IMG/VR virus record: IMGVR_UViG_3300005683_000068
Coordinates: 10,218 to 74,217 of that record
Length of the DNA: 64,000 bases
Strand: one strand, 5' to 3'
From: a virus
Lineage: Duplodnaviria > Caudoviricetes
Part shown: piece by piece, positions 1 to 64,000 of the stretch
Position numbering within the stretch: position 1 is the stretch's first letter
Layout of the letters: every line of letters begins with the position of its first letter
The notes under the pieces: generated by a model
Databases searched by the model: none
What the model was told of the DNA's origin: nothing
Seen by the model: the letters and a program-made list of their open reading frames with translations, nothing else
Program-made: the position numbers and the translations under genes

Positions 1-52
1 TTAGAGCACGCAAAGCTGGTTTGTTATCTGAAGTAATAACAGCTTCTGGCAT
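1..52 (-). CDS. 5' end of a virion gene running off the left edge (MPEAVITSDNKPALRAL...)
   Basis: ATG at 52-50 just after the stop of the gp36-like gene; frame open to the window edge. Confidence 0.4.
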   Translation of the reverse strand, partial: MPEAVITSDNKPALRAL

Positions 53-56
53 GACA

Positions 57-566
57 TTACCACAGTCCCGGCATACCTGCTGGATTACGTTTCACTCCAT
101 CGACAGGGTAAGCTCTTGTGCTTTCCTCAAGATCAACTCTAATCGGTGCATCCACTTTCGATACTTCTGGTTTGAAGTTGGTCACGGATGGTAAATGATC
201 GAAACTAGGATTCTGCTCTGGTACTTCAAACCTACCAAACTTTATCTCAGCTAATTGTTGCCGATAAGTTTGAACCTCATCAATGATTGCCGGAGGTGGT
301 GGATTGCCCCGCCTGGCGATTAGATACCAACAAGCCAAATAAGCATTACACCATTTACACCATGCATTCCCTGACAATTGACTCAGAATGTACTGCTTGC
401 AAAGACTTTGATTCATCTCAACCGCAGCACGTTCTATAGCCCCTGTAATGTATGCCGTCTGTGCTGGAGATTCTACTCCTGTTCTGTCATCATCAATACA
501 AGCTAGAATAAAAGGTTCACCAATGATACTAGCAATATCATTTCGATTGCAGTAGGTTGTGGTCAT
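57..566 (-). CDS. Head-tail connector, Mu gp36/DUF1320-like
   Basis: N-terminal 'YCNRNDI...G', 'AAVEMNQSL...Y' and 'LAEIKFG' resemble Mu gp36 adaptors; lies downstream of the major capsid gene. Confidence 0.7.
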   Translation of the reverse strand: MTTTYCNRNDIASIIGEPFILACIDDDRTGVESPAQTAYITGAIERAAVEMNQSLCKQYILSQLSGNAWCKWCNAYLACWYLIARRGNPPPPAIIDEVQTYRQQLAEIKFGRFEVPEQNPSFDHLPSVTNFKPEVSKVDAPIRVDLEESTRAYPVDGVKRNPAGMPGLW

Positions 567-925
567 TAGGTCTTTCCTACTACATCAACTGTACCATTAG
601 TATTTGGAACAAGTTTGATAAAACCAAACGGATGGATTTTAGTAATATCAAACACATTCCATTTAGATGCAACTACTGTAACCACACCATTAGTTCCAAT
701 GCTATCAACCAGTACATAGGTTCCAGCAGCAGCATCAGAAGCATACACAGAAAGACTAGTAATGCCGGCTGAAGGCTTGGCTGCAATAGCCTGATAGTCT
801 CGAATGTCAATCTCATCACAACTGCCAAGGGTTGTATTAACTACGGCACCAAGAACTGTACCGTATCGACGCTTAATTGTCTCTGCACCAGGAGAATTAA
901 CAGGAACTAAAGTAACCACAGCCAT
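566..925 (-). CDS. Hypothetical virion protein (119 aa, beta-rich)
   Basis: TAATG coupling to the next gene; sits in the head operon. Confidence 0.6.
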   Translation of the reverse strand: MAVVTLVPVNSPGAETIKRRYGTVLGAVVNTTLGSCDEIDIRDYQAIAAKPSAGITSLSVYASDAAAGTYVLVDSIGTNGVVTVVASKWNVFDITKIHPFGFIKLVPNTNGTVDVVGKT

Positions 926-942
926 TGATTTACTCTTTATTC

Positions 943-995
943 AAAAATGTGCGAGGGGGAGGCGAGGAGTTGCAAATACAAGCCTTCCCCCTCGC
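943..995 (-). terminator. Rho-independent terminator after the capsid genes
   Basis: GCGAGGGGGA(A)GGC / GCC(T)CCCCCTCGC stem at 951-995, followed on the minus strand by ACATTTTTG. Confidence 0.75.
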
Positions 996-1013
996 ACCAG
1001 GCGAACATCCTTC

Positions 1014-1328
1014 TTATTTCTTTTTTGGAGCATTAGAAGGCATAGGGTGCATTACTTTCTTTTCCACTTCGGGCTGGGGAGCAGGCTGAGGAGTTGGCTT
1101 CTCATCCTTTGTTCCCCAATACCCATCAATCTTCTCCATAGTACCACTAGGCATCTCTTTCCTAGCATTACTAAGAAACACATCCAAACTATCTGTCTCA
1201 CTGCCAAGTTCTAAAAGTCTTGTGAGTTTACTTTTTCCTGTTCCGGTCTTGCTCAAATGACTCACCAAATCAGAAACCTCAGGCATTGTCTTAGACAGAT
1301 CATATTCCTTCTTCTTCTCCACAGCCAT
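1014..1328 (-). CDS. Hypothetical protein (104 aa, MAVEKKKEY...) downstream of MCP
   Basis: Start reassigned to ATG 1328 behind AGGAG; the upstream part of the ORF-track call looks non-coding. Confidence 0.6.
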   Translation of the reverse strand: MAVEKKKEYDLSKTMPEVSDLVSHLSKTGTGKSKLTRLLELGSETDSLDVFLSNARKEMPSGTMEKIDGYWGTKDEKPTPQPAPQPEVEKKVMHPMPSNAPKKK

Positions 1329-1426
1329 ACAAAGAACTCCTCTTAAGAAAATAAAAAGCAGGGCCGATAGCTTTGCTACCCTAGATAGCCGTTTATCGAC
1401 CCTGCCCTCTCCACCGCTACACCTCA

Positions 1427-2560
1427 TTACGGCACAACATCAGCAGTAGCAATTGCAGCCGGAACGTACAATGCAGGGAATCCATTGTGGACCGTACAAA
1501 GATTCCATCCAGAAGGATCCCAAGTAGGATAACCATAAGGATAGAAACCGCTACGGAAAGCACGAACCCCCATCGGTCCTTCCGTCACCACTTCACCACC
1601 ATTGAGATACTGAACCCACATTTGATTTGGTGAAGGGATGAAAGACACTTGATCATTCCCAATCAAGTGATCCAGTGCATAAGCACTACCATTCCAAATG
1701 TTGAGTTGGTAATCAACAACATGCCACATCAACCACGGAATGGCCCGCAGTTTGAATTCAAACCGACCAGGCCCATCCCGTGTAATCGTCTCAAACGGCG
1801 ACTGAGAGGTCCCAGCCTGTGCTTTCACATAGTCATTGTTGAGAACATATTGGATACCAACACTGTTGCAAATGGCATGTTCAATGCCCATACCAGTAAG
1901 AGCATTCATTGCATCATTGACTGAATAACAATGTGCAGGAATGTTAGTAGTGGTTGTTGCCCATGAAGCACCAATGATGTTACCCGCTCCCAACATATTC
2001 AACTGGTTCTTGTTTCCAGTAGGAACTTGGAAGTCAATGGTCTCATCACCACCTGTGAATCCTTGGCGAAGTTCATCACCATTCTGATCGAATGTATAAC
2101 TGCCACGCAAAAGAGCGGCAGTTTGGAATTCGATCATATTGGCAACCTTCTCAGCCAGAAACCGTTTCTGACGCATGATGTAGTTTTCACCCATGCTATC
2201 AACAACGGTTACAGCCTGCCCGATCTGGCGACGGTTCACCAAATCCTCATCCGTAAGAGGGATTCGTTCTGCACTGCGAGGAATAGTAAACCGAACACGT
2301 CCAACCTTTTGAGGTTTGGTGTTCATGTTTGCCGCTCCTGGCATACGACCGGATGCCAAATCCTGCGTCCGGTTAAAAACATCATAAGACCCTTCACGCA
2401 ACGGGTAATCAATCATATTACCCGATTGATTTGCAGGATCGCGAGCAGTCATTCCCCAACCGAACAGGTCAGCTAGAACCGTGCCCGGAAGTTGAATGCG
2501 GGTTACTTCTCGAAGGATTACTTCAGGAGCGAGAATCTCCTGCACACTACGACCGGCCAT
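1427..2560 (-). CDS. Major capsid protein (lambda gpE/Phage_cap_E-like)
   Basis: 377 aa; 'EFQTAALLRGSY...IDFQVP...NQL' pattern; follows the decoration and protease genes. Confidence 0.8.
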   Translation of the reverse strand: MAGRSVQEILAPEVILREVTRIQLPGTVLADLFGWGMTARDPANQSGNMIDYPLREGSYDVFNRTQDLASGRMPGAANMNTKPQKVGRVRFTIPRSAERIPLTDEDLVNRRQIGQAVTVVDSMGENYIMRQKRFLAEKVANMIEFQTAALLRGSYTFDQNGDELRQGFTGGDETIDFQVPTGNKNQLNMLGAGNIIGASWATTTTNIPAHCYSVNDAMNALTGMGIEHAICNSVGIQYVLNNDYVKAQAGTSQSPFETITRDGPGRFEFKLRAIPWLMWHVVDYQLNIWNGSAYALDHLIGNDQVSFIPSPNQMWVQYLNGGEVVTEGPMGVRAFRSGFYPYGYPTWDPSGWNLCTVHNGFPALYVPAAIATADVVP

Positions 2561-2595
2561 AATCAAGCTCTCCTATTCAAATTGATATTCAAAGA

Positions 2596-3384
2596 CTAAG
2601 CAACGGTCATTGTAGTACCACCAAGGTTCTCAACGATCCATCGCAAGGTCCCGGCAGTATCAATGTAAACACACGTAACACGACACCTACTCCCAATCTT
2701 CTGAGATGCAGTGCTATAAGTTACAGTGTCAGCACCAGCATCACCAAAAGCAATAATATCGTCAGCCGAACCAGCAGACGAAATTACCATGTTATTATCC
2801 GTCGTTTGTAGAAACTCAAACGACAATCCATTTGCCTTAGTGGGCAATGTAAATGTTGCCGCACCAGTAGCAATGAACAAGTCTCCATCGTCAGCAGCAA
2901 CCACTGTGTAGTTAGTTGATTTGATCTGACGCTTACGATGCCTGACCAAAAACAAACTGCCGTGTGGCTCGGCCTGCATCAAGTGAAAACCCGTCCTGAG
3001 CAGAACTGCAAGGGCTTGGTTATCAGAACCAACAAGATCAGCGGTGTTCTGAATCAAACCCCCCTTCAAGATACTCTTAACCTTATCAGCAGCAACACCA
3101 TACCGATCAAGCATGGTAGTGCCTTGTTCCAGAAAACCAACAGGGACCTGAGTTCCATCGTCAGCATCAGGATCATATGCATAATCCAATCCATCAGAAG
3201 CCTTGCGTCCAAGCAAGAAACCACCACGCAAGGTAGTGGTAGGAGTATTACCAGAATCAACCGTAGTTGACTTGATATGAATTTTCTGAGTAAACCGCTG
3301 ATGTTGATTGTCAGGACCGGAACCCCAAAGTTGGTATTCCTCAGTCTCTTTGATAGTATCAAATCCCGGAGTCTGGTCTGGCAT
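2596..3384 (-). CDS. Head decoration protein (gpD-like N-terminus) with a C-terminal beta-rich extension
   Basis: 'TLRGGFLLGRK..G..Y.P.A.DGTQVPVGFL' is typical of lambda-D-like proteins; lies between protease and MCP. Confidence 0.6.
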   Translation of the reverse strand: MPDQTPGFDTIKETEEYQLWGSGPDNQHQRFTQKIHIKSTTVDSGNTPTTTLRGGFLLGRKASDGLDYAYDPDADDGTQVPVGFLEQGTTMLDRYGVAADKVKSILKGGLIQNTADLVGSDNQALAVLLRTGFHLMQAEPHGSLFLVRHRKRQIKSTNYTVVAADDGDLFIATGAATFTLPTKANGLSFEFLQTTDNNMVISSAGSADDIIAFGDAGADTVTYSTASQKIGSRCRVTCVYIDTAGTLRWIVENLGGTTMTVA

Positions 3385-3435
3385 GGTTCGGCTCCCTTTC
3401 TATTGTGAGTACGCTTGCCAGCGATTAAAACGAAA

Positions 3436-5865
3436 CTAACGACGCATGGTAGTCGGCGGAGGCAGTTGCATACTGCCCCTAGGATTCACAAGTCCAATTG
3501 GACTATGTTTCACAAGTTCTTCTGCCCTAGCAGGATCAACGTGCATTGCTCCTAGCAATTGTCCATCGGGTGTTGTTTCAAAGAATTGTGTTGAATTTGC
3601 TTCCTCACGATATACAGCATTCCCATAAGCATCAGTGCCTACTTTAATCTGACCCTTTGGTGATTCTGCTTCTTTTACATCCTCTACCTCAAACTGGAGT
3701 GAAGGAGGCAAACTAGATGCCAACATCTCTGCAACCTCAACACCTGAGAAGGATGGTTTTTCCTTACCTTCAGAAAACTGGACACAGTTATCACTTGATT
3801 GATAGGAAGCAAGCAACCTATTCTTTAGTGTGGGTGGAATTTTGGCTGCATTGATTTTTGAAACAGCCTCATTTCTTGCCGTCTCATTACGGAGGTTTTC
3901 TTTCTCCTCCTCATATTGCTGAGCCTTTAGTTCAGCTTGCTTACGTTTTTCCCTCTCCTGCTGCAATTGTTCTTGCTCACGCAAGATTGCTTGTCTAACT
4001 CTAACCGGCAACGCGGCCAGGTCCTCTTCAGAGAATGGCATGGGAGCATCAGTGACATTTGCTTTGTTGTCTTCATCGTCAGGCTCCGCCTCTGCTTCAG
4101 CTTCCATTTCAGCCTTAATGCTAGAGTTAATAGCAGCAAGCAGAACATCAATACTGTGTTCATCATCAAAACAGAAATCACTAGGAAGAACAATACCTTT
4201 CTGGTTAAGACCAGCAAGCACAGCAGACAACTTGCTCTTGTCTGTTGCCTTAGGAGGCATGTCCGGATTGGTGTTCACATCCGGCTGCATTGTCTCAGGA
4301 GGTGTTGAGGATTCTGATTCGGCTGATTCCTCAGTATCCAAATCCTCAGCCTTCTTCTTCTTGGTCTGTTCATCCATTGGATTGTTGTCCTTTGGATCTT
4401 CCGCGTGCTGAGATTGCTTGTTCACTTTGCCTCCCATTTTCTTGTAAACGGATGTTACGACAGCCCAATACTTCCTGTTACCCTCGCCGCCGTATCTGTT
4501 GCCGATCACCTTCTTGGCTTTGGACCAGATTCCTTCGTCCTCTACCCAAGGGGCAGGATTACCAGTGGAACCAAATGGTTCCTTCATCATGTGCTGGCCA
4601 CCATGTTGTTTATGGAACATGGCTTCTTCACCTAGTTCATTATCTTCATCTGTCAGTCCAGCTTCAATCTTAGCTAGGACTTTATTGTGTTCTTGGACTG
4701 TGAGGTTGTCCCAATCAATACTTTCATCTTCCCCACTGGGATTGGTAACACCTGGCTTGTGAGCATCTACACTGAGGGAATTCTTATAGTGCTCATCAGG
4801 AGGCATGGTAGAAGGCGGTGTTACGTTATCCATATCCTCACCGTGTTGGGACGCTAAGGACCTCAAGTGGTTGTGAAGATCGGTATGTCCTTGACCTTCT
4901 TTAACCAGCTTGCCTCCATTGTAGTGATTCCAAGAGCCGTTGGAATAATGCTCTATCAAGCCATGCTTACCATGAGAAAAACTCCTCATGGTATCGGCTT
5001 TGCCCGTCCCCAATTGCTTAGAGGACATCTTAAATCCGTGCTTCTGAAGCAGCTTATGTCCAGTGTTACCTTCTTCATAGAACTGCTCAGAATCATCCAT
5101 ATCCTCACCGTGTTGGGAATCTTCCGCTGTATGGTAATGAGCATTTTTGCAAAGATGATCGCCAGTACAAGTAATGTTTCTGGCACTCTCACTATTGAAC
5201 TTACCATGCAATTTCCCACGGTAAGTTGTCTGTTCTTTAGAATATCGTTTTGGAATAATGCTGGAAAATGTTGCTGATTTGCCAGCGTGTTCCCCACTAT
5301 GGAACTTCACATGGAATGTTCCATAGTGATCTTTGTTAGCAACTGGTTTACCAACCTCATTGAATTGCTCAGCATCCAATGGTTCACATTCACCCTCAGT
5401 GAACTGCCAGCAATCCTCGCTCAGGGCAAGGGTTTCAATCTCGCCCTGGTGAGGATTACCCGGCAACGGAGTAAACGCGAAATGACGGATGACTGGTCCT
5501 TCATACACACCAGCCTTCTCACAGACATAGTGTGGACGGAACTCAGGACTGGTAAATCTTAGAGTACCAGCTTCCTTAGCTTTCAATACCGCTTCTGGAA
5601 CATCTTTTGCTTCCCAAGCGATAGCTCCATCCTCAATTGCTACACTAGTAATCCAGCCGGCTCCCTTTCCATCAGCAGAAGCAAACTGCTCAGTTTCATC
5701 ATCACTTGCATTGATAGGAGCGTGCTTCAAAAGCAATGGAATAGGGACACCGGCCTTGATTGCTTTGTTCGTTCCTTCAACAAAGGAACGCAATTTTTCC
5801 AAGGAGAGTCGATGCCCACGATAGACACCAGGGCCAAAAGCTGATTTTTGTTTAAGGATTGCCAT
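3436..5865 (-). CDS. Prohead protease / scaffold polyprotein (Mu gpI-like) with inserted modules
   Basis: N-terminal 'AGWI...RFTSPEF...GPVIRHFAFTPLP' protease-like domain; acidic coiled-coil C-terminus; 809 aa from ATG 5865. Confidence 0.7.
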   Translation of the reverse strand: MAILKQKSAFGPGVYRGHRLSLEKLRSFVEGTNKAIKAGVPIPLLLKHAPINASDDETEQFASADGKGAGWITSVAIEDGAIAWEAKDVPEAVLKAKEAGTLRFTSPEFRPHYVCEKAGVYEGPVIRHFAFTPLPGNPHQGEIETLALSEDCWQFTEGECEPLDAEQFNEVGKPVANKDHYGTFHVKFHSGEHAGKSATFSSIIPKRYSKEQTTYRGKLHGKFNSESARNITCTGDHLCKNAHYHTAEDSQHGEDMDDSEQFYEEGNTGHKLLQKHGFKMSSKQLGTGKADTMRSFSHGKHGLIEHYSNGSWNHYNGGKLVKEGQGHTDLHNHLRSLASQHGEDMDNVTPPSTMPPDEHYKNSLSVDAHKPGVTNPSGEDESIDWDNLTVQEHNKVLAKIEAGLTDEDNELGEEAMFHKQHGGQHMMKEPFGSTGNPAPWVEDEGIWSKAKKVIGNRYGGEGNRKYWAVVTSVYKKMGGKVNKQSQHAEDPKDNNPMDEQTKKKKAEDLDTEESAESESSTPPETMQPDVNTNPDMPPKATDKSKLSAVLAGLNQKGIVLPSDFCFDDEHSIDVLLAAINSSIKAEMEAEAEAEPDDEDNKANVTDAPMPFSEEDLAALPVRVRQAILREQEQLQQEREKRKQAELKAQQYEEEKENLRNETARNEAVSKINAAKIPPTLKNRLLASYQSSDNCVQFSEGKEKPSFSGVEVAEMLASSLPPSLQFEVEDVKEAESPKGQIKVGTDAYGNAVYREEANSTQFFETTPDGQLLGAMHVDPARAEELVKHSPIGLVNPRGSMQLPPPTTMRR
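4828..5118 (-). repeat. 24 nt identical direct repeat (ATCCATATCCTCACCGTGTTGGGA, encoding SQHGEDMD) at 4828-4851 and 5095-5118
   Basis: Read directly; period 267 nt = 89 codons, in frame. Confidence 0.9.
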
Positions 5866-5908
5866 GTGATTATTATATGTCCAATGGTTTAACAAAAGAC
5901 GTTAAAGT

Positions 5909-6187
5909 TCACCATTGCAAATCTTGGGTTGCTATTCGCAAAACATCATCAAGACTTGCTTTTGATAGCTTTGTAAATGAATCCAACCCAGAGCGTTTCA
6001 AACATTCCATTGCAATCTCTGCATCCTTAAATCGAGCAAATCTCAAATCAATAATCGAATGCCATTGATGACTTGTTCTGGTGTTTCGTTTGAAATGGGC
6101 TTCTATGTAATAACCAGGACCATTAGATTTCACAATTTTGATGCCGTGTTTTTTATCAACTTTCTCATGGTACTTTACTCGCAGCAT
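5909..6187 (-). CDS. Hypothetical protein (92 aa)
   Basis: AAGGAG RBS before ATG 6187 (MLRVKY...). Confidence 0.6.
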   Translation of the reverse strand: MLRVKYHEKVDKKHGIKIVKSNGPGYYIEAHFKRNTRTSHQWHSIIDLRFARFKDAEIAMECLKRSGLDSFTKLSKASLDDVLRIATQDLQW

Positions 6188-6485
6188 CTTCTTCTCCTTG
6201 CGGCTTCCTAATCCCTTTACGAATCTCATCTACTTGATCCGTAATCCTAAAATTGTATTGGATTATATGATTCTGATTCTCCAATATCTTTGATTGTCTA
6301 TCAATCACAAGCCACATCCCAATACAAACTAGGAGAATAATAATGATGAGGAATATACCCAACATCACTATGATTAGATGCACAAAGTAAGCAAGCCAAT
6401 CAGACACTTTGTACTGCCTGAAATAATTGAGAAACTTGTCTTCTTCAAGAATCGCTTCCGTCATCACTATCGGTTCGTCTTTCAT
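6165..6485 (-). CDS. Single-pass membrane protein (holin/spanin-like)
   Basis: Long hydrophobic stretch 'WLAYFVHLIIVMLGIFLIIIILLVCIGMWLVI'; start uncertain. Confidence 0.5.
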   Translation of the reverse strand: MKDEPIVMTEAILEEDKFLNYFRQYKVSDWLAYFVHLIIVMLGIFLIIIILLVCIGMWLVIDRQSKILENQNHIIQYNFRITDQVDEIRKGIRKPQGEEDAASKVP

Positions 6486-6888
6486 TTTGACCACCAAAGA
6501 TTGTTGTAGCTGCTTTGATATTCAACAATACCTCCTCTTTTACTCCGAGTCTTTTTCGTGTCTCTATATCAGTAAGATGCAGCTCAACAGCCCTTAAGGC
6601 ATACGCTGTTCCAGTCCTAGCTCTCCTTGTATCAGAATGCAGTCTCTGCAAAGACTCATTAAGTGTGTCCAGTAGCTTTCCTTCATTCTCAAGGTATTTA
6701 CATACCTTGTCATGGCTATCTATACTTTTTTGAAACCAAACAGGTATCCACTTCTTAAACAAACTCACCAAAACAAAAGCGACCCAAATCCACAACAGTA
6801 AAAAAGAGGTAAGAAATACAACGGCTATTCCATAGCTCGCTGTGAATTGAAGAATCCTGTCTAACGAATCTATAGGCACGTCTTGCAC
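6445..6888 (-). CDS. Membrane protein, holin-like
   Basis: N-terminal TM helix 'YGIAVVFLTSFLLLWIWVAFVLV' followed by a charged coiled-coil. Confidence 0.55.
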   Translation of the reverse strand: MQDVPIDSLDRILQFTASYGIAVVFLTSFLLLWIWVAFVLVSLFKKWIPVWFQKSIDSHDKVCKYLENEGKLLDTLNESLQRLHSDTRRARTGTAYALRAVELHLTDIETRKRLGVKEEVLLNIKAATTIFGGQNERRTDSDDGSDS

Positions 6889-6901
6889 GATTTTATCCTA
6901 T

Positions 6902-7195
6902 CTAAGGGGACCTATCAGCAACCGCAGGAAACTTACGCTGGTCATCTCTAATAGCTTTCAGCAAATCAGTCTGCTTTGACTGCTCTTGTGTTTGTTTGGT
7001 TACATCAAAGGCAATGGATTTCATTACCTCTTGCTCTGCCTCTAGGAATTTAATGTGCTGAGTCACCAAAGGTGAGAAGATATGATCGGCTGTCCAGCTT
7101 CCAGTCTTGTAAATAGCCAGACACAAAATCAAAACAAACATCGTAGGAATGCCTAGCTTCTCAGCAACCCATTTCCAATTCTCTGCACTAAACAT
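6902..7195 (-). CDS. Membrane protein, holin-like
   Basis: 'EKLGIPTMFVLILC' TM segment followed by a coiled-coil, a pattern common in small phage holins. Confidence 0.55.
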   Translation of the reverse strand: MFSAENWKWVAEKLGIPTMFVLILCLAIYKTGSWTADHIFSPLVTQHIKFLEAEQEVMKSIAFDVTKQTQEQSKQTDLLKAIRDDQRKFPAVADRSP

Positions 7196-7218
7196 AAAAA
7201 GGACCCTTGTGTAAAGAA

Positions 7219-7268
7219 CTCCTAGACTACGCCACAGAGCGAAGAATCCGTTAAACGTAGTCTAGGAG
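7219..7268. promoter_or_regulatory. 13 bp inverted repeat (CTCCTAGACTACG / CGTAGTCTAGGAG) in the intergenic gap
   Basis: Perfect stem at 7219-7231 and 7256-7268. Confidence 0.7.
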
Positions 7269-7283
7269 GGCATTCAAAACGAT

Positions 7284-7634
7284 TTAATCATCCTTTCGGT
7301 ATTTCCTTTGTTTCCTACGGACAAACATCAAAGCAGCATCCTCAACCGAATTAGGATTATAGGCTTTGAAGTCTCCGCTATGTCCTATGTTTAGATGACA
7401 GTTGCGACTAGGATACTCGCATAGTGTTTGGAAGTTGGTTTCATCTAGTTCCAATTCGGGAAATAGGTGAAACGGCTTTTTGTGATGAACCCTTACGTAC
7501 CTCTTATCCGTTTCGCCGCAAGCCTCGCAAGCCGGGTGAAGAACAAGGTATCGGTTTCTAGCTTCCTCCCAATCGGGGGAACGACCTTCCAGATTGGGAT
7601 AGACAAACCAAGTAAATAACCTAAGTAAGTTCAT
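7284..7634 (-). CDS. HNH endonuclease
   Basis: CxxC, 'VHHKKPFH...N...LC...CHLNIGH' HNH signature. Confidence 0.85.
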
Positions 7635-7848
7635 CGCAATGACACCAATCGGTAGCCAGCATATCTGTCTGGCTTGCTAACCACGGGACTAGATCGCCCT
7701 GAGCGGTTTTCATGTAGATATACGGTAGCGTCATCTTGGAATGGGAGTCCGGTATTTGTAGCTCCAAGTACATACCCTTTCCATTCCATCCGGTACGCCA
7801 GACCCTACCCCCTCTCTTCAAATGCTCTAGGGCTTGACCAAAGTTCAT
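7621..7848 (-). CDS. tad2: DUF2829 / Tad2-like (Thoeris anti-defence 2) sponge protein
   Basis: '[25 protein letters not shown]...[15 protein letters not shown]' closely matches the DUF2829 consensus; start reassigned to ATG 7848. Confidence 0.8.
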
Positions 7849-7849
7849 C

Positions 7850-8188
7850 TTAGCGTCTCCTATTTCTGGGAAGGATCGCAAACCGGCGTCCTCCACGAAA
7901 CACCCCGCTACGATACTGCTGAGGAGCTTGAGCCGGCATTGCACAACTACCACTCGAACATCCTCCTTGAAAGGTTGTAGAAACGAACTGCGGGGATTCC
8001 TCAGCAGTCTTAACCGGTTCCTCCTTAACTGGTTCGGGCTTCGCTATAGGCAATGTCTGTTCTATCTCCGGTACTGGCGTAAGTATCGGAGTTGAAGGAG
8101 AGGCTACCGCCTTCGGTTCCAGCGTAGTATCGCTTAGTACAAGCAAGCCCAAAGCAATCGGAATACAATACAGCATGTCTTTTATCAT
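7850..8188 (-). CDS. Exported Pro-rich protein with a GGCSSGSC motif
   Basis: Hydrophobic N-terminus, Pro/Glu linker, Cys pair and Arg-rich tail. Confidence 0.55.
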
Positions 8189-8197
8189 GACCCACTC

Positions 8198-9028
8198 CTA
8201 GATAGACACTGAGTATGCCGTCATTTGCATTAGAGCAAAGCCACTAGACGGCGTGTAGCGGCCTTCCCTACCTACGGCGAACCCTCCAAATCCTAGTTCG
8301 TTTTTAGCCCCCCAACCATCTGACCAAGAATTACGAAGTCTAGGTCCGAATGAGTTTGCTTCAATCTCTACCGGATCAGCAAGATAAACTACGTGACGCC
8401 ACCAGTTGTAGGCTACCGGACACGGAAAGCCTAGTAGCAACATAGTGAAGAATTCATCGAAGTCTCCTAAGTCAACCCACTTCGTACACTTATAATTCTC
8501 GGCATCCTGTCGGTTAGCGTCATTGTCATACTGACGATTGAGGGAATTCTCTGGCCACTTATCAACTGTCGTAGCCCCGCGAGACCGCAAGACTTCTAAG
8601 GCTTCTCCTTCCCAACCGCCTCTAGACCTAAATCCAGAAGCAATACAACCTACACTGGCTGCGGATAGTTGCTTGAACGGATGCCCTTGCTTACGTCGGA
8701 AGTTAGCCGCCGCTTGGGTAGGCCCAAAGCACCAACAGTAAGGTAATCCATTCTGGTCATACGCTTTGAAATCGCAGTAATCAGAGCAGCGGGCTTTCTT
8801 CTCCTCTAGCTCTTTAATACGTGCGGACCATTCATGTCGGGGTATCTTTTTAATTCCCGACTGGGCAAATGAAATAGCATAGCCCGTAGTTACGGCATCA
8901 ATAGGTCTCGGAATAGCCGAGAGCAATCTACCCTCACCACCGGCTATTACTTGATTACCGTCACCGATCAGACTCTTGTAGTTTGAGTCATCCCAAACCA
9001 CTTCGCCTCGGTAGAGTTGACTTGGCAT
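8198..9028 (-). CDS. Papain-like (C1) cysteine peptidase
   Basis: Catalytic motifs 'DQNGLPYCW', 'WRHVVYL' and 'RNSWSDGWG'. Confidence 0.85.
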   Translation of the reverse strand: MPSQLYRGEVVWDDSNYKSLIGDGNQVIAGGEGRLLSAIPRPIDAVTTGYAISFAQSGIKKIPRHEWSARIKELEEKKARCSDYCDFKAYDQNGLPYCWCFGPTQAAANFRRKQGHPFKQLSAASVGCIASGFRSRGGWEGEALEVLRSRGATTVDKWPENSLNRQYDNDANRQDAENYKCTKWVDLGDFDEFFTMLLLGFPCPVAYNWWRHVVYLADPVEIEANSFGPRLRNSWSDGWGAKNELGFGGFAVGREGRYTPSSGFALMQMTAYSVSI

Positions 9029-9029
9029 A

Positions 9030-9458
9030 TCACTTTCCTAGGGGCTTAAGAACTTTTAGAGTTTCGACAGTGTCTTTTGGAAGGGGTTGAACTACGCCCC
9101 TGGTAGGATTAGCCGCTGCCAAGATAGGCGGTTGGACATTCTTATCCTTAGCTACTTGCCAAGCATCCTGTACCCATTGTAAATCGCGGGTAGGCTTCTC
9201 GCTATTATCAAGGACTCTCATTTCCCCGCTTTGGGATTTTACCCAATCACGTACAGACCCCGGAGCAGAAGCATCAAGAATAGTCAACTGTTCCTTAGTT
9301 AGCTGTTCCCTACGCAATACGTCTTCAAAGATAGCTACACTCAGCTTATCCGTTTTGAAAGGGGCCGTAATCGGAAAGGGAATTGGACCTTTACCGACTA
9401 GTAGGAACAGACCGCCGCCTACTAGTAGTAACCAAAAGAAGGGAAATGATCGTTTCAC
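9030..9458 (-). CDS. Membrane-anchored/exported hypothetical protein
   Basis: N-terminal hydrophobic helix; GTG start coupled to the upstream gene. Confidence 0.55.
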   Translation of the reverse strand: MKRSFPFFWLLLVGGGLFLLVGKGPIPFPITAPFKTDKLSVAIFEDVLRREQLTKEQLTILDASAPGSVRDWVKSQSGEMRVLDNSEKPTRDLQWVQDAWQVAKDKNVQPPILAAANPTRGVVQPLPKDTVETLKVLKPLGK

Positions 9459-9715
9459 TTCTCATCCCCTTCCGTGTGCCAAAAGTGCTGAAGACACAGA
9501 GTAGAAGCGGCTAGACCTTCCTTACACCCAATCCGCTCAAAACGCTTATGTACACGAGATAGGGCTTGGAAGTCTAACGTATCCTCGTCGGGACTATTCC
9601 CACCTACACTAACCTTGCTTTTGACCCAACCCGCTAAAGAGCCGCCGTAGTGGCTTAGCAAACCAAGACCGCCTACGCCCATCAAAGCATAAGCTAGTAG
9701 ATGCTGTAAGTCCAT
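9455..9715 (-). CDS. Small membrane protein
   Basis: N-terminal TM 'LLAYALMGVGGLGLL'. Confidence 0.55.
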   Translation of the reverse strand: MDLQHLLAYALMGVGGLGLLSHYGGSLAGWVKSKVSVGGNSPDEDTLDFQALSRVHKRFERIGCKEGLAASTLCLQHFWHTEGDEK

Positions 9716-9725
9716 ATCCTATTCC

Positions 9726-10163
9726 TTATTGATTACACAACCAAAGAAGGGTATTCATCCACCAATTATTCCACCCGCTAAGAATGCAGTAGTTGCGATT
9801 GAACTTTCCGTTATGGTGAACAGCATGATGTTTCGGATGAATAATAACTCTGGTTGCTTGAAGTAGTCTTACTACCCTTCCTGATTTGTCGCTATGGTGA
9901 GCTAGGTAATGAGGAACCTGAGCGACGCAACCAAACAAAGACGCAGAGGTCAGAAACAGACTGCGATTCCACGCCCCTAGAACCAGCAGAGGAATAGCTA
10001 CTACCAGAGGTTGCCAATCGAATCCTTCCATCGTATTCGTCCTATGGTGCTCCTCAAACAAGTCAACCTGATGCTGTAAGTTAAACCCCTTATCCGTCAT
10101 TAAGTGGTAGATACCCGTTAAAGCATCTACCACTAGGTAAGCAAATAGAATCTCTATCATCAT
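9726..10163 (-). CDS. CarF/TMEM189(PEDS1)/FAD4-type His-box lipid desaturase domain protein
   Basis: 'DALTGIYH', 'FEEHH', 'HYLAH', 'LQ..VII.PKHHAVHH' and 'NYCILSGWNN' reproduce the TMEM189_B-domain motif order; two hydrophobic segments. Confidence 0.8.
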   Translation of the reverse strand: MMIEILFAYLVVDALTGIYHLMTDKGFNLQHQVDLFEEHHRTNTMEGFDWQPLVVAIPLLVLGAWNRSLFLTSASLFGCVAQVPHYLAHHSDKSGRVVRLLQATRVIIHPKHHAVHHNGKFNRNYCILSGWNNWWMNTLLWLCNQ

Positions 10164-10174
10164 CCTTCGTCCCT

Positions 10175-10504
10175 CTAGGAAGCTGCCAATCGTTCCAAGA
10201 TAGCAGTTACCACGGAAATCAAAATACCGCGAAGGGCCAAAAAAGAAGCTATTGGGCCGAGAGGAAACAATACACCAAAGATACGCACTACTTCTTCTGC
10301 TACTGCCTTACGTTCCTCAGGCGTGTCGATTAGTTCTTTTCCTTGTCCCATAATGACCTTAATCATTGCGGACAGCACGTCTGAAACCTGACCCTCCATT
10401 GGCTTACCTGCCAATGCTGCTTGCTCAGCGGCAACCTCCATTGCTGGAGCTAACGCTGCATTCAATTGTGATGCGTTCAACGGTTCCATTTTCAACTCCT
10501 TCAT
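10175..10504 (-). CDS. Hypothetical protein (109 aa, hydrophobic C-terminus)
   Basis: Clean ORF in operon. Confidence 0.55.
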   Translation of the reverse strand: MKELKMEPLNASQLNAALAPAMEVAAEQAALAGKPMEGQVSDVLSAMIKVIMGQGKELIDTPEERKAVAEEVVRIFGVLFPLGPIASFLALRGILISVVTAILERLAAS

Positions 10505-10550
10505 GAATTAAACAACATTCATTTTACAGTTAGGGGCTTAACAAATTATG

Positions 10551-10892
10551 TTAAGCTCCAAAACAACCATTGCGTCTTTTTAGACGCAAGAATCTTCTCA
10601 ATCTAACTTCGGATCTCGGTGAGTCATCAATCGGAGTTCTAGCTAGAACATGGGACTGTATTTGATTTCTCACCTCCTTTATTCTTTCAGCAATAAGAGT
10701 GTCCATCTCCTTCAACTCTTTTTCTGATCTTGGTTCTACAATAGAACCTATGTTTTGTCCGTTGTTTTGTTTCCTTTCTTCATTTAGTGCAACACGATAA
10801 CTGTTAGCACATTCCACACTGCAAAATCTTCTGTTAAGATACTTATAAAATCTCTCATTGCAGTGTTCGCATCTGCGATAAGATAATTTCAT
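10551..10892 (-). CDS. Zinc-finger protein
   Basis: 'CEHC...RRFCSVEC' treble-clef motif. Confidence 0.6.
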   Translation of the reverse strand: MKLSYRRCEHCNERFYKYLNRRFCSVECANSYRVALNEERKQNNGQNIGSIVEPRSEKELKEMDTLIAERIKEVRNQIQSHVLARTPIDDSPRSEVRLRRFLRLKRRNGCFGA

Positions 10893-10898
10893 TTTCCC

Positions 10899-11237
10899 TT
10901 AGTCCTCTTTACGTGGCACAATAGCTACACAATCACGTCCAGACATACACAAATAGCTCTTGCCTTTCAAAACTACTTTGAAAGGTGCTCGCATTCCCAT
11001 AAAGAATACCATGTCCCCTACCTTTATTGGATTAGGAACAAATGTTCCACTATCACGATAAGCACCAGGACCAGACTTCACCACAACACCTTTCTGAGTA
11101 TCATCTACTCCTACCTTGATGTTATCTGGTAAAGCTACGCCTCCTCTCGTCTTAGTTTGAATAATAGGATCAATCAAAATGTAATCCCACAACGGCTCAA
11201 ACTCTTCATAACCAACTTCTGTCTTTCCGTTTTCCAT
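10899..11237 (-). CDS. groES: Co-chaperonin GroES (Cpn10)
   Basis: 'PLWDYILI...TRGGVALPD...GVVVKSGPG...IKVGDMV'; RBS GAGGAG before ATG 11237. Confidence 0.9.
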   Translation of the reverse strand: MENGKTEVGYEEFEPLWDYILIDPIIQTKTRGGVALPDNIKVGVDDTQKGVVVKSGPGAYRDSGTFVPNPIKVGDMVFFMGMRAPFKVVLKGKSYLCMSGRDCVAIVPRKED

Positions 11238-11263
11238 TTCACAACTCCTCAGGTAAATAGAAA

Positions 11264-12916
11264 TCAAACCCAACCACCCATAAACTCTTTGCCAAATGAG
11301 CGTTTGAATTGTCTCTCAGTGTTCTCATCTTCTTCATCACGAATTGTTTGTAATGGATCAAATGGCAATGTAATGCTGCCACCAGTGAAACCACCACACA
11401 CAATAGCAGCATAGGATGCCATATCTATCTGATCATTGGTCTCATCCTTCAATCCCATCCAACGCAACCATTCTGATTCAAGATCAAATCTCCATGTTCC
11501 TTCGTGCTTTGGTAAATAAACTTGTCCTGCTTCAAGCATATTAGTAAAGGGGGCGGCCCTCACCACCTTATCAACAATGCCGGATGAGATCATTTGAATC
11601 GGCATCTTGCGTTTGAGATCATCCACTACTGCTGGACCCATAGCTTTGTTTTCAACGTGGGTCATGCTTGGCTTCCAAATATAATGAATGTTCTCTATTG
11701 CATCTCTGATTGCTGTATAACCCACTCCCTGCAATCTAAGAACGTGTTTCGCTATTAGTGCTCTGAAATTACCAGAGATGTAATAATCCCAAACACCAAT
11801 AGCAGTGTGGCTAAGTGATTTGCCTCTGTGCTCACGTTCTATATCTTCAACACCACCAGCAGTATCCACTGTCACAAACCGCCTTGCTTCCTGCTCATTA
11901 AATGAAAGCAAAACCTCTGCTGTATGAAGAATGTTTCCGTCACCGTCATTACGTGAGATCAACAGATTTACCATTCGATCCTGCATCACATAATAACGCA
12001 ACCATTCTGGCTTAATCAAACCAGTTGGCATAATTGTCCAGTCGCCATTCATCAAGCGTTCTCTGATGACTGGCGAAAGATGCATCAGATTCCTGATATA
12101 ATCATCCGGATCAACAGCAGGATTGTCTCTAATTTTGGATGGCACAAATACACGTTTAGAGCCATCGTGGGTGCATTCAGTTTCATATATATCTCCAATG
12201 TTGCCAGTCTTTAGATCATTCTCAGCTTGCTTGGAGATGAATCTTGACTTAACCCAATCATGTCCTTTACCACCAGGGTTAGTAGCTGACCTCATTCGAT
12301 AAGGAGCATCAATGCTAGTCTTTTTACGAAGACGCGAGAACAGGAACAAATAATCCTCTTCAGTGAATTCTGTCAGCTCATCAAAGCCAATGAACTGATA
12401 TTCAGACGAACCATAACGATACTTGTCAAATTCACTAGAGATGTACCCAAATTGAAGTGTGGCACCAGATTTGAATGACCACATAAAATTGCTGCCATTC
12501 CATTTACATTCACCTCTAGCAGCAGCGGGAGCCAGCCATTCATGGGACCTAGGGATCAAACCACCGGCTAGGCGTAATCGCTGCAAATCTGTTCTAACAA
12601 TCAACGCCGAATAGCCAGGTACATGGGCATACTGTAATGCTGCTCGCAATAGACTATCACTCTTACCCCCACCAGCAGCACCACCAAACAACACCTCAAG
12701 ATTAGGTAGTTTTAGAAAAACATCTTGTTTATGCCAATGTGGATACTTACACCACTTGCTCACAGGATCCTTCGAGTATAATTCCAACTTTCTCAGATTC
12801 CCTAACAGCTTCGGCAACTGAGATTTCTCTACCGTCGATAATAAGTTTTTCTGCTCCGAGGACTTCAGCGAGTTGAAGTATTGATAATGTTCTAGACTGA
12901 GAATTTCCTTTGTCAT
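11264..12916 (-). CDS. terL: Terminase large subunit
   Basis: Walker A 'FGGAAGGGKS', Walker B 'IGFDELTEF', 'SATNPGG', nuclease 'TVDTAG' and 'DQIDMAS'. Confidence 0.92.
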   Translation of the reverse strand: MTKEILSLEHYQYFNSLKSSEQKNLLSTVEKSQLPKLLGNLRKLELYSKDPVSKWCKYPHWHKQDVFLKLPNLEVLFGGAAGGGKSDSLLRAALQYAHVPGYSALIVRTDLQRLRLAGGLIPRSHEWLAPAAARGECKWNGSNFMWSFKSGATLQFGYISSEFDKYRYGSSEYQFIGFDELTEFTEEDYLFLFSRLRKKTSIDAPYRMRSATNPGGKGHDWVKSRFISKQAENDLKTGNIGDIYETECTHDGSKRVFVPSKIRDNPAVDPDDYIRNLMHLSPVIRERLMNGDWTIMPTGLIKPEWLRYYVMQDRMVNLLISRNDGDGNILHTAEVLLSFNEQEARRFVTVDTAGGVEDIEREHRGKSLSHTAIGVWDYYISGNFRALIAKHVLRLQGVGYTAIRDAIENIHYIWKPSMTHVENKAMGPAVVDDLKRKMPIQMISSGIVDKVVRAAPFTNMLEAGQVYLPKHEGTWRFDLESEWLRWMGLKDETNDQIDMASYAAIVCGGFTGGSITLPFDPLQTIRDEEDENTERQFKRSFGKEFMGGWV

Positions 12917-13373
12917 TCATCACCCCTACTTGCTGATTGATATTCACGGTGTTTTTCTCACGGGCTTCCTCTGCCCAGCGTTTCTTCCATCTAATTTTCA
13001 ACTTCCATGCCGCAGCACGCCAATCAGCATCAGCAGCATCATCTACACGCTGGACATCAGCCGCTTCGCCTTCAGCTAATGCCTGGATTACTTGCTTATA
13101 GCACTGAAGGTATAGTTTCTGGTCTGAATTCTTTATGACCAATTCAGGATCGGCTTCTACTAGTTTTGATAAAGCCTTACCTTGTTTCATCCATTGACCT
13201 ATGGTATTTGCATGGACTCCTAATGCTCTAGCAGCAACAGAAATCCAGCAGCCTGCTCTAAGCAGGCTGCATAGTTGATCAAGTCTCTCTGGTGTTAGAG
13301 CAGACTTTGGCCCAGGTTTAGTCCGCTTGATAGCAGACCTATCTCGTTTCACTCTTTCTTTTTCCTTGGGCAT
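12747..13373 (-). CDS. Terminase small subunit-like HTH protein
   Basis: 'PGPKSALTPE...AARALGV...TIGQW' HTH and 'DWRAAAWKL..RW' motif; directly upstream of terL. Confidence 0.65.
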   Translation of the reverse strand: MPKEKERVKRDRSAIKRTKPGPKSALTPERLDQLCSLLRAGCWISVAARALGVHANTIGQWMKQGKALSKLVEADPELVIKNSDQKLYLQCYKQVIQALAEGEAADVQRVDDAADADWRAAAWKLKIRWKKRWAEEAREKNTVNINQQVGVMNDKGNSQSRTLSILQLAEVLGAEKLIIDGREISVAEAVRESEKVGIILEGSCEQVV

Positions 13374-13400
13374 CTTTGTTCGCCTTTCAATTAGTTACTA

Positions 13401-13541
13401 CTACTTCTTCTTCTTCTTTTTAAGAATGGCTTTCTTTCCACCACCCTTTTTTGAAGCAACCTTCTTCCTGCCACCGCCACCTTTCTTACCACTAGTGTTG
13501 GCAGTACCACGAACAGGAAACGAATGTGAACCACGCATCAT
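13401..13541 (-). CDS. 46 aa Lys/Gly-rich basic micro-protein (absent from ORF track)
   Basis: AAGGAGG RBS, then MMRGSHSFPVRGTANTSGKKGGGGRKKVASKKGGGKKAILKKKKKK, ending TAG TAG TAA. Confidence 0.75.
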   Translation of the reverse strand: MMRGSHSFPVRGTANTSGKKGGGGRKKVASKKGGGKKAILKKKKKK

Positions 13542-13543
13542 GA

Positions 13544-13966
13544 CTAATCCTCCTTAGGGATTAAAGGGGTTAATGCCGAATCAGATCGGCGTGCTTTCAA
13601 CGTGAATTGTTCTTTAGGTAATTTGATACCTAATTTTTCAGCGAGTCCAATTCCATCCACAAAGGTATTTGTCTTATCCATAAAATCATGCCACTCTGAC
13701 TCTCTAACAAACGCCCTGGCTTGATTCCCGCTGGCAAATACCATTACTACATAGTAATCACAGTCCTTAGCCGCCTTCACGGCAGCCGTTGCTTGTTTCA
13801 TCATCTTGGCTATTTCAGAAACCTCTCTAGCATCATCCTTCTCTATACTCCCCGAAGTTTCTTTGCTGTGTATTGGATGGTCCTTGATTTTAGGACCTTT
13901 GAATTTTGGAGCAAGACGTAACTTAGTCTCGCGGCTGTTTAATTTTAATCTGCCCATGCTTAACAC
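13544..13966 (-). CDS. Conserved partner of the phage PAPS-reductase-like protein
   Basis: 'DYYVVMVF....ARAF...F.DG..LAEKLGI.LP' resembles proteins found beside such PP-loop genes. Confidence 0.55.
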   Translation of the reverse strand: MLSMGRLKLNSRETKLRLAPKFKGPKIKDHPIHSKETSGSIEKDDAREVSEIAKMMKQATAAVKAAKDCDYYVVMVFASGNQARAFVRESEWHDFMDKTNTFVDGIGLAEKLGIKLPKEQFTLKARRSDSALTPLIPKED

Positions 13967-14633
13967 CCCATTTAGCTCTCAACAACTCCGCACGTTGTAG
14001 CGGAAACCACTCTAGTATCTTTTTGTAGTCCTCAGGGTAATCAGTTCTAATAGGCTCAAGAAACCTATAGTCTATACCGTCGAAGCTACGACCAAACATC
14101 CTGTAATCATCTGGAACTGGAGTTTTGTTTTGTGTGAGTATATTAACCACATCCTGTTTTGTGGCTTGCCATATAGGGTAGATTCTATTCTGTATTCTCC
14201 AGTGTTTAATTCGCATTCTTCGCAAGACACTATCCCTAACTCTGATTCCTACTGCAACAACGGTATCTTGCGGTACTCCTGCTGTTATACATACTCCTTT
14301 TGCTACGTCTGTATATTCAAAGCGAGGAAGTTCCAAGTAATTTATTACTGGTATCCTATGTAAAGGTTGTGCTGTTCCTGTCCTCAACATCTGGTAAAAA
14401 TCAGGATGTACCGTAATATAAACATGCTGTTTGAAATGCTCTTCACAGTGTTTAATTGCCTTCCTAACAAATGACAATCCTGGAACTATTTCCATATAGA
14501 AAGGGATTACTTTGATCTTGTAGTGTCTCAATACCTCCCATAATGCCAATGAATCCTTACCACCAGAGAAAGATAACAATACCTGTTCCTGTTGTTTCAA
14601 GTATTCTACAATCTCTGATTCTGGAAGGTACAT
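13923..14633 (-). CDS. PAPS-reductase-family (PP-loop) protein
   Basis: 'VLLSFSGGKDS' PP-loop, 'VGIRVRDSVLRR', 'YPIWQATKQDV'. Confidence 0.8.
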   Translation of the reverse strand: MYLPESEIVEYLKQQEQVLLSFSGGKDSLALWEVLRHYKIKVIPFYMEIVPGLSFVRKAIKHCEEHFKQHVYITVHPDFYQMLRTGTAQPLHRIPVINYLELPRFEYTDVAKGVCITAGVPQDTVVAVGIRVRDSVLRRMRIKHWRIQNRIYPIWQATKQDVVNILTQNKTPVPDDYRMFGRSFDGIDYRFLEPIRTDYPEDYKKILEWFPLQRAELLRAKWGVKHGQIKIKQPRD

Positions 14634-14678
14634 TATAACCTACTTGGTAAACCGCATAACTATTTTGTTCAGTAGGAG

Positions 14679-14933
14679 TTACAACGAGTTCTCTTTCACA
14701 GAATTATCCCTATCCGCATCCATCAATCTTCTAGTGGCTCCTATGATCTCTGATGCCACAGTTCTGTGAGGATCAAGAGCAACCAAATGCTCACCTGATG
14801 TTGTATGAATCTTCGTCACCTTAATATCTTTAATGACTGTTTCAACTAAAGTGGTAACTCGCAATGGATCAACTGAAACATATCTATTGTTGTCTGGGTT
14901 TGGATCATAAGCAGGATAGGTAAGCAGCTTCAT
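14679..14933 (-). CDS. Hypothetical protein (weakly FlbD-like)
   Basis: Beta-strand pattern 'VSVDP..V..LVE...TKIHT.SGE.LV'. Confidence 0.5.
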   Translation of the reverse strand: MKLLTYPAYDPNPDNNRYVSVDPLRVTTLVETVIKDIKVTKIHTTSGEHLVALDPHRTVASEIIGATRRLMDADRDNSVKENSL

Positions 14934-15076
14934 ACATCCTCCTTCTTCACCTTAGCGTGCTTTGGCAATTTGGTTCCTAGTTTCTTTTTGATCAATGCTC
15001 TAGCTTCTGATTTGGTATTTGCTTGCACACGGAAGGAAGAATAAGTCCACCACGGTTGATTATTTGCTGTGCTCAT
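14930..15076 (-). CDS. 48 aa basic protein (absent from ORF track)
   Basis: MSTANNQPWW...ANTKSEARALIKKKLG...; ATGA overlaps at both ends. Confidence 0.65.
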   Translation of the reverse strand: MSTANNQPWWTYSSFRVQANTKSEARALIKKKLGTKLPKHAKVKKEDV

Positions 15077-15393
15077 TTGTTTTCGCTTATCCTAATTAAG
15101 CCCTGTTTATTGAGATCAAATAATTCACATTCCACACAAAGCAATGATTTAGTTGCCAACAGAACTGAATTGCCGCAGCATCTGCATTTGAATCCAGGAG
15201 TGGTTCTCAACAGGCATAAAGAATTTATAGTAAGGTCTTTCTTATTATTATGGCGTTGACCATGTTTAATTTGATGAACACTGGCTGGGGATCTACCTAC
15301 TATTCTTGCAGTTTGGGAGATGCTATGGGTCTTAAGCAACTGCCTGATTCTAGCCACTACTTTAGCAGACTCAATGGATTCTCGTTTGGTCAT
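15073..15393 (-). CDS. HTH plus zinc-ribbon protein
   Basis: 'SISQTARIVGRSPASVHQI' HTH, then CRCC...CVEC. Confidence 0.65.
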   Translation of the reverse strand: MTKRESIESAKVVARIRQLLKTHSISQTARIVGRSPASVHQIKHGQRHNNKKDLTINSLCLLRTTPGFKCRCCGNSVLLATKSLLCVECELFDLNKQGLIRISENK

Positions 15394-15737
15394 GTTGATT
15401 GTGATTCTCCTGTTCTAGTGATCACATCAACAAAAGAGCGGTACGTGGCTTTCTTTCCACTCTTTATTGCTACCATCACAAATTGGTAGGCAAGGGTGTA
15501 ATTGATATTCCATCCAAGGTCACAACGGTATCTACCTCCAGAACCTACTGCTGTTGCTGTTCCTGAAGCTAAAGTATTTCCGCTTGAATCAAGAAGTGTC
15601 CAGGTTACATCAGCATCATTTATCCACTTAGGATCACCGTTAGTTTCTTTAGGATCGGTTTCATCCAAGAATCCTTCTAGATAAACGCTATTGTCGCTGG
15701 CTTCTCCCAAATTGATACGCTTACTCATTTCTGACAA
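15390..15737 (-). CDS. Virion-associated Ig-like protein
   Basis: Beta-sandwich pattern 'VTWTLLDSSG..LASG...G.YR'; follows the fibre gene. Confidence 0.5.
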   Translation of the reverse strand: MSEMSKRINLGEASDNSVYLEGFLDETDPKETNGDPKWINDADVTWTLLDSSGNTLASGTATAVGSGGRYRCDLGWNINYTLAYQFVMVAIKSGKKATYRSFVDVITRTGESQST

Positions 15738-17793
15738 CTCCTTGATACCTAAAACTGCTTCTTAGACTGCCTTTTAATTCCCTAGCAAATGTATTGCCAG
15801 CAGGAAGTAAAGTAGCTGCTTTAGGAGTGAGCACAAGAGGCAGTGAAGAAGCTGTAATCTTACGTCTCAACAAAAAGGAATGACTCTGTGCTACAAGTGT
15901 AACAGTTGCACCCGCAAAACTCAGTTTACGCCCAGTACGTAAACCCGCTGTAAACGCATTAGCAAGCGTTTGGCCGGGGTTTGCTGTCAAAACCCGCCGC
16001 CAAGTCAGGGTCCTATCATTTGCTGTAATAGAAAGCGTGAGGGGGCTTGCTGTCAATGGAGTATGAACACGAATCAAAGAAGTGCTTGGAGATGTTAATG
16101 TCAACGTAAGAGCACTAGCACCAATCTTACGTGCTGGACGAATAGTGTGATTGCCTCCGGTAAGCACCAGAGTTGCTTTTGAAGCTAAGATGCCTTTACC
16201 ATGCTTTAGAGTTAAGACACCTCCACTCAATCCTAATGCACCTGCTATAGCATTTAATTTTCCCTGCTTTGTAATCAAGGCATATTTTGCTTCAAGAACA
16301 AAATCCTTCTTATCAGCAGTTAATCTATATCCATATCTCAAAGGCACATCTAGTGCAGTCAACGTAATAACAGGCTCAACTGCCTCAATGTATTTACCAT
16401 GTGCTAGGATATTATTTGTACCTAACACAGTAAGAGCAGCAGGCGACGCTGCAATGCGATAGCCCTTCAAAAGATTAGCGTTCTTACCAAGAATACTAAT
16501 CTCATAAGGAGGTTGCCCAATCCTTATTACTCTATTCCATTTCAGAGTAGCAGCAATTCCAGCCAAAACAAGAGATGCTTCATCAACAACAAGAGGCTTT
16601 GTTCTTGTAAAAGTACGATCAGAAGCAACAAGAACAAGAGTAGATTTGGTAACAGGAAACTTGTATCCTCTCAAAATACCTGTATCTAATCCTGATAGCA
16701 CCATTGATGCTGGCCCAGCAATTAGATTATTTAGGTTGTATTTGAGATTTGCAACTGTGCCATTCAAAACAAGACTAGCTGGAGAAGCTACTAACTTCAA
16801 TCCACGTCTTAATGTAACCTCTCCGGCTAATACAAGAGATGCCGGCGATGCTGTAATGTGCTTTCCATACACAAAAGAAGCTGAACCACCAGCTATTGTC
16901 AAACCACCAGCACTTGTGGCCATTCCTTTACCACGAACTAATCCATGCTGTTCTGCTGTTAATAGCAAAGCTGTTGCATCAACTGGTAATTTCCATTTAT
17001 GCAAAATGGAATGGCTCTGAGCAGACAGAGCAAGAGCAGCTTTATCAACCTGGAGTGTTGCTTTGGTTTTTATTCCAGTAAGAGTAAGACTAGCTGGGGA
17101 AGCTGCTAATTTTCGTCCATACAACAAACCAGCGGCCTGGCCACTAAGAACTAAGGAGGCTGCTGATGCTGTAAGATATCCTCCAGGAGAATCTCGTAGA
17201 TTTACACCAGTAATTGCCCAAGCTGTATTAGCATCATTAGTCCATTTGAAGTTGGAAGCACTTGAGGATGTTACATGGTCATGAGAAGCCACTCCTAATG
17301 AACCAGATGCAGTCCCTACATTTATCCTTTCTACTGGGTTCAGCCCTACATCTACCGCACTAATTGATGAATCATAAGCATTAACTCCAACTACAGGTAG
17401 TCCTAAAACAAAACCAAAGGTTGTTATATCACCAGATGTACCAGTATTGGAGCCAATAGCACTATTGTAAGGACTTGACTGATGAACGCTATTAAAAGAC
17501 AAGGCCCCTGCTATTGAATCTTGTGCTGCCGCTAATGTAACAACAACATTGTGGGTCCCAGTATCAGGATTAGATAACCCCCAAACCTCAAGAGCACCGC
17601 TTCCATAATCAGCACTTTGCTGGAACGTTAAAGAAACTCCGTTATAAGTAATGGAAGAAACAGTGCTGCCCCCAAACCTACTAACAAATACCAACAAGTG
17701 GCGGTTGCTGCCACTACAAGTATGACTGAAAGAATAAGAACTTCCAGTTTGTAATCCTGAATTAGAAACCGCATCCAATGTAGGCACAGACAT
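15721..17793 (-). CDS. Repeat-rich fibre-like structural protein (690 aa)
   Basis: N-terminal beta domain followed by many ~21 aa 'A(S)PASLVL(S/T)G..A.L' repeats. Confidence 0.65.
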   Translation of the reverse strand: MSVPTLDAVSNSGLQTGSSYSFSHTCSGSNRHLLVFVSRFGGSTVSSITYNGVSLTFQQSADYGSGALEVWGLSNPDTGTHNVVVTLAAAQDSIAGALSFNSVHQSSPYNSAIGSNTGTSGDITTFGFVLGLPVVGVNAYDSSISAVDVGLNPVERINVGTASGSLGVASHDHVTSSSASNFKWTNDANTAWAITGVNLRDSPGGYLTASAASLVLSGQAAGLLYGRKLAASPASLTLTGIKTKATLQVDKAALALSAQSHSILHKWKLPVDATALLLTAEQHGLVRGKGMATSAGGLTIAGGSASFVYGKHITASPASLVLAGEVTLRRGLKLVASPASLVLNGTVANLKYNLNNLIAGPASMVLSGLDTGILRGYKFPVTKSTLVLVASDRTFTRTKPLVVDEASLVLAGIAATLKWNRVIRIGQPPYEISILGKNANLLKGYRIAASPAALTVLGTNNILAHGKYIEAVEPVITLTALDVPLRYGYRLTADKKDFVLEAKYALITKQGKLNAIAGALGLSGGVLTLKHGKGILASKATLVLTGGNHTIRPARKIGASALTLTLTSPSTSLIRVHTPLTASPLTLSITANDRTLTWRRVLTANPGQTLANAFTAGLRTGRKLSFAGATVTLVAQSHSFLLRRKITASSLPLVLTPKAATLLPAGNTFARELKGSLRSSFRYQGVVRNE

Positions 17794-17801
17794 AAATCAT
17801 C

Positions 17802-18128
17802 CTAACAAGGGTTTGTGCCCACTTCAGCAGGATCAAGTCTGGCCATCATGTGCCGAAGTCCTTGAGGATCAATATGCATTGCCAGCAAATCTGCTTGGGC
17901 ATAGACACCTGCTGGTAGTCCTACTTCGGGGACAACACTACAACCTAACTTACTAGATGGAAAACGATATTTCTCTCTATGAGCAATATGCACTTCCCCT
18001 GCCTCATTCTTTACAATGGTATTACTACGATCAGTAGTAATCCACTCAATAATCAGCAAAACAGAACCCCCATCCTCAATGATAGGGGTTATTTTAGGAC
18101 GAAGAAAGAACTCAGGGTTCTCGTTCAC
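17802..18128 (-). CDS. Hypothetical protein
   Basis: Clean ORF with GGAG RBS in the virion module. Confidence 0.55.
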   Translation of the reverse strand: MNENPEFFLRPKITPIIEDGGSVLLIIEWITTDRSNTIVKNEAGEVHIAHREKYRFPSSKLGCSVVPEVGLPAGVYAQADLLAMHIDPQGLRHMMARLDPAEVGTNPC

Positions 18129-18158
18129 TGCTCAACTCCTCTTTGCAATTCACAAGAA

Positions 18159-18578
18159 CTAAGTTAGTGTCAAAACACCACCACTATTATCAATGGTAAA
18201 TGTTTCATTCACTGCCAAGACAACACCCGATCCATAATCCCAGTACATCAACAATGGATCATTGGCAGCGGTATCGTTGTAGAGAACAACGTACCGAAAT
18301 GTGGCCATAGAACCACCCGTTGCTGTAAAGATTGTCACAGCAGACATGGTCATAGTGCCAGTGCCGGCAGTCTGACTATATGCCTGGGTGCCATCATTCT
18401 TACCACCAGCAGTATATCCATTCGCTGCGGTAATCTGAGTAATATCGGCAAGAGTTGCACCAGTAGAGGCTACTGGTGCAGTATTTGTCAAAGCATACTT
18501 GAACGTGTTGCCATTCAAGTTATGAACTGCACGGCCTAGGTCTTGCTTAAAAGCATGAAAAACAACGGCAGATGCCAA
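18159..18578 (-). CDS. Conserved phage structural protein (139 aa)
   Basis: TTG start behind AAGGAG; 'VHNLNGNTFKYALTNTAP...FRYVVLYNDTA..DPL..YWDYGS' family. Confidence 0.7.
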   Translation of the reverse strand: MASAVVFHAFKQDLGRAVHNLNGNTFKYALTNTAPVASTGATLADITQITAANGYTAGGKNDGTQAYSQTAGTGTMTMSAVTIFTATGGSMATFRYVVLYNDTAANDPLLMYWDYGSGVVLAVNETFTIDNSGGVLTLT

Positions 18579-18683
18579 GGTTGATCTCCTTACAAATTTT
18601 GCAGCAACTCCACTTAACTTTATTAAAGCTGTCTGAGAACATTTACTCAATTCGCCTTGGCCCACAGGCAGCTTACGCCGCAA

Positions 18684-18712
18684 ATTTTATTAAATCTGCC
18701 TTAACGTGTCAA
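18684..18712 (-). promoter_or_regulatory. Sigma70-type promoter for the second virion module
   Basis: TTGACA (18712-18707), 17 bp spacer, TAAAAT (18689-18684). Confidence 0.75.
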
Positions 18713-18900
18713 TGCTTCTCACTTTCTAAACCAGAAGCAGCTCTATCATCATCCAATGTCAATTCCGTTCTCCTGATCAAAACATCTTTTGGAGCCTCTA
18801 TAGCTAATGAAACCCTGTGTCCATCAATTTTCGTTACTCGCACCACAATACCACCACCAATCACAATACTCTCACCAACCCGACGCGATAGCACTAGCAT
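18709..18900 (-). CDS. csrA: Carbon storage regulator CsrA
   Basis: 'MLVLSRRVGESIVIG...VSLAIEAPKDVLIRRTEL' is the canonical CsrA pattern. Confidence 0.92.
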   Translation of the reverse strand: MLVLSRRVGESIVIGGGIVVRVTKIDGHRVSLAIEAPKDVLIRRTELTLDDDRAASGLESEKH

Positions 18901-20213
18901 TGAAATTCCTTTCTTAAAGCAGATTCAATGTCACTAAACACCTGACCCCAACACCCTCGATAACGCTGTCTGAACAGCCTCATTGAGGGATACCACGGTG
19001 AATCATGTCTATCGAGCAACCACCTCCAATTTGCTACATAAGGTAAACACACCCAAACAGGAACACCCATCGCACCAGCCAAATGAGCGATTGAAGTGTC
19101 ATTAGTAATAACTAAATCCATGCTCATCATTACAGCAGCCGTATCCATAAACGACTGAGCATCATACTCTTTCAACTCTGCTGAAGGATTGATCATTCCA
19201 TTTTGGAGTATGTCTTTCTGTAAATTAACAAGCACAAAAGGACTAACTCCAGGAGTGCCTACTAAGGGCTGAAACAACTCAACTGGTATATCTCTAGCAG
19301 CCATCATACCAGTATAAATCTTGATTCCAGGATATGCCTGTGGGGCCTCACCTCCCCTTCCCTTCCAATTAACTCCAATCTTGATCTTGTTTAATCCTTG
19401 AAAGTAGTCCTTCCAGTAATCAACCAGTTCTGGATTAGCTTTAATATAACCAACCTCCCCAGGAATATCCTCAACATACTGAGTTAATATGCCAGGAATA
19501 GACATTAAAGGAATCTGATAATCAAACTCAGGAAGAACATCATCATAAGTAAACAGATCAATAAAAGTCTCTGACAGCAAAGACACAAGCTGCTTCTGTA
19601 CCTCACTTATAACCTTAAAGCCACATTCATTCTCCAGCATCCTTACATATCTAATAAACTGCATTGTGTCGCCCAATCCTTGTTCAGCATGAACAAGGAT
19701 TGTTTTCCCTTCTCCTGATTCTCCCCACCATCTAGGTTTATTGTATCTCGGATCAACTGCCTTCATGCCTACCGGAGGCCGTGCTTCATAATAAGCAAAG
19801 CCAGTCTCAAAATCACCAAGATGAAGCCTCAATTCCCCAAGGTTATAGAACAACAGCAAATGATTAGGGTCAATCTTAATACCCTTCTCATAACAATCCT
19901 CGGCAAGTTCATACTGCCCCCATTCATAAAAGTTGCGGCCACGGTTGCACCAAAAATGAGGATTGTTAGGTTCCAAATCACAAGCCTTTTTGTAAGACTC
20001 GTCTGATTCCTCAAATTTATCTTGGAGATGCAAACAAAAACCAAGATTGTAAAACAACACACCTGATTCAGGATCACAATCAATTGCTTGTCTTAATAAA
20101 GTCTCAGCCCTTACCAAATTATTAGACTTCATGTGACGCAGGGCTCTGTCACAATGATAAGCAGCAACTTTCCTACGCTCTATTCTTGTCATTTGATCCT
20201 CTTCTTCTTTCAC
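18894..20213 (-). CDS. TPR-repeat glycosyltransferase (GT-B, GT9-like)
   Basis: N-terminal TPRs, 'AEQGLGDTMQF', 'DLVITNDTSIAHLAGAMG', 'SPWYPSMRLFRQ'. Confidence 0.85.
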   Translation of the reverse strand: MKEEEDQMTRIERRKVAAYHCDRALRHMKSNNLVRAETLLRQAIDCDPESGVLFYNLGFCLHLQDKFEESDESYKKACDLEPNNPHFWCNRGRNFYEWGQYELAEDCYEKGIKIDPNHLLLFYNLGELRLHLGDFETGFAYYEARPPVGMKAVDPRYNKPRWWGESGEGKTILVHAEQGLGDTMQFIRYVRMLENECGFKVISEVQKQLVSLLSETFIDLFTYDDVLPEFDYQIPLMSIPGILTQYVEDIPGEVGYIKANPELVDYWKDYFQGLNKIKIGVNWKGRGGEAPQAYPGIKIYTGMMAARDIPVELFQPLVGTPGVSPFVLVNLQKDILQNGMINPSAELKEYDAQSFMDTAAVMMSMDLVITNDTSIAHLAGAMGVPVWVCLPYVANWRWLLDRHDSPWYPSMRLFRQRYRGCWGQVFSDIESALRKEFQC

Positions 20214-20345
20214 AACTTGTAGTAATGGTTTTGCTGTGCTGAGTTTAAGTAGGCAATTGCGAGAATAGCAGCAAATTCGCTAGTGCTTGTGGGGTTGTGC
20301 GTCCAATTGCGGGCAAATTCGTACACAGGCGATTCGTGGCAGATT

Positions 20346-21029
20346 TCACAACTCCACCACCTTTCCTGTTTGTAGATCGGGGTCATGTGTTACCATAATG
20401 AATTGAATTTTAAGATCATCAGCAAGAGCCTCTAACAAACATCTAATCCTTGGACGGTAATTCTTACTAAGATGCTTAAATGGCTCATCAAGCACAAGCA
20501 ATCTCCTACTAGGTGGAGATTTAAGAATCAGACAAGCTAACCTCAAGGCAAAACCACAAACATCTATCACACCCCCTCCAGCAGCATCCATTGGGTCAAT
20601 TTCAAAACCATCGCGTAGAAAAACCAACTTCGCTTCTGTTTTGCCTCGCTTACGTTCAAATTGAATCTCAAATTCATAAGCATCGTCACCAAACACAGTA
20701 TCCAAACATCTGGTAACAACTTCAGCAATGCACTTATGAACTTGTTGCTGAGTTTGCTGTGCCAACCTCTGGAGAATTTCTTGTGCTTCAAGTACAGCAT
20801 TTAATCTACGATTTGCTCTGGCTAACTCCTCGCGTTCTATTCCTATTTGTTTTTTGGCATGATTTCTCTCCTGTACTAGAGTCTGAATCTTTCTCTCGTA
20901 ATGATTCAGACCATTTTCGTTCAAACTGTTTAACTGCCTGTCTGTATTTCTGTTCGGCATCTTTCTCCTCATGTTCAAGTCTCTGAAAGAGTTTCTTTGC
21001 TTGGGATACTGACTTGCAACTAAACTCAT
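20346..21029 (-). CDS. sbcC: SbcC/Rad50-like ATPase, C-terminal half (start uncertain)
   Basis: ABC signature 'AGGGVIDV' and Walker B/D-loop 'LLVLDEPFKHL', H-loop 'VTHD'. Confidence 0.8.
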   Translation of the reverse strand: MSLVASQYPKQRNSFRDLNMRRKMPNRNTDRQLNSLNENGLNHYERKIQTLVQERNHAKKQIGIEREELARANRRLNAVLEAQEILQRLAQQTQQQVHKCIAEVVTRCLDTVFGDDAYEFEIQFERKRGKTEAKLVFLRDGFEIDPMDAAGGGVIDVCGFALRLACLILKSPPSRRLLVLDEPFKHLSKNYRPRIRCLLEALADDLKIQFIMVTHDPDLQTGKVVEL

Positions 21030-21120
21030 TCCTTAGCTGATCAAGTAATTGACCAAGCCGTCCCTCAGCACGGGCATGATCACGTTCCAATTGCTCAACC
21101 TGCTCTTTAAGATTGTTCAT
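20806..21120 (-). CDS. Small coiled-coil protein overlapping the SbcC C-half
   Basis: 'ERDHARAEGRLGQLLDQL..EF' heptads; ATGA-coupled to the upstream gene. Confidence 0.6.
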   Translation of the reverse strand: MNNLKEQVEQLERDHARAEGRLGQLLDQLRNEFSCKSVSQAKKLFQRLEHEEKDAEQKYRQAVKQFERKWSESLREKDSDSSTGEKSCQKTNRNRTRGVSQSKS

Positions 21121-21341
21121 TTCTTATCTCCCTTTAATTTAAGGCGTCTTTCTTCCAACTCCACATCTTTCAACATCCTCTTGAACATCTTAGCTGCCTT
21201 GTCAGCCTCAATCTCTGACTTGTGTAATCTTTTATACTCATTCTTCTGAAGCCATACTTGTCTCCTATATGCTTGGCGTTGTTGTTGCCAAGGGCTCCGC
21301 ATAGACACAACAACGAACAACAACACAAAAAGAATCTTCAT
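21117..21341 (-). CDS. Small protein with hydrophobic N-terminus
   Basis: ATGA overlaps on both sides. Confidence 0.55.
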   Translation of the reverse strand: MKILFVLLFVVVSMRSPWQQQRQAYRRQVWLQKNEYKRLHKSEIEADKAAKMFKRMLKDVELEERRLKLKGDKK

Positions 21342-21583
21342 TTTGTTGGCTCCGCATGTTCTGGTTTCATTTCATTCCTCATAGGTCGATCTTTTAACCA
21401 CCTACTAGGAACCCACGTCAAAGTATAGTCACAAGACTCCTGCACAAGAGTCACCTCAACACCTGCTAGTGAAAAAGTGACAGGCCAAGAACACAACTTT
21501 GGCAAGATAACTACTCTTCCTGTATGAAAACCATCATCGTCGTCTTGCCATTCAACATGCTTTCCTAAATTCTGATCATTCAT
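21338..21583 (-). CDS. Hypothetical SH3-like protein
   Basis: MNDQNLGKHVEW...TGRVV; start set at ATG 21583. Confidence 0.5.
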   Translation of the reverse strand: MNDQNLGKHVEWQDDDDGFHTGRVVILPKLCSWPVTFSLAGVEVTLVQESCDYTLTWVPSRWLKDRPMRNEMKPEHAEPTK

Positions 21584-22493
21584 TTGGAATCCCCAATGCT
21601 GTCCAAAGCTCATCTTTTACATCACTAGTAAAATCACCATGATCTATACAATCACGGACCATCTTCTCAAAATCAAAGCCACTCCCACCAGTCATTTGTT
21701 TAAGCATCTTAACAAACAACGCTGCATCAAACGCCTCCTGCAAATCATTTCCTAGGTCTCTAATATCAGACCATTTATCATTAGCTGTTGGTAAATACAT
21801 CCTAACAACAGCTCCAGATTGACAAAGCAACCACACACTAGGTTGAATGATTCTCTCATCAAGTCTCCTAGGCATGAAAGCACCACAATTGATTAACTTA
21901 CCTGCCTGAAACGGAATATGATTATCACCAAAGAAAGCACAGGTGAAATGCTCTAGTTTGTCTCCATAAGAAACAAAGTGTCTTTCCTGTGGGGCGTCCT
22001 TAAAACCACAACCTTGCTTCCAAACATAAGCATGGACTATAGCTACACACTTAACCCCTTCTGGTTTTTTCATTCCTTTACCAATCTCATCCAACCAGTT
22101 GTATCCAAAGTAAACATAATCACCATAGCGAACTGGTTTTTCTAATAGCTTTACTGCATCCGATTCAATCAAAGTCCCCAAAGCAGATTTATGCAAATCA
22201 GAGAACTTGTGATAAGGAAGATCATGCTGTCCCGCTACCACCCAAGTATCAGTAGGCATATTTCGCATTGCAAAGGTTATCAATTCTGGTGGACTGTTCC
22301 ATTTGTGAAAAACATCACCAGAAATAAACACCGGACACTGATACTTCCTTTGTAAGTTGCACAATTCATTCAATTGACGTTCCATTACTGGATACCAATC
22401 CACTTCCTCCCTAGCAAGTGGTTTAGTATGTGACAGGTGAATGTCCGAGCAGTGGATGCTCACTACGTTATCAATTGCTTGCATGTTGGGCAT
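21576..22493 (-). CDS. sbcD: SbcD/Mre11-like metallophosphoesterase nuclease
   Basis: 'SDIH', 'GDVFH', 'GQHD', 'GDNH' phosphoesterase motifs. Confidence 0.85.
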   Translation of the reverse strand: MPNMQAIDNVVSIHCSDIHLSHTKPLAREEVDWYPVMERQLNELCNLQRKYQCPVFISGDVFHKWNSPPELITFAMRNMPTDTWVVAGQHDLPYHKFSDLHKSALGTLIESDAVKLLEKPVRYGDYVYFGYNWLDEIGKGMKKPEGVKCVAIVHAYVWKQGCGFKDAPQERHFVSYGDKLEHFTCAFFGDNHIPFQAGKLINCGAFMPRRLDERIIQPSVWLLCQSGAVVRMYLPTANDKWSDIRDLGNDLQEAFDAALFVKMLKQMTGGSGFDFEKMVRDCIDHGDFTSDVKDELWTALGIPNE

Positions 22494-23347
22494 ACCTTTA
22501 GTTTTCGCAACTGTTTGATTGCTTGATTCAATCTCCGCTGTAACTGACATACACACTCCTCCTCTTTGAGAATTTTCAAAATCAACAACTCCAAATCTTG
22601 TCTTGTCTTGGAAGTATCATAATAGAACTCCTGAAGCTCTAAACATGATTTTCCGTAGTCAATCACCTCCTGTGCATTAGCACGCAAAGCCTGTGCATTT
22701 TCAATTTCACCTAACAAAACCCCAAGTTTAGTCCTTGTGCCCCGTAAATCGCTTGCTAATGCGTTTAACGACGTTATTTCACTGTAATCTGACGCTAGTT
22801 CTTTTACCCATTTGAGACTCTTATAAGTAGCCGTCACAGCAGATAATCTTTCTTCTGCTGCTGCTACTCTCGTCTTAACATCTCTAAGACGGCTTCCAAC
22901 TCTAGACAAAGATGCATCCATCTGATCTAAATTCACAACCTGATTTAATTCCCTACTTACTTGTCCTGGTGATTTTGAGAACCAGAAGGGAGCATCGTGT
23001 TGTTGTTGGAAGTTAAGTTCGCTGACGTTGATTTGTTTGGAAATCGTTTCAGGAACGTCGGAACCAATAGCAGTGTAGGTGTGCTTAATGCCAAAGACAT
23101 ACTTGTTTTCCCTTCCCTTAACACGGGATATACTTTTGCCGTCCAGTAACAAAGTGACTTTGACATATTTGGATCCTTTGCGTTGAAATGCTTTTATTGA
23201 TCCCTTATTAAGACATACCCATCTAAGAGCACGAAGTACAGCACTTTTCCCAACATCACTCGATCCGATAATACAAGTGATGTTACCAAACTCAACTTCA
23301 AGGGATTTATGAGCTTGAAAGTTGTTTAATCCAATCTTTGTAATCAT
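22463..23347 (-). CDS. sbcC: SbcC/Rad50-like ATPase, N-terminal half
   Basis: 'NFQAH', Walker A 'GSSDVGKS', Q-loop 'QQQHD', coiled-coil ending at zinc-hook 'CPTC'. Confidence 0.85.
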   Translation of the reverse strand: MITKIGLNNFQAHKSLEVEFGNITCIIGSSDVGKSAVLRALRWVCLNKGSIKAFQRKGSKYVKVTLLLDGKSISRVKGRENKYVFGIKHTYTAIGSDVPETISKQINVSELNFQQQHDAPFWFSKSPGQVSRELNQVVNLDQMDASLSRVGSRLRDVKTRVAAAEERLSAVTATYKSLKWVKELASDYSEITSLNALASDLRGTRTKLGVLLGEIENAQALRANAQEVIDYGKSCLELQEFYYDTSKTRQDLELLILKILKEEECVCQLQRRLNQAIKQLRKLKVCPTCKQLIT

Positions 23348-23894
23348 TGTCCAAGAGCCCTTCAATGTCCTTTCTATGCACATTCACAACAAAATCATCC
23401 AATCTACAACAGGAAACCTTAGATACATCTCCTTGTTTAATAGCACCATAAGTAATAACAGATCGTTCCACAAATTTTAATGGAAGCAATCTGAACACTA
23501 GGAAAGGAATGAAAATTAAAGCATCCCTTCTATCTCTCTTGTGGATCAACAACCAACTCCGACTACCTGCCAATGTAGATGTAGCTTCAGCTTTCTTAAA
23601 CCAATCAAGATAACGTGAATTTTGAGAATCCAATATATCAACAGCGGTGCTACTTGGATAACCACGCTTCAACTCCACAGTGAAGGCATGGACTAATGGA
23701 AGACCAATCGGATCAACAACAGCTATATCCCCATAGGAACCAAATGTCTTTTTATTAACCTTGCTCCTAATTGTCGCTCTGGCACCAGAGCAAGCTGTTC
23801 TCCAAAACACATCTTCCCTTTTACCACCAGTCCACCACAAAGACAAAAACCTACACATCTCACGTTCGTAAGCACCTCCTTTACTAGTCTTCAT
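23307..23894 (-). CDS. Holliday junction resolvase (Hjc-like PD-(D/E)xK)
   Basis: 'SKGGAYERE...GDI...VELK'. Confidence 0.75.
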   Translation of the reverse strand: MKTSKGGAYEREMCRFLSLWWTGGKREDVFWRTACSGARATIRSKVNKKTFGSYGDIAVVDPIGLPLVHAFTVELKRGYPSSTAVDILDSQNSRYLDWFKKAEATSTLAGSRSWLLIHKRDRRDALIFIPFLVFRLLPLKFVERSVITYGAIKQGDVSKVSCCRLDDFVVNVHRKDIEGLLDNDYKDWIKQLSSS

Positions 23895-24017
23895 CTCTTC
23901 CTCCCATCAGTTCTTTAAGAACCATAGAAAGAAACCAGCACAACAAAAACAACGTCGCAATCAACATAATAGGAACCATAAAGCACCTTTACTAAAGCAC
24001 CCATAACAAGAACACGA

Positions 24018-24188
24018 TCAATGTCTCTTTCTAAATTCCTCAACAGCAGCATCAGCAACGATGGCAATGTTCCTTATCAATTCAAGAATTGATGGTGCTA
24101 CTTGTATTGGTATTCTTAGCCCGGCTTCATAACCAGCTACAAACACCTTACACCACAAATCAACCTCTGATTGCTGTTCTAGTTTCAT
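24018..24188 (-). CDS. 56 aa hypothetical protein (absent from ORF track)
   Basis: MKLEQQSEVDLW...IVADAAVEEFRKRH; start overlaps the stop of the exonuclease gene. Confidence 0.6.
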   Translation of the reverse strand: MKLEQQSEVDLWCKVFVAGYEAGLRIPIQVAPSILELIRNIAIVADAAVEEFRKRH

Positions 24189-25021
24189 CACACTAAATCC
24201 CTCAAAGATCGAATCCCCAATTCATCACACAAGGCACGCCAAGCATCACGATTGATGCTATCGGACACAAGTTTGAAATTAGGACACCCGGCATACGGAA
24301 GTTTCACCAAATGACGATTACTATTCCAAACGTCATTCCCTTCTACTATGCTCCTAAATACCTTAGTAGTGTTTTTGAGTTTGCCTGTCAGAAACTTAGA
24401 TGCCGTGACCTCTCCAACACCCTTAATGCCAACAATACCATCGGATTTGCAACCAGCAATGGCTTTCACGTCTATCCACTGGGGAGGGGAAACACCATAC
24501 TCCCTTGATAAAGATAATTCGTTATAAGACCGCTTCTTGTTTGGATCCCACAATATCACTCTCTTACCAAGTAACTGGTAAAAATCCTTATCTGATCCAA
24601 CAATAATAGCATCATCCTTCTTTGGTAGATTCAAGCAAATTGATGCAATCACATCGTCGGCTTCATAGCCAGGAGCATAACAAATGTTTCTGAATCCCAA
24701 ATCAAACAATCGTTCTTTCCTCAACAGTAAAAACTGTTGTTCCATTTTCCTTACCAAGGATTTCTGTTCATACGATAAGGCATATCTCTGCTCAACCCTA
24801 TTCGCCTTATAGTCAGGATAATCTCTCTCACGGAGATATGGTCCACAATCAAAACAAAAAACAAGATGATTAGAACCCAATGTCTCCTGAAATTGAATGA
24901 TGTCTCTTAGAAAACCATAAGTAACACCAGTAGGAATTTCGTTATGAGAAAGATTCCCAGTGCTGTAAAAAGCACGCCATGCAAGATAATTACAATCGAG
25001 CAATAACCATGTCTTACTCAT
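24188..25021 (-). CDS. 5'-3' exonuclease / flap endonuclease
   Basis: 'LLLDCNYLAWR', 'YKANR', 'EADDVI', 'GSDKD', 'GCKSDGIVGIKGVG'. Confidence 0.9.
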   Translation of the reverse strand: MSKTWLLLDCNYLAWRAFYSTGNLSHNEIPTGVTYGFLRDIIQFQETLGSNHLVFCFDCGPYLRERDYPDYKANRVEQRYALSYEQKSLVRKMEQQFLLLRKERLFDLGFRNICYAPGYEADDVIASICLNLPKKDDAIIVGSDKDFYQLLGKRVILWDPNKKRSYNELSLSREYGVSPPQWIDVKAIAGCKSDGIVGIKGVGEVTASKFLTGKLKNTTKVFRSIVEGNDVWNSNRHLVKLPYAGCPNFKLVSDSINRDAWRALCDELGIRSLRDLV

Positions 25022-25202
25022 CTGATGATTCTCCTCCAAATGGAATCCAACCCAACTCATACAAGAACAGAAACAAAAAGTAATCACCAAGATGCAATAA
25101 CACATTCTGAGAGACCAGCAACGAATGTTGCGTAGTCATAATAACAGCTTTTGTCCTCACTTCTTCATCTATCATGTCATAAATACCTCTATCATCATAC
25201 AT
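25014..25202 (-). CDS. Hypothetical protein (62 aa)
   Basis: Fills the gap between recA-like and exonuclease genes with overlapping start and stop. Confidence 0.45.
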   Translation of the reverse strand: MYDDRGIYDMIDEEVRTKAVIMTTQHSLLVSQNVLLHLGDYFLFLFLYELGWIPFGGESSDE

Positions 25203-26250
25203 ACCTTGGTTTCCTTTCCACCTTGCAAGCATCTTCAATCCTATTCCACACTTCAGAGACAATGCGGTGGAGTTGCTTCTCTAAATTGTTTTCTTCAATG
25301 TAGGCAATGAGGTCTTTCTCCTCCATTGATGCATCAAACTCCTCAGCACGGATATTACCTCCTTTCTTTACCCAATGCTTCTCATCTAGTAGATATTTTA
25401 CACAGCAACCTACATCATCAATACCAGCACTGTGATAAATAGGAAACTCCACTGCCCTATCCTTGCCGGCTATTCTGTTTTTCTTGACTCTGGCTTTGAC
25501 TAGAATGCCAAGCTGACGGTCCTTGTCTTTGTACTTCCTCTTAATCTGCTGCCTCACAGAAGTCCATATTTCCAATGTGGCATAAAATTTCATAGAGTGA
25601 CCACCACTCCTTGTCTTTGTTTCAAACATGGAGTTTATAGCGTCCCTGGTTTGAGCAACTACGATTAGAATGCTGCCAGTTTTCTTTAACTCAGAAACAG
25701 CACGTCTAAGATTACCAGAATTCGATTTGGCCTTACCATCACCAAACGATCCTTTTATCTCTTTGTCCTTTCGTGCCCGTTTCTTATTCTCCACAAACTT
25801 CTTATCGTCGGCTTCTGAAGTCAACGAATCCATACTGTCAAGAATACAAACAAATGGGTTGCCGACTTCCCGCAAGTCATCCAGATAGTAGTAAAACTCC
25901 TCTATAGTGCCTAAATACTTAAAGGTTATTCTATCAGCTAGTTTGCTACCAAAGAATTTCCTTACATCCATGAGAACACCCCGCTCTACATCAATGTAGA
26001 TCAGGTCATAGTCCTCAAAGTTTGGGTTGTTGGCAGCTTCTGCCAAAGCACTAAGACACAACCAAGTCTTGCCGCTGTTACTATCTCCTACATAGAGATA
26101 GTAATGTCCTTTGACAAATGTTCCAGTACGCTTACCTGTGCAAGCTAGATTGAGTGTAGTACATCCGCTACTAAGCAAATCAGCAATCTTCAATTCCGAT
26201 GAATTACACTTCTTTCTCAGGGCAGTTTTTAATTTGTCCACATCAGTCAT
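25195..26250 (-). CDS. recA: RecA/UvsX-like recombinase
   Basis: Walker A 'GDSNSGKT', 'YIDVE', 'LDSMDSL', 'SGGHSMKFYA', 'KKNR'. Confidence 0.9.
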   Translation of the reverse strand: MTDVDKLKTALRKKCNSSELKIADLLSSGCTTLNLACTGKRTGTFVKGHYYLYVGDSNSGKTWLCLSALAEAANNPNFEDYDLIYIDVERGVLMDVRKFFGSKLADRITFKYLGTIEEFYYYLDDLREVGNPFVCILDSMDSLTSEADDKKFVENKKRARKDKEIKGSFGDGKAKSNSGNLRRAVSELKKTGSILIVVAQTRDAINSMFETKTRSGGHSMKFYATLEIWTSVRQQIKRKYKDKDRQLGILVKARVKKNRIAGKDRAVEFPIYHSAGIDDVGCCVKYLLDEKHWVKKGGNIRAEEFDASMEEKDLIAYIEENNLEKQLHRIVSEVWNRIEDACKVERKPRYV

Positions 26251-26522
26251 GCTGCTTGTCCTTTCTGCCATTTCTTATGATTCAAATAAATCTCCAATTC
26301 AACTGCCTTGCACAATTTAAGCAATGTGCTGCTACGAATGTCAATTATGCCAACCTGTTGTTCAAAAACACGACGCAGTTTTGATATTGTTGAAGGAGAT
26401 AATCCAGCCTCTTCCGCCAGTTCTTTATTTGTCCACATCCAAAACTTGTCGGACAGATCAAAAACTTGATTGAGTATTTTTTGACGTTGTTCATCAACAC
26501 TAAACCGATTCATTCGTTTCAT
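26247..26522 (-). CDS. XRE-family HTH protein
   Basis: 'TNKELAEEAGLSPSTISKL'. Confidence 0.75.
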   Translation of the reverse strand: MKRMNRFSVDEQRQKILNQVFDLSDKFWMWTNKELAEEAGLSPSTISKLRRVFEQQVGIIDIRSSTLLKLCKAVELEIYLNHKKWQKGQAA

Positions 26523-26570
26523 TTTAGCACCTAGACTACGAAAAACAGACCTGGCAGTTCACAATAAGAC

Positions 26571-26622
26571 GGCCCCGGTAGTCCCGCAATCATTCCCGGA
26601 GCCCCTGCAATGATCAAGGGAC
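26571..26622 (-). ncRNA. Candidate pseudoknotted RNA element between ssb and HTH/recA
   Basis: Stems GTCCC/GGGAC and ATCATT/AATGAT; loop GGCTCCGG is complementary to downstream CCGGGGCC. Confidence 0.45.
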
Positions 26623-26635
26623 GCAGTACACACGT

Positions 26636-27838
26636 TTAGCCTTTTTTAGACTTAGGTTTAGCTTTCTCATCAACAATCTTACAATCATCAGGATCAACAA
26701 TGTAAGGATCAGAACGATCCTTACACATCACATGGAAGAGTCCGTTGCGAATTCGCTTGATCTTTCCTGTGTGCCATTCTCCTCTGTATTTGAACTTGAC
26801 AGTAGTTCCGACTGTGAGGTCCCCAGATTCTCCTCCAGAATCATCTTCATCTCCTTCATCATCTTCGTCCTCATCTTCTTCCTCGTCATCAGCTTCCTCG
26901 TCATCATCCTCCACTTCCTCATCATCTTCGTCCTCATCTTCTTCCTCGTCATCAGCTTCCTCGTCATCTTCATCTTTCACCTTACCTTTCTTCTTAGATT
27001 GCTTTGATTTTGCATTCGCCTTCGGCTCATCCTCATCCTCATCCTCGTCCTCTTCCTCGTCCTCGTCATCATCCTCCACTTCCTCATCCTCAGATTCCTC
27101 ATCCTCAGATTCCTGAAGGAAGATTTTTTTCAACTCGGCATAACCAAGTTCACGAATCATCTCATCCAAGTTATAAGCATCATCAATAACACCTTCTCCT
27201 AACTGGGACTTTCTTTCCTTAAATTCAATGTTTGAACAATCATAATAACTGTACCCCTTGCCAGATTCCTCAGACGCACCAACACGCAATGACAATCCTT
27301 TTTCAGGATCATGGAAATTGTCATATCGTTCTTGATCCTCATCATCAGCCTCGTTAATCTTCTTAGACAAGTGCCTGCCGAACAAATGGTAGCTCTCATC
27401 CCAAACCTGAACCACCCCAGCATTATCTCCATCAAGAGGTATTACATTGAACAACTGCCGCTTCTTAGGTGCAAGGCTCTGCAACAAATCTTCGTCCACT
27501 TCTGGATCACGGGCCAGCTTTGCACGGTGCTCACAAATAGGACATTTCTTACCACTGTTTTTTGACGGGCAAACATAGCTCTCGTTGTTAGCACCTACTC
27601 CACGATGAACATAAAACGTACGCTCAAAATGCAAGACTCCTGGATCGGCATTCGGATTGCCTTTCTGAGTCACTTCATACGGAATGACATTCAAACGATA
27701 CACACCCTCCTTCTTTGGTTTGAAAAAGGTACAACCTTCTGGCACGTTAAGGCTGGTTCGTTCAAATGAACCACTCTTTTTCGCAGTCTCACGGGCACTA
27801 CTCAACCGACGCTCACGCTTTGCTTTCTTAGTAGCCAT
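26636..27838 (-). CDS. ssb: Single-stranded DNA-binding protein (gp32-like) with long acidic linker and C-terminal SH3/Tudor-like domain
   Basis: 'FFKPK..G..RLNVIPY...H', 'CP...CPIC', 'LFNVI', then a ~100 aa D/E tract. Confidence 0.75.
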   Translation of the reverse strand: MATKKAKRERRLSSARETAKKSGSFERTSLNVPEGCTFFKPKKEGVYRLNVIPYEVTQKGNPNADPGVLHFERTFYVHRGVGANNESYVCPSKNSGKKCPICEHRAKLARDPEVDEDLLQSLAPKKRQLFNVIPLDGDNAGVVQVWDESYHLFGRHLSKKINEADDEDQERYDNFHDPEKGLSLRVGASEESGKGYSYYDCSNIEFKERKSQLGEGVIDDAYNLDEMIRELGYAELKKIFLQESEDEESEDEEVEDDDEDEEEDEDEDEDEPKANAKSKQSKKKGKVKDEDDEEADDEEEDEDEDDEEVEDDDEEADDEEEDEDEDDEGDEDDSGGESGDLTVGTTVKFKYRGEWHTGKIKRIRNGLFHVMCKDRSDPYIVDPDDCKIVDEKAKPKSKKG

Positions 27839-27981
27839 TTCCATCCTCACTTTCATTGGAATTCCGATCACGCTCAAACAACTCGCCTGCTTGCAGATAG
27901 GCGTACCTACCTAGCTTCACACAAAAGAACACTAACACTGGAAGCAACAAAAACCCCAGCAGACCCACTCCAATTAGCAAT

Positions 27982-28491
27982 TCAATCATTTGAATTCTCC
28001 TTTGAGTGGCGTTTTCGCTGTCCCCGCTTCATTGTCATCCGATCTTTGGCCTCAGTCATAGCTTCACGATCTTCCTCCTTTCTTGCTCTGGGTTCGGCAA
28101 AATAACTCTGACCATGTAAGTCAACAAGATTCTCCAAAGCACGTTTTCGATGATCTAAAGCATTTACAAATGCCTGAAGTACATCTACCTTATGCTTGGC
28201 GTCAATCAATGCATTGTTAGCAACCTGATACCGTTTGAGAGTTGGAATACAATTCTTGATTGCATTCTCAGTCACCTTCTCCCCTATATCATGCCCCTCT
28301 GGATCGGCCCGAATGTCAGCATCGAGTTCCGCTACAGTAAGTTCCAATTCGCTCTTTGACAAGTCGAGATCACGTCTGGCATCGGCCAGCTTCGCAGCAT
28401 ACTCCAAATAAAGTTTGGGTTGGTTTACCCATTCTTCATCCAACCTAAGTTGATTGATTTCCAAAACGGATTCATCGCGTTTCATAAACAC
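27982..28491 (-). CDS. UvsY-like recombination mediator
   Basis: 'LDEEW..QP.LY..YA...ALDHRKRALENLV.L' helical family; adjacent to ssb and recA. Confidence 0.65.
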   Translation of the reverse strand: MFMKRDESVLEINQLRLDEEWVNQPKLYLEYAAKLADARRDLDLSKSELELTVAELDADIRADPEGHDIGEKVTENAIKNCIPTLKRYQVANNALIDAKHKVDVLQAFVNALDHRKRALENLVDLHGQSYFAEPRARKEEDREAMTEAKDRMTMKRGQRKRHSKENSND

Positions 28492-28523
28492 ACTCCTCCC
28501 ATATACTTAATATCGTAACACAA

Positions 28524-29450
28524 TCACTTCTTATTTGAATAAATTTCATAACATGACAAGATCAATCCGGGTCGCCCACAATCATAAAAATGATCCCTCA
28601 TTACTTGTCCAATGAAATATGCTCTGGCTGCTAGTTTGCCTCCACCAAGCACCACAGAGGACATATAGCCTAGCAGCATACGACGGATTTGCTCTGGTTC
28701 ATCATCTATAATTCTTAGCAAGTTCGCTATCACTGCCCATTTAGATTGTGGATTCAACATTGCCCGTGCCAAGTCGATCATAGGTTTCTTTGATCCACCA
28801 GCATGAACTACCTCTAACTGCTCATCCTCTGTCTCCAACAAAGACACCTGATTCAGAAACACAAGTGCCTTGCGTGCTGAGCCTGCCGCTGCTTCCACAA
28901 TGGCATCTCGTACCGTCTCCAGGATTTTGATCTTCTCTTTCTGGCACACTTCTTGGAGTAACTGCTCCATGTGCTTTGGAGGTAATGCCTTTACCCGCAC
29001 TTCATTACAACGGTTGACTACGGTTTCCTTCAACTTACCTGGATTGGTTGTGGCCAGCATGAAATACACATGACTAGGCGTATCCTCGAGCATCTTCAAC
29101 AGAGCATCTTGAGCATCCCCAGTCAACTGGTGTGCTTCATCTATCAACCAAATACGGCACAGTCCATTCATTGGAGATAGTTTCATCCTGCTCCGTATGT
29201 CCCGCACCGTGTTAATTCCATTGAAGTCAGCACAGTTGACCTCAAAGAAATCAGAATCCCCACATGACAATTTATGCTGAAGAATTCTGGCTAGAGTTGT
29301 CTTGCCACAACCAGATGGGCCGGTAAACAACAACGCATGAGGGAATCGTTCTTTGTTCTTCAATAGCTTTTGGAGTGATGCTACAGCAGCATCTTGTCCA
29401 ACCACTTGCTTAAATAATTTGGGTCGGTACTTAAGATAAAACTCAGACAT
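28524..29450 (-). CDS. dnaX: Clamp loader ATPase (DnaX/RFC-like)
   Basis: 'LKYRPKLF..VVGQ', 'GPSGCGKTT', 'IDEAH', 'ALLKMLED'. Confidence 0.88.
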   Translation of the reverse strand: MSEFYLKYRPKLFKQVVGQDAAVASLQKLLKNKERFPHALLFTGPSGCGKTTLARILQHKLSCGDSDFFEVNCADFNGINTVRDIRSRMKLSPMNGLCRIWLIDEAHQLTGDAQDALLKMLEDTPSHVYFMLATTNPGKLKETVVNRCNEVRVKALPPKHMEQLLQEVCQKEKIKILETVRDAIVEAAAGSARKALVFLNQVSLLETEDEQLEVVHAGGSKKPMIDLARAMLNPQSKWAVIANLLRIIDDEPEQIRRMLLGYMSSVVLGGGKLAARAYFIGQVMRDHFYDCGRPGLILSCYEIYSNKK

Positions 29451-30826
29451 TATTTTGGGAACTCCACTTGTTTCTTGTCATACCAAGAACCACCTTCTGG
29501 ACAAACCTCGGCCTCAATCTCTAGTGGTACTATGATCCATTTCCATAGTTTAGGAACCACTACTGTTGTCACCTCCTTTACCAAGGACAAGTATTCATTT
29601 AGCTCATCTACTCTTACATCAGCCAAAATACTGTCATGGATTTGTCCAATCACCTTACTCCGCATCCTCAACTTTCGCATTCGTCTGAGCAGTATAATTA
29701 GACTCTTAAGCAACAAATGAAAGGATGATCCTTGATTGGCCATGTTGATTACTTGATTGCGTCGCATGATGCCACGCAACACAAATCCAGTAAGTGTTTT
29801 TACATAACCACATTCCAAATAGTTACTCCACACATCTCTACGCCACTTAGCATACACATGAAACTTGTTCCAGAATCGTTCCTCCACTTCTTTAATGTGT
29901 CGCTCGAATGTTCCCTTCTTTGGTATTTTATTAGGATCAAGATCACCTAATTCTTTAATGCCCCTCTTTGCTAAAACATCACCAATTGGAACACCATCAT
30001 TTGTTTGCAGTCCCATATCTAATATCGCTTGCCACAACTCCGCAGCACAATCAACATAGTAACTACCATAGAACTCTGGGAACACAAACTTATTCTTCGC
30101 ACAATATCTAGTATGTTTGTTTACCTGATCTACTGGCAAGCAATAGCACTCAGAAGCCATGTCACGATGCATATCCTTGGTTGGATCCTTGATATAATCT
30201 ATCAACACCGGGTCTTTGCAATAGCAAGCTATACCACGTACCTCAATACCACCAAAGTCGTTTTCAACTAGAACACTGTTCTTTCTAGCTATCACGCAAG
30301 TTCTAATCGGCTTGCCCATCACAGGATCACGGACTGGGATGTTCTGCCAGTTAGGCAGCTCGCCACTAGAGCGATAGCTCGACACTGTGTTCAGATTAAA
30401 CACTGGATGCAAAAAACCATTCGCATCTACTTCACGGCGAATGTTCTCAAGGTACGTTCCACGCATCTTTTGCTTCTTGGCCAGCAAGAAGTAGGTTTTT
30501 ACAAACGAATGATCCACATGATTAAAGGCTTCTTCATCATTGTTTCCTTTAGTACGGTCGAATCCAAGTACATCAAACACAATCGCTCCAAGCTGCCTGC
30601 GATTGCCCAAAACAGCCTTCTGTCCAAAACGCTTAGTCCATAGCTTCCATACTTTGTCATTGCGGAGTTCCTGTTCCAGTGTAAGGATTTCATTTTCAAC
30701 ATCCTTAATCGCTTTGTTGAGATACTTGGTATCTATCCTAATACCATTAGCCTCAATCTCTGCAAAAGCGATACTGCCTTCTCGCAGCAGATCATAGGCT
30801 TCTGGTGTCGCTGGAATCATTTTCAT
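29450..30826 (-). CDS. polA: Family A DNA polymerase, polymerase domain only
   Basis: 'YRSSGELPNWQNIP', motif A 'DFGGIEVR', motif B 'RYCAKNKFVFPEFYG', motif C 'QIHDSI'. Confidence 0.92.
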   Translation of the reverse strand: MKMIPATPEAYDLLREGSIAFAEIEANGIRIDTKYLNKAIKDVENEILTLEQELRNDKVWKLWTKRFGQKAVLGNRRQLGAIVFDVLGFDRTKGNNDEEAFNHVDHSFVKTYFLLAKKQKMRGTYLENIRREVDANGFLHPVFNLNTVSSYRSSGELPNWQNIPVRDPVMGKPIRTCVIARKNSVLVENDFGGIEVRGIACYCKDPVLIDYIKDPTKDMHRDMASECYCLPVDQVNKHTRYCAKNKFVFPEFYGSYYVDCAAELWQAILDMGLQTNDGVPIGDVLAKRGIKELGDLDPNKIPKKGTFERHIKEVEERFWNKFHVYAKWRRDVWSNYLECGYVKTLTGFVLRGIMRRNQVINMANQGSSFHLLLKSLIILLRRMRKLRMRSKVIGQIHDSILADVRVDELNEYLSLVKEVTTVVVPKLWKWIIVPLEIEAEVCPEGGSWYDKKQVEFPK

Positions 30827-30847
30827 CGTAATTGAAATCCTGGATTC

Positions 30848-32059
30848 TTATTGATCTTGATTGCCCGTCGCTTTATAGAACACCTTTTGCTTCTGATAAA
30901 GTTTGTACTCTAGCAATGAGTCAAGTCCATTGTAGAGTAGAAGTTCTTTCATATCACATTTATCAATGGTGTTTACTTTGGTGTTTCCTTTCGCTTTCAA
31001 GTAAGGTTTTATGTGTTGATCGTAGCTCTCGAATCCCAATCTCACAAACGATTGAAACTTCAGTCCAGTAATATCAGGTCTGTTATCTTCAATATGAGCA
31101 GCCAGTATAGTATCCCAATGCCAATTCCTTACTGGATGTCCAAGCACAGCCCTGGTCCAGCGTTCTTCAAACTTGAGATTGCTGGCTATTTTATTTAGTG
31201 GCCCACGCAGTAACTCACTCATTTGTTGGATCACCTCACCACGCCAAGGAAACGCCATTGTGTGCTTCCCATCAAAACACACTGAGCATGATACGATCCT
31301 CGCATAAAGATCATCTGGTTTGAGGCAATTGGTTTCATAGTCGAAGGCTAGATCAACCGCCCCTTTAGACCATTCCAGCAACAACCTAGCGGCATGGTTG
31401 GGATCGTACTCAATATGTACCTTCGATTTCCAATCAGGTACTTTCTTCCAAGGACGACCGGATAGCTTAAAAGCCTCCTTGAGATGATGAGTCATATACA
31501 TCTCAGTCATGGGGTCCTTGCCACGTAGCAAGAACGCTGGATGATATGTAGGACAGATCCAAGCGTTGGGTTTCTGACAAGGGATTTGCCAACCTACCCA
31601 TCTACCTATAGCTCCTATGTCCTCCTTCCATATACCACCAATCAAAGATTTTACCGCTGTGCCTCCAAGCGGGATAATTATCTCCGGTTGAAGTTCTTGG
31701 ATGGTGTTGAACAAATTGGGCCGGCAGTATTGGATCTCCTTGTCATCTGGAGTTCTGTTATCTTCTGGACGGCAAATAATAGCATTGGTTAGCCAACAAT
31801 CCCGCCTCATATTCACACCAAACCTAAGCAGCAAATCCATCAGGTATTGACCTGAGTTGCCCACCAATTGCTTACCTTGCTCATCTTCATTTTTACCAGG
31901 AGCCTCTGCAACAATCAAAACCCTGCGTTCTCCTTTCCCTGTTGGTTTCATCTTAGGAGATATGCAATGTTTGTAGAGACCGCACTTCCCACACAAAGGA
32001 GTTTTTGGCATCTCCTCTTCTTTGACCATATAACGTGATGAGAAAAAACCTTGCCTCAT
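30848..32059 (-). CDS. Family-4 uracil-DNA glycosylase fused to a 3'-5' exonuclease domain (separate N-terminal part of the polymerase)
   Basis: Fe-S 'CGKCGLYKHC', 'AEAPGKNED', 'TYHPA'; exonuclease motifs 'FDYETN', 'NLKFE', 'WDT', 'YNGLDS'. Confidence 0.88.
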   Translation of the reverse strand: MRQGFFSSRYMVKEEEMPKTPLCGKCGLYKHCISPKMKPTGKGERRVLIVAEAPGKNEDEQGKQLVGNSGQYLMDLLLRFGVNMRRDCWLTNAIICRPEDNRTPDDKEIQYCRPNLFNTIQELQPEIIIPLGGTAVKSLIGGIWKEDIGAIGRWVGWQIPCQKPNAWICPTYHPAFLLRGKDPMTEMYMTHHLKEAFKLSGRPWKKVPDWKSKVHIEYDPNHAARLLLEWSKGAVDLAFDYETNCLKPDDLYARIVSCSVCFDGKHTMAFPWRGEVIQQMSELLRGPLNKIASNLKFEERWTRAVLGHPVRNWHWDTILAAHIEDNRPDITGLKFQSFVRLGFESYDQHIKPYLKAKGNTKVNTIDKCDMKELLLYNGLDSLLEYKLYQKQKVFYKATGNQDQ

Positions 32060-32499
32060 CCCAACCATTTGATAAGCTCCTGTTCACTCACCATGAAACA
32101 ATCGCTGGCTGTCTGATCAAATCGAAGAATATAAACCCAACCAGACGCATCAACCCCTTTTATCTTAATGTTATTAGGACCCCACTCCATGCCACAAATC
32201 ACAGCAGAACAATCATCACAGACTTCATTTGAAACCCTGACAATTTGCCCTATGCTAAATTTAGCTGCTGGAGGTTTTGGTATTCGTTTTAGCCATTCTG
32301 GCATCCTTCCTTCATTCGCTTTGAATGCCTTGATACTATCCAACAATTCCTTTTGCTCTCGTTTTGTTACTACAGTTTCATCTAATTCCTTCGCTCTCCT
32401 TCCACCAAGCATAGCCTTCCTTGTTAAAACATCCATAGAGATTTCTGACACGTCTTTACTCTTCTTCACTGGTTCCTTTTTCTTCTTGATCATTGTCAT
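32056..32499 (-). CDS. Hypothetical protein with C-terminal SH3-like domain
   Basis: 'AKFSIGQIVRV...GWVYIL'. Confidence 0.55.
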   Translation of the reverse strand: MTMIKKKKEPVKKSKDVSEISMDVLTRKAMLGGRRAKELDETVVTKREQKELLDSIKAFKANEGRMPEWLKRIPKPPAAKFSIGQIVRVSNEVCDDCSAVICGMEWGPNNIKIKGVDASGWVYILRFDQTASDCFMVSEQELIKWLG

Positions 32500-33508
32500 T
32501 CTCCTTAGGGGTTTTTTCAAGACAAGCAATGTAAGTATAGTTTCCGCCATTCACCTTCAAACGATCCTTGGTAATCTCACACTCATGGTATCTTTTACAT
32601 AGCTCACTAAGTAGCTTTGGCGATACCATGAACGACAGCGGTTCCCCTTTGTAGGCAAGTTTTTTAGATTCGCTGTACCAGCCTGACACACCGATGCCTT
32701 TGATCCGTAGCTTGCCAGGACGTAACTCTACTAACACTTGATTGGTTTCAGTGTTCTCAGAACTAAACACCTCTGCTTTCTCGGCTGCATCAGACAAACC
32801 TTTAGGCAGCACAGTAGAAGTGCCTTTTACCTTGAGCAGTTCAGTAAGATCAGGATACTGCTCAATATACTTGCGACAAGACACAATCAAACCTGTCTTG
32901 TTCTTGAAGTGAATCCAAGATTCCGTCACACTAAACTCCTTCAAATCGAGCACAGTCAGGCATTTTATAGCATAACTTCTCACCAAAATAGCTTCACTAA
33001 CACCAACAACCATCTTGTATCTGCTCAATTGGAAGTTATCACAAGCCTCAATCCACTTTGGACTGATATTCACACAAGTTGCCCAAAACTGAGACTCGTC
33101 CTTACCAGCACATTCATGAACTAAGGACACAGCCTCAGTAAAACCTTCTGGAACCGGCTGCCAGTTTTTTGGCTTGTCCACATTCTTAAGAGGCAGCAGA
33201 ACATCCTTATCCATCCTAATCCCTGCTTGCCGACGTTTACCTACAATCACAAGCTCTGATTCATTGGGTATTAGCTCGATGCTTTCCTCAGCCAGTTTCT
33301 GCAAGATAGAAACCAATGGCTTTGCCTGTACAACACCAGTAAACTTCAGATTGGTTTTCTGACGGCACGACACCTCATCATTGTAAGTGATTAGATTTCC
33401 TTCCTGAAACACAAAACAACTTGATTGTTCTATCACCTCACGGGAAGACAATCCCGGAGCAACAGCATCAAGTTGTTCCAACAGTTCTTGTCTATTAACT
33501 ACAATCAT
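32456..33508 (-). CDS. dnaN: DNA sliding clamp, beta-clamp (DnaN)-like
   Basis: 350 aa; 'VNRQELL..L..V' start, three repeated alpha/beta domains, 'YPDL..LL'; near the DnaX-like loader. Confidence 0.65.
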   Translation of the reverse strand: MIVVNRQELLEQLDAVAPGLSSREVIEQSSCFVFQEGNLITYNDEVSCRQKTNLKFTGVVQAKPLVSILQKLAEESIELIPNESELVIVGKRRQAGIRMDKDVLLPLKNVDKPKNWQPVPEGFTEAVSLVHECAGKDESQFWATCVNISPKWIEACDNFQLSRYKMVVGVSEAILVRSYAIKCLTVLDLKEFSVTESWIHFKNKTGLIVSCRKYIEQYPDLTELLKVKGTSTVLPKGLSDAAEKAEVFSSENTETNQVLVELRPGKLRIKGIGVSGWYSESKKLAYKGEPLSFMVSPKLLSELCKRYHECEITKDRLKVNGGNYTYIACLEKTPKENDNDQEEKGTSEEE

Positions 33509-34440
33509 TCTTGATCCTTCCTAAAAACAAGGACGTTTTGATGACTACGAACAAGCTTCTTGTTCCCTCTATCAAAAATAGAACTAGTTCTCAAACAAGC
33601 TGTTCCAACAGGGGTACAATACACGGCATCTGTATGATACACACAACCAGCTTCCTCAAAAGCACGAATGCTATCACCTACAAAGTCACGACACTTCTTA
33701 AACTTCCTATCATAAAAGGGGGCTACTACCCAAACAGCAAAGCCGCCCGGCTTCAATCGTCTCACAACCCGTTTAACAATAGCACGATGCACCACTTCAA
33801 ATTCTTCATATACCAATCTGGATATATCTCCATCCAATTTGGAATACACCTCTATGTTCCCATAAGGAGGGCATGAGAACAACAAATCACACTCTGGAGC
33901 CTTCTTTGATGCCTTAAGGCTGTCACCAACTACCCATTCTGGCCTTGGAACGTCCAACTTAGGACAAGGGCCGTTCTCCCAATTAGCCTCATTGGCTTTT
34001 ATTTGATCTGGGCGAATATCAATGCCGTAGTAATTGAGATCCATCATGGATGCCACAATACCACGGACACTACCACCACAGAAAGGATCAAACACCATCC
34101 CTCCCTTCTCTGGCCCCCACCACCTATAGATGAGTTCACACAAGACTGGATCAAACACTGACACAAAGGAAATAGCAGTACGCCCATACTTCTCATTGAA
34201 GAAGTTATGAGTACGATCGTAGATGCGAGATTCCTTTGTATCACCACGTCCCTCATCACTCTTGATGTTAAGCCACTTCAACCAGCGGCGTTTGCATACA
34301 ATCCAATCATAGTCCCTACCATTCAGAACAGAAAATGGCGGAACTCCATACCTCCCAACTAAAGCACCTCTAGCCGGAGGTACATATTCTGTGACCAGTC
34401 CCTTGCGAACTGTTTGTAGGTCCTTGTTCTTGCTTCGCAT
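33505..34440 (-). CDS. DNA amino-methyltransferase-like protein
   Basis: SAM motif 'VFDPFCGGSVRG', 'GIDIR', catalytic 'SCPPY'. Confidence 0.85.
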   Translation of the reverse strand: MRSKNKDLQTVRKGLVTEYVPPARGALVGRYGVPPFSVLNGRDYDWIVCKRRWLKWLNIKSDEGRGDTKESRIYDRTHNFFNEKYGRTAISFVSVFDPVLCELIYRWWGPEKGGMVFDPFCGGSVRGIVASMMDLNYYGIDIRPDQIKANEANWENGPCPKLDVPRPEWVVGDSLKASKKAPECDLLFSCPPYGNIEVYSKLDGDISRLVYEEFEVVHRAIVKRVVRRLKPGGFAVWVVAPFYDRKFKKCRDFVGDSIRAFEEAGCVYHTDAVYCTPVGTACLRTSSIFDRGNKKLVRSHQNVLVFRKDQE

Positions 34441-34456
34441 GGTATTCCCCTATACC

Positions 34457-35239
34457 TTAATATCGTTTCCACTCACCACGACACCCAGTCACCCACAAAC
34501 AATCCCCGTCCTTTACAAAAGGCATGGCTTTCGCTGCATAAAACGGATCAAGAATATCACCATCAGGGAGCCTGATGTCTAACATGGGCTTCTCGTAAGG
34601 AATCCTCAACTTTACAAATTCAAGTCTTGGAACCTCCTTAACATACTTGAGTGCTGTCTCTATGATCTTCTCTTTACTTGCCAAGCTCGAAACAGCAACA
34701 GCAATCACCTTAACATCACTACCAGCCAATCCAACCAAAACACCAGCGGCCACCAATCCCGATCCAGTTGGGACTATCACTCTGCGAATATCACTTGGCA
34801 GATTGTTTGTTTGTACTGCGGTATCCAACACAGCTAGTTTTGGATTCCATCTAACACAACCCCCAAGTCCCCGAGCAAATTCTTTTGCTCTAGAACGATA
34901 TACAGAAGGATATCCAGGGCGAACTTCATGAACCTCGGCCCCCATATCAATGGCCCATTGGGTTGATCTGGTACGCTTAGCACGAGCAGGAACAAAAACA
35001 ATACCCCTCGTGTTGCATCGCTTAGCAGCATCAGCCACATATACTTGTTGTGCTGAAGATGCTGAACAACCAACCACCATCGGTGTTCCTTTTGGACAGT
35101 CTTTTGCCATTGCAAGATACTGTCTCACCTTTGAACCGCTAGGCATATCAGCTGAGATGAAACATGCCTTGTCATCTCTCTTGGCATACCATCCATCAAA
35201 AACATCAACTCTGGTCAGCACATCAACCTTAGGTTTCAT
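34457..35239 (-). CDS. PLP-dependent fold-type II enzyme (ACC deaminase / cysteine synthase-like)
   Basis: 'KRDD', 'SGSKVR' Schiff-base Lys, 'VPTGSGLVAAG' phosphate loop, 'LDPFYAAK'. Confidence 0.85.
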   Translation of the reverse strand: MKPKVDVLTRVDVFDGWYAKRDDKACFISADMPSGSKVRQYLAMAKDCPKGTPMVVGCSASSAQQVYVADAAKRCNTRGIVFVPARAKRTRSTQWAIDMGAEVHEVRPGYPSVYRSRAKEFARGLGGCVRWNPKLAVLDTAVQTNNLPSDIRRVIVPTGSGLVAAGVLVGLAGSDVKVIAVAVSSLASKEKIIETALKYVKEVPRLEFVKLRIPYEKPMLDIRLPDGDILDPFYAAKAMPFVKDGDCLWVTGCRGEWKRY

Positions 35240-35314
35240 TGAAAGTTCTCCGAACGAAAAAACCCCCATAAGGATTTCTTATGGGGGTCTAAGAGGCACA
35301 ATCATAACCGAAAA

Positions 35315-36082
35315 CTAGGCTTTCAACAAGTAGCCTCCGTCCTTGGCCTTCTTCACATGTCCAGCCTCGATCAACTTGTTCATGTGATTGTAACAAGTGG
35401 TTTCCAAACCAGCCTTCTTGAGGATGTCCGTCATCTTGAAGGATTTGCCTTTGGAGCCCAACTTGACAACTGCCACATTGATAGCAGCCGCATTGGTCCC
35501 CTCACGAGCACCGAACTCATCACGCTCCACACTGCTCTCCTTCTTTGCCTTGGCTGGCTTCTTCTTAGATGCCTTGGCCGGCTTCTCATCCTCTTCTTCG
35601 TCTTCGTCCTCGTCCTTGGCCTTCTTGGATGCCTTGGCTGGCTTCTTCTTCTTGGCCGGCTTCTCATCCTCTTCTTCGTCTTCGTCAGCCTCGGCTTCCT
35701 CCTCTTCATCCTCCTCTTCGTCCTCGTCCTCGTCCTCATCCTCCTCTTCGTCCTCGTCCTCATCTTCGTCTTCGTCCTCATCTTCTGCCTTGGGCTTGCC
35801 CTTGCTCTTGGCAGCGGCCTTCTTAGCCTTCTTGGCTGGCTTCTCCTCTTCCTCTTCGTCATCCACTTCAATTTCCAATTCGTCAAGCAAGGACGGTGTC
35901 TTGGCCAGCTTACTCAGTAGTTTCTTGGCCTCCTCGTCTTCGATCTCGCTGATGGTCTCCTCGTCGATCTTGGGCAGGACAGCCTTCAGCTTGGCGATGC
36001 ACCGCTCAGCCGTCATCTTCTCAGCGTCCTTGTAGCCGAGTTCGGTCAGGACGGACACAACCACGTTCTTCGCAGTCTTCAT
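35315..36082 (-). CDS. Acidic/Lys-Ala-rich histone-like protein with C-terminal winged helix
   Basis: D/E tracts alternating with KPAKK repeats; GC-rich codons; dedicated upstream promoter. Confidence 0.7.
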   Translation of the reverse strand: MKTAKNVVVSVLTELGYKDAEKMTAERCIAKLKAVLPKIDEETISEIEDEEAKKLLSKLAKTPSLLDELEIEVDDEEEEEKPAKKAKKAAAKSKGKPKAEDEDEDEDEDEDEEEDEDEDEDEEEDEEEEAEADEDEEEDEKPAKKKKPAKASKKAKDEDEDEEEDEKPAKASKKKPAKAKKESSVERDEFGAREGTNAAAINVAVVKLGSKGKSFKMTDILKKAGLETTCYNHMNKLIEAGHVKKAKDGGYLLKA

Positions 36083-36143
36083 AACAAACTCCTCACAAAA
36101 CAAAAGGAACAAAACTTGCGGATAACACATCCGCTAAGTGACT

Positions 36144-36172
36144 AACTTAATATCGTTCTAGAACTTTGTCAA
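36144..36172 (-). promoter_or_regulatory. Sigma70-type promoter with palindromic operator GTTCTAGAAC in the spacer
   Basis: TTGACA (36172-36167), 17 bp, TAAGTT (36149-36144); palindrome at 36155-36164. Confidence 0.6.
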
Positions 36173-36182
36173 GAGGGTAGAA

Positions 36183-36212
36183 CTAAAAACATTTCCAGAA
36201 ATTCCCTGGAAA
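36183..36212 (-). terminator. Terminator-like hairpin after the helicase gene
   Basis: TTTCCAG/CTGGAAA stem followed by TGTTTTT on the minus strand. Confidence 0.5.
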
Positions 36213-37619
36213 TCACAGGATACTAACAATCGCCGGGTTCGCTATGGCCAAACAACCAGCAATGTGAACGCATTTTTCCATATCGCAAACTTCGTTTCTT
36301 CGAACTATCCAATTCCAACGCATAATCCCAGCACGCCTCTCATCAACCGATGAATTCAAACCAATCATTCCAGTCACATGGGCCAGCTTACGCTTGTCCT
36401 CAGAGAAGTCCTCCATTCCTAAAAGATCCTTGTCCTTTTTGTAAGCAGCGGCCTTAGTTTGTGTAGCTGTAACAACCAAGCAATGTAAATCAAGCGAAAT
36501 GCGACGTAAGTATTCCCAAGTCTCATTTACCTGATCTCTAGACTCTGCCCGCTTTGTCATCGGGGCTAACAGATCAGCATAATCAAGAATTATTACATCC
36601 GGGGTCCATTCTTCCTCATCGGCTGTTCTTTGCAACTCAGCCAATACACCCTCAGCACTAATTTCTCTAGCTGTGTAACAATGCAAATGAAGATAATCCC
36701 TACCCCGAACCCTGGCCACCTTCATAAACCTCTCAACAGCCAAATCCCACCTAAGAGGTTTGGTGTTACGATCCCTATAACCAGTTACAATCGCACTTCT
36801 TCCTTCCAAATCAATTCCTTTGGGAATTGAAAAACTACCACCTCTTAATGGACGCTGACAAGCCCTTGCTGCAAATCTTCTAATCGTTGCTTCTTGCCCC
36901 AAATCTCCTAGTTCAAAATAAGCCACTCTACGCTTCTGAAGCAAGGCCCGCCAAGCCAAATCAAGCAACACAAAACTCTTGCCTCTTTTTTCAGGTCCTA
37001 AAAAGGAAATGAAACTCTCAGATCGAAAATCCTCCCCCAAATACAAACCAAGATCACCAGGATACTCCACAAGCGGCGGCTCAAATGATTTCTCAAAGGC
37101 GTTTCTAACAGCATCTTGATCATCAAGTAAATTGATGTACTGCCCTTTTCCAAGTCTAATGGGTTTGTGCTTCTTATGCAATTCTAAGGCTTCATCGATC
37201 TTCTCTGCATCAACCAAATCCATCATTTCATTGCTGATGTTCCTAAACGCCACAGCATTAAACAACCTGCCAGCAACATCAACAAGATACTCGCTACTAA
37301 CTTCCAACCCGTGCTCATACTCACTGGACAGGTCCTCAAGAAACCCCTCCACATAATCTAAGGTTTCCTTATCTTTCGTTCTTTCAGCCCAATCATCAAA
37401 CATCGCCTGGATAGCTCTTTTTGGTGCTTGATCATTCTGATTGCAGTATTGAATGCACCATTTGGCAATGGTGTTCGCCCATTTGTTCGCAAACAAACCT
37501 GTAGGAATCCATTTTGATTTAACCAATCTAAGAAACTTTGTATCAACAATCATACCAATCAACACAAGACGTTCCTTTGAACCACGCTTACTATGATCTG
37601 TTCGCTTCATACTTCTCAA
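36213..37619 (-). CDS. dnaB: DnaB-like replicative helicase
   Basis: Walker A 'GPEKRGKS', 'IILDYADLL', 'VTATQT', 'EDKRK'. Confidence 0.85.
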   Translation of the reverse strand: MRSMKRTDHSKRGSKERLVLIGMIVDTKFLRLVKSKWIPTGLFANKWANTIAKWCIQYCNQNDQAPKRAIQAMFDDWAERTKDKETLDYVEGFLEDLSSEYEHGLEVSSEYLVDVAGRLFNAVAFRNISNEMMDLVDAEKIDEALELHKKHKPIRLGKGQYINLLDDQDAVRNAFEKSFEPPLVEYPGDLGLYLGEDFRSESFISFLGPEKRGKSFVLLDLAWRALLQKRRVAYFELGDLGQEATIRRFAARACQRPLRGGSFSIPKGIDLEGRSAIVTGYRDRNTKPLRWDLAVERFMKVARVRGRDYLHLHCYTAREISAEGVLAELQRTADEEEWTPDVIILDYADLLAPMTKRAESRDQVNETWEYLRRISLDLHCLVVTATQTKAAAYKKDKDLLGMEDFSEDKRKLAHVTGMIGLNSSVDERRAGIMRWNWIVRRNEVCDMEKCVHIAGCLAIANPAIVSIL

Positions 37620-38994
37620 TCCCTTTCATCATAATGTCCCACGATTGAAAACGAGAAGTCTCAGATAGATAGCACTGAAATCTAACTGAATTTGGATCGA
37701 ACACCATACACTTAACACCACCCTTCCATTTTTGTTGTCTCTCTACAATAATATAACAATACGTACTCCACCATTCAGTGAACCAGTCAAGAATGAACGA
37801 AACAGGATCAAGGTAAGCACGTGACCATATAGCCGCTGCTTGTGTAATACCACGATTGTTTTTCCTTCTGTGAGCATAATCAACAGCATCCTGCTTATAT
37901 GTCTCTCTAGCCTCTTTGAAATCAGCTTCGGAAATATGATGAAACAAAAACGACTCTATTCTGTCATTGAGATGCTTAATGTTGTTGTAAGATTCAACAA
38001 CCACCTTCGTTATTTCTTGACTGGCGGCAGGCCATTCTTTAGTGAGTATTTTTTCTACCAATCGTTTGGTGTCTTCATTAAGCACCAGTGAATTTTGCTT
38101 TGTTGTGTTTTCAAGAAGACTCCAATCATCCCATCTCTGTTTAAGTTGAAGGCAATTCTTCAATTTGAGTTTGATTGATCTACCAGCATCAGAACAATAC
38201 CAATCAATTACCTTCTGGACATTGTCCTTGCCTACTTTCTTTCTTAACTGAGCAATGTACTTTGCTTGTTTTGAAGGATTCCAAAGATGCGATTTAATCC
38301 AACCTTCTTTGATACATAGCTTTTTAAGTTGCTTGGCACAGGCAATATCAAACTTTGTTATCTGAGGATTTGTTTTGTCTAATTTTGATCTTGGTGAATT
38401 GTTTTTGTTTAAGAAAGGCATAGAAGAAATCCCCTTGTTGGTGTCGTTTTCGCAGAAAACGACTTCATCACTTTCTTTATTGTCCCTATATACTATACTA
38501 TGGTATGCGTTTTCGCCTACATCCTGTAGGCGTTTTCGCCTACATCCTGTAGGCGTTTTCGCACACACCCCCTCATCCAACAACTCATCAATCAATACTG
38601 TCCTTCCTTTCCTCATAAGGAAAGTGTTTCTTGGACTCAAAGCACTTATCAACAATCTCTGTCTGCCACTTCGAGTTTTTCTAAACCCGATTTGTTTTAC
38701 CAATCCTAATTTAACCAATTGAGAGATGATTTTAGACACTCTCAGTTTGGTTACGCATAATTCTCCTGCAAGCCATTTATTGGTTCCAAAGAATGGCTCC
38801 TTTGATGACGTGTTGATTTTGGTTATAAGAGAAAGAGTAGCAGCTTCTATCCAACTTAACTTACCTTTCTTAATCAACTCTCTGGTAAGAGATGTGAAAT
38901 ACAATCCTGGTTTTTCTTTTGGAGTGTTTTCTTCCTCACATTCTCTTTCAAATTGTTCTAAATCTTCCTCTGATGTTATTTCATGTCGTTTCAT
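37591..38994 (-). CDS. Replication initiator-like HTH protein
   Basis: 'FFGTNKWLAGEL.V....VSKIISQLVKLGLV' HTH as in lambda-O-type initiators; contains internal iteron-like repeats. Confidence 0.6.
   Translation of the reverse strand: MKRHEITSEEDLEQFERECEEENTPKEKPGLYFTSLTRELIKKGKLSWIEAATLSLITKINTSSKEPFFGTNKWLAGELCVTKLRVSKIISQLVKLGLVKQIGFRKTRSGRQRLLISALSPRNTFLMRKGRTVLIDELLDEGVCAKTPTGCRRKRLQDVGENAYHSIVYRDNKESDEVVFCENDTNKGISSMPFLNKNNSPRSKLDKTNPQITKFDIACAKQLKKLCIKEGWIKSHLWNPSKQAKYIAQLRKKVGKDNVQKVIDWYCSDAGRSIKLKLKNCLQLKQRWDDWSLLENTTKQNSLVLNEDTKRLVEKILTKEWPAASQEITKVVVESYNNIKHLNDRIESFLFHHISEADFKEARETYKQDAVDYAHRRKNNRGITQAAAIWSRAYLDPVSFILDWFTEWWSTYCYIIVERQQKWKGGVKCMVFDPNSVRFQCYLSETSRFQSWDIMMKGIEKYEANRS
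38507..38562. repeat. 2.4 tandem copies of 23 bp GCGTTTTCGCCTACATCCTGTAG (candidate origin iterons)
   Basis: Units start at 38507, 38530 and 38553 (partial); each full unit carries CCTACA-n3-TGTAGG dyad symmetry. Confidence 0.85.
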
Positions 38995-39376
38995 TTTTGG
39001 GCTCCTGCTTTGGTCCAACAAATTCTGTTGGGGGCAGTGGAATGGACCTATTCTGCGGACGCCACAAATGCAAGCAGTATGGATGGTGATTTACATATTC
39101 GCTTTTAGCCGGATGGAGTTGCATCACTACCTCATGAGGTTCAAAGAACAAATCCTTCACCCAACACATTTCTTCCCAAGTTGGGCAGCGATTCTTAAGA
39201 GATACAGAAACATGATCCCAACCCTCGCCATCACTAACTATTATTCCTAATAAGGTAGCACCACTAAATCTATATGGAACCATAAATGCTCCATTGTTAC
39301 CATAAGATTTATCACTGGATAGCCTGCCTTCCTTAATGCGATATTGTTCAATCAATACAGTAGCGTCGGGTTTCAT
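38981..39376 (-). CDS. Conserved phage protein (WDHVSVS...PTWEEM...HLW family)
   Basis: Motif common in phage replication regions; function unknown. Confidence 0.7.
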   Translation of the reverse strand: MKPDATVLIEQYRIKEGRLSSDKSYGNNGAFMVPYRFSGATLLGIIVSDGEGWDHVSVSLKNRCPTWEEMCWVKDLFFEPHEVVMQLHPAKSEYVNHHPYCLHLWRPQNRSIPLPPTEFVGPKQEPKNETT

Positions 39377-40239
39377 TCCAATTCCTTTCTTAGGAGTTTA
39401 ATTTCTTTCTCTGAAGCTGAACCAGGGTCTTTAGCATCTAAGACAATGTTAATAGTTACACCTGGACGAACAGCCAACAGATTAACAAGAGCAAGTGCTC
39501 GTTTCTGTGCTTCTTTCTCATTGTCAAAAACAACCACCCGCTTTGGATACTCAGCTATTCGATTAGCCTGAGTTTGATTCCAATTAACACCAAACAAAGC
39601 CACAGCACCAGGACCGATACGCATAGCATCGAAGGGACCTTCGCAAACAAGAACCACGTCATGGCAGTAATCCTCTCCATAAAGTAAATGACGAAGTGGA
39701 ATCAACTCCTCTGTAGGTTTAGCCGAAACATATCTAGGCTCAGCATCACCAATTGTTCTTGTTGTCCAACTAACTATCCTCCCATGAAAATGAACCGGAA
39801 TAAACACTCTCCATTGTAAATGCTGTGCAACGCTTATAGCCCCCAATTGCCACAAAGTACGTGCTTGCGTCGCATTGACCCCGCGAGACGCTATAAAACG
39901 CTTGTGCGGGGCTTGTAGTGGGGTTATACAGCGTGGCAATACTAGTGTTTTTGACACCTTCCTTTCAATTGCGGTTTTTCGTGAAACATTGCTCAGAGAT
40001 TGATAACACACGGCCAATGAGACTTTGGTAAGTAAAGACAAGGTCTCTGCTGCCTTGTGATAGCCACACTGCCAGCAAGAACAGTAGTTGCCATCCATGT
40101 TGTATCCACAGTACAACTTGTTTGGATCACTCCCGCCACCGCAATGCGGACATTGGAACTGAATCCAACCAGTTCTTGTACCTTTACCCTCTGTCTTGAA
40201 ATGAACATTATATTCCATCAATAGTTCTTGGAAGGTCAT
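39373..40239 (-). CDS. DNA primase (zinc finger + TOPRIM)
   Basis: 'CPHC...CWQC' zinc finger, 'VCEGPFDA', 'VFDNE', 'KDPG'. Confidence 0.88.
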   Translation of the reverse strand: MTFQELLMEYNVHFKTEGKGTRTGWIQFQCPHCGGGSDPNKLYCGYNMDGNYCSCWQCGYHKAAETLSLLTKVSLAVCYQSLSNVSRKTAIERKVSKTLVLPRCITPLQAPHKRFIASRGVNATQARTLWQLGAISVAQHLQWRVFIPVHFHGRIVSWTTRTIGDAEPRYVSAKPTEELIPLRHLLYGEDYCHDVVLVCEGPFDAMRIGPGAVALFGVNWNQTQANRIAEYPKRVVVFDNEKEAQKRALALVNLLAVRPGVTINIVLDAKDPGSASEKEIKLLRKELE

Positions 40240-40400
40240 TTCATTCCCTCAATAGTGCGTTTCATCAGATCAACAATTTGTTGATGCATAGTGATGCCAT
40301 TCGCGGCACACCATGCCTTGAATTGGTTTTTGATCTTATCAGGGACATCCCTAATGTAGAGTGTGCTGTATTTATCTTTCTTAGGTTGCTTTATAGGCAT
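40236..40400 (-). CDS. Ribbon-helix-helix (Arc-like) regulator, 54 aa
   Basis: 'STLYIRDVPDKIKNQFKAWCAANGITM'; start reassigned to ATG 40400. Confidence 0.7.
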   Translation of the reverse strand: MPIKQPKKDKYSTLYIRDVPDKIKNQFKAWCAANGITMHQQIVDLMKRTIEGMK

Positions 40401-40416
40401 ATTATTCCCTTTCTGT

Positions 40417-40701
40417 TTAACCGGAACGACGTGGTTTACGAGCAACATCAAACGGAGCAGAGAAGATAACCCAATCAATTTGTATTTCGTTGTCCTCATA
40501 GTATTGAAACAAGTCCTCTTTGCTTTCAATATCATCAAGGACCCAATGTTCCACTTCTCCATTTGAACAAAGGGTGGCAAAAACCACGCCTTGAGCAAGA
40601 TCGTGTCTAACAGCAGTAGTGCATCCAAACGCCTTAAATCCAAAATATGTACGGATGGCAGAAAGGTCTCGCGATTTGAACACAGAACGGTTTTCTCTCA
40701 T
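40417..40701 (-). CDS. Hypothetical protein
   Basis: Clean ORF filling the operon. Confidence 0.5.
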   Translation of the reverse strand: MRENRSVFKSRDLSAIRTYFGFKAFGCTTAVRHDLAQGVVFATLCSNGEVEHWVLDDIESKEDLFQYYEDNEIQIDWVIFSAPFDVARKPRRSG

Positions 40702-40716
40702 GGTACTACCTTTGAA

Positions 40717-40965
40717 TCACTTGGAATGGATACAATGAACCACTGCATAAAAGTCAGCCTCCTTCTTTAGTTCGTTGCAGAAGTGTAGGTATTTTAACTT
40801 CAGTTCAGTCTCTACTACCTCTAATTTAATTAGAGTACCAGTACCGGCAGTGTATTCAATTATGCTTTTAGATTTTGGTATTTCGCCTATGGTTTGAAGT
40901 TTGACATAGGAGGTCTTCCTAGTAAAATCTTCAAATGTTCGGTAGATGTAGAAAATCAAGTTCAT
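40717..40965 (-). CDS. Hypothetical protein
   Basis: Clean ORF adjacent to the helicase stop. Confidence 0.5.
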   Translation of the reverse strand: MNLIFYIYRTFEDFTRKTSYVKLQTIGEIPKSKSIIEYTAGTGTLIKLEVVETELKLKYLHFCNELKKEADFYAVVHCIHSK

Positions 40966-42321
40966 TTAGGTATTCCTTATGCTTTGGATTAGCTCGTCAA
41001 ACACATTACCAGAATGCTTGGGTTGTTTGCCATCAAGCACTCCAGTCAAGACTTTCTGTTTCTTGTGCAACAGTTTGCAAGTTTTATCCTCAATAGTATC
41101 TCTGCCAACAAGATAATAACACGTCACATGATCTTTCTGTCCAATGCGATGAGCACGATCCTCCGCTTGGATATGTTCACCTGGAGTCCATCCTAGTTCA
41201 CAAAAGGCTACAGCGGTGGCGGCTGTCCCGTTCCAGCCCACACCAGCAGCTTGTATATTGCCAATAAATAAGCGGCAGTTAGGATCATGTTGGAACTTGT
41301 CAATCGCATTCTGTCTCCGTTTATTATTGACACTACCATCAACAACGACACTAAGAGGCTTAAAATGTCCATACAATTCTCCTATGATCTTTTTGTGAAT
41401 GCCAAACAGAATTAACTTGCCGGTACTCTCAGCAAGGAAATTTTCTACCCATTCTATTACAGATGGTAATTTCAATTCAGCAACAAGCCGCTTAAGATAA
41501 CCAGCTTTTGCTAGTTCTTCGGCCTTCAGTGCTGCTCTGGCTTTACTCGGATGAGCGGTTCTCAACCAATCTACAAAATCAACCAGTGCTTTTTTATACT
41601 CATGAGGCTTTGACAGCTTCATGGGCACAACGGCTCTGATTTTGTTTGGTAGGTCTTGTAGTACCTCTTTTTTGAGTCTGCGTACCATACAAGATCGTTT
41701 CAAAATCCTATTGAGTTCCTTCACCTTGGTAGCACCATTGAACTTCCAACCCCAAGGCGTGAATTCAGGTTTGCAGTACCTAAATCCAAATGCCTTATAA
41801 CTAGTAAATTCTTTAGGCCAGAGCATGTTGAGAATGGGCCATAATTCAATTGGGCGATTGATTAGTGGTGTCCCACTAAGGGCCAAAACATGCTCCACTC
41901 CCTTGCAAAGCATCCGACAGGCTTTTGTCCTTCGTGTGCTTCTTGACTTGGTATAATGAACCTCATCAAGGATAACCAATTGTGGTTTTAGTTTTTTAAT
42001 AACCGGCAACCACTTATGAAGAATATCATAGTTGAGAATGATTAACTCCGGTTTGTTCAAACTCCACTTGGCCTGTGGTACTTTTGTACCCTCAAGAACC
42101 TCAGCCCGTAAATTAACATGGAGAGCAGCTTCTCGCTCCCAGTTATACTTAATACTGGCTGGGCAGACTACAATAATTGGTTTGAGTTTCCTTCGTTTGG
42201 CAAAAGACAATGCCAAGAAAGTTTTACCCAATCCCATTTCCCATGCTACTAGAGCACGACCATTGTAAACCTCATCTATACGATTGAGGTCTTCAAGTTG
42301 AAACGGATAAGGATTAGTCAT
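40966..42321 (-). CDS. SNF2-family (HARP-like) helicase
   Basis: 'EMGLGKT', 'LDEVH', 'LSGTP', 'QAEDRAHRIGQ'. Confidence 0.92.
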   Translation of the reverse strand: MTNPYPFQLEDLNRIDEVYNGRALVAWEMGLGKTFLALSFAKRRKLKPIIVVCPASIKYNWEREAALHVNLRAEVLEGTKVPQAKWSLNKPELIILNYDILHKWLPVIKKLKPQLVILDEVHYTKSRSTRRTKACRMLCKGVEHVLALSGTPLINRPIELWPILNMLWPKEFTSYKAFGFRYCKPEFTPWGWKFNGATKVKELNRILKRSCMVRRLKKEVLQDLPNKIRAVVPMKLSKPHEYKKALVDFVDWLRTAHPSKARAALKAEELAKAGYLKRLVAELKLPSVIEWVENFLAESTGKLILFGIHKKIIGELYGHFKPLSVVVDGSVNNKRRQNAIDKFQHDPNCRLFIGNIQAAGVGWNGTAATAVAFCELGWTPGEHIQAEDRAHRIGQKDHVTCYYLVGRDTIEDKTCKLLHKKQKVLTGVLDGKQPKHSGNVFDELIQSIRNT

Positions 42322-42345
42322 ACAAGTTCCAGATTCCTTTTATTG

Positions 42346-42588
42346 TTAAGATACAAGACGCATGGCATCTCCCAAACTGCAAGAATACTCATATTCAGTA
42401 ATCACATTCTCATTTCTAAGCCATTTAAGAATTTCCGGCAGAGAATACACAGGACCCATTGCAAGTTCCACAACAGGTTTAGGAAAGGTAGGATAACGAC
42501 TCCTCCAAACACAAACAAGTGTTCTACTACAACGAGCTATTTTGGCAATTTCGGTATTGCCTACCAAATGTTGAGGTTTAATCATCAT
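42346..42588 (-). CDS. AlpA/excisionase-like HTH protein
   Basis: 'LVGNTEIAKI...W..R..TFPKPV...GPVY...EI..W'. Confidence 0.7.
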   Translation of the reverse strand: MMIKPQHLVGNTEIAKIARCSRTLVCVWRSRYPTFPKPVVELAMGPVYSLPEILKWLRNENVITEYEYSCSLGDAMRLVS

Positions 42589-43103
42589 TGCAGTACCTTT
42601 CTGATTTCTAGGAATGATTCTGTAATCCTATTTTTGGTCCATCCCAAAGAATACAAATATCTTCGTAACACTTGGCGGATAGTAGCAGGTTTCTTTCCTA
42701 CTATATCCTTGCGGAGCCCTGGTGGAGTCCGCAGTACCAACTTGACTATTTTTTGAGCATCTTTGCTAAGGTCTTCCAAAAGTACAAACAAGTGGAATTC
42801 CTTATCCTCGTGCAAGTCTGGATCAAGTTCCATGAAGATAACCCTTGCGTGGAGTTTGCTTTCCTTGCGTCTGTAATCCAATAGGACATGCCACAACACA
42901 AAGCGAACATAAGTGGCAAAGGACGTTCCGTGTTTAGGATCATAGCGTCTGTAAGCCATTACAAATGCCAATCCTGCCTGTTCTAATAAGTCATAGAAGT
43001 TACCTCCATACTTGGCTCTGAACTTGTGGATAGTGTAATAGATCAGTTTCTCCACATCGTAAAACTGATCTTGTATTATGTGATTTTCAAGCAATACATT
43101 CAT
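42585..43103 (-). CDS. RNA polymerase sigma factor (region-2 type)
   Basis: 'DLLEQAGLAFVMAYRRYDPKHGTSFATYVRF'. Confidence 0.8.
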   Translation of the reverse strand: MNVLLENHIIQDQFYDVEKLIYYTIHKFRAKYGGNFYDLLEQAGLAFVMAYRRYDPKHGTSFATYVRFVLWHVLLDYRRKESKLHARVIFMELDPDLHEDKEFHLFVLLEDLSKDAQKIVKLVLRTPPGLRKDIVGKKPATIRQVLRRYLYSLGWTKNRITESFLEIRKVLQ

Positions 43104-43138
43104 GGTTGTTTCCTACGAGTAATCCTCTTCAATCACCA

Positions 43139-43447
43139 TCAATGACTATAGCCAAGTTTTGCAAGCGGGATGTCGTAATCTGTTCCGCATTTACCGTCCG
43201 TTTTGCGACGGTTCTCGGCGGGGGTCCAATAGCATCGGCCTCCTTGCCACCAAAAACTGTCGCCGATCTTGATTGTAACTTGCCCGCCGTCGTCTAAGCG
43301 TCGTTCATTTGTGTAAACGCAGCATGTGTCTGGTCGCGGACACTCATTACCACGGCCATGTTTGGGATAGTGTGGGCAGCTAGCCACGTGAACGTGCGTT
43401 TTTCCGTCGGACGCACGAGATAAGCCGATAATAACACCTCCTACCAT
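43139..43447 (-). CDS. Hypothetical Cys-containing protein
   Basis: ORF with GGAGG RBS; start uncertain. Confidence 0.5.
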   Translation of the reverse strand: MVGGVIIGLSRASDGKTHVHVASCPHYPKHGRGNECPRPDTCCVYTNERRLDDGGQVTIKIGDSFWWQGGRCYWTPAENRRKTDGKCGTDYDIPLAKLGYSH

Positions 43448-43499
43448 TTGCTACCCTCCAGTCGGACAACGCGGCGGTCCACGTCAGAGATGGTATTGC

Positions 43500-45182
43500 T
43501 CACGAGTAATCATCCTCAATCACTCTGGTAGTGGTTTTGAGAATTGCTTCCAGTTCCTCCACTCGCTTACGAAGTTTGTTGTTCTCATTTTCTGAGTGCG
43601 ACTTCTGTGACAACTTACTTTGAACCCCCTCAATCTTGTTCAAGGCTTTTTGCATTTGGAAAACATTCCTACCGAACCAGAATGCGGCTTCTGAACATCC
43701 CCAGTTATAAAGGTCTTTGATTGCCGTCTCGGCATAGTGACACCGCTCGCGAAGCTCGGCAATCTCATTTCCAGCCCACGTCGCCAGCACACTGAGCGGA
43801 GCGTTTGAGCCTGGATTGGCTGAGGTATAGCAGGCTTCAAGTGCTTCGGTTGCGTGACGGATTTGCTCGTGGAGCTTGGCGTTCTCAGCTTCCAGTTCTG
43901 CATACGACTTCCACGGGCCGCCGGCACACATACGCTGCTTGATAAACCGCTTGCAATTTTCGAGCATTACTTCGGGGTCGCCGATGCAGCGAGCCGTCGT
44001 TTCCGGCAGCGGCACGACCGAGTAGAGCTTGCTGTCATCTTCCCAGCAGCGGTCATCGGCTTTCTGCTCCCAATGGGTGCGGATGGCGGTTTCTAATTCC
44101 TTCACTCGCATCTCGGCATAGTGACACCGCTTACGTGCCGCATCGAGGTCCATCTCTAGCTCGCAGATGGTCTTGTCAAGCCGTTTGTTTTCTTCCGTGA
44201 GTTCCTTCACACGGGCTTCGGCTGTCTGGGCTCGATTTATTGCCAGGAACGTATCGCGAGCTGTTTTCAAGGACGGGAGTTCGGGGGCACTGATCAAAGC
44301 GTAACAAGAGGGCCGTGAGTGTCCTCTACCCCGGTTTGGCTTCCAGATCGTCGTAGCCCGATATTCAAACACCGTCCCGTTGTCTCGGAGAATGCATTCC
44401 AAGACATGCGATCCTTCCGGCCACTTGTTGGCCTCGTCAATAGAACACCACGAATGAACTGCTTGTGATCGCTCTCGTTCGGCTTTGATTTCTTCGCACG
44501 CCGAATGAAGCTGGTCCTCTAGCTCCTTCACACGGGTGCCGAGATTTATTTCGCAACCTCTTGCAAGAGCTTCGGCGTCGTCCGCACGCTTCTCAGCAGC
44601 CTGAATTTCGTACGCTTGAGAAAGAAACTGGCAGCCTCCCTCTTTACAATTGGCAGCGAAGAACTTGTGGCGAGTCAGATCGCCGACCGCGAGCTTAGCG
44701 ATAAACGCCTCAAGCGGGCCAATCTGGTCCCAACCAGCGTCAATTGCTGCTTGAACAATACGGCCTAGGGAGACTTCTGTTTTCTCCAGTTGCTCTTGAA
44801 GAGACTTCTGTTTGGTCAGATACTCTCTCAGCCACGCCACCCTGGTTCCGAGAGAGTATTCCGCAGGCTCTTCGTATTCCCTTGGTCGCGACTCTTTCGC
44901 TACGTTAGCAAGGTCGCAGAGTTCATGTATGACGTTCTCTAACTTTTTCACATCGGCCGGGGTAGCGCCGGTTGCTTCGACCAGCGGGCCGACGAAGTTG
45001 GAAGCACGATTGTCAATCCGATAGGTACACGCCATGTCTCCATACAGGTCATTGCAGTTCCACCAACCCGCTCGCCGATTGCCGGGAAGATTTATACCGG
45101 GAACAGTTAAGTCGAACTCGTACCAGCCCACAGGGCAGGTTGCGTCAAGTTTCTCTCGTTTCATTGTAATTTTCACTTTCAT
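43500..45182 (-). CDS. Mosaic coiled-coil early protein (560 aa)
   Basis: Repeated RVKELE linkers and two copies of RCHYAE separating small domains. Confidence 0.65.
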   Translation of the reverse strand: MKVKITMKREKLDATCPVGWYEFDLTVPGINLPGNRRAGWWNCNDLYGDMACTYRIDNRASNFVGPLVEATGATPADVKKLENVIHELCDLANVAKESRPREYEEPAEYSLGTRVAWLREYLTKQKSLQEQLEKTEVSLGRIVQAAIDAGWDQIGPLEAFIAKLAVGDLTRHKFFAANCKEGGCQFLSQAYEIQAAEKRADDAEALARGCEINLGTRVKELEDQLHSACEEIKAERERSQAVHSWCSIDEANKWPEGSHVLECILRDNGTVFEYRATTIWKPNRGRGHSRPSCYALISAPELPSLKTARDTFLAINRAQTAEARVKELTEENKRLDKTICELEMDLDAARKRCHYAEMRVKELETAIRTHWEQKADDRCWEDDSKLYSVVPLPETTARCIGDPEVMLENCKRFIKQRMCAGGPWKSYAELEAENAKLHEQIRHATEALEACYTSANPGSNAPLSVLATWAGNEIAELRERCHYAETAIKDLYNWGCSEAAFWFGRNVFQMQKALNKIEGVQSKLSQKSHSENENNKLRKRVEELEAILKTTTRVIEDDYS

Positions 45183-45381
45183 TTAGAATATGATTACAAA
45201 CGACACATGTTATTTGCGACATAACCGCAAGTACGTCATCAGGTAATGGAGAAGGATTTCTTTCACCTAAAGCGATTAGTCTTGTAAACTCTCTAAGTTG
45301 CTGTAAGCCCTCTTTACCTTGTGAATCATACTTCAATACTTTTCGGTAGTCATCTAGTATTTCTTCAAGTGAAGGGATCAT
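45145..45381 (-). CDS. Hypothetical protein
   Basis: Clean small ORF. Confidence 0.45.
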   Translation of the reverse strand: MIPSLEEILDDYRKVLKYDSQGKEGLQQLREFTRLIALGERNPSPLPDDVLAVMSQITCVVCNHILNESENYNETRET

Positions 45382-45417
45382 AAAATCGCTTTAGTTCAAG
45401 GCGCATCGCATTGTCTA

Positions 45418-45828
45418 TCATTGATCCACATTGCCGATTTCGTCTTCGTCTCGGAAGTAAGCCTTGTCCGTTAGTCTGTCGAGCTTACGGCTAACTCCGG
45501 CAGAGATTCCTCTGATCTCTTTTATCTCCTGAGCCAACTCCAAAGAATGTTGTTGTAGCGACTTGTTCGTCTCCATCAAAACCGCTACGAGGTTAAGAAG
45601 CATCCGCACCTCCTCTTTGTCCATATCCCGAACGTTAGCCCTAAGGAGTTCGGGACGCTGACACAATAACGCTACGGATAAGCCTACCGGCAGCTTAACC
45701 TCCTCCACCAGCTCATTCCAGGCTCCTAGTTGGGAAGCGCATCCTGTACCTCCACAAACCATACAAGGTTCTTTGTGTTCAAGGAAAGGCTCATAGCCTA
45801 AACCGTTACACGCTTTGCATTCGTTCAT
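45418..45828 (-). CDS. Hypothetical protein with DnaJ-type CxxCxGxG zinc motif
   Basis: MNECKACNGLG...CMVCGGTG; start reassigned to ATG 45828. Confidence 0.65.
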   Translation of the reverse strand: MNECKACNGLGYEPFLEHKEPCMVCGGTGCASQLGAWNELVEEVKLPVGLSVALLCQRPELLRANVRDMDKEEVRMLLNLVAVLMETNKSLQQHSLELAQEIKEIRGISAGVSRKLDRLTDKAYFRDEDEIGNVDQ

Positions 45829-45901
45829 TTTCGGTCTCCGATTGGAAGGAAAGGAAACTACAGTAGGCTCCTCTAGTTCTATTATCTCCGAGCTAGAGGA
45901 C

Positions 45902-45959
45902 AGGAGTGCGGGTAGGAATCGAACCTGCCAGTGCTTCGTCGCCTTAAGGCTCCACACTC
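45902..45959 (-). ncRNA. tRNA-like minihelix (acceptor stem + T arm, no canonical D or anticodon arm)
   Basis: GAGTGTG/CGCACTC stem, GGTTCGATTCC T-loop, one GCC-TTAA-GGC hairpin. Confidence 0.55.
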
Positions 45960-46236
45960 ACCATGCACACTATGAACTGTTGCTTGTGGATCGTCATCCA
46001 CTTGCTGGAGGCTTTCCAGATTGACTAGATTAACATGCCGTTGAACATTCCACTTGATGTTTCAGCAAAACTAATCAGAGCCATCGCTCTAACCCTTACT
46101 GGACGGGCGTTATGATAAGTACACCTCCGATCAATCTTCTAATATGTAGTTATCTAACCCGACGGCATTGTGTTATTCTGTTGAAGTGGCAACAGGATAA
46201 CTATTTCTGGCAACCGTCCACCAGTCTTTATTCCTG
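45960..46236 (-). ncRNA. Candidate multi-helix structured ncRNA
   Basis: ORF-free 277 nt with at least 7 complementary pairs, including long-range and crossing ones. Confidence 0.5.
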
Positions 46237-46854
46237 CTAGCCTTTAACCCACAATTCCGGGCAATCAGACCATTCAGGAACAAGTAACGAACGCTTCCTT
46301 GTATATCCAAGAAGTAACTTCTTGATTGGTTGAACCAAGGAGTTGCTCATTGTAGAGATTTTGAAGTATTTACCGAAGCACCGTTGCATTTCTGCATATG
46401 CCTTGTCTCTTCCTTCATAAGTCAGCATCCTATCCAGGAATAAGGCGAAGTATTCCCTGTGTTGTTTTGTGTTGTCGATTGATACCTCAAAGAACCTACG
46501 GAACTTCTGGATGTTTCCGATGCAGACAACATTGCTGTACTCGCGTGCTGCATCCAAAGCATCAGAAGTATCCCCATGAATCTTCCCGGTATCGAAAACA
46601 ACCTGACGGTTCCACCAAGCACATTCGTATCGTGCCTCCCGTGGGAGATACAATTCCTTGGTCCTAGCCCATTGGATACTTTCAGTGTGCCCAGAGCCAA
46701 GACTGGAGAAATGGAACCAGGACCGGATACGTTTGCCCCAGTCATAAATTTTTCCGAGTCCCCATTGGAGTCGGGATTCAGTTGATCCGCCACCTTGGCT
46801 CGTCGGATCATCGTCAATGTGATACTGAACAGTGGAATGGAACGGCTCGCACAT
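46237..46854 (-). CDS. Hypothetical protein (205 aa)
   Basis: Long ORF with AAGGAG RBS; no motif recognised. Confidence 0.55.
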   Translation of the reverse strand: MCEPFHSTVQYHIDDDPTSQGGGSTESRLQWGLGKIYDWGKRIRSWFHFSSLGSGHTESIQWARTKELYLPREARYECAWWNRQVVFDTGKIHGDTSDALDAAREYSNVVCIGNIQKFRRFFEVSIDNTKQHREYFALFLDRMLTYEGRDKAYAEMQRCFGKYFKISTMSNSLVQPIKKLLLGYTRKRSLLVPEWSDCPELWVKG

Positions 46855-46894
46855 TGTCTAAGCTCCTTTCGCGAATTGAAACAAAAAACACAAT

Positions 46895-46968
46895 AGGGAC
46901 CGGTAGGGCTTGAACCTACAACCAAAGGATTATTAGTCCTCTGCTCTAACCAATTGAGCTACGGTCCC
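46895..46968 (-). tRNA. tRNA with AAU anticodon (nominally Ile), no encoded CCA
   Basis: Full cloverleaf GGGACCG...CGGTCCC, D-loop GG, anticodon arm GAGGA-CT[AAT]AA-TCCTT, T-loop TTCAAGC. Confidence 0.9.
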
Positions 46969-47015
46969 TAGAGGTCAGTCCAGTTCAACCGTGGCCAGCG
47001 GTATCATTTTCGGTT

Positions 47016-47255
47016 TCATTGCCATTTTTCCTTCTTGATGGGAAGACGCAAATCATCACAAATACAGGCAAGGATGTTACTCGCCTTCTCATAACTATCA
47101 TCTTTGTTGTCCAAGAACTCATGTGCTAATGCCAAGCACATATCATCCAGCAATTGATAGAGTTCCTTGGTAGCAACAGATTTGAGTTTGGAACCATAAG
47201 CTAGTTCCAAACCCTTGTGAAATGCAAAGGCTACTTGTTTGGTTGTGCAGTGCAT
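47016..47255 (-). CDS. Hypothetical protein
   Basis: MHCTTKQ...; start uncertain. Confidence 0.5.
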   Translation of the reverse strand: MHCTTKQVAFAFHKGLELAYGSKLKSVATKELYQLLDDMCLALAHEFLDNKDDSYEKASNILACICDDLRLPIKKEKWQ

Positions 47256-47419
47256 CCTGTATCTCCACATCGTAAGTCAGCCAATAATTCCTTAGCCATT
47301 TGGGCTATGCGATACTTCCGGTCCACTGTCCAATACGGATTCTCGCACAGTGCTATGATCTTTAGCGGCTTTTGTTGTGGAGACTCCTCTGTAGGGGTTC
47401 CAACGAAGTGGAGTGTCAT
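47231..47419 (-). CDS. Hypothetical protein (62 aa)
   Basis: AAAGGA RBS before MTLHFVG...; overlaps the 3' end of the upstream ORF. Confidence 0.4.
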   Translation of the reverse strand: MTLHFVGTPTEESPQQKPLKIIALCENPYWTVDRKYRIAQMAKELLADLRCGDTGCTAQPNK

Positions 47420-47780
47420 GTTCTTCCTTTGGTAAGAGAATAAGGGACTCACAACTGATCCTGGTCTTGTACAGTTTGCCGTTTAGGGTCACGACAACCT
47501 TGAGAGCGGCTCCATAGCCATTACCTTGATCGGACTGCTCACAAGCTGTTCCTTCTAAACCATGAAGTTCTGCACAATAATGATTGTTCCTGATTTTGAT
47601 AGGATCGCCTGGTTTAATCATCCAAAAACTCAATCCATTGAACTTCTTATAAACCTCCTTTGGTTTACCTTTGTAGGCATCCAATTCCAAGCAATCACAA
47701 TCGCCGCAGTGTGTACCATTAGCATCAGTAATGATATTTGCACTACGGCATTCTTTGCAACAGATGGTCCACTTCTTCAT
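47292..47780 (-). CDS. Zinc-ribbon + SH3-like hypothetical protein
   Basis: CKEC...CGDC then 'IKPGDPIKI...GLEGT'; AAGGAG RBS. Confidence 0.55.
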   Translation of the reverse strand: MKKWTICCKECRSANIITDANGTHCGDCDCLELDAYKGKPKEVYKKFNGLSFWMIKPGDPIKIRNNHYCAELHGLEGTACEQSDQGNGYGAALKVVVTLNGKLYKTRISCESLILLPKEEHDTPLRWNPYRGVSTTKAAKDHSTVRESVLDSGPEVSHSPNG

Positions 47781-47790
47781 TTGTAGCTCC

Positions 47791-48120
47791 TTAGAAAATA
47801 ACATCGCCTGGTTTCCAATCTCTATTCAACATGCCATCAAGTATGGCATGGACATCTTTTTTGGTAAGTCCTACCCACTTCTTATAATCTTTAAGGAAGG
47901 CTTGATTATGATAAGTGGGTCCAGTCCGAGCATCCTCAATGGCAAGGGAAATGTAAGACACACCAACAGCCAGTAATTGAATCTCAGTCTGCCCAAGATA
48001 TTTGTATGTCTTGGATTTGACCTTTGGACGAGCGAATTTCTTTCTGATCGACAAAGGTAATTCCAACAACAACCCAAGCAACTTGGGTTCGGTCATACAA
48101 GTTATCATTTTAGCTTCCAT
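47791..48120 (-). CDS. Hypothetical protein
   Basis: Clean ORF in the early operon. Confidence 0.5.
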   Translation of the reverse strand: MEAKMITCMTEPKLLGLLLELPLSIRKKFARPKVKSKTYKYLGQTEIQLLAVGVSYISLAIEDARTGPTYHNQAFLKDYKKWVGLTKKDVHAILDGMLNRDWKPGDVIF

Positions 48121-49175
48121 CCTTTCTCAGTTTTGAGAATGTAATCCTGGAAATACAGGCTCTTGAGGTGCTTCTTGCATTCAAGTCCACACTCCTGCTG
48201 TACCATTTCAGTAGTCACAACAGCTTTGTGTGATCCAGAGAGTTTAACCAAAGCAGCGTTGATCTTGCCCTGGTCACTATCAATCAAGTCTCCAAACTGA
48301 TCAAACAACACTCGTTTCTTCTTGGTTGGTTTTGTCTCTTTCTCTTTGGGTTTGTCCACTTGTGATAGCGGAACACCATCAATGAGTGGTTCCATCTTCC
48401 GATGCAGTTTCACAGCCTCTTTGAGAATACGAATTGTTACCATTGACTCATCAATGCCGTACCTATCCAATTCAAACTTGGTTGGGTCCTTACCAAGTAA
48501 TTTGATGTACTTGGGCAGCTTGCTGAAGATGATGGGTGAGACTTCAAGCTGTTTGGCCAAGTTGGCAAGACGGTCAGCCAATCCCATTTCTCCAGGACCT
48601 AAAGGGTCTTGTTTCTCCTCTTTCTTGGTGATCGGTTTTTCCAATTCCTTTTGAACTCCATTGCTACTCATAAAAGACTTGTAGAGATTGGTATAGGACC
48701 GCTGTTCCTTAGCAGCATGATCCCGTGCTGATTTGAGCAGTGCTTCATATTGCTTATTGGACAACTTGTCATAATGACCAACAAGATGACCAACTCGGAT
48801 ATGATGGTCAGCATTGTCCCGTGAGTACATCACAATGACAAAGTTACTCCATTCCTCTGTGCCATCACTGTATTTGATGAACCAGCGTGGTAAGGTGTGC
48901 TCACTGGGCTTCTTCATTCGCAAGTCAACAATGGTTTTAGTCTTGTCTGTAACCCATGTGAAATACCCATTGCGTTGTTCCTTGCGAAGTTTCTTCGCTG
49001 CCTTCTTAGCTTTGGCTTCTGCCTTCTTAGCTTTGGCTTCTGCCTTCAAGTCCTTCTCAGTAACCTCAACAGCATGAGCAGAGTCTCCGATTGCTTGCAG
49101 TTTGGGTACATGATCTTTGGGGACCGGATCCACTGGGAACACCTCGGCAAGCGTCGGCTTGGTTTTCTTTGTCAT
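48105..49175 (-). CDS. Lys-rich early protein with C-terminal winged-helix module
   Basis: AEAKAKK repeats; C-terminus similar to that of the 35315-36082 protein. Confidence 0.65.
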   Translation of the reverse strand: MTKKTKPTLAEVFPVDPVPKDHVPKLQAIGDSAHAVEVTEKDLKAEAKAKKAEAKAKKAAKKLRKEQRNGYFTWVTDKTKTIVDLRMKKPSEHTLPRWFIKYSDGTEEWSNFVIVMYSRDNADHHIRVGHLVGHYDKLSNKQYEALLKSARDHAAKEQRSYTNLYKSFMSSNGVQKELEKPITKKEEKQDPLGPGEMGLADRLANLAKQLEVSPIIFSKLPKYIKLLGKDPTKFELDRYGIDESMVTIRILKEAVKLHRKMEPLIDGVPLSQVDKPKEKETKPTKKKRVLFDQFGDLIDSDQGKINAALVKLSGSHKAVVTTEMVQQECGLECKKHLKSLYFQDYILKTEKGWKLK

Positions 49176-49192
49176 GGTACTGATCCTCTTGG

Positions 49193-49408
49193 TTAGTGAC
49201 AAACCTTGCGAGTAATTTCGTCAGCAATTGCATTGCGACAAGCAACGCAAAACGGTGAGTCGATTGTCTCACCCATACGAGACATAACATGGTTTGGTCT
49301 TGGCAGGAGTGCTTGGCACTCTAAACAAGTCCCTTTATAAATGGCTTCTTGTGCCAGTCGCTTGTTTTGTTCCCTTGCACGTTGCAAGTATTCTTCAGCA
49401 ATGCTCAT
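49193..49408 (-). CDS. TraR/DksA-like C4 zinc-finger protein
   Basis: Helical 'AEEYLQRARE' followed by CLEC...CVAC. Confidence 0.55.
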   Translation of the reverse strand: MSIAEEYLQRAREQNKRLAQEAIYKGTCLECQALLPRPNHVMSRMGETIDSPFCVACRNAIADEITRKVCH

Positions 49409-49482
49409 TTTCTATCCCTTTGAGTAGAACAACCAATGCCCGTCAAAGTGACGGGCAGCCTCTTCTCTGTTCCATTCCAAAA

Positions 49483-49614
49483 ACCCGGACGATGCTCAGC
49501 AAAAGCCTGCTCGTTCGTGATTGTGTTTGACTTGTTGATCCCCAAGAGACATGCTCTCTTTCACAACAAGTCAGGAACACTAGGCGTCAAAAGGCTACAC
49601 CTCACGCCGGGTCT
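49483..49614 (-). ncRNA. Candidate structured RNA in an ORF-free gap
   Basis: 10 bp TGACTTGTTG/CAACAAGTCA stem extended by GTGTT/AACAC; GGCGT/ACGCC hairpin whose loop AGCCT can pair with downstream AGGCT. Confidence 0.45.
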
Positions 49615-49659
49615 GGCACTGACTATTCAAAGAAGATGCTCCTTGCAAACGGCACTTGA

Positions 49660-49911
49660 TTACAACGGATATACTGCCCGCTCAAGTCCCTCCGCATGGG
49701 CAGTTGTGAGAAGGGCAAGCACATCAGCATCAAACTGATTGCGATGCGGGGTCCAGTTTTTGATGACGTGCTTGAGCAAGTCCAAGTCGTCAAGCTGCTC
49801 GTCCTGTGAACGCTCACATGCCCCGGTAACAGTCATGTGGACGTCCAAGGCAATCTGCAACACAGATCGTCCTTTGGCTTGATCCACCCACCAATCTGGT
49901 CTGTAACTCAT
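49660..49911 (-). CDS. Hypothetical protein
   Basis: GGAG RBS; clean ORF. Confidence 0.55.
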   Translation of the reverse strand: MSYRPDWWVDQAKGRSVLQIALDVHMTVTGACERSQDEQLDDLDLLKHVIKNWTPHRNQFDADVLALLTTAHAEGLERAVYPL

Positions 49912-49925
49912 TTTTCAAATCTCCC

Positions 49926-50783
49926 CTATTGAACTTGGAATACCCCAGCCAATTGCGTGCGGACCCACTGAATCGCAGCAGTTTTGTTCCACACTTCCTT
50001 ACACACCAAGACGTTCTTGTCCTGGGAAATGTAAGGGACGATTCGATCAAAGCCTGTCACAACACCCAAGCCTGTAACGGGCGGTGAGTTGCTTACGCAA
50101 TACGTTCCGAAGAACATAGTGCGATAACACCAGCCGCTCACACCATTGATCAACGTGCTAACATCAAGTGGATCACCGGCACACTTGTAACGTACAGCAG
50201 CCCCAAAAGACCTGCCATTGTGAAATGCCCTGAGGCAATGAGTAGCGGCCCACAATTCAACTCTGTAGCCGGCCCTTTCAAGCAACTCAGTAAGCAGCAC
50301 TGCCGCCGCTCCACGCCACAAAATTTTATCATGGTTCACGAAGGCGGATGTGGAAATATCTGTAATGATCGTTACACTAACTGGGCCTGGACGTGTTTCT
50401 CTGTAAGAGTCTTCCAAGTAAGCCTGTCCGCGTAGCAAGCGATCGATGTTGAGTTCGTCGCCTCGATCTTCACTCCATCGTCTTTGACGTTTGATCGCTT
50501 TGGGTTGTGGCAGTTTCTCATCCCGCAATTCGTTCATCATGGACTCATAAATCTTGAGTCCATTTTCCCAAGCCTCACCAAGTGCTTGGGATACATCATT
50601 CCATGTGTTGAAACGACGGCCAATGAAACCTTCACGCTGAATAACACGAGGCTCCCAAGCCTGATAAGTCGATGAGCAGCCTTTGTGTTTCAGCACATTA
50701 GCCAGCACGTCCGTCGATTGTTCATTCTGCGAGTCAAAGCGGTAGAACTCAGTGTTGATGTCCGGGAGATATTCAAAGTACAT
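49926..50783 (-). CDS. VWA/CobT-like partner of the MoxR ATPase
   Basis: 'GDELNIDRLLRG' and 'DISTSAFV' MIDAS-like motif; follows the AAA+ gene. Confidence 0.6.
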   Translation of the reverse strand: MYFEYLPDINTEFYRFDSQNEQSTDVLANVLKHKGCSSTYQAWEPRVIQREGFIGRRFNTWNDVSQALGEAWENGLKIYESMMNELRDEKLPQPKAIKRQRRWSEDRGDELNIDRLLRGQAYLEDSYRETRPGPVSVTIITDISTSAFVNHDKILWRGAAAVLLTELLERAGYRVELWAATHCLRAFHNGRSFGAAVRYKCAGDPLDVSTLINGVSGWCYRTMFFGTYCVSNSPPVTGLGVVTGFDRIVPYISQDKNVLVCKEVWNKTAAIQWVRTQLAGVFQVQ

Positions 50784-50819
50784 GATCTAGCTCCTTTTGG
50801 TTGAAATGAGAAAACAGAC

Positions 50820-52190
50820 CTAGCAGCCACTCTTGACCTTGCGAACCTCGTCCTCCCGCCAACCAGCAAACAGCATCTTCTCAACGTAGTCCATGTCCTT
50901 GCCATGCTGAGTCCAGTTGAACGCCCTCTTGATGAATCGCGTTCCGATAGTCCGCTCCACGCGATTCTTGTACAAGTTATCGCGATAGGAGTGCAGCTTG
51001 TTGACCCCTTCTTCCCAGCCAGGGCACAAAGCGAGTTCCAGCCCCTTGTCATAGTCCATTGCGATTTGGACAAAGCGGTCGATAAACGCACCGTCAAGTT
51101 GATTCCGTCCGCAGTATTGACGGTCAGAGCCATTGCCCCAAGTGTTTGCCGCAGCCATCGCATAGAAGTCCTTGTGCCTCTTGGCAATAGGCTTCTTGGG
51201 TCGATCAATCGGCAACTCGCCATCTTCCAAGCCACCATTGAGACTCAGCAGCACATTGGGATCGGCGGCATCTACTTCGTCCCATAGAAACAATCCACCG
51301 CCCTCCCACAAGTCAACGCAAAGCGTTGATTGGTAATGATGTGTCCCCTTGGTGATGTTTGGACTGACACGACCAAAAATTTTGCCCTCAGTGACCCCAC
51401 CGCTGAGACTCATCATCCCACAAGGAACACCAAGTACACGGGCAGCTTGTTTAGCCAAATATGTCTTGCCGCATCCCTTGGGGCCGACTAGCATCACATT
51501 GTCTCCAACCCTCAAATGGAACAGGACTTGCTCCATAATGGGATGCGTACGCTCCTCAAACACCTCGTCCTTCTTGCCGGGTTCCTTGATGACAAGTTCA
51601 ACCCGCCGAGCCTCATCCAAGTGCTTGATCTTGTTGTTGAGAGCAACCACAGTTGCTTCCAGTTCATCCAACTTGGACTGCAAAGCCTTGTTGGACGCAT
51701 CCCTGTCACTGTCCCCTTTCGGCTCCTTGCTGTCATCACCAAACTCCAGTTCGTAATTCTGGATCAGGTGTTTGATGACAGCAACTTTGCCAGCCGGATC
51801 AAACCGCCACTTCTGTTTTTCAGGTTCCCAAACACCACCAGCAGCGGATAGCGCTGCACGATGTTCGTAAGTGTTACCAGTAACATAAGCCACGCCGATG
51901 TCTTTCGAGTAGGCCACAAACAAGGGCTTCTGTTGTTGTTGCCGTGCAGTCGCCATCGGGTTGTCCTTGTTGTACTCCTTGTTGATCAACTTCCAGAGAT
52001 ACTTCTTGTGCCCACGACGTTCCAGGACCCCACGAGCTGTCAGCAGTTTAAGCACACTGCGATACTGCTCTCGCTGCGGATTGGACCAATCCAAACCCAG
52101 AGCGGTGAAAACCTCTTCGGTTGATCGGAAGCAGTATGTGTTCTGTTCCAAGTATTCGCAAGCCTTAATTGCAAAGTCACGGCGGTTCAT
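50820..52190 (-). CDS. MoxR/CobS-like AAA+ ATPase with N-terminal extra domains
   Basis: 'VGPKGCGKT', 'LWDEVDAAD', 'AANTWGNG', 'NQLDGAFIDRF'; possible internal start at MATARQ. Confidence 0.88.
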   Translation of the reverse strand: MNRRDFAIKACEYLEQNTYCFRSTEEVFTALGLDWSNPQREQYRSVLKLLTARGVLERRGHKKYLWKLINKEYNKDNPMATARQQQQKPLFVAYSKDIGVAYVTGNTYEHRAALSAAGGVWEPEKQKWRFDPAGKVAVIKHLIQNYELEFGDDSKEPKGDSDRDASNKALQSKLDELEATVVALNNKIKHLDEARRVELVIKEPGKKDEVFEERTHPIMEQVLFHLRVGDNVMLVGPKGCGKTYLAKQAARVLGVPCGMMSLSGGVTEGKIFGRVSPNITKGTHHYQSTLCVDLWEGGGLFLWDEVDAADPNVLLSLNGGLEDGELPIDRPKKPIAKRHKDFYAMAAANTWGNGSDRQYCGRNQLDGAFIDRFVQIAMDYDKGLELALCPGWEEGVNKLHSYRDNLYKNRVERTIGTRFIKRAFNWTQHGKDMDYVEKMLFAGWREDEVRKVKSGC

Positions 52191-52220
52191 CTTGTCATCC
52201 TTTTGTTAAGCGTTGAAATC

Positions 52221-52245
52221 AAAAATGACCCCAAGTTTGGGGCCA
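52221..52245 (-). terminator. Rho-independent terminator-like hairpin
   Basis: GGCCCCAA-AC-TTGGGGTC followed by ATTTTTG on the minus strand. Confidence 0.6.
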
Positions 52246-52271
52246 GCCTCTTCTCTGTCCCGAATGTTCAT

Positions 52272-52481
52272 CTAGTGCGGCCCACCAGCATCCCGTTTGT
52301 TGCTGGGGGTTTCAAACTCACAGCCTTCTGGAAGTCCAAAGTGCTCAGACTTCAAAGTCCACCCTCCCTTGCCACCCCTTTCAAACAGCATGGACTCTTC
52401 CAACCCCCGATGGTAAATCAGCATCCAATCATCATCTTCACTGAAACTAACTTCGCATGATTTGCAAATGATGAATTTCAT
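52272..52481 (-). CDS. Small early protein
   Basis: GGGAG RBS; CxxC. Confidence 0.55.
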   Translation of the reverse strand: MKFIICKSCEVSFSEDDDWMLIYHRGLEESMLFERGGKGGWTLKSEHFGLPEGCEFETPSNKRDAGGPH

Positions 52482-52543
52482 AACGGACTCCCTTTTGAAA
52501 CATGGCTTGAATCGTCAGCACCCAAGTAGCCAACTTGGAATGT

Positions 52544-52877
52544 ATGCTGTGCTTTTGTTTTGGGGCGGCGGGTTGCGGGTTGACTAAAACACTTTCAAAA
52601 TCTGTTCAGGGCTGTCCAATTGGACATACTCATACTGAGGAAGACCAATACATAACCAGGAATAGCTATCGCCAAGATTTGGCACAAACTGTACCAGTTG
52701 CGGTTCAGTATCAGTCCACCCAACCAATCCGAACTTGCCGCGTAGCTTTTTGACCATCTTCTTGGTGAAGGTCTTTTGATCGGCAAACGGCTGATCAAGA
52801 ACGATTGTCTTGTTGAGGTTCAACTTTTTCATGTTTCATTCCTTTTGTAAAACCGCCCCAAAACAAAAGCACAGCAT
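52544..52877. repeat. 25 bp perfect inverted repeat (ATGCTGTGCTTTTGTTTTGGGGCGG) at 52544-52568 and 52853-52877
   Basis: Read directly; encloses 284 bp containing one whole ORF. Confidence 0.92.
52584..52832 (-). CDS. First early gene, 82 aa hypothetical
   Basis: AAAGGA RBS; lies between the inverted repeats. Confidence 0.7.
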   Translation of the reverse strand: MKKLNLNKTIVLDQPFADQKTFTKKMVKKLRGKFGLVGWTDTEPQLVQFVPNLGDSYSWLCIGLPQYEYVQLDSPEQILKVF

Positions 52878-53340
52878 TTCATCTCTGTTGTTTCAAATTG
52901 TGATGCAATGGGGCATTGCGTGTACGCTTCACAGCGTTCAAAGAATCATATTCCGTGTATGGTCTTCACCGTCCGGCTTTCGTCTAACTCACTCCCCATG
53001 CCACACAGCACTAGCGGTACTTGTTTCCCAAAAGGTACTTGTTTCCCAGCGTGCCCTTTAAGATCGCGTCATACGCTTCACAGCGTTTCATTGCGATCCT
53101 GCATCCGCTGTCTGCCGCTTAGCTTGCGGTCTTACTTCTGCGGTGGATCGGGAGGGTGTGAGCATCAAGACTTGATTCTCGCCCCATTGCTTGCAGCCTT
53201 CAATCCGCTGCCGATACACTTGCGGTTCCCTTTGCCCCCTGTCCTTGTGCTGTCATCACGACGCTGGACCTGCGGGACGTGGTCGCCTCGACCAAGTGAT
53301 TGTCGCATCTCGTTGCGACTGACGAACTGGATTGCGAATG
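52878..53340 (-). ncRNA. Long structured 5' leader of the early transcript
   Basis: No credible ORF; two identical ACGCT-GTGA-AGCGT hairpins, a 15 bp direct repeat and several short stems. Confidence 0.5.
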
Positions 53341-53350
53341 AACTTCGTTC

Positions 53351-53379
53351 ATTTTAGACACCGTTACATACGTTGTCAA
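53351..53379 (-). promoter_or_regulatory. Consensus sigma70 early promoter
   Basis: TTGACA (53379-53374), 17 bp, TAAAAT (53356-53351); an AATGAAC-n3-GTTCATT dyad overlaps the -10/+1 region. Confidence 0.85.
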
Positions 53380-53447
53380 GTACGTAAACGTTAGAAATGT
53401 TGCGTGTTGTTTGTACAGTAGTTCTCAATCTGCACCTGTTTTGTAGC

Positions 53448-53475
53448 AATTTGCCGTGAAACACCCGGCAAAATT
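53448..53475. terminator. Hairpin at the end of the tail module
   Basis: AATTTGCCG / CGGCAAAATT; U-tract poor. Confidence 0.35.
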
Positions 53476-53496
53476 AAGAACTCTTTAAGAAGTGTT

Positions 53497-53994
53497 CTAT
53501 GGATATTGGAACACTTTGTCTGCCGGTCTGTCACCAGACAACGATAAATAAACGTCCTCTAGTCTCGTCTTTGGAACTGTGCGAGTGTATTTACCAGCGG
53601 CATTCTTTTTCCAATAAGCTGCAATGATCTTGCCATAGTTACCACTGCCATTGTTTTGAACACTCTCGATCACCAGCCGATTCGCTCCATTGATTAGCAA
53701 AGACATATTCAAAGCCACAGTCGGATCAAACAAGGCAGGGGTAATTGGAATGTTTGAATCTGCACCACCAAGAGTAATCGTGTACAGCAAAATAGAGGAT
53801 GGGGTGAGTAAAGAGACTCCACGGGGCTCTACAAAAATCCTGCCAGTGTAAGCGTCCTGATTGTTGTCGATGGTTCCTATTGAAGTCTCATTCAGATAGA
53901 CCTCAAAATTATCATCCTTAATTGCATTGCCATTATAAATGACAATGGCGAACAACTCGTCTGGTTGCTTCCTAGTGAACGGAGCCCAAATCAT
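53497..53994 (-). CDS. Hypothetical virion-associated beta-rich protein
   Basis: Start reassigned to MIWAP...; last gene of the module. Confidence 0.55.
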   Translation of the reverse strand: MIWAPFTRKQPDELFAIVIYNGNAIKDDNFEVYLNETSIGTIDNNQDAYTGRIFVEPRGVSLLTPSSILLYTITLGGADSNIPITPALFDPTVALNMSLLINGANRLVIESVQNNGSGNYGKIIAAYWKKNAAGKYTRTVPKTRLEDVYLSLSGDRPADKVFQYP

Positions 53995-53996
53995 AA

Positions 53997-56477
53997 TCAC
54001 GGTTCCCACGGAGCGACATGATGCCGACCAGTACAAGGATCACGCCAAGTAGAGCACAATTTATCTGCTTCACATTCATCCCCATCAGCAATGGCTTGAA
54101 ATGTCCTACCTGGCACACCTCCATAAACAATCGTTACCTGACCAGCACTTCCTTTTTCAATGGTTGAGGTGGGCTTAACAATGAAACCGCGTTCCTGATT
54201 TGGCACTTGCTCAACAATCCATTCCTCTTGTTCTTCATCCCAAAACAAGATCAAATCATCCCCACTTGTGCATCTCCAGCCATAACTATTTAGAGCTTCT
54301 GTTGGAACAGGATCAGGAGGTAGGCTAAATGGGGAGAAGTTTATTGGCTTAAAATTCTCAATAGGCTCATATTGAATGTCCCCTGACATGAACCCATCTT
54401 GGCCAGTGGAAGAAAATCTAGCTGTAGCACGGAAACACATTTGCTGGCATTCAATAATCTCATACCGATTAGCCTTATCATTCCAAATCGCCCGTCCCTT
54501 GGCACCTTTGGGGATTCTTGGAAACCTGAAAGACTCATCGTACACTTTGACAGTCGGACTGCCATTCCCTTGTATCCTTAGATCGCCTTGTTGAAACTGA
54601 TTGTCAATCTGAACGAAGAAATCAGGATCGCCTTTGTCTCTATTTGATGTAGTAGTGAATTCTATAATGAGAGCATTTCTTTGCATCTCAATAATTTCGT
54701 ACTTCCCATCAGGTCTGATCGAAGCAATACCAAGAGCACCAATAGGACCAGACCAACGGCCAAACACTGAAGATAATCCGTCAACTACTACTATACTCTC
54801 GCCTCCAGTATCATCGTAGGCATTAGCAACTAATCTACAAGTCTTCGCATTAGCAGAAGCATTCACACCCATAGACAGAGCTTCTTGCAACTTGAAAACG
54901 ACTATTTTATTATCAACTGCTCCTGATCTCACTGTGTACACAGGTAGCAAAAATTCTTCCTGTTCATCATCAAAAATAAATGTTCCCGGACTGGAACCAC
55001 ACAGCCTAGCAGGACCATAATACTCATCCTGCTTGGCCTTAACATCTCCCTTCTTATTATCGAAATTATCCAGAAACAAAATCCAGCAGGTGTCATATTT
55101 TTCTACCTGCTGATTATTCCATCTCACTACTCTACCTAAGTGATATTTTACTCCTGAAGATTGGGTTCCTTGTGCATCAGGGCTTACCTCACTTCCAACT
55201 TCCCCTTGGTCATGATGTACTTGCACCATGTTCACAATTCTTGGCCAAACAGGATAAGAATTTCTGTTTATGTCCATTGGCTTCCATGCCTCACACTCAA
55301 CATAACTCTGAGAGTCTCGTTGATAGGACTTTAGCAAGTTGGGTCCAACAAAATACTCAGTAACAATACCACCAAGCACATTAGAACCAGCATCATCCAA
55401 ATTACGCCAAACAACACCCTTAATAAATGGTCCAGGCAGTATATCAGTAACAAATCCTACTAATACCTTATGTTGTTTATCAATGTTCCAACGTGTTTTG
55501 TATCTCTGAAGTCTGTTTTGGTCTCTCTGATCTAATTCCTGTTGATTTGTAACTCCTCCAGTATCATTCAAAATCTTTGGCAAATCATCCCACAAAGCAA
55601 CAGTTCCTCTAGCTCCACTTACTCCTGTAGGAAGCAATGTAGGATTGGTAAAGGATGTAGCCCAATTGCTATTAAATTCTGTATCCTTCTCCTGTCCTAT
55701 TGGATGAAATACTGGATGATAGATTTTAAGATTTGCAGCGACATTGTTGGCTTGGCTGGTTACTGTTTCTCCATCCCACTGAAGAATAGGATCGTTCGGG
55801 AAATCAGAATCACCTTCATCACTTCCTAATTGAACTATCTCATAGCTGTCGTTAAACGGATTATGACGAATTGCACAGTCCAATACATCTAACACAGTAT
55901 TAAGCGTCTGATAGGCATTGTTGCCAATGAATAGCAAATCATTGGCAACACCATCTATAGGCAATTCTGATGGTAGTCCTGGGTATTCTCCCAGAAACAA
56001 ACAAGCATTCCATACCTGCTCAAGAAAATCATCCCAATCATTGAGACTAGTCCCGTCAAGAAAATCACTACCCTTGTCGCTTCTGCGGGGTCTTAGTCTT
56101 ATATTGGAACGAATATCTCCAGTTTCAGAATGATTAGCAGCTAAATTTCTGCTATCTCTAAACTCAACTAAGAACAAAGCATTTGGATCTCCTACTCCTC
56201 CCAAAGAAACCCTCTCGGCATTTACTAACCACAAGCCCTTAAATCTACAAGTAGTTATGTCTCCACCTGGGATTTTCTTTTGAGAGAAGGTGATTGTGTG
56301 TTGTTTGTTGGAATCTAAACTCCTAACATCTCTTCCAACCAAAAGAATATAGGCTGTTGTTGGAGCCGGTCCCAATGGACAAAACACACTATTAGCCTTG
56401 CCCCAAGCAACAGAACCTTTGGGAACAGAAGCAATAGCAGTATATCCATCAACAGAAACATAAGAAGAAATTTGCAT
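53997..56477 (-). CDS. Large putative tail/baseplate protein (826 aa)
   Basis: Long ORF within the structural module; no catalytic motif recognised. Confidence 0.55.
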   Translation of the reverse strand: MQISSYVSVDGYTAIASVPKGSVAWGKANSVFCPLGPAPTTAYILLVGRDVRSLDSNKQHTITFSQKKIPGGDITTCRFKGLWLVNAERVSLGGVGDPNALFLVEFRDSRNLAANHSETGDIRSNIRLRPRRSDKGSDFLDGTSLNDWDDFLEQVWNACLFLGEYPGLPSELPIDGVANDLLFIGNNAYQTLNTVLDVLDCAIRHNPFNDSYEIVQLGSDEGDSDFPNDPILQWDGETVTSQANNVAANLKIYHPVFHPIGQEKDTEFNSNWATSFTNPTLLPTGVSGARGTVALWDDLPKILNDTGGVTNQQELDQRDQNRLQRYKTRWNIDKQHKVLVGFVTDILPGPFIKGVVWRNLDDAGSNVLGGIVTEYFVGPNLLKSYQRDSQSYVECEAWKPMDINRNSYPVWPRIVNMVQVHHDQGEVGSEVSPDAQGTQSSGVKYHLGRVVRWNNQQVEKYDTCWILFLDNFDNKKGDVKAKQDEYYGPARLCGSSPGTFIFDDEQEEFLLPVYTVRSGAVDNKIVVFKLQEALSMGVNASANAKTCRLVANAYDDTGGESIVVVDGLSSVFGRWSGPIGALGIASIRPDGKYEIIEMQRNALIIEFTTTSNRDKGDPDFFVQIDNQFQQGDLRIQGNGSPTVKVYDESFRFPRIPKGAKGRAIWNDKANRYEIIECQQMCFRATARFSSTGQDGFMSGDIQYEPIENFKPINFSPFSLPPDPVPTEALNSYGWRCTSGDDLILFWDEEQEEWIVEQVPNQERGFIVKPTSTIEKGSAGQVTIVYGGVPGRTFQAIADGDECEADKLCSTWRDPCTGRHHVAPWEP

Positions 56478-56479
56478 GA

Positions 56480-56638
56480 TCAGTTCAAATTCTGAATTGA
56501 TTTCTGTTCCTGTTCCTGAATCTCACATAGACTCAGAAGTGCTGATTTTAGCATTTCAATTGCTTGTTCTCTATCCTCTGTCTCAACATCAACTTCTAAG
56601 TCTCCGATTTCATCCATAATAATAATGATCTTGTTCAT
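56480..56638 (-). CDS. 52 aa acidic protein (absent from ORF track)
   Basis: MNKIIIIMDEIGDLEVDVETEDREQAIEMLKSALL...; exactly fills the intergenic gap. Confidence 0.6.
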   Translation of the reverse strand: MNKIIIIMDEIGDLEVDVETEDREQAIEMLKSALLSLCEIQEQEQKSIQNLN

Positions 56639-56639
56639 T

Positions 56640-57830
56640 CTATTTCTCCAATAGGGACATAGCTAAAATTATTTCTTCATCATCTTCTTCCAATTCATAT
56701 TCATCAGGTAAACCTAATGAGTACTTTTTGAATCGGTCCTTTTTCAAATACCAAGGAAGGGCACTAGCTTTCTTTTGAAGTTTTCCTCCTCCGGCAGTTC
56801 CTCCTCCTCCAACTGTAAATCTTGTAATGATAAAGTTGTGAGGAAGGCCAGACAACACCAAAGAAGCCGGACTGGCTGCTTGGGTTGAGATTATACTAAA
56901 ATTATGATCACTGCCAACAAGCGTAAATGATGCTGCTGCTGCAATCAACTTACGATTGTAATACAGGCCGGCATCAATTCCATTTAGTATCAGTCCTGCT
57001 GGAGATGCTATTAGTGGATAGCCGCGTCTTAATGTTGAGGCAAGACCAGTTAAAGTTAGTCCTGCTGGAGATGCTGTGATGTTCCTTCCATAGTTTAGTC
57101 CTGTATTCTGTCCAGTAAGTATTAAACTAGCAGCATCGACAACAAGACTATTAGCACCGGTTTTAGTAAGAGTAGCGTTTAATCCTGTAAGGATTAAAGA
57201 TGCTGCACTTACAGTTAATGGAACATTTCTCTTAAGAGTAGCATCCGTTCCATTGAGAACTAAACTTGCTGCACTTACAGTTAATGGAACATTTCTCTTA
57301 AGAGTAGCATCTAATCCGGTTAAGACTAATGACGCTGGACTTGCAGTTAAAGGAAATGTCTTGCTAAGAGTAGCATCTAATCCGGTTAAAACCAAACTTG
57401 CAGAAGATGCTGTAACATTCCTATTGAAGTAAAGACCAGCAGAACTGCTTAGAACTAAACTTGCCGATTCAACAACTAATGGAACATTTCTCTTTAATGT
57501 TGCGTCTGTTCCGTTTAGAACAAGTGTTGCCGATTCAACAACTAATGGAACATTTCTCTTAAGAGCAGCATCCGTTCCATTGAGAACAAGTGAGGCAGCA
57601 CTACACAACAGGGTTCTGGCTGATCTTAAAGTAGCATCTAACCCTGTTAAAACTAGTGTTGCCGATTCAACAACTAATGGAACATTTCTCTTTAATGTTG
57701 CGTCTGTTCCATTGAGAACAAGCGATGCAGCACTTACAACAAGTGTACGATGATTTAATTCACCAGCCGCAGGTATGGCTAGAGGATTGAGTGACCCTTC
57801 TAGGTTACGTCTCTGGATGAAAGCCGGCAT
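56640..57830 (-). CDS. Tandem-repeat fibre-like protein (396 aa)
   Basis: About 14 copies of a ~21-22 aa unit 'SAASLVLNGTDATLKRNVPLVVE', several near-identical at DNA level; acidic EEDDEE tail. Confidence 0.7.
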   Translation of the reverse strand: MPAFIQRRNLEGSLNPLAIPAAGELNHRTLVVSAASLVLNGTDATLKRNVPLVVESATLVLTGLDATLRSARTLLCSAASLVLNGTDAALKRNVPLVVESATLVLNGTDATLKRNVPLVVESASLVLSSSAGLYFNRNVTASSASLVLTGLDATLSKTFPLTASPASLVLTGLDATLKRNVPLTVSAASLVLNGTDATLKRNVPLTVSAASLILTGLNATLTKTGANSLVVDAASLILTGQNTGLNYGRNITASPAGLTLTGLASTLRRGYPLIASPAGLILNGIDAGLYYNRKLIAAAASFTLVGSDHNFSIISTQAASPASLVLSGLPHNFIITRFTVGGGGTAGGGKLQKKASALPWYLKKDRFKKYSLGLPDEYELEEDDEEIILAMSLLEK

Positions 57831-58531
57831 TACCTAACCCTTTCACCAACAGAGATATTAGTACCTGCTTTGACGCAACAATTGTAGTTGTTGAGAGAAA
57901 CTGCTGGGCACTCTACGAACGCCGCTACTACCGCCCCGTAATCGTCTGAAGTTCCAAAGGTCCAATTGAGATTGAAAGCACCGGCTGTACTTTGAAGATA
58001 GTATTGGATACCTGTGCCATGTGCTCCATCGTCGCTGTTGTTAGTGGACGTTCCAGCCTGAGCAGATGGTGCCCAAGTCTGGGCACCAGTAGCCACGATG
58101 GCAAATAGGATTGCTCCATTGGTCCTAGGTGTGACTGAACCGGGAGAGGGGTTGGTTCCAGTGGCGTTGGCACCGTTGGCCGAATCAAACTGGCTGCCCA
58201 TTCCAGGAGCAGCTTTGCCGGTCAGCCATTGACGATAGATAGAAGCCCCAGAATTATTTGGAAGTTCAAGGAGGTATGTACCGGGCTTCCAGTTGGTCAC
58301 GTACCATAGTTCCGCACTACACTCTGGTGATGCTGCGGCTTTCTGGGTACTGTTCGCTTGGGTCATTGGGACGCCATTGAGTGTTGGTGCCCCTCCCGTA
58401 CGATCAGTTGCCCCTACGACTTTAAGAGCCAGGACTGCTACGGTTTCACCGTTTTCAATCGTTACATTCGTGCGAAGGGGGCTGGCCGATGAAGCGGCAA
58501 GAGCTGTATTGGTGCCGAATGTGTGAGCCAT
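57830..58531 (-). CDS. Virion beta-rich structural protein
   Basis: Ala/Thr/Gly-rich; 'NGVPMT...AELWY' motif resembles the N-domain of the 690 aa fibre. Confidence 0.55.
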   Translation of the reverse strand: MAHTFGTNTALAASSASPLRTNVTIENGETVAVLALKVVGATDRTGGAPTLNGVPMTQANSTQKAAASPECSAELWYVTNWKPGTYLLELPNNSGASIYRQWLTGKAAPGMGSQFDSANGANATGTNPSPGSVTPRTNGAILFAIVATGAQTWAPSAQAGTSTNNSDDGAHGTGIQYYLQSTAGAFNLNWTFGTSDDYGAVVAAFVECPAVSLNNYNCCVKAGTNISVGERVR

Positions 58532-58533
58532 AG

Positions 58534-58794
58534 CTACTTCCGCTCGGAAATATCGTATGTTCGGTCGTAAGTCTCTTTGGTCTGTTCACAGAACGTATGG
58601 AGGCGTTCGTCTAGACTGTAAGTGCCGTTCTCCCTATCCAGTTTCACTGCGATACGTGCAAGCACATTGGATAGGGCTAGGGCAACGGAACCAGAATCAT
58701 AGTTGCGAGTTACACATTGGGTGAGGATTACCTTCTCTAGCTCAGCAGCTTCATAGAAGGTTAGGTCTTGCTGGATATGGGCTATGGTTTGCAT
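58534..58794 (-). CDS. Hypothetical protein
   Basis: Clean ORF coupled to its neighbours. Confidence 0.5.
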   Translation of the reverse strand: MQTIAHIQQDLTFYEAAELEKVILTQCVTRNYDSGSVALALSNVLARIAVKLDRENGTYSLDERLHTFCEQTKETYDRTYDISERK

Positions 58795-59348
58795 TAGTTG
58801 CCTGAGATTAGGTGGTAGTTGTGGCCTGTGAGGGTATTACTGGCACTAGCAGCGGACCAAGTAGCTGTGAGGGACAGTGCTTTATCAGTAGTTAGGTCCA
58901 CGGTACTTGCTGCGGGGGCCGATAAGCCGCCAGCAGACATAGTAGCAATAGCTGGGGCACCTGTAGCTGAACCTACTGTTGGGGCAGTAGTTCCGTTGAT
59001 AACCAACAAACCCATTCCGAAGATGGTTCCAGTAGAGCCATTGCTCCGTGTTTGAAGGGTAGCTTCGATCCACCAGATAGCGTTGGTAACAGTTGGTAGG
59101 GTGACTGTACCGGAGTCGAGGAGTAAAACACCAGCTACACCGCCCCAGCGTACACGGAATCGCAAGGTGGGAGTAGCTGTAGTGCTGTACTTACCGGATG
59201 CAAACAGGATCAACGAACGACCATCCTGCATGTAGTTAGCAGGGATGGTTACGTCGTTGAAGATGATGGTTTCTGCGGCATTGTTGGCAATCGCTGTTCC
59301 GTCTGCTGTTGCCCAAGCAAGTAGTTCTGTCCAAAATTGGCGTGACAC
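58794..59348 (-). CDS. Virion beta-sandwich protein
   Basis: Ala/Thr-rich; coupled ORF. Confidence 0.55.
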   Translation of the reverse strand: MSRQFWTELLAWATADGTAIANNAAETIIFNDVTIPANYMQDGRSLILFASGKYSTTATPTLRFRVRWGGVAGVLLLDSGTVTLPTVTNAIWWIEATLQTRSNGSTGTIFGMGLLVINGTTAPTVGSATGAPAIATMSAGGLSAPAASTVDLTTDKALSLTATWSAASASNTLTGHNYHLISGN

Positions 59349-59358
59349 TTATATTCTC

Positions 59359-60240
59359 CTACCGGGCTAAGCCGGGTCTAAAAGGTGCGGGACGATAACC
59401 ACCTGAACGCATACTATGACGTTGTTGGATGCTTGTTCCAAATGCCCCTCCACCGCCGGCCGCCGCTGTTGCGTTCACCCACGTCCTGTGTGTTTGAGGC
59501 GGGGAGATCAGGCTATACAGCTCGCGCGTCAGCGTCCGTACTTCGGCGGCTGACAATCCGCGGTTGTAAACGCCCGCCGCAAAAATCTTGGCATCATCCG
59601 CAGCCCGGCCCGTAAAGGCGTCGGAATCACCGATGGTGAAGTCCGCACCACTGGGATTGTAAAGGTTGCCGGATGTGGAACGGCTGCCTGCGAGCACGCC
59701 GTCGAGGTACAACGCTTGAGTCGTGCCGTTGTAGGTGCCAACCAGCATGTGATCGACGTTTGTGCTGGGATTGGGGATTTGAAGTTTGTATTCTGTTGCT
59801 CCCGATGCAATCACCCAATCCATTTGGGTGTCATAGACACGCAGGCCGTAGTTCCAGTAGGGCGAAGCTGACCCTTCCCGTCCGCACAAGTAATCGTAGT
59901 TGAACCCAGTATTCCACGAACCCGCGTTAAACAGACAGAACAAGCTCACCTGATTGCCGGTGATGACCAGCGGCGAGGCATTGCCGCAATTCACGACCGC
60001 ATAGGCGTTGCTGAACTGCAAACCACGCCCGCAGCGTCCGCTGGTTCTCGTAGGAGCCGTAGCGCCAAATGTCCCGCGGTTTAGCCCGGCCAAGTCATAG
60101 CATCGCCCGCCGCCGTTCTCATTGAGAAGCCACAGACCCACCAGCCCGCGCGTCAGAGGATTTGGCCAGTTGACGCGGCACGCCCCCGGCGTTTGCGGCT
60201 TGCGCCGTATGTCGTACGTTGGCGTGAGGCAGATAGGCAT
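59359..60240 (-). CDS. LamG/concanavalin A-like domain protein
   Basis: 'LVGLWLLNENGG', 'HMLVGTYNG...LYLDG', 'FTIG', 'YNRGLSAAEV'. Confidence 0.8.
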   Translation of the reverse strand: MPICLTPTYDIRRKPQTPGACRVNWPNPLTRGLVGLWLLNENGGGRCYDLAGLNRGTFGATAPTRTSGRCGRGLQFSNAYAVVNCGNASPLVITGNQVSLFCLFNAGSWNTGFNYDYLCGREGSASPYWNYGLRVYDTQMDWVIASGATEYKLQIPNPSTNVDHMLVGTYNGTTQALYLDGVLAGSRSTSGNLYNPSGADFTIGDSDAFTGRAADDAKIFAAGVYNRGLSAAEVRTLTRELYSLISPPQTHRTWVNATAAAGGGGAFGTSIQQRHSMRSGGYRPAPFRPGLAR

Positions 60241-60243
60241 GGG

Positions 60244-61014
60244 CTATACGACCGTGGCATAGACGCCTGTGTAATACCCGGCGTGATTGCTGTCGGTGCT
60301 GTTGAGGTTTGCGGCCGTATCATGCACGGCCCACAAGCCAAACGCAGTTGGCATTACACCGCCAAACAGTGAGGCCACCGACACCGGCGAGAACCAATAC
60401 GTGCGATTGCTTGTTCCGTCGGTCGTCACGGCCCCGCAGAGTCGCAGTGCAGCCGCTGCGATGTCACGCGACGTTACAGATTTGTTGGCGTCGCTCCCCG
60501 TAAAGCTGTCCGGGTAAATCGGATCATCCTCGTAGGCCGCATAGCACCAGGTTTCAATCGTCTTGGCTGTGGTCGGCGAGGTACCCGTTGTGATTTTTGA
60601 AGACAGCAGATAATCGACGTATTTGTTTGTAGTGTTGCTAACCGCCGTCGATTCGCGCCCCGCGACAAGCGTAGAACTAGTGGCGAGGCTGGCCAGCGTC
60701 CAAGTCAGCGCCGCGCTTGCCGCATAGGCAATCTTCACGTCCGCGTTCGGCTTGAAGGCCAACCACCACGGCGCGCGGCCATGTTCCTCCATGACCGAAT
60801 CATCGAAGCCACGCGGAATTTCGCGGCCCGTGCTGACAAACAGCACGCCCTCTGGATCGCACTTCCGGTGCTTGTGCAGCCAGTCCAGCTGCTGCTGCAA
60901 GTACGACCGTGGATCAGCCACCAGCTTGTGGCGGTGACGACACGTGCGGCAGACCCCTTCCAAGTGAATCTGCACCAGGTCCAAGTCGTCTGGCGGAGCG
61001 ATGACGGCTGACAT
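60244..61014 (-). CDS. Putative structural protein with N-terminal Cys/His cluster (256 aa)
   Basis: Real start MSAVIAPP at 61014 (TAATG coupling); 'TLASLATSSTLVAGRESTAVSN' family. Confidence 0.6.
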   Translation of the reverse strand: MSAVIAPPDDLDLVQIHLEGVCRTCRHRHKLVADPRSYLQQQLDWLHKHRKCDPEGVLFVSTGREIPRGFDDSVMEEHGRAPWWLAFKPNADVKIAYAASAALTWTLASLATSSTLVAGRESTAVSNTTNKYVDYLLSSKITTGTSPTTAKTIETWCYAAYEDDPIYPDSFTGSDANKSVTSRDIAAAALRLCGAVTTDGTSNRTYWFSPVSVASLFGGVMPTAFGLWAVHDTAANLNSTDSNHAGYYTGVYATVV

Positions 61015-61520
61015 TAGGTGGCCCATGCGTTGAGAACGTCTTGATAGGTGAGGCTGCCTTCGAATGTCATCTTCGCAGGTGAGCCGCTGGTTCCTGTGCC
61101 GGTGGCGAACAACTTTTCTGCGCGGCTGGACTTGCGCCTGCCGACCGCTAAGCAGTGATCTCTCTGAGCGGTAGCCTGAGCCGACCCCGTGAAGATCGCT
61201 GCGATCCCAGCCCGCACATTGTCCTGGGCAAAGTTTGCCTGGTCGCCCATAAACATCTGGGTCCAAGCGTTTTGCTCGGCGACACCCTGGTTCTTGTACG
61301 TGGTCCAGTTCCAGTTGGTGGCATCCGCCGACACCGAGTTGTAGATGTCGCTGCGGCTGACAGCAGTGCGCCACACCCAGAAATCTGGCGCAGCTACCAC
61401 ATTGAACGCCTCTGCGACGGTAAACGCGCCGTCGGGAGTTTGGGGAATGACCGCCAGTACCGGATCGTTGAGGATCGCCGTGCGGAGAGCGGCCAGTTGA
61501 GAGCTAGTGAGCATATACAA
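61014..61520 (-). CDS. Conserved hypothetical virion-module protein
   Basis: GGAG RBS; coupled to the downstream gene. Confidence 0.6.
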   Translation of the reverse strand: MYMLTSSQLAALRTAILNDPVLAVIPQTPDGAFTVAEAFNVVAAPDFWVWRTAVSRSDIYNSVSADATNWNWTTYKNQGVAEQNAWTQMFMGDQANFAQDNVRAGIAAIFTGSAQATAQRDHCLAVGRRKSSRAEKLFATGTGTSGSPAKMTFEGSLTYQDVLNAWAT

Positions 61521-61561
61521 GGTCTCCTACGTACTACTCGCCTGCGTAAACGTTGCGGTGA

Positions 61562-61804
61562 TTATTTGCCAGCAGGTCGCTTGTCCAAACCGTGTTCGGC
61601 AAGCAGCGTTGCTACATCCTCAATGTGCAAACAGTCGCACATGCAGGCGTAGTCATTCGGCGGCTGAATTACCGCGATGTTTCCGTTGCAGTAGTCGTTG
61701 CCCGGAGTCGCACTATGGAGCACGCCGAACGAGACAACTTTGCCGCCTTCCAGCTTCACGATTTTGTCGCCGTTTTTTGCTTCACGACCGTTTCTGTAGT
61801 GCAT
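61562..61804 (-). CDS. Small conserved SH3-like protein (MHYRNGREAKNGD...)
   Basis: AGGAG RBS; CNG...C.C.H motif. Confidence 0.65.
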   Translation of the reverse strand: MHYRNGREAKNGDKIVKLEGGKVVSFGVLHSATPGNDYCNGNIAVIQPPNDYACMCDCLHIEDVATLLAEHGLDKRPAGK

Positions 61805-61828
61805 AATAATTCTCCTGGTAAAAGAAAG

Positions 61829-62365
61829 TTACTTCACAACTATGCTTGCCGATCCTAGAAAAATCTCAGACGGATCAACTCGTTCATTCATTCCATAAAT
61901 CAATGTATCATCCACAGGAGAAGTACAACGATTTAAGGATGCCTTGAAAGTAAGATTGGCTGGTTTATCTGCCCGCAAACGGAATCTATAAACCTCCATA
62001 GCCGCTCCAACAGGATTCAATCCAGCAAAAGCTCCACTGCGGATAATTCCTTTGTTGTCCGGTGAAGCAAACAATTGCTTTCCATTGGTATAGGGTTCCT
62101 TAAATGAAAAAGCACCGGGGTGAGCAAAATTTTGCCAGACCATAGAACCATCAAATTCAACATCACAAAAAGCAGCAAAAATACCAGGAGACCCTGGTGT
62201 TCCTCGAACCCACACTACAACATCAAAGAACTTGAATGTTCCGATCTCCTTAATGTTCTGATTTGTACCTGGATTACAACAAGTAATTAGGTATTGAACC
62301 TTTGTCTCTGCCCAAGCAACAGAACTAATCAACAAAAACAATCCAGTAAGCATCATCTTTTTCAT
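61829..62365 (-). CDS. Exported cohesin-like domain protein of planctomycete type
   Basis: Signal peptide; 'GIFAAFCDVEFD...YTNG...GAFAGL...DDTLIYG.NE.V...I..GS.SI.V' recalls the cohesin-like repeats of Pirellulales surface proteins. Confidence 0.6.
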   Translation of the reverse strand: MKKMMLTGLFLLISSVAWAETKVQYLITCCNPGTNQNIKEIGTFKFFDVVVWVRGTPGSPGIFAAFCDVEFDGSMVWQNFAHPGAFSFKEPYTNGKQLFASPDNKGIIRSGAFAGLNPVGAAMEVYRFRLRADKPANLTFKASLNRCTSPVDDTLIYGMNERVDPSEIFLGSASIVVK

Positions 62366-62368
62366 ACA

Positions 62369-64000
62369 TCACTCCTTCGTTAGATTAGAGATACGACCTT
62401 CGCTATCACGTTCAATCTTAATCGTTTGTGATTTCTGTTCAGGAATATGAACATCAATCTTTGGTTGAACATTTACAATTGGAGCAGGAACGTCAATCTT
62501 AACCTCTGGTGCAGCAACATTCACAATGGGTGCTGGTTGTTCTGGTACATTTACAATGATATTTGGAGGAGACTGCTCTGCCATCTGAACCACTGTCGGG
62601 GGCACATTAACATTGATGTTTGTTTGCTGCAAACTACTAGCAATTGCCTTTGGCAGCGATTCAGTCAAAGCATCAGCAAGATTTGCTCCAATTCGTGCCC
62701 CAATACTTGCACCAAGTCCATCTAAAGCGGCACTGGCAAGTTCACCAAATGAAATAGCACCTATGGAAGAAGGTGAAGGTGATTGCCGTGATCGTTGTTC
62801 TGTTTCAAATACAGACATTGCCTTAGCATACGGGACCATTGAAGACTCCTCTAATTGTAAATCCCGTTTGAACTCTGGACTGGGATTGAATGGAGGTTCA
62901 GGAACAAATTGCTTATCACTTGGAGCAGCTTCATTCAAATGTGAATATACACTATTCCCTTGTTGCCTTGCAAGTTCATTTGCCCTATCCCACCAATCCT
63001 TAGCTTCTTTTACTCCCTTGCGAGCAGCCATCTCAACCGACACAGGTGTCCAAGTACAGCGGCAATTATAATCATTCGGGGGTCGAAATTTTTGAAATGT
63101 AGGATCATCTACACGATAGATATTAGTACCATCTAAACCTAATTTTTCAAGTGCAAGATGCTCAGGTCTAACTCTAGCATCGTGGGTTGCTGAATAAGAA
63201 GCGTAAGGAAACGCATCCTTTATCATAGGCTCTTGTACTGCTACATTCTGAGCGTCGCTCATTGCAGACATGATATTAGTGCGAAAAATGTTCTCCAAAT
63301 GTTGTGGAGCAAGGGGACTACCAGCTTTTTCTAAACGCTCGGCAACAACATTGATAAACTCTCTTTGAGATAAACCTTCTTCCAGTGCCTTCTGAAGTTG
63401 ATCCCTCACGTCAGACACAGCATGATCTGTCAAATCGCCAGTGATTGCAAATGCCCCGTCCCGCACAAGTTGTGCTGTTTGCTTATATGTACTGCCAGAA
63501 CCCGCTGTACGGGCTGCTAATACGTTTACAGCAGTGTTTATGACGGGCATTACAACCCTAGGTGGCGTACCTCCTGGGAACAAAATAGCAACCAAATCAT
63601 CCTGGAGATTGGTTGGTTCAATAAACGGAATAGGAGAAATACTAAACGGCACCTGAGCAGCCGTTTGGTTTAACCCAAGAACCGCACCACTAAACATACT
63701 GGAGGTAAGGTCCTGCTCAAGTTGGGGTCGAAGCCCTCTGATTTCTTGCTCTATTAAACCAGCTAAGGATTGCAAATCAACATTCAATGATTTGAATGAT
63801 TTGACCTTAGCAGCCAGTTTAGCAATGTTATGAATTGCAGCTTCGCGTCCCTTATCTACAAAGTCACGGAGCTTCTCAATCTCAGATTTGCCTTTTTCAT
63901 CGTGTTGTGTTGTGATAAGCGATTGTTCTTTTTTGATTCCGAACAATTCATTAAACTGAAGTTCATCTTCGTCATCCCAATCATCCTCATCATCCCAATC
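62369..64000 (-). CDS. Head morphogenesis protein, Mu gpF/SPP1 gp7-like (5' truncated by window)
   Basis: 'ENIFRTN', 'YSATHDARVRPEH', 'PPNDYNCRC'; frame open to base 64000 (DWDDEDDWDDEDELQFNE). Confidence 0.85.
   Translation of the reverse strand, partial: DWDDEDDWDDEDELQFNELFGIKKEQSLITTQHDEKGKSEIEKLRDFVDKGREAAIHNIAKLAAKVKSFKSLNVDLQSLAGLIEQEIRGLRPQLEQDLTSSMFSGAVLGLNQTAAQVPFSISPIPFIEPTNLQDDLVAILFPGGTPPRVVMPVINTAVNVLAARTAGSGSTYKQTAQLVRDGAFAITGDLTDHAVSDVRDQLQKALEEGLSQREFINVVAERLEKAGSPLAPQHLENIFRTNIMSAMSDAQNVAVQEPMIKDAFPYASYSATHDARVRPEHLALEKLGLDGTNIYRVDDPTFQKFRPPNDYNCRCTWTPVSVEMAARKGVKEAKDWWDRANELARQQGNSVYSHLNEAAPSDKQFVPEPPFNPSPEFKRDLQLEESSMVPYAKAMSVFETEQRSRQSPSPSSIGAISFGELASAALDGLGASIGARIGANLADALTESLPKAIASSLQQTNINVNVPPTVVQMAEQSPPNIIVNVPEQPAPIVNVAAPEVKIDVPAPIVNVQPKIDVHIPEQKSQTIKIERDSEGRISNLTKE

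Follow-up and report, generated by a model that had tools for sequence, protein, structure and literature searches.

A minimal PF10520 lipid desaturase homologue encoded by a tailed phage and recurrently associated with a papain-like peptidase

Our study reports on a 145-residue membrane protein encoded by a tailed phage, which is a genuine member of the PF10520 family of lipid desaturases. The protein carries the intact catalytic residue set of the family on a truncated architecture, it belongs to a phage-borne clade of similarly short proteins, and its gene lies in a neighbourhood that recurs in other phage-like loci. The best explanation for these observations, and one that we consider likely, is that it is an active O2-dependent di-iron desaturase built on a three-helix core, which modifies a host lipid and is linked to late infection or lysis; its activity, its electron donor, its substrate and its benefit to the phage we infer from the sequence and those of its relatives. 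At 145 residues, against the 270–320 residues of PEDS1, CarF and FAD4, it is about half of the usual length for the family, as a preliminary description of this DNA had stated.

The window, the whole stretch of 64,000 nucleotides that was analysed, comprises bases 10218–74217 of a 74,217-bp IMG/VR virus record, which CheckV rates as 100% complete. Other genes on the record encode Mu-F-like, SNF2 helicase, PolA, clamp loader, RecA-like and gp32-like proteins and a 5'-3' exonuclease; the terminase is homologous to phage terminases, and GroES-like, Tad2-like and HNH genes are found around the desaturase. The complete record, the phage terminase and these phage-like neighbours bear out the initial view that the protein is phage-encoded. 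The desaturase open reading frame lies at 9726–10163 on the minus strand, starts with ATG and, in the list of open reading frames, has the same orientation as all of its neighbours. An 11-nt gap (10164–10174, minus strand) with a GAAGG Shine-Dalgarno-like motif separates its start codon from the stop codon of the preceding co-oriented gene, and the desaturase is likely to be coupled to this upstream gene in an operon-like manner. Promoter-like or terminator-like signals showed no excess over shuffled sequences in the region 6000–13600.

The open reading frame and its hydropathy agree with the membrane protein that had been described at this position. In Pfam, the protein matches PF10520 (Lipid_desat) with 57.6 bits (E = 2.2e-15, cut-off 26.4) over profile positions 1–153 of 175, and a six-frame search of the genome with PF10520 also scored above the cut-off; the profile search thus upholds the family assignment of the preliminary description. 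A weak secondary match to FA_hydroxylase (E = 3e-4) falls below its Pfam cut-off, and PHROGs contains no family that matches the desaturase. The Pfam match, the invariant residues, the AlphaFold2 model and the fold match described below together identify the gene at 9726–10163 (minus strand) as that of a minimal PF10520 membrane di-iron lipid desaturase homologue.

A word-indexed protein search returned 19 relatives of 145–202 residues, all with PF10520, which share 45–74% identity with the phage protein; their full-length matches at E values of 1e-33 to 1e-71 place the similarity far beyond chance. Longer relatives, whether fused or full-length, were absent at E ≤ 0.001 from this word-indexed search, a weak test for them. 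When 1.84 billion cluster representatives were searched exhaustively with phmmer, 384 proteins reached E ≤ 0.001, and the top-ranked among them are 140–160 residues long. The histidines of the phage protein are found at positions 20, 31, 39, 40, 85, 89, 90, 109, 112, 113, 116 and 117, and the histidine-box series reads H20 / H39-H40 / H85-x3-H89 / H113-x2-H116-H117. This series and the YCILSGWNN motif at residues 125–133 correspond to the histidine boxes and the YC(I/L)xxGWxN motif recognised at the outset; the HHxxHH box given there is literally present (H112, H113, H116 and H117), but H112 is not conserved in the relatives.

In an alignment of 40 full-length relatives, taken by rank with the motif ignored, residues D13, H20, D24, G26, F36, H39, H40, H85, H89, H113, H116 and H117 show no variation, even in relatives with only about 31% identity. 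All eight of the histidines that are essential across the family (H20, H39, H40, H85, H89, H113, H116 and H117) are therefore kept, together with the aspartate D24 and the phenylalanine F36. The short-clade rows of the tree discussed below were pre-filtered by histidine pattern, and the case for histidine conservation rests on this unfiltered alignment and on the sequences that the filter rejected; F36, which lay outside the filter, is present in 62 of the 62 short-clade rows. The rejected sequences are fragments or long forms with other loop lengths, with the exception of P0041, the sole relative of full-length size without one of the ligands. It has Asn in place of H20 and a garbled C-terminus, and is a degenerate copy. 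The metagenomic protein P0046, of 682 residues, contains two PF10520-like cores (residues ~55–167 and ~518–665) and further histidine-box motifs (HxxHH) in its middle region; it resembles a natural tandem or fused desaturase.

The retained residues can be read against mutational data for a characterised homologue. In mouse PEDS1 the residues H96, H121, H122, H187, H191, H215, H218 and H219 are essential (Werner et al., PMC8960569); D100 is absolutely essential, and the F118 mutant keeps 6% of activity (PMC8960569). Phage residues H20, D24, F36, H39, H40, H85, H89, H113, H116 and H117 align with H96, D100, F118, H121, H122, H187, H191, H215, H218 and H219 of PEDS1, respectively, and the spacing within the boxes is identical (H-x3-D, F-x2-HH, H-x3-H, 24 residues, and then H-x2-HH). 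The catalytic residues also align column for column with those of the long-form relatives. [quoted passage not shown]

Where the phage protein differs from these enzymes is in its length, ~145 residues against 270–280, and in the absence of the first helix and the N-terminal region. [quoted passage not shown] The N-terminal ~75 residues and the first transmembrane helix of PEDS1 are thus missing, and because its start maps just after PEDS1 residues 1–73 the phage protein corresponds to the three-helix catalytic core; a three-helix homology model of PEDS1 left out the N-terminal region with the first helix (PMC8960569). Four transmembrane helices have been shown experimentally in CarF (PMC9131029), but hydropathy and the AlphaFold2 model place only three hydrophobic helices in the phage protein, at residues 2–24, 51–65 and 69–89. 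In addition to lacking the first transmembrane helix that all characterised members have, it has a helical hairpin from the HH box to the HxxxH box that is shorter by ~20 residues.

An AlphaFold2 model built with the alignment of the relatives has a pLDDT of 96.3, a pTM of 0.89 and eight helices. An exhaustive search with VIA-align ranked the di-iron hydroxylase domain of Scs7p at the top (Z 7.4, below 8 for a helical protein; rmsd 3.8 Å over 129 residues), followed by an unrelated match at Z 4.5, with SCD1 at Z 3.7; the model is consistent with the membrane di-iron fold, although a match of this strength is not conclusive taken alone. A Foldseek search of the PDB with the model gave nothing significant, a profile search of PDB sequences found no solved relative, and no PF10520 structure exists. 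In BFVD, a protein of a giant virus annotated as 'Lipid desaturase domain' matches best (TM 0.79). Scs7p (PDB 4ZR0/4ZR1) and SCD1 (4YMK) appear to have in common with the phage protein the membrane di-iron histidine-cluster fold, but they share ~12% identity with it, have four transmembrane helices and another histidine-box pattern, and carry out different chemistry; full-length Scs7p, unlike the phage protein, also has a fused cytochrome b5 domain.

A quick maximum-likelihood tree (LG+G4) was built from 145 sequences with the full histidine pattern, drawn from the top 150 hits to this query; its clades were identified by motif, the named CarF, PEDS1 and FAD4 references not being among its rows. 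The phage desaturase falls in a 62-row clade of short proteins of about 140–165 residues (SH-aLRT 95) with a median length of 154.5 residues and 18–30 residues before the first histidine. Sequences with a histidine at position +9 ('ITRHDF', the CarF/PEDS1 signature) form a separate clade of 51 rows (SH-aLRT 97), and six 'PWTIT..R' sequences of 278–391 residues form a clade of their own (SH-aLRT 96), apart from the short clade. The 'PWTIT..R' motif is the plant FAD4 signature, in which Arg takes the place of the ninth histidine (PMC9131029), and it is from this motif that we infer the FAD4 identity of the clade. The plant-like Arg clade and the short clade lie on opposite sides of the central split of the tree, which has a weak support of 45.

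The catalytic set departs from that of CarF and PEDS1 at the ninth histidine. Relative to the long forms, the phage desaturase and its nearest relatives carry two 6-residue deletions; one of these gaps removes the ninth-histidine segment 'RHDFIE', and position +9 after the HH box is occupied by D49. The ninth histidine (CarF H113, PEDS1 H131) is required for the function of CarF and human PEDS1 in M. xanthus (PMC9131029), and about 7% of activity is left in mouse PEDS1 without it (PMC8960569, PMC9131029). A comparison of catalytic histidines with CarF, as envisaged in the preliminary description, thus finds eight of them kept but the ninth, CarF H113, deleted. The NCBIfam equivalog model for CarF (NF045946) gives 40.5 bits against a cut-off of 500 and matches only residues 55–136. 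Taken together, the equivalog score, the deletion of the ninth histidine and the placement in the tree identify the protein as a PF10520 member that is neither a CarF/PEDS1 orthologue nor a plant-type FAD4. The separate, phage-carried clade, the two deletions and the failed equivalog cut-off set it apart from PEDS1 and CarF, and the clade is best regarded as a distinct, mostly phage-carried branch of PF10520. A literature search on PF10520, CarF or TMEM189 with phage or virus found nothing relevant, and a recent (2026) phylogeny of the PF10520 family mentions no viral members (PMC13012113). We found no paper that describes the short phage-borne clade, nor any characterised phage member, in line with what had been said of this protein initially.

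The distribution of the short form is predominantly viral. Pattern scans detected close copies on eight further IMG/VR contigs and a distant copy (25% identity) in one giant-virus MAG; this survey and the phylogeny, both foreseen in the preliminary description, thus place the protein in a supported short clade with close copies on other viral contigs. A scan of one genome per species, covering 185,579 species, found one close copy only, on a 4.3-kb contig binned in a Nitrosotalea MAG, and the remaining matches, from Acidobacteriota, Burkholderiales, Oligoflexus and Oceanobacter, were distantly related long forms. On the Nitrosotalea MAG contig (JBGPGB010000179.1, locus L011) small unannotated ORFs surround the short desaturase; the contig is either of viral origin and wrongly binned, or it hints at members carried by archaeal viruses. 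Every sampled genomic context of the short clade is phage-like. The six clade members examined on metagenome contigs all have short ORFs with no annotation around them, and three of these contexts say more: P0060 is surrounded by genes for a split multisubunit RNA polymerase, a phage portal is encoded near P0045, and a GpA terminase near P0003. The nearest ESM Atlas clusters, of 69 to 216 members, are labelled 'Viruses' for 50–91% of their content, mostly Uroviricota. Among the 50,697 deposited phage genomes of INPHARED there is a single distant match, in the 595-kb uncultured phage LR756511 (29% identity).

After the terminase, the order of transcription runs through genes for a GroES-like, a zinc-ribbon and a 109-residue protein, the desaturase, proteins of 86, 142, 276 and 112 residues, a Tad2-like protein and an HNH endonuclease. 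The 109-residue protein directly upstream of the desaturase (10175–10504, minus strand) has a hydrophobic C-terminus, no homologue in the related loci and no Pfam or PHROG family. Directly downstream, an 86-residue small membrane protein (9455–9715, minus strand), with no Pfam or PHROG match, has homologues beside the desaturase in loci L005 and L006, as does the following 142-residue protein (9030–9458, minus strand), which has an N-terminal membrane anchor; in loci L002, L007 and L023 a different anchored protein of ~130 residues takes the place of the latter before the peptidase.

The peptidase in question is the 276-residue protein (8198–9028, minus strand), a divergent papain-like (C1) cysteine peptidase with no signal peptide, as judged by alignment, jackhmmer and Foldseek. 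Its catalytic set in the alignment consists of Gln92, Cys98 in 'CW.F', His212 and the Asn of NSW..GWG. Jackhmmer links it to desaturase neighbours in L005, L006, L007 (two copies) and L009, and via L007 to those in L002 and L023. The copy in L009 passes the Pfam cut-off for Peptidase_C1 with 42.8 bits and matches PHROG 16701 'peptidase'. The AlphaFold2 model of the 276-residue protein is of low confidence (pLDDT 56.6), and its top Foldseek matches are all cathepsins at E values of about 1e-4. The copies are found at 7084–7983 in L002, 4020–5030 in L005, 6754–7641 in L006, 1692–2558 and 4686–5486 in L007, 7222–7989 in L009 and 545–1444 in L023. In 7 of the 15 loci examined, the desaturase thus has a papain-like peptidase next to it; the gene order differs between loci, and a small membrane-anchored protein usually comes before the peptidase. 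The association is not obligate, no papain-like peptidase being present in the whole records of L003, L004 and L008. The genome of LR756511.1 holds its distant desaturase homologue at 54630–55031 and a close homologue of the L009-type C1 peptidase (52% identity) at 449274–450014, ~395 kb apart, so that co-occurrence of the two needs no adjacency.

Downstream of the peptidase lies the gene for the 112-residue protein (7850–8188, minus strand), which has an N-terminal hydrophobic segment, a Pro-rich middle and an Arg-rich end, with no Pfam or PHROG match. The Tad2-like (anti-Thoeris) protein at 7621–7953 (minus strand) matches PF11195 with 94.8 bits; its gene, the second one after that of the peptidase (about 250 bp further downstream), overlaps that of the HNH endonuclease (7284–7634). 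Searches of the complete genome with Phage_lysozyme, Amidase_2, SLT and Peptidase_M15_4 found no match to any of these four families, and the scanned ORFs of the genome gave no match to a Pfam wall-hydrolase family. As these four common endolysin domains are absent from the genome, the papain-like peptidase may be the lysin; a relative of the peptidase in the Alicyclobacillus phage MMB025 was named 'endolysin' by its depositors. The lysis-like cassette of the preliminary description is thus real as a neighbourhood of small membrane proteins and a peptidase, and a lysis-linked role for this neighbourhood is plausible; roles in exclusion or signalling, likewise suggested there, are conjectural.

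The most concrete alternative reading of the substrate is a FAD4-like reaction, a delta-3-trans desaturation of the sn-2 acyl chain of phosphatidylglycerol (PG), which we consider unlikely. With FAD4, the 16:1 delta-3-trans PG desaturase of plant and algal chloroplasts, the phage protein shares PF10520, the eight-histidine set and the absence of the ninth histidine of PEDS1 and CarF; the substrate PG is a lipid that bacteria also have, and it is present in nearly all of them. The 'RPWTMT' that follows the HH box in L007 and L009 resembles the plant-type 'SPWTIT', and the relative P0018 was named palmitoyl-[glycerolipid] 3-(E)-desaturase by JGI, an automatic name only. Against this, the plant-like Arg sequences form a separate clade (SH-aLRT 96) across the central split (45), the phage protein has lost the segment in which FAD4 has its Arg, and sequence cannot reveal regiospecificity. 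FAD4 also differs in its length of about 300 residues or more, its transit peptide and its extra N-terminal region. Peroxiredoxin Q is mentioned in the literature together with plant FAD4, of which it may be a required partner, and no counterpart to it was seen at the phage locus. The plasmalogen or vinyl-ether lipids raised in the preliminary description would call for a true plasmanylethanolamine delta-1' desaturase, and we regard this as very improbable. Such an enzyme depends on alkyl-ether lipid precursors, and few aerobic bacteria produce these. The family and the set of eight histidines, Asp and Phe common to CarF and PEDS1 speak for such an enzyme, as does the fact that the CarF model is the only specific NCBIfam match, but that match reaches 40.5 of the 500 bits of the equivalog cut-off, the essential ninth histidine (PMC9131029) belongs to a deleted 6-residue segment, and the desaturase stands outside the 51-row 'His at +9' clade. 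The suggestion of plasmalogen synthesis is thus not supported.

That the protein is instead a di-iron hydroxylase or oxidase, which acts on a hopanoid, a carotenoid, a quinone or a lipid A acyl chain and is not a glycerolipid desaturase, appears improbable to us. The sub-threshold FA_hydroxylase match (E = 3e-4), one nearby ESM Atlas cluster annotated as FA_hydroxylase, and the hydroxylase Scs7p as the best solved-structure match all point that way, and few residues switch between the desaturase and hydroxylase outcomes in this superfamily. Both the layout of the histidine boxes and the top-scoring profile nevertheless correspond to PF10520, in which every characterised member (CarF, PEDS1 and FAD4) is a desaturase, and Scs7p simply belongs to the small number of superfamily folds that have been solved, none of them from PF10520. 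Least credible of all is the reading that the protein merely descends from a desaturase and acts in the membrane without catalysis, for example as a holin-like or exclusion factor: the protein is small, has three hydrophobic segments and is encoded among holin-like small membrane proteins, but none of the ten catalytic or metal-site residues varies among relatives with as little as about 31% identity, which would be unexpected without selection for catalysis.

Our analysis therefore favours an active desaturase with a host membrane lipid as its substrate, on the assumption that the minimal form is catalytically competent, and suggests the following model for its activity. During infection, the enzyme would enter the host cytoplasmic membrane with its histidine cluster towards the cytoplasm and would draw its electrons from a host donor, which we propose because no electron donor (ferredoxin, cytochrome b5 or flavodoxin) was seen fused or adjacent to the desaturase. 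It would then put a double bond, or less likely a hydroxyl group, into a lipid of the host membrane, probably an ordinary glycerophospholipid rather than plasmanyl-ethanolamine; with the ninth histidine for plasmalogen synthesis missing, it is probably another host membrane lipid that is altered. The desaturase would be co-transcribed with the small membrane proteins and the papain-like peptidase, and as this cluster recurs beside the desaturase in unrelated phages the lipid change most likely serves envelope remodelling tied to late infection or lysis. The requirement of a desaturase for O2 and reducing power would place its action before lysis and not during it. In a more far-reaching version, which we think quite unlikely, the desaturase, the peptidase and the small membrane proteins would make up a new phage envelope-disruption module, in which lipid oxidation primes membrane failure and the protease replaces the endolysin. 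Head-group-proximal or trans double bonds would prepare or time the failure of the membrane, and the cysteine protease would act in place of a classical muralytic endolysin, maybe for hosts with protein-rich envelopes.

A functional precedent for such an enzyme is the cyanophage desaturase vFAD, likewise a phage-encoded membrane desaturase that alters host lipids in infection, which we take to belong to the classical PF00487 family and not to PF10520. It is a delta-9 lipid desaturase, found in cyanomyoviruses only, with demonstrated activity (Roitman et al. 2018, PMC5776448). vFAD is also full-length. The characterised PF10520 enzymes are all cellular and of about 270–320 residues, and a natural version of 145 residues defines a minimal catalytic core, which could be a tractable target for the structure and mechanism of the plasmalogen-desaturase family. 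What is added here is a complete phage genome with an intact minimal desaturase and its recurrent linkage to a papain-like peptidase. This points to a widespread and unstudied chemical editing of host membranes by tailed phages, distinct from that by the cyanophage delta-9 desaturases, and the repeated linkage of the desaturase to the peptidase, with no classical endolysin found, raises the testable idea that lipid modification and cell lysis are connected.

The phage belongs to a very divergent lineage, given its distant terminase and the lack of any match in cultured phages for its capsid candidate (1427–2566) and an 826-residue protein (53997–56477). Among deposited phages, the large terminase (11264–12916, minus strand) is most similar to those of archaeal viruses, the Methanobacterium viruses psiM2 (33% identity) and PhiF3 (45% over half of its length). 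An archaeal host, to which these matches and the Nitrosotalea contig might point, is considered less probable because of the GroES-like protein, the Tad2-like anti-Thoeris protein, a weak, below-cut-off match to the bacterial beta-clamp and the Shine-Dalgarno motifs; in the ESM Atlas, the GroES-like gene has viral neighbours. Weak similarity to glycosyltransferase family 9 (heptosyltransferase), scored below the Pfam cut-off, in the C-terminal part of a TPR-repeat protein (18894–20213, minus strand) may hint at a Gram-negative, LPS-bearing host. ARAGORN also detects a tRNA-Ile with the unusual anticodon AAU at 46894–46969 (minus strand).

Follow-up and report, generated by a model that had tools for sequence, protein, structure and literature searches.

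What would lead a phage to keep a SAM-dependent transferase and a PLP enzyme side by side among its replication genes? The question is raised by two genes in a 64,000-nucleotide stretch of DNA (the window) that belongs to the complete 74,217-bp genome of a sludge phage. As the preliminary description had reported, the genes are adjacent and co-oriented within the replication block: both open reading frames are on the minus strand, flanked on one side by the genes for clamp, UDG-exonuclease, PolA and clamp loader and on the other by those for DnaB and primase, which puts the pair between sliding clamp and helicase. One encodes a SAM-dependent transferase of the CPPY family (P0001; 33505-34440, 311 amino acids), the other a short fold-type II PLP enzyme (34457-35239, 260 amino acids). 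No nuclease gene lies next to the pair, in agreement with the earlier remark that a cognate restriction enzyme is missing. Among sequencing runs, the stretch is present solely in the 2015 source metagenome, as contigs; no RNA run is listed as containing it.

The PLP gene is read here from the ATG at 35239, which is preceded by a GGAGAA ribosome site. A 270-amino-acid reading from the ATG at 35269 (P0002) was discarded because that codon sits in the stem of a terminator-like hairpin (35260-35290, minus strand; 13 pairs followed by a T run). Since the hairpin separates the PLP gene from an upstream acidic gene of 271 amino acids, the pair may start its own transcription unit or be reached at a reduced level by read-through, judging from the sequence. 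The jumbo-phage DNA matches obtained for the region stem from this acidic gene, which is of low complexity, and have no bearing on the pair. A ACGATATTAAG motif (34456-34466, minus strand), seen again ahead of two further replication-block genes, overlaps the stop codon of the PLP gene, and its end lies 16 nt upstream of the ATG of the transferase. At the other end, the transferase stop codon overlaps the start of the clamp gene (32456-33508, minus strand) in the form ATGA, and translation of the clamp is coupled to that of the transferase. In Erythrobacter phage R6L and at two further loci (L003 and L013), the homologous genes are also followed by a clamp gene.

In the transferase, the motifs run in the order X, I (DPFCGGSVRG), II, III (WVVGDS) and IV (FSCPPY). 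Motif I, the SAM-binding motif at residues 118-127, aligns with motif I of TTHA0409, N4CMT and CcrM, and the Pfam N6_N4_Mtase domain (PF01555) matches with 38.4 bits (cut-off 26.7), a match confined to motif I. The pocket residues Gly123, Arg126 and WxxGDS are of the SAM type, and the fold resembles that of ordinary methyltransferases, not of known acp or aminopropyl transferases. Motif I (query 91-137) stands ahead of motif IV (query 158-232), the reverse of the order in solved beta-class chains; by this order of motifs, the CPPY family (1516 representative clusters at E<=1e-30) and the beta-class N6/N4 DNA methylases are related by circular permutation. Amino-methylases have D/N/S-PP-Y/F/W at motif IV, not CPPY, and the Cys of this catalytic motif is invariant in 161/161 family sequences. 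M.EcoGIX and M.BceJIII, which are single-strand methylases (PMC7736820), were ruled out as family members, as they have DPPY and the beta-class order.

Matches of the transferase among the phrogs are phrog_12517 (7e-68) and phrog_498 (4.5e-52), the latter only over profile positions 310-596 of 633, the phage protein being without the usual ParB domain; across the complete genome, the ParB domain PF02195 gave no match. Most members of the CPPY family adjoin a small terminase gene, and we found no published product for any of them in the literature. It had been proposed that the transferase leaves little room for a target-recognition domain. This stands insofar as there is no obvious large domain, but a conserved N-terminal extension of ~90 residues, with the family motif PPFSVL..W..RKR.W..GI.SE.GR, and a C-terminal tail could serve in target recognition.

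The predicted structure of the PLP enzyme (pLDDT 92.8) matches fold-II structures in Foldseek at probability 1.0, among them an ACC-deaminase homologue, D-cysteine desulfhydrase and ACC deaminase, and this model supports the assignment to PLP fold type II. By fold, the enzyme appears to be ACC-deaminase-like, as the preliminary description had it. The PALP domain (PF00291) scores 33.8 bits, slightly below the cut-off of 35, and is carried by most homologues. Three motifs mark the putative active site: Lys47 in PSGSKVRQ, a TGSGL phosphate loop and a tyrosine in LDPFYAAKA. Lys47 aligns with the PLP lysine region of the L-serine ammonia-lyase 5c3u and TGSGL with its GGGG loop, and LDPFYAAKA aligns with LLDPVYTGKA of ACC deaminase and D-cysteine desulfhydrase, at E-values of only 3e-3 to 5e-3 over a partial chain. 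The lysine, the phosphate loop and the tyrosine are invariant in 31/31 sequences that are only 44-58% identical to the phage protein, a degree of retention that indicates selection on catalysis.

Another relative is M6 gp52. Although a tblastn search of 50,697 phage records with the PLP protein gave no match at E<=1e-5, profile methods, and only these, link it to gp52: in hhalign the PLP family matches gp52 with a probability of 96.8% and an E-value of 3e-10 over 225 columns, and K36 of gp52 is aligned with Lys47. The profile of the PLP family scores 30.9 bits against gp52 over the full length, as against 23 bits for a partial match to the best solved structure. The PLP enzyme also matches phrog_3650 (8.9e-14) and phrog_7093 (1.6e-12), and gp52 itself matches phrog_7093 at 2e-159. 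Because PLP enzymes change their reaction type easily, this homology does not fix the chemistry. M6 gp52 and ViI gp226 use PLP to decarboxylate amino acids that are conjugated to thymine in phage DNA (Lee et al., NAR 2021/22, PMC8989533).

That the transferase and the PLP enzyme cooperate, as the preliminary description had suggested, is borne out by natural fusions and repeated adjacency. In P0123 (789 amino acids), a PLP domain 57% identical to the phage enzyme is nested between transferase residues ~155 and ~165, and Pseudanabaena phage Pam4 gp70 likewise has a PLP domain nested in the transferase; such nesting places the domain at the junction of the SAM-binding and catalytic halves. In P0124, the PLP domain is instead at the C-terminus of the transferase. 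Altogether, 10 of the top 150 transferase-family representatives carry a fused PLP domain. The two families are also linked as separate genes: a transferase lies within the locus at 16/28 evaluable metagenome loci with the PLP gene and is absent from the flanks at 12/28, and 10/80 transferase loci have the PLP gene. At four loci (L004, L005, L009 and L017), which use PolB, not PolA, the transferase is directly downstream of the PLP gene, and the sole complete genome that lacks the adjacency encodes a transferase elsewhere. About 85-90% of transferase-family loci have neither a PLP nor a decarboxylase partner. On the transferase tree, members with a PLP partner are scattered over 13 separate groups, which implies that the pairing was gained or lost repeatedly. 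Two fusion architectures together with recurrent adjacency in unrelated phages put the pairing far beyond chance, and in these sequence comparisons a real functional link between the two enzymes is strongly supported.

Known pathways do not account for the pair. None of the genes of the hmU route, which had already been set aside on the evidence of the window, is present in the complete genome: the thymidylate-synthase-like hydroxymethylase (PF00303) is absent, no homologues of the 5-hmdU kinase, aGPT-Pplase or radical-SAM enzymes are found, and tblastn with M6 gp51, gp53, gp54, gp55 and gp58 gives nothing below E 0.3. An AdoMetDC homologue is absent as well, and the genome encodes no alternative route to a modified base. 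We found no publication on a transferase-PLP module. The best explanation suggested by these comparisons is that the two genes represent a widespread but unstudied phage module for DNA modification, here split into two genes and without ParB. In this phage it is embedded in the replisome operon and perhaps coupled to the clamp.

Our best reading of what this module does, to which we give a probability of about 0.35, is transfer of the SAM amino-carboxypropyl group to a DNA base followed by PLP-dependent decarboxylation. After replication, the transferase would move the 3-amino-3-carboxypropyl part of SAM, rather than its methyl group, onto a base; the PLP enzyme would then bind the free alpha-amino acid end of the adduct and remove CO2. 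The product would be a positively charged 3-aminopropyl base that could protect the DNA against host nucleases. The position of the pair in the replisome operon and its coupling to the clamp gene suggest that newly made DNA would be marked genome-wide. Decarboxylation seems a better guess for the PLP enzyme than elimination or deamination, since its nearest characterised relatives, represented by M6 gp52, decarboxylate amino-acid adducts on DNA.

A sister clade of the transferase shows a different partnership. In this monophyletic clade, the transferase gene is directly upstream of AdoMetDC in 59/75 loci and is never found with a PLP gene, and PLP and AdoMetDC partners never occur together (0/80 and 0/93 loci). 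SAM decarboxylase activity has been proven for one such partner, Croceibacter phage P2559S gp67 (PMC9992855). Motif I reads GDTVFG in the sister clade instead of GGSVRG and motif III reads YICDDG; Gly123, Arg126 and WxxGDS are all changed there but are retained in all 25 PLP-linked transferases. With GGSVRG and WVVGDS, the phage's own transferase is among these 25 and falls outside the AdoMetDC-linked clade. As the sister-clade GDTVFG echoes the aspartate by which spermidine synthase excludes the SAM carboxylate (PMC3725402), the transferase family can, by this analogy, probably be adapted to use the propylamine arm of its cofactor. A more general proposal, which we put forward tentatively, is that phages with the module may carry DNA in which a base bears a 3-amino-3-carboxypropyl or 3-aminopropyl group derived from SAM. 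A CPPY enzyme would install this group once the DNA is replicated and a PLP decarboxylase of the gp52 kind would trim it in place on the DNA, while sister phages would reach the same product from dcSAM.

Other explanations fit parts of these data. The sister clade could be taken to mean that the PLP enzyme is a stand-in for SAM decarboxylase, making dcSAM from which the transferase would move an aminopropyl group straight to DNA; the tight coupling of that clade to a proven pyruvoyl decarboxylase and the mutual exclusion of the two partners would agree with this, but it seems improbable given that every PLP-linked transferase retains the SAM-type pocket that is altered in the AdoMetDC-linked clade. 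The invariance of lysine, phosphate loop and tyrosine across diverged sequences similarly makes it unlikely that the PLP domain is non-enzymatic and serves the methylase for DNA recognition or as a structural element, in the position that a target-recognition domain might take, even though the transferase has no obvious large domain of its own for this purpose and the nested fusions insert the PLP domain between its SAM-binding and catalytic halves. Very improbable, finally, is the view that the two genes have nothing to do with each other, the transferase being an orphan methylase and the PLP gene an auxiliary metabolic gene next to it: this view can point to the 12 evaluable loci with no transferase in the flanks, but it is contradicted by two independent fusion architectures, by adjacency that recurs in phages with different replication machinery, and by the complete non-adjacent genome that nonetheless has a transferase.

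Conventional methylation is harder to set aside and is a possible, if tentative, explanation. Here the transferase would be an ordinary, probably low-specificity m6A/m4C methyltransferase that protects phage DNA, and the PLP enzyme a small-molecule helper that, for example, degrades inhibitory S-adenosylhomocysteine or some other amino acid derived from SAM. Most family members occur without a partner, and two approaches found no alignment column that separates the 25 PLP-linked from 37 unlinked transferases, so that the simplest view is of a common core, with the same residues in the presence or absence of a PLP partner, that methylates. The core is homologous to proven N6/N4 methylases and has a carboxylate-type pocket with Arg126; moreover, the PLP enzyme has the fold of the ACC-deaminase/D-cysteine-desulfhydrase branch, enzymes that use small sulfur- or SAM-derived amino acids as substrates. 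Repeated nesting in a DNA-bound enzyme is nevertheless hard to square with a diffusible substrate, and we know of no PLP-dependent helper that removes S-adenosylhomocysteine for a methylase. The closest characterised PLP relatives work on DNA adducts, and the invariant Cys in motif IV is atypical of amino-methylases. Should the outcome prove to be plain methylation, one would still have to explain why PLP enzymes have been fused to a methylase repeatedly.

To our knowledge, every amino-acid-derived hypermodification so far characterised in phage DNA is built on a 5-hydroxymethyl pyrimidine that was made before replication. The present module is without 5-hydroxymethyl machinery and couples a tailoring PLP enzyme to a SAM-dependent transferase instead. 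If the amino-acid arm of SAM is indeed moved, as in our preferred reading, the module would decorate DNA in a new way: acp or aminopropyl transfer to DNA would be without precedent, and phages would have a second, hmU-independent route to amine-bearing DNA. The new activity could be of use in site-directed DNA labelling. Hundreds of uncultured phages would then also have DNA of a new class that evades restriction and CRISPR. Family members are carried by cultured phages as well, which makes a direct test possible. The published annotation of Pam4 gp70 is as a PLP enzyme only, and Erythrobacter phage R6L gp1, a family member with a PLP domain, is annotated as a plain methylase (PMC5463345).

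Among known systems, the beta-class N6A/N4C methylases (PF01555; TTHA0409, CcrM, M.MboIIA, M.PvuII, N4CMT) share with the phage transferase motif I, the xPPY loop and the LE.Y segment that follows it, and the transferase profile matches TTHA0409 at E 3e-11. They differ in the opposite, circularly permuted order of the halves and in a first catalytic residue that is D, N or S where the phage family has its invariant Cys; the conserved N-terminal extension and an invariant Arg in motif I further set that family apart. A second group is the ParB-fused phage and prophage methyltransferases of phrog_498, to which Enterococcus phage phiFL3A gp36 and Mycobacterium phage Vincenzo gp1, each matched at 40% identity, belong. 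They have the transferase core in common with the phage protein, including the W..RKR.W..GI.SE.GR linker, but adjoin terminase and have ParB, whereas the phage transferase lies in the replisome operon without it. These fused methyltransferases have been surveyed as ParB-CTPase fusions (bioRxiv 10.1101/2025.10.10.680097). In P2559S gp66-gp67, the transferase is of the same family, with the FSCPPY..LEVYS catalytic loop, and its partner, like the PLP enzyme as read here, is a decarboxylase tied to the amino-acid end of SAM. In the P2559S clade, however, Asp and Phe replace the SAM-type Gly and Arg of motif I, and motif III reads YICDDG instead of WVVGDS; its partner is pyruvoyl-dependent and acts on free SAM, whereas that of the phage is of the PLP type.

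For the PLP enzyme, the best structural matches are ACC deaminase, D-cysteine desulfhydrase, PH0054 and CJ0600 (Foldseek E 4e-11 to 1e-9, TM 0.6-0.69), with which the lysine, the glycine-rich phosphate loop and the DP.Y..K tyrosine align. The phage enzyme is 60-80 residues shorter than ACC deaminase, with 15-20% identity, and, unlike that branch, has relatives that are physically fused to DNA enzymes. M6 gp52 and ViI gp226 resemble it in being phage-encoded fold-type II proteins of ~260-280 amino acids among DNA-metabolism genes, and gp52 is a full-length homologue with a common lysine and a C-terminal PFY..KA motif, although identity is only ~25%. Their partners (dUMP hydroxymethylase, 5-hmdU kinase, amino-acid:DNA transferase and radical-SAM isomerase) are missing from this genome, where the partner is a SAM-dependent transferase. 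Both families are known in fusion with a group-attaching enzyme, the PLP decarboxylase being in some cases fused to the enzyme that attaches the amino acid (PMC8989533).

The transferase and pyridoxal phosphate (PLP) enzyme genes of the window are linked: the co-occurrence of the two families raised in the preliminary description was found in other genomes, both as fusions and as recurrent adjacency. A search for longer proteins returned P0123 (789 aa), a ParB plus transferase protein with a nested PLP domain that is 57% identical to the window's and inserted between the positions that correspond to transferase residues ~155 and ~165, and P0124 (813 aa), with the domain order ParB, transferase, PLP. 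The nested form also occurs in Pseudanabaena phage Pam4 gp70, and a PLP domain is fused to 10 of the 150 top transferase representatives. Four viral contigs that carry the PLP gene have the transferase directly downstream; all four use PolB and are therefore not close kin of the window phage. Two more have it within 4–7 kb. The only complete contig without adjacency encodes the transferase elsewhere; the remaining contigs, in which no transferase was found, are fragments. Metagenomic PLP loci include a transferase in 16 of 28 evaluable cases and lack one in 12. Viral transferase loci contain a PLP gene in 10 of 80 cases (immediately downstream in seven), and those without it in the sample examined most commonly have the small terminase subunit gene as their recognisable neighbour. 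PLP-linked transferases fall into 13 scattered groups in the transferase tree.

The source record is a complete virus (74,217 bp, CheckV 100%) from a bioreactor-sludge metagenome, and the window pair is a split, ParB-less, replisome-embedded form of the module. The transferase P0001 (311 aa; 33505–34440, minus strand) and the PLP enzyme (34457–35269, minus strand, in its long reading P0002) are flanked on one side by a sliding-clamp gene (32456–33508, minus strand), whose start is overlapped by the transferase stop codon, and on the other by an acidic 271-aa gene plus a DnaB helicase. The wider block encodes a clamp loader, gp32-like SSB, RecA-like protein, flap nuclease, SbcCD-like genes, a split UDG-exonuclease/PolA, primase, SNF2 helicase and sigma factor. 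The true PLP start is ATG 35239, preceded by GGAGAA, and the extent originally assigned to the pair (33505–35239) is thus exact. The alternative ATG 35269 was rejected, as it falls within a hairpin stem of 13 bp; this hairpin (35260–35290, minus strand), with a T run after it, looks like a terminator of the upstream 271-aa gene.

In addition to the window phage, several phages that otherwise differ have a sliding-clamp gene next to the transferase or the PLP gene (Erythrobacter phage R6L gp1–gp2, L002; L003:1488–2561; L013:11263–12336), which may point to action of the modification enzyme at the replication fork; no clamp-binding motif was apparent by eye in the window proteins. The 11-mer ACGATATTAAG occurs exactly three times in the window, always on the minus strand: at 34456–34466, overlapping the PLP stop codon, 16 nt ahead of the transferase ATG; at 36146–36156, ending about 15 nt ahead of the 271-aa gene; and at 28506–28516, ending about 15 nt ahead of an ORF that begins with GTG at 28491. 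Allowing one mismatch gives four matches versus 0.6 expected, and the element may be a phage promoter or a signal for translation.

Other features of the window were also noted. The 271-aa protein (35315–36130, minus strand) has long Asp/Glu runs broken by Lys-rich KPAKK repeats and a short helix-turn-helix-like domain at its C-terminus, and may be a DNA mimic or histone-like; its low-complexity DNA gives spurious blastn matches to jumbo-phage genes, one annotated as ssDNA-binding. The family A DNA polymerase (29450–32068, minus strand) is spread over two neighbouring ORFs, one for UDG and the 3'-5' exonuclease (30848–32068) and one for the PolA polymerase domain (29450–30826), both matching the long single profile phrog_17. 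Phage PolA enzymes with fused UDG have recently been described (bioRxiv 10.1101/2025.03.26.645540), but in the window the fusion is split. A 439-aa protein (18894–20213, minus strand) combines TPR repeats at its N-terminus with a C-terminal part that weakly matches glycosyltransferase family 9 (E 2e-4); no link between it and the modification module was found.

The Pfam N6_N4_Mtase match to P0001 covers motif I only (38.4 bits). By PHROGs, it belongs to phrog_12517 (7e-68) and to the C-terminal half of phrog_498, a ParB-methylase family. A search of 1.84 billion representatives returned 3055 clusters, 1516 of them at E<=1e-30. Most representatives have 350–530 aa and an N-terminal extension, within which PHROG scans detected a ParB domain in three fused members; none is present in P0001 or encoded anywhere in the complete genome. 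Motif IV is FSCPPY, its Cys kept in all 161 family sequences. The predicted model has pLDDT 76 and is similar to ordinary class I methyltransferases (Trm11, TrmN and PrmA, for example). As judged from the cofactor motifs (Gly123, Arg126 and WVVGDS, all kept), the window enzyme should bind SAM itself.

The PLP protein has 177 near-length homologues (250–320 aa). An alignment of 31 sequences, which share 44–58% identity with the window protein, shows no variation at K47 (PSGSKVRQ), at SG in the TGSGL loop or at Y244/K247 (LDPFYAAKA). Its confident model (pLDDT 92.8) matches CJ0600, the ACC-deaminase homologue PH0054, D-cysteine desulfhydrase and ACC deaminase. Profile matches to solved structures are weak (serine ammonia-lyase, 5e-4; D-cysteine desulfhydrase and ACC deaminase, ~3e-3), and the best PDB entry scores 23 bits over a partial match versus 30.9 bits over the full length for Phage M6 gp52, the best characterised relative (hhalign probability 96.8%, E 3e-10, 225 columns). 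The window protein matches phrog_3650 (8.9e-14) and phrog_7093 (1.6e-12), the latter being gp52's own family. Decarboxylation of glycine- and serine-thymine conjugates in DNA has been shown for gp52 and ViI gp226 (PMC8989533). When M6 proteins were compared with the complete genome, gp52 alone found a match, the PLP gene; ThyA-like hydroxymethylase and homologues of gp51 (amino-acid:DNA transferase), gp53 (radical SAM) and gp54 (5-hmdU kinase) are absent, which bears out the earlier view that this is not the known hmU route. The cultured, Twort-like Staphylococcus phage Alsa_1 (OR354820, L183:3930–6690) has relatives of both genes in its replication module, an SPPY-form transferase (hhalign E 8e-14) and, roughly 1 kb downstream of it, a PLP relative of 242 aa (E 3e-13) with Gly at the aligned PLP-lysine position and Lys two residues later; the pair might serve as a tractable model or might be degenerate.

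The transferase family has a second partner. Croceibacter phage P2559S gp66 belongs to the family, and its 3' end overlaps gp67, a SAM decarboxylase (AdoMetDC) of proven activity (PMC9992855); the two genes lie at L022:2524–4165. In 75 viral loci encoding gp67 relatives with sufficient upstream sequence (from contigs L103–L182), a CPPY transferase lies directly upstream of this short class 1b enzyme in 59 and within 4 kb in 68, and none has the PLP gene. The AdoMetDC-linked transferases are monophyletic (66/66 tips under a single ancestor). They retain FSCPPY..LEVYS and lack the N-terminal GI.SE.GR motif, and two otherwise invariant cofactor motifs are changed (DPFAGGSVRG to DCFAGDTVFG; WxxGDS to YICDDG). 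An Asp in the same glycine-rich loop of spermidine synthase is considered to repel the SAM carboxylate, and changing it yields a SAM-using methyltransferase (PMC3725402). By this precedent, the clade with these altered motifs very probably uses decarboxylated SAM (dcSAM). A DNA-modifying enzyme using dcSAM would, if true, explain the many phages with AdoMetDC but without spermidine synthase.

PLP enzymes need a primary amine, usually an alpha-amino acid, and this one has repeatedly become part of an enzyme that is bound to DNA. The trimming of amino acids on DNA is the role of its known relatives, which likewise occur as fusions with the enzyme responsible for attachment, and the second transferase partner strips the same carboxyl from the cofactor. 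Each of these arguments favors a product larger than methyl, and the four points together suggest that the transferase would move the 3-amino-3-carboxypropyl (acp) arm of SAM to a DNA base and the PLP enzyme would then decarboxylate it, a reading to which we assign a probability of roughly 0.35. Against acp transfer, no conserved position separates PLP-linked from unlinked transferases, most of the family has no partner, and the family is descended from true methylases.

The same three observations favor plain methylation with the PLP enzyme as a helper, which is almost as probable as acp transfer; the repeated fusions and the amino-acid-trimming relatives count against it. The sister clade is also a weakened guide to acp transfer: as putrescine N-methyltransferase and spermidine synthase illustrate, the transferred group can switch along with the cofactor, which leaves the main-family reaction unfixed. 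That the PLP enzyme itself makes dcSAM is unlikely given the Arg pocket retained in the transferase, and a non-catalytic PLP domain is similarly improbable with the catalytic residues invariant; chance neighbours are less probable still.

Full-text literature searches turned up no account of a methylase-PLP module. R6L gp1 (830 aa), a member of the same transferase family with a clamp-like gene after it, appeared in print as a CcrM-like methylase (PMC5463345), and a survey of ParB-fold fusions names N6_N4 methylase fusions without giving the chemistry (bioRxiv 10.1101/2025.10.10.680097). The family profile does match solved beta-class amino-methylases, namely TTHA0409 (3e-11), an N4-cytosine methylase, CcrM and M.MboIIA. 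Relative to these enzymes, however, the halves of the transferase are swapped, with motifs X-I-II first and IV–VIII second, and the junction of this circular permutation is the exact point at which the PLP domain is nested.

Follow-up and report, generated by a model that had tools for sequence, protein, structure and literature searches.

A phage isoleucine tRNA gene with the anticodon AAU on a tRNA-Ile2-like body

Cellular genomes contain almost no transfer RNAs in which position 34 is an unmodified adenosine, and why such tRNAs should be so rare is debated (PMC11066159; bioRxiv 10.64898/2026.05.15.725136). A gene for an isoleucine tRNA with the anticodon AAU, found in the DNA of a tailed phage, raises the question of which kind of tRNA it arose from, and of which isoleucine codons, if any, its product would read. 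The gene considered here lies in a stretch of 64,000 nucleotides (hereafter the window), which corresponds to bases 10218-74217 of a 74,217-bp IMG/VR record that CheckV rates as 100% complete. A first-pass annotation of the window had described its body as resembling that of bacterial tRNA-Ile2 (the ileX/ileY type, in which the anticodon CAU carries the lysidine made by TilS and reads AUA), and had proposed that a change of C34 to A gave the phage a TilS-independent reader of AUU and AUA codons.

The tRNA gene and its genomic setting

The gene occupies positions 46968-46895 on the minus strand, a strand that the first-pass annotation had left unstated, and is 74 nucleotides long. It matches the Rfam tRNA family (RF00005) across the full model, positions 1-71, with a score of 71.3 bits against a gathering threshold of 29 (E = 1.4e-13), and is called by ARAGORN as tRNA-Ile(aat) at 46894-46969. 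From 5' to 3' the predicted RNA consists of the acceptor strand GGGACCG, the bases UA, the D-arm GCUC-AAUUGGUUA-GAGC, a single A, the anticodon arm GAGGA-CUAAUAA-UCCUU, a variable loop of 5 nt (UGGUU), the T-arm GUAGG-UUCAAGC-CCUAC, the acceptor strand CGGUCCC, and a final U; these elements correspond to a class I cloverleaf with stems of 7, 4, 5 and 5 base pairs. The anticodon lies at 46932-46934 on the minus strand (A34 at 46934, a T on the plus strand, A35 at 46933 and U36 at 46932) within the loop C32 U33 A34 A35 U36 A37 A38, and the acceptor 3' end, at 46895-46898 on the same strand, is formed by C70, C71, C72 and the discriminator U73 (46895), with no CCA encoded. Pair 4:69 is A:U (46965/46899). 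The loop CU-AAU-AA, the A:U pair at 4:69 and U73 had all been read correctly in the first-pass annotation.

All 21 stem pairs of the cloverleaf are formed. Within the alignment of the tRNA family, 99% of the cells that make up stem positions are paired, and 10 of the 21 pairs have changed on both sides, a level of covariation that was reached in none of 500 shuffles. Comparison with the tRNA of a sister phage contig (L003) reveals four differences in the anticodon stem and an insertion at the acceptor 3' end, with 21 of 21 standard pairs in the window tRNA and one mismatch in that of L003. Because all of the pairs are intact and the changes among them are compensatory, the cloverleaf is evidence that the fold is still being selected, which is a statement about structure and no proof of charging. 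The cloverleaf has a calculated energy of -26.0 kcal/mol, comparable to the values for related tRNAs and for a genuine bacterial tRNA-Ile2. The minimum-free-energy structure, a non-cloverleaf fold at -29.3 kcal/mol, proved uninformative, as a genuine Paracoccus tRNA behaves in the same way. An eighth acceptor pair formed by positions -1 and 73 was also considered, given A-1:U73 in the window and U-1:A73 in L003 to L005, and was dropped on account of the C-1/A73 combination in a further relative (L132).

This tRNA is the only one encoded in the complete 74-kb genome, which has a GC content of 44% and, in the window, carries nearly all of its genes on the minus strand. The gene content is that of a tailed phage, and includes a large terminase, a Mu-F-like head protein, a family A DNA polymerase, a UDG-exonuclease and a gp32-like single-strand binding protein, as well as RecA, a sliding clamp and its loader, an SNF2 helicase and a CobS-like ATPase. 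The DNA of the phage was found in bioreactor and activated-sludge metagenomes; no close cultured relative was found, and a near-identity DNA search of a phage collection returned no relatives. The large terminase (window 11264-12916, minus strand) has as its nearest cultured relatives those of psiM2 and psiM100, viruses of Methanobacterium and Methanothermobacter, with 33-45% identity over parts of the protein, and this methanogen-virus-like affinity contrasts with the bacterial-looking tRNA and replication genes. An origin of the tRNA gene as an attachment site for phage integration is unlikely, given that the tRNA is complete and that the sole match to an integrase family is weak, falls below threshold and lies inside a protein of 1100 amino acids in the virion block.

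The tRNA gene sits in a gap of 161 nt between genes for proteins of 84 and 205 amino acids, on the same strand as both. The upstream gene, taken from the list of open reading frames (47016-47270, minus strand), has a single homologue (P0010), located on a contig (L320) that differs in its downstream content and is without the tRNA. The downstream gene (46237-46854, minus strand) starts 40 nt past the tRNA and is preceded by the Shine-Dalgarno sequence AAAGGAG, and its homologues in uncultured phage contigs (P0002-P0008) serve to locate, by synteny, the place of the tRNA in sister phages. Proteins of this 205-amino-acid family, which is represented in contigs L003-L009 and L133-L135 as well as in the window, share an invariant N-terminus (M-C-E-P-x-H-S) and the motifs HFSxLGSGHTES and GYTRKRxLLVPEWAD, and in four loci the gene lies directly downstream of a tRNA with the anticodon CAU or AAU. 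A role of the protein in tRNA modification was considered and set aside: the protein belongs to no Pfam or PHROG family, its AlphaFold model has a pLDDT of 67, and Foldseek returned no PDB match at E <= 0.001. The gene for this protein is also present, with the tRNA absent, in contigs L133-L135.

Several further features of this neighbourhood may be recorded. Between the genes for the 205-amino-acid protein and a 179-amino-acid protein lies a tract of about 280 nt (window 45958-46236) that holds no open reading frame and, in a permissive Rfam scan, matched no family. Odd tRNA-like genes are found in sister phage contigs (L005:5895-5971, L006:1695-1774 and L009:1023-1102); one of these, called 'tRNA-???' by ARAGORN with a four-base anticodon (ggca), lies directly upstream of a homologue of the 205-amino-acid protein, and the other two, both 80 nt long, were called as 'tRNA-Val(gac)', their anticodon falling at position 33. 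A more distant phage (G001, the same contig as L002; IMGVR_UViG_3300005683_000005; 60 kb, 55% GC) is without the tRNA and was rejected as an informant on the position of the gene, as it has only a repeat protein of 560 amino acids in common with the window phage. The two copies of that protein (window 43500-45182 and G001 3570-5305) are 75-86% identical in segments whose order is scrambled, a pattern suggestive of a repeat or domain protein that has been shuffled and passed between otherwise unrelated phages.

Descent from tRNA-Ile2

The most direct evidence on the origin of the gene comes from sister phages. In three phage contigs (L003, L004 and L005) a tRNA gene is located just upstream of the homologue of the 205-amino-acid protein, and in all three its anticodon is CAT; in L003, where that homologue has 65% protein identity, the tRNA is identical to the window tRNA at 66 of 74 positions. 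A fourth member of the tRNA family, from metagenome contig L132, also has the anticodon CAT. Exact patterns of the whole window tRNA and of its 5' half found no match in IMG/VR; the one contig recovered for the family from metagenomes was L132. When position 34 was left free, a pattern of the D-arm and loop run across 185,579 species genomes returned CAT in 120 of the 120 matches listed, nearly all of them in Rhodobacterales, and a pattern of the exact anticodon arm run across IMG/VR returned C34 in all 118 matches listed. The best 20 matches in a sample of 301 Pseudomonadota genomes were all CAU tRNAs with 59-64 of 74 bases identical, and 11 of these 20 possess the exact anticodon arm of the window gene except for C34. 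Thus, none of the 258 comparable tRNAs listed (140 bacterial and 118 viral) has A34, which is the sole difference in the anticodon arm between the window gene and many bacterial and phage tRNA-Ile2 genes. Contigs from two sludge sequencing runs that align to the gene likewise read C34 (28 in run X3 and 14 in run X4), and a 445-nt contig from these runs is about 92% identical to the window over 46765-46968, the tRNA included.

The remainder of the molecule points in the same direction. The best match in Escherichia coli is the tRNA-Ile gene beside mug, which we take to be ileX. In a Paracoccus genome, where three kinds of CAU tRNA are found, the Ile2-type tRNA is distinguished from the elongator tRNA-Met and the initiators by A15:U48, G27.U43, C4-G69, C5-G68 and U44, and also has the variable loop UGGUU; the window tRNA has A15:U48, G27.U43 and UGGUU in common with it. 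Overall identity to the Paracoccus tRNAs separates the window tRNA clearly from tRNA-Ile(GAU) (53 of 74 bases) and only narrowly separates the Ile2-type tRNA (58) from the elongator tRNA-Met (57). Since the sister phages and the tallied tRNAs carry CAU, the window gene is, as judged by comparison of sequences, a descendant of tRNA-Ile2 with a single C34 to A change in its anticodon. The Ile2-like body proposed in the first-pass annotation is upheld by the E. coli match and by the Pseudomonadota CAU tRNAs (59-64 of 74).

A second difference concerns the end of the acceptor stem. In the four CAU relatives (L003-L005 and L132) the 3' end of the gene reads CGGTCC-T-A, which yields a G1.U72 wobble pair followed by A73, an arrangement that is also present in Rhodobacterales tRNA-Ile2 genes. 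The window gene reads CGGTCCC-T-A at this point: the one-base insertion (CC to CCC) creates the pair G1-C72 and displaces the former U72 to position 73, and U73 is due to that insertion. On this alignment U73 is a derived state, and constitutes a second change specific to the window gene beside A34. The A4:U69 pair, for its part, is common to the CAU-bearing sister tRNAs and is thus not special to the window gene.

Taken against bacterial and phage tRNA-Ile2 as a known system, the window tRNA is alike in its D-arm, its G27.U43 pair, its UGGUU variable loop and its T-arm, in the identity of 62-64 of 74 bases to proteobacterial genes, in an anticodon arm that is the same save for base 34, and in its placement at the position of the CAU tRNAs of sister phages. 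It is unlike them in that A34 would leave it no substrate for TilS and without an expected ability to read AUA, in having U73 rather than A73 and A4:U69 rather than the C4:G69 used by TilS and IleRS in E. coli, and in the lack of an encoded CCA.

Codon usage, charging and decoding

Among the 1144 isoleucine codons of the phage, ATT accounts for 54%, ATC for 26% and ATA for 20%. These proportions vary along the genome: the virion genes use 59% ATT, 22% ATC and 19% ATA, and the early block around the tRNA (window 43500-53500) uses 45%, 47% and 8%. Virion and replication genes taken together show 19-26% ATA and 51-59% ATT, as opposed to 8% ATA in the early block. A change of this kind between early and later genes is characteristic of phages equipped with a tRNA of their own. 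In the relatives that carry a CAU tRNA, for which the samples are small, ATT makes up 31-37% and ATA 22-30% of isoleucine codons.

The first-pass annotation had envisaged an AT-rich phage in a host of higher GC content, and that picture is plausible in view of the 44% GC of the phage and of the nearest cellular tRNAs, which are proteobacterial tRNA-Ile2 genes. Both the signature A15:U48 in the D-arm and, in the sister tRNAs, the G1.U72 pair match tRNA-Ile2 genes of Rhodobacterales, whose sampled loci have 62% GC and use 18% ATT, 78% ATC and 4% ATA among isoleucine codons, a contrast that serves only as an illustration. A GC-rich host of the Rhodobacterales type, biased to ATC and infected by a phage richer in AT, would fit these observations, and is offered only as a lead; equally close tRNA-Ile2 genes (64 of 74 bases identical) occur in other Pseudomonadota, and no host is named on this basis.

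From the descent of the gene, its one-base difference, its covarying cloverleaf and the codon usage of the phage, we infer a course of processing, charging, modification and decoding to which we would give an even chance of being correct. The gene encodes a genuine, structurally maintained phage tRNA, derived from a phage-borne copy of tRNA-Ile2, in which A34 would remain unmodified and read AUU independently of TilS, with AUA reading given up. Its transcript would be cut out of an early or middle operon RNA, CCA would be added by the host enzyme, and the host IleRS would attach isoleucine by way of A35, U36, A37 and A38, probably inefficiently since both A34 and U73 are poor determinants for that enzyme. 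If A34 stays unmodified, then the tRNA should pair with AUU in Watson-Crick fashion, read AUC only weakly and leave AUA unread, so that the isoleucine codon most used by the phage would be supplemented without the need for host TilS, and the AUA-reading function of the sister phages would be relinquished.

The only direct data on the behavior of a CUAAUAA loop in a bacterium come from engineered A34 tRNAs in E. coli (Schmitt et al. 2024, PMC11066159; Raval et al. 2026, a preprint). Those tRNAs possess the identical loop, and differ from the window tRNA in being artificial: their bodies were taken from tRNA-Tyr of M. jannaschii or from E. coli tRNAs, and they were either overexpressed or served by a different synthetase. 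No inosine was detected in the tRNA with that loop, which read AUU at 4.5%, AUC at 0.43% and AUG at 0.27%, with AUA below detection; AUU was therefore read some ten times better than AUC (PMC11066159). In the same study TadA was found to deaminate ANG anticodons only, and unmodified A34 did not read codons ending in A (PMC11066159). The engineered A34 tRNAs were translationally active in E. coli, where Ile-tRNA(AAU) was tolerated or mildly beneficial (bioRxiv 10.64898/2026.05.15.725136). The phage genome itself has no match to the deaminase families PF00383 or PF14437, and neither TilS nor a CCA-adding enzyme was found in it; a weak PP-loop (ATP_bind_3) match, considered as a candidate TilS, belongs to a protein of the PAPS-reductase type (window 13923-14633, minus strand). 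Of the two codons named in the first-pass annotation, then, AUU is in keeping with codon usage (54%, and 59% in virion genes), and AUA is not supported, the loop being left undeaminated in E. coli and the phage bringing no deaminase.

With respect to charging, the anticodon-loop determinants of IleRS (A35, U36, A37, which is the t6A site, and A38) are all present in the window tRNA. Those at position 34 (G34 or lysidine-34, and I34 in eukaryotes) and at position 73 (A73) are absent, being replaced by A34 and U73, and the minor E. coli determinants C4-G69 and C29-G41 are likewise absent. The E. coli identity set includes the discriminator as a strong isoleucine determinant (PMC9976931); isoleucylation in yeast is 16-fold higher with I34, and according to modelling A34 loses contacts made by G34 (PMC11685878). 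The doubt over charging that had been raised from atypical identity elements is well placed. The pairs C4-G69 and C5-G68 are reportedly, from work of Ikeuchi et al. in 2005, the determinants of E. coli TilS. The window tRNA has A4-U69 and C5-G68, and so lacks C4-G69 of that set. Further considerations weigh against the reading of the gene as a functional AUU decoder: ATA still makes up 20% of isoleucine codons, which an A34 tRNA would leave unserved, such that the change could be recent and non-adaptive; other members of this group do without the tRNA; and the rules established in E. coli may not transfer to the host of this phage.

One alternative is that the gene is an impaired or decaying accessory, in which the changes from C34 to A and from A73 to U73 are recent and neutral or harmful, and the RNA folds and is charged poorly or not at all while host tRNAs suffice. 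We regard this as unlikely, though deserving of serious attention. Both of the window-specific changes fall on strong isoleucine determinants, the anticodon and the discriminator (PMC9976931; PMC11685878), and A34 occurs in none of the 118 viral and 140 bacterial tRNAs listed with the same anticodon arm or D-arm. The tRNA is also dispensable in this group, being lacking in L133-L135, where the gene for the 205-amino-acid protein is kept, and in the distant phage G001, and the persistence of ATA at a fifth of isoleucine codons is what would be expected of usage tuned to an AUA reader. Opposed to decay are the perfect cloverleaf (21 of 21 pairs, 71.3 bits), in which every stem position that differs from L003 has a compensating change, an ATT share above that of the CAU-carrying relatives, the recurrence of AAU tRNAs in many phage lineages, in some cases with conservation across contigs, and the fact that an engineered Ile-tRNA(AAU) works in E. 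coli.

A further alternative holds that the TadA of the host, or some other deaminase, converts A34 to inosine, so that a single phage tRNA would read AUU, AUC and AUA without TilS. Such a modification would explain the retention of 20% ATA after loss of the CAU reader, and as a determinant for IleRS inosine at this position far surpasses A34 (PMC11685878). Bases 32, 33, 37 and 38 of the loop are those of tRNA-Arg(ACG), which has the loop CUACGAA in Paracoccus; A-to-I conversion has been described for A34 tRNAs from two-fold degenerate boxes in E. coli (bioRxiv 10.64898/2026.05.15.725136); and a passage of PMC11066159 cites bacteria that deaminate extra A34 tRNAs, Oenococcus oeni among them. 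However, the TadA of E. coli made no change to a loop of this very sequence, CUAAUAA, and acted on ANG anticodons only (PMC11066159), the window loop has A35 and U36 in place of C35 and G36 of the TadA-type sequence U33-A34-C35-G36, and the phage genome holds no match to PF00383 or PF14437. Inosine at position 34 would also risk nothing new, yet it has never been seen on bacterial isoleucine tRNAs. We consider inosine formation improbable for these reasons; if it did occur, a virus of bacteria would possess an equivalent of eukaryotic tRNA-Ile(IAU), and this would be the first tRNA-Ile of any bacterial system to carry inosine naturally.

A non-decoding or defensive role, in which the altered anticodon and acceptor end would allow the tRNA to escape, or to act as a decoy for, a host nuclease or toxin that targets tRNA, is very improbable. 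It has been proposed that changes in the anticodon loops of phage tRNAs allow them to avoid anticodon nucleases of the host (PMC10264068), and positions 34 and 72/73 are typical sites of nuclease or identity contacts; that source, however, holds no case in which an isoleucine tRNA is targeted, a change at base 34 alters the codon that is read and hence is no silent escape mutation, and neither a defence nor an anti-defence gene was recognised next to the tRNA. Nothing in the analysis speaks for the escape from an anticodon nuclease that had been suggested in the first-pass annotation.

An assembly or sequencing artefact, by which position 46934 would in truth hold C (G on the plus strand) and the extra C of the CCC run would be a homopolymer error, is conceivable in that CAU tRNAs aligning to the gene are abundant in sludge runs and could give rise to a chimeric assembly, and in that the CC/CCC difference falls in a short homopolymer. 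It has a very small probability, as short-read platforms are not prone to errors in runs of three bases and as a Logan contig of 12,158 nt, built by an independent assembler from run X1 at a depth of about 32, shows 0 differences from the record over 45073-49500, the gene included, an agreement that confirms the assembly and, given that X1 may be the source run of the record itself, is not independent evidence.

AAU isoleucine tRNAs in other phages

The survey of phage tRNAs that the first-pass annotation had called for was carried out in IMG/VR with a pattern of CUAAUAA and the T-arm, and yielded at least 29 AAU tRNAs confirmed by ARAGORN, a few of which are eukaryote-type tRNAs of giant viruses, with the rest distributed over about 14 phage lineages. 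The view that AAU isoleucine tRNAs are almost never encoded thus holds for bacteria and fails for phage contigs, where they recur. The phage examples (including L203/L207/L244, L223/L259, L249 and L137) share with the window tRNA the loop CUAAUAA, a bacterial-type structure and, in many cases, an Ile2-like body; they come from unrelated phages and represent separate origins, and most have A73, with several of those listed combining an Ile2-like body with A73 and an encoded CCA. The one coliphage that was inspected, G7C, carries no tRNA gene. The window tRNA differs from them in its insertion-derived U73 and in that its own sister phages are still CAU. A 317-kb jumbo phage (L137; IMGVR_UViG_3300042009_000026) encodes, within a cluster of 10 tRNAs, a tRNA-Ile(AAU) with C1-G72 and U73 (L137:10219-10292, minus strand), which is the only other AAU tRNA with U73 among the matches listed; U73 was rejected as a common feature of AAU tRNAs, since most of the others have A73.

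The AAU tRNAs of giant viruses (L155, L181, L227 and L248) are unlike the window tRNA in having a eukaryote-like body. Eukaryotic tRNA-Ile(AAU), which becomes IAU through ADAT2/ADAT3, has the same genomic anticodon, and would be matched in its reading of three codons if the window tRNA were deaminated; it is unlike the window tRNA in that the latter has a bacterial body, that the phage encodes no ADAT-type enzyme, and that TadA, the bacterial enzyme, acts specifically on loops of the ACG type (PMC11066159). The literature that was searched yielded no discussion of a natural phage tRNA-Ile(AAU). On present comparisons the window tRNA is a member of a recurrent and unstudied class of phage A34 isoleucine tRNAs, unusual and not unique.

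Phages may be regarded as natural test cases for A34 tRNAs, and the gene described here offers a particularly clean one: because its sisters keep CAU at the same position, the proposed switch from AUA to AUU, and from dependence on TilS to independence of it, would correspond to one base on a shared body, and was accompanied by a change of the discriminator. Should the tRNA turn out to be poorly charged, it would instead record how the accessory tRNAs of phages decay.

Follow-up and report, generated by a model that had tools for sequence, protein, structure and literature searches.

A perfect 25-bp inverted repeat around the predicted first early gene of an uncultured phage: a candidate leader-trailer-type RNA helix

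Why should one small gene at the head of a phage's early region stand alone between the two arms of a long, perfect inverted repeat, and does such a frame act in RNA, in DNA, or not at all? The locus that raises this question belongs to an uncultured phage, probably sampled in a bioreactor-sludge metagenome, of which we analyzed a 64,000-nt stretch (here termed the window) corresponding to bases 10218 to 74217 of a 74,217-bp IMG/VR record rated complete by CheckV. All the long open reading frames (ORFs), including the enclosed one (ORF82), lie on the minus strand. Among the products of the genome are a T4-type large terminase, a split family-A DNA polymerase, a gp32-like protein, a helicase, and an AAA_5/CobS-like ATPase adjoining a DUF7192 protein. 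Outside the window, a minus-strand gene (L232:211-3522) encodes a 1,103-aa protein in which four regions are combined, i.e., a Mu-type portal, a 2H phosphoesterase/Acb1-like region, DUF5661, and a eukaryotic-type topoisomerase IB catalytic core. The two ends of the record (1 to 17 and 74201 to 74217) have 17 bases in common, which fall in acidic-repeat coding sequence; a circularly permuted or circular assembly could account for this, although the record is classed as linear. There was no DNA match to the region among 50,697 phage records, and single-protein searches found no relatives. Relatives were gathered by alignment of the ATPase, which gave 137 loci plus further contigs with ATPase homologues.

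The sequence-only reading of the locus had described a perfect 25-bp inverted repeat bracketing 284 bp that contain only a ribosome-binding site (RBS), an 82-aa ORF, and its stop, and in this it was exact. The arms (Table 1) are complementary at 25 of 25 positions, all of them Watson-Crick pairs, and their edges are abrupt. The 284 nt between them consist of 20 nt with an AAAGGAA RBS, the 82-codon ORF including its stop, and 15 nt, so that the unit with its arms measures 334 bp. No third site for the arm 25-mer was found in the window with up to three mismatches tolerated, the entire 74,217-bp record holds the two sites only, and the 25-mer recurred in 0 of 100 shuffles. By inspection, the arms have no internal dyad symmetry and are not palindromic. 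The same reading had noted that no transposase or invertase is encoded in the window, which was borne out for the whole genome, a search of its six frames finding neither a serine recombinase nor an rve transposase. Its further statement that there is no target-site duplication stood as regards an ordinary one, given that the flanks (GATGAA and ACATTC) have no direct repeat in common, but was too broad in one respect: each arm has the self-complementary AT at its outer edge, and a 2-bp duplication would therefore be hidden in the arms.

The repeat is not an assembly artifact. A 6-kb region is identical in an independent assembly of the probable source run, from bioreactor sludge (depth, 32). 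In addition, a 254-nt contig from a 2022 wastewater run, belonging to a different study carried out seven years later, is identical to positions 52652 to 52905; it begins within ORF82, crosses the right-hand arm, and ends in the leader, in the reported orientation.

Consensus scans predict that both arms are carried on one early transcript (Table 1). The putative promoter is the best match in the 9.6-kb early region and the only near-consensus sigma-70 site there. The scans detected no terminator-like site between this promoter and the end of ORF69, and hence none between the arms. The gene had been said to lie right after the main promoter, which is inexact, as a leader of ~466 nt separates the predicted promoter from the 5′ arm. 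A phage-encoded sigma-70 region 2 protein (window 42585 to 43103, minus strand) is found at the same relative place in the relatives L003, L005, L006, and L236, and its being kept in place suggests early transcription by the host polymerase followed by sigma-directed transcription later.

Table 1. Features of the predicted early transcription unit around ORF82 (window coordinates)
Feature	Position	Strand	Remarks
Sigma-70-type promoter, TTGACA-17-TAAAAT (predicted)	53351..53379	minus	11/12 matches; consensus scans only
Untranslated leader, ~466 nt, GC 0.53	52878..53343	minus	Partly conserved in L003 and L005
ACAGAGA box	52882..52888	minus	4 nt before 5′ arm
5′ arm of long-range helix	52853..52877	minus	Ends 20 nt before ORF82 AUG (minus-strand transcript)
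ORF82 translation initiation region: AAAGGAA, 6 nt, AUG	52833..52852	minus	Outside helix
ORF82, 82-aa orphan, sole cargo	52584..52832	minus	ORF list; native-like codon use
3′ arm of helix	52544..52568	minus	Starts 15 nt past ORF82 stop; C-rich, G-poor
ORF69, second early gene, orphan	52272..52481	minus	Downstream of 3′ arm, same predicted transcript
First terminator-like hairpin plus T-run downstream of promoter	52226..52245	minus	Likely 3′ end of two-gene early transcript

The leader has features of its own. It contains two identical hairpins (53073 to 53086 and 52924 to 52937), each with a 5-bp stem, ACGCT/AGCGT, and a GUGA loop of the GNRA type. Three copies of this hairpin, also with GUGA, are present in the leader (185 to 700) of the nearest relative, L003, whose ATPase is 55% identical, and one copy with a GGGA loop is present in L005 (1020 to 1440; ATPase 49% identical). 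A second leader block, GTGTGGCAT, is common to L003. That noncoding leader sequence has been kept at 49 to 55% ATPase identity suggests that the leader is functional. The hairpin 16-mer had 86 matches in IMG/VR, nearly all of them single and in the number expected by chance, and Rfam gave no match at E below 0.4 in 51500 to 54500. Between the two hairpins lies a tandem direct repeat of a 15-mer (53016 to 53048; start-to-start distance, 18). The L003 leader has a 14-nt perfect long-range pairing of its own, present in the minimum-energy fold; it encloses noncoding RNA and is not positionally homologous to the ORF82 helix.

As for known sequence boxes, TTCTTTGAA at 52945 resembles what we take to be the boxA consensus; it is absent from the corresponding place in L003, and of its six genomic copies, four fall within long ORFs. 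The sequence CTGTGTGG at 53008 resembles the boxC core of a previous report (PMC10250234) but is placed outside the helix. The ACAGAGA box opens an exact 15-mer, ACAGAGAAGAGGCTG, found at window positions 52244 to 52258 and 49456 to 49470 (minus strand), both times directly before a terminator-like hairpin (52258 to 52226 and 49470 to 49437), with a degenerate copy, which has the ACAGAGA in common, 4 nt before the 5′ arm.

Folding of the 1,129-nt predicted transcript gave 23 of the 25 arm pairs a probability of 1.00, and the outer two 0.89 and 0.98. The arm helix dominates the predicted fold, a local 381-nt fold has a z score of −5.6, and neither arm has a significant local competitor hairpin. 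Counting one G-U pair, the 25 perfect pairs become 26 contiguous ones, and four more follow beyond a small loop (~30 in total). The expectation at the RNA level, that a 25-bp duplex would loop out the whole cistron, thus fits the predicted cotranscription and the pair probabilities of ~1.0. The RBS and the stop codon of ORF82 both lie outside the helix, with margins of 20 nt and 15 nt, about one ribosome footprint each; an initiating or terminating ribosome therefore need not open it. Neither the Shine-Dalgarno sequence (AAAGGAA, in an unpaired stretch) nor the start codon is sequestered by the helix. A switch based on local pairing of the 5′ arm with the Shine-Dalgarno region was considered and rejected, the hairpin not being significant. 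We also observed that the minus-strand trailer past the ORF82 stop (52544 to 52610, 3′ arm included) is strongly C-rich and G-poor, resembling a Rho-loading site, and that pairing with the G/U-rich 5′ arm would cover it.

By analogy with rRNA precursors, we tentatively propose that the arms act in RNA as a leader-trailer-type helix that loops out the first early cistron, a reading to which we give somewhat less than an even chance; the helix would then probably serve as an RNase III substrate, a means of end protection, or both. Host RNA polymerase would start at the sigma-70-type promoter and transcribe, in this order, the 466-nt leader, the 5′ arm, ORF82, the 3′ arm, ORF69, and the terminator-like hairpin. 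Once transcribed, the 3′ arm would pair with the 5′ arm, and the whole ORF82 translation unit would be looped out. A helix of such length is expected to be a substrate for the double-strand-specific RNase III of the host; the phage genome encodes no RNase III, and the host enzyme is assumed. Cleavage would part the leader, the ORF82 message, and the ORF69 message, and would leave the ends of the ORF82 message paired and protected. Even without cleavage, the helix would shield the cistron from the folded leader and mask the C-rich trailer.

The closest layout is that of rRNA operons, in which RNase III processes leader-trailer helices of 25 to 40 bp that follow boxB-boxA-boxC (PMC10250234). Here, too, flanking sequences on one predicted transcript would form a helix that loops the cargo out, and a long leader carries small hairpins; the ORF82 helix exceeds the 20 bp looked for in such a stem, and its length suits RNase III. 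Unlike in rRNA operons, the cargo is a translated 82-codon mRNA, the leader has no convincing boxA or boxC, cleavage is a prediction only, and covariation support for the helix is lacking, no relative having the arms or ORF82. The early transcripts of T7 and T3, products of the host polymerase, are cut by RNase III into single-gene messages, the ends of which are stabilized by the remaining stem. The cutting of an early phage transcript into single-gene messages, as proposed here, would be similar, whereas the T7 sites are local hairpins between genes and not distant arms around a whole cistron. In the mRNAs of hok and other type I toxins, pairing of the 5′ and 3′ ends (fold-back inhibition) locks a small cistron in a compact, stable RNA. 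In ORF82, by contrast, the protein is not of the small hydrophobic toxin type, there is no evident antisense RNA gene, and the start region is free. Long-distance pairing between the untranslated ends of one mRNA is also known from icaR of Staphylococcus aureus, where it creates an RNase III site (PMC3868564). The icaR 3′ untranslated region (UTR) pairs with the Shine-Dalgarno sequence and blocks translation; in ORF82, by contrast, the Shine-Dalgarno sequence is outside the helix.

The very perfection of the arms counts against an RNA role, since pairing maintained in RNA only would tolerate G-U pairs and mismatches; perfect Watson-Crick arms with abrupt ends look young or DNA constrained. The duplex energies, −51.7 kcal/mol for the sense arms and −51.3 kcal/mol for the antisense, are equal in effect, and the arms thus bear no mark of the sense RNA. 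For the same reason, G-U extensions of the helix specific to one strand were set aside as uninformative.

The arms could, instead, be the terminal inverted repeats of a small inserted gene cassette, a DNA-level scar with no function today, left when ORF82 with its own RBS entered an intercistronic module through a transposase acting in trans or through illegitimate recombination. Arms of 25 bp that are perfect and end abruptly are what terminal inverted repeats look like, and the cargo is an orphan absent from the 137 related loci. Moreover, deletion of the 334 bp would join the flanks in the order ACAGAGA, 9 nt, a 6-bp hairpin, a spacer, an RBS, and AUG, a layout found in two other intercistronic modules of the genome, and L003 has homologous sequence around an ORF69-type start without the cassette. 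The outermost AT could conceal a 2-bp duplication. Elements of comparable design exist: the mycobacteriophage elements MPME1 and MPME2 are ~440 bp long, have short inverted repeats and one small ORF, and occur in many copies in many genomes. The ORF82 unit shares with these and with MITE-like cassettes a small size, inverted-repeat bounds, a single small ORF, and a phage genome as its site, but it is single copy and was found nowhere else in the collections searched.

Searches for the arms weigh against such an insertion. No second copy exists in the genome beyond the pair itself, the exact arm gave no match in IMG/VR or in JGI metagenome contigs, and 185,579 reference genomes yielded two single chance matches to a 20-mer. 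The outer 16-mer of the arm had 29 chance matches in IMG/VR, none with an inverted partner. The genome encodes no enzyme of the rve transposase or serine recombinase type that might have moved the unit, and cut-and-paste elements seldom have terminal repeats without an ordinary duplication. ORF82, the ORF69 gene, and the arms are likewise absent from all 137 ATPase-linked loci and the further contigs. The idea of a swappable slot found no backing, as no other genome had the same arms around a different cargo; the relatives, checked for whether they keep the repeats while carrying different ORFs, had neither the gene nor the repeat.

The gene itself does not look foreign, a further point against the scar. 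Its codon score is 0.203 per codon versus 0.267 ± 0.108 for 36 long genes, the other reading frames scoring strongly negative, and its initiation region is similar to the ones before ORF69 and the ATPase gene (direct-repeat family D1). On balance we regard a functionless insertion scar as rather unlikely. The leader-trailer-type helix does not depend on the outcome, in that it is still plausible for the frame to have first come by insertion at the DNA level; this would concern its origin only and would not conflict with a function in RNA.

Two other ORFs touch the unit. An antisense ORF in the cassette (52544 to 52750, plus strand) was rejected as a real gene, with a codon score of 0.014 versus 0.203 for ORF82, and a 13-codon upstream ORF that runs from the first base of the 5′ arm has no convincing RBS. 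The product of ORF82 had no match in Pfam, PHROGs, NCBIfam, or PDB sequences and no relative among 5.8 billion clustered proteins. A full HMMER search returned only matches to a ~30-residue motif that is present in up to 24 repeats in giant proteins; we discarded these as homologues, each pairwise match being weak (~1e-3). The ESM Atlas gave low-confidence small-barrel look-alikes only, and the AlphaFold model (pLDDT, 42) was unusable. An anti-defense role for this protein would be a guess.

Could the repeat be a neutral by-product, for instance of a replication template switch or of a recent inverted microduplication that has not yet decayed? Its perfect identity and the lack of any sign of conservation would fit, and similar repeats do arise now and then: perfect nonpalindromic inverted repeats of at least 18 nt, 100 to 1,500 nt apart, occurred at ~4 distinct places in 1.78 Mb of other phage and metagenome loci. 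The exact placement of the arms outside a complete translation unit, with footprint-sized margins on both sides, weighs against this reading, and a helix of −52 kcal/mol would hardly be neutral in an early RNA that is highly transcribed. The sequence was, furthermore, identical in the second study seven years later. We therefore consider a neutral origin unlikely.

A different DNA-level proposal was an invertible ON/OFF cassette, in which recombination between the arms would flip the 284-bp segment and place ORF82 antisense to the operon. Known invertible segments (Hin/Gin/Cin, fimS, and the Bacteroides invertons) are short and flanked by inverted repeats of 9 to 30 bp; the hix and gix sites are 26 bp. 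The arms are of about this length, and their 25 bp of identity, close to the minimum for homologous recombination, makes rare flipping conceivable. Unlike for the known systems, no recombinase was found for the ORF82 segment, its arms have no dyad symmetry, it contains no promoter, and one orientation was seen. There was no Resolvase-family match in six frames of the genome, and the only Phage_integrase signal was subthreshold (13.3 bits), on the topoisomerase-IB domain of the 1,103-aa portal fusion protein. The arms lack, by inspection, the dyad symmetry of recombinase core sites. The segment contains no promoter or alternative coding end, so that a flip could only silence one gene. Both the source contig (depth, 32) and the contig from the other study cross an arm in the reported orientation, with no alternative joint; contigs drop rare variants, and the single orientation in two samples is thus of low power. 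Taken together, these data make an invertible switch very unlikely.

The arms might also be paired protein-binding sites at which a regulator of the phage or the host loops the DNA or blocks transcription around ORF82. The coding strand has four copies of the motif GCTGTG between 52875 and 53084, one of them at the start of the 5′ arm, and related phages have large mirrored repeats in a divergent promoter region. Against this, 25 bp of perfect identity exceeds what an operator needs, the arms are not palindromic, and no DNA-binding protein was identified nearby, both neighboring ORFs being orphans. Paired operators are, in our view, very improbable.

The mirrored repeats just mentioned are instructive in themselves. 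In L095, L096, and L153, the ATPase and DUF7192 genes point away from each other, and the ~400-bp mirrored intergenic region between them (L095:4594-4994) has perfect inverted repeats of 41 nt, 18 nt, and 14 nt, both ATG starts included. The 41-nt and 18-nt repeats are on divergent transcripts, which rules out their pairing in one RNA. They are a caution for the RNA reading of the ORF82 arms, as they show that perfect inverted repeats in this phage group can have other causes. The region has the appearance of a mirror-image promoter plus 5′ UTR for two partner genes.

The leader-trailer-type helix also raises the question of whether other genes of the phage are framed in the same manner. For 87 genes, the 70 nt before the start were paired with the 70 nt after the stop. 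ORF82 was the lone extreme, with 26 contiguous pairs, whereas 2,610 permuted pairings reached 18 at most. The runner-up of the 87 was a csrA homologue (18709 to 18900, minus strand; 63 aa; Pfam CsrA, 1e-18), the framing helix of which (18690 to 18930) has 16 bp including two G-U pairs. Its 5′ arm ends 13 nt before the AUG and its 3′ arm starts 4 nt past the stop, the same geometry as that of the ORF82 helix. The two G-U pairs mean that this pairing is possible in the sense RNA only, and the predicted csrA helix is the only hint of strand-specific pairing in the genome. It is of borderline significance, with ~0.1 such helices expected per genome, and csrA-framing helices in 30 other phage loci were at background level.

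A broader form of the proposal would be that the phage expresses chosen small genes, i.e., ORF82 and perhaps the csrA homologue, as rRNA-style cassettes. A helix would form on the nascent transcript, host RNase III would excise a discrete mRNA with protected ends, Nus factors, possibly recruited by the structured leader, might assist, and the frame, not the gene, would be the unit that is kept or exchanged. We regard this generalization as rather unlikely. If true, it would represent a general and so far undescribed phage format for the expression of accessory genes.

As an insertion scar and nothing more, the repeat would be a minor curiosity. An RNA function of the helix, if real, would extend the layout of rRNA precursor processing to a protein-coding phage gene, in a lineage distant from the coliphages that served to define how RNase III processes early messages, and would also provide a simple rule by which the dose and lifetime of the phage's very first protein may be set.
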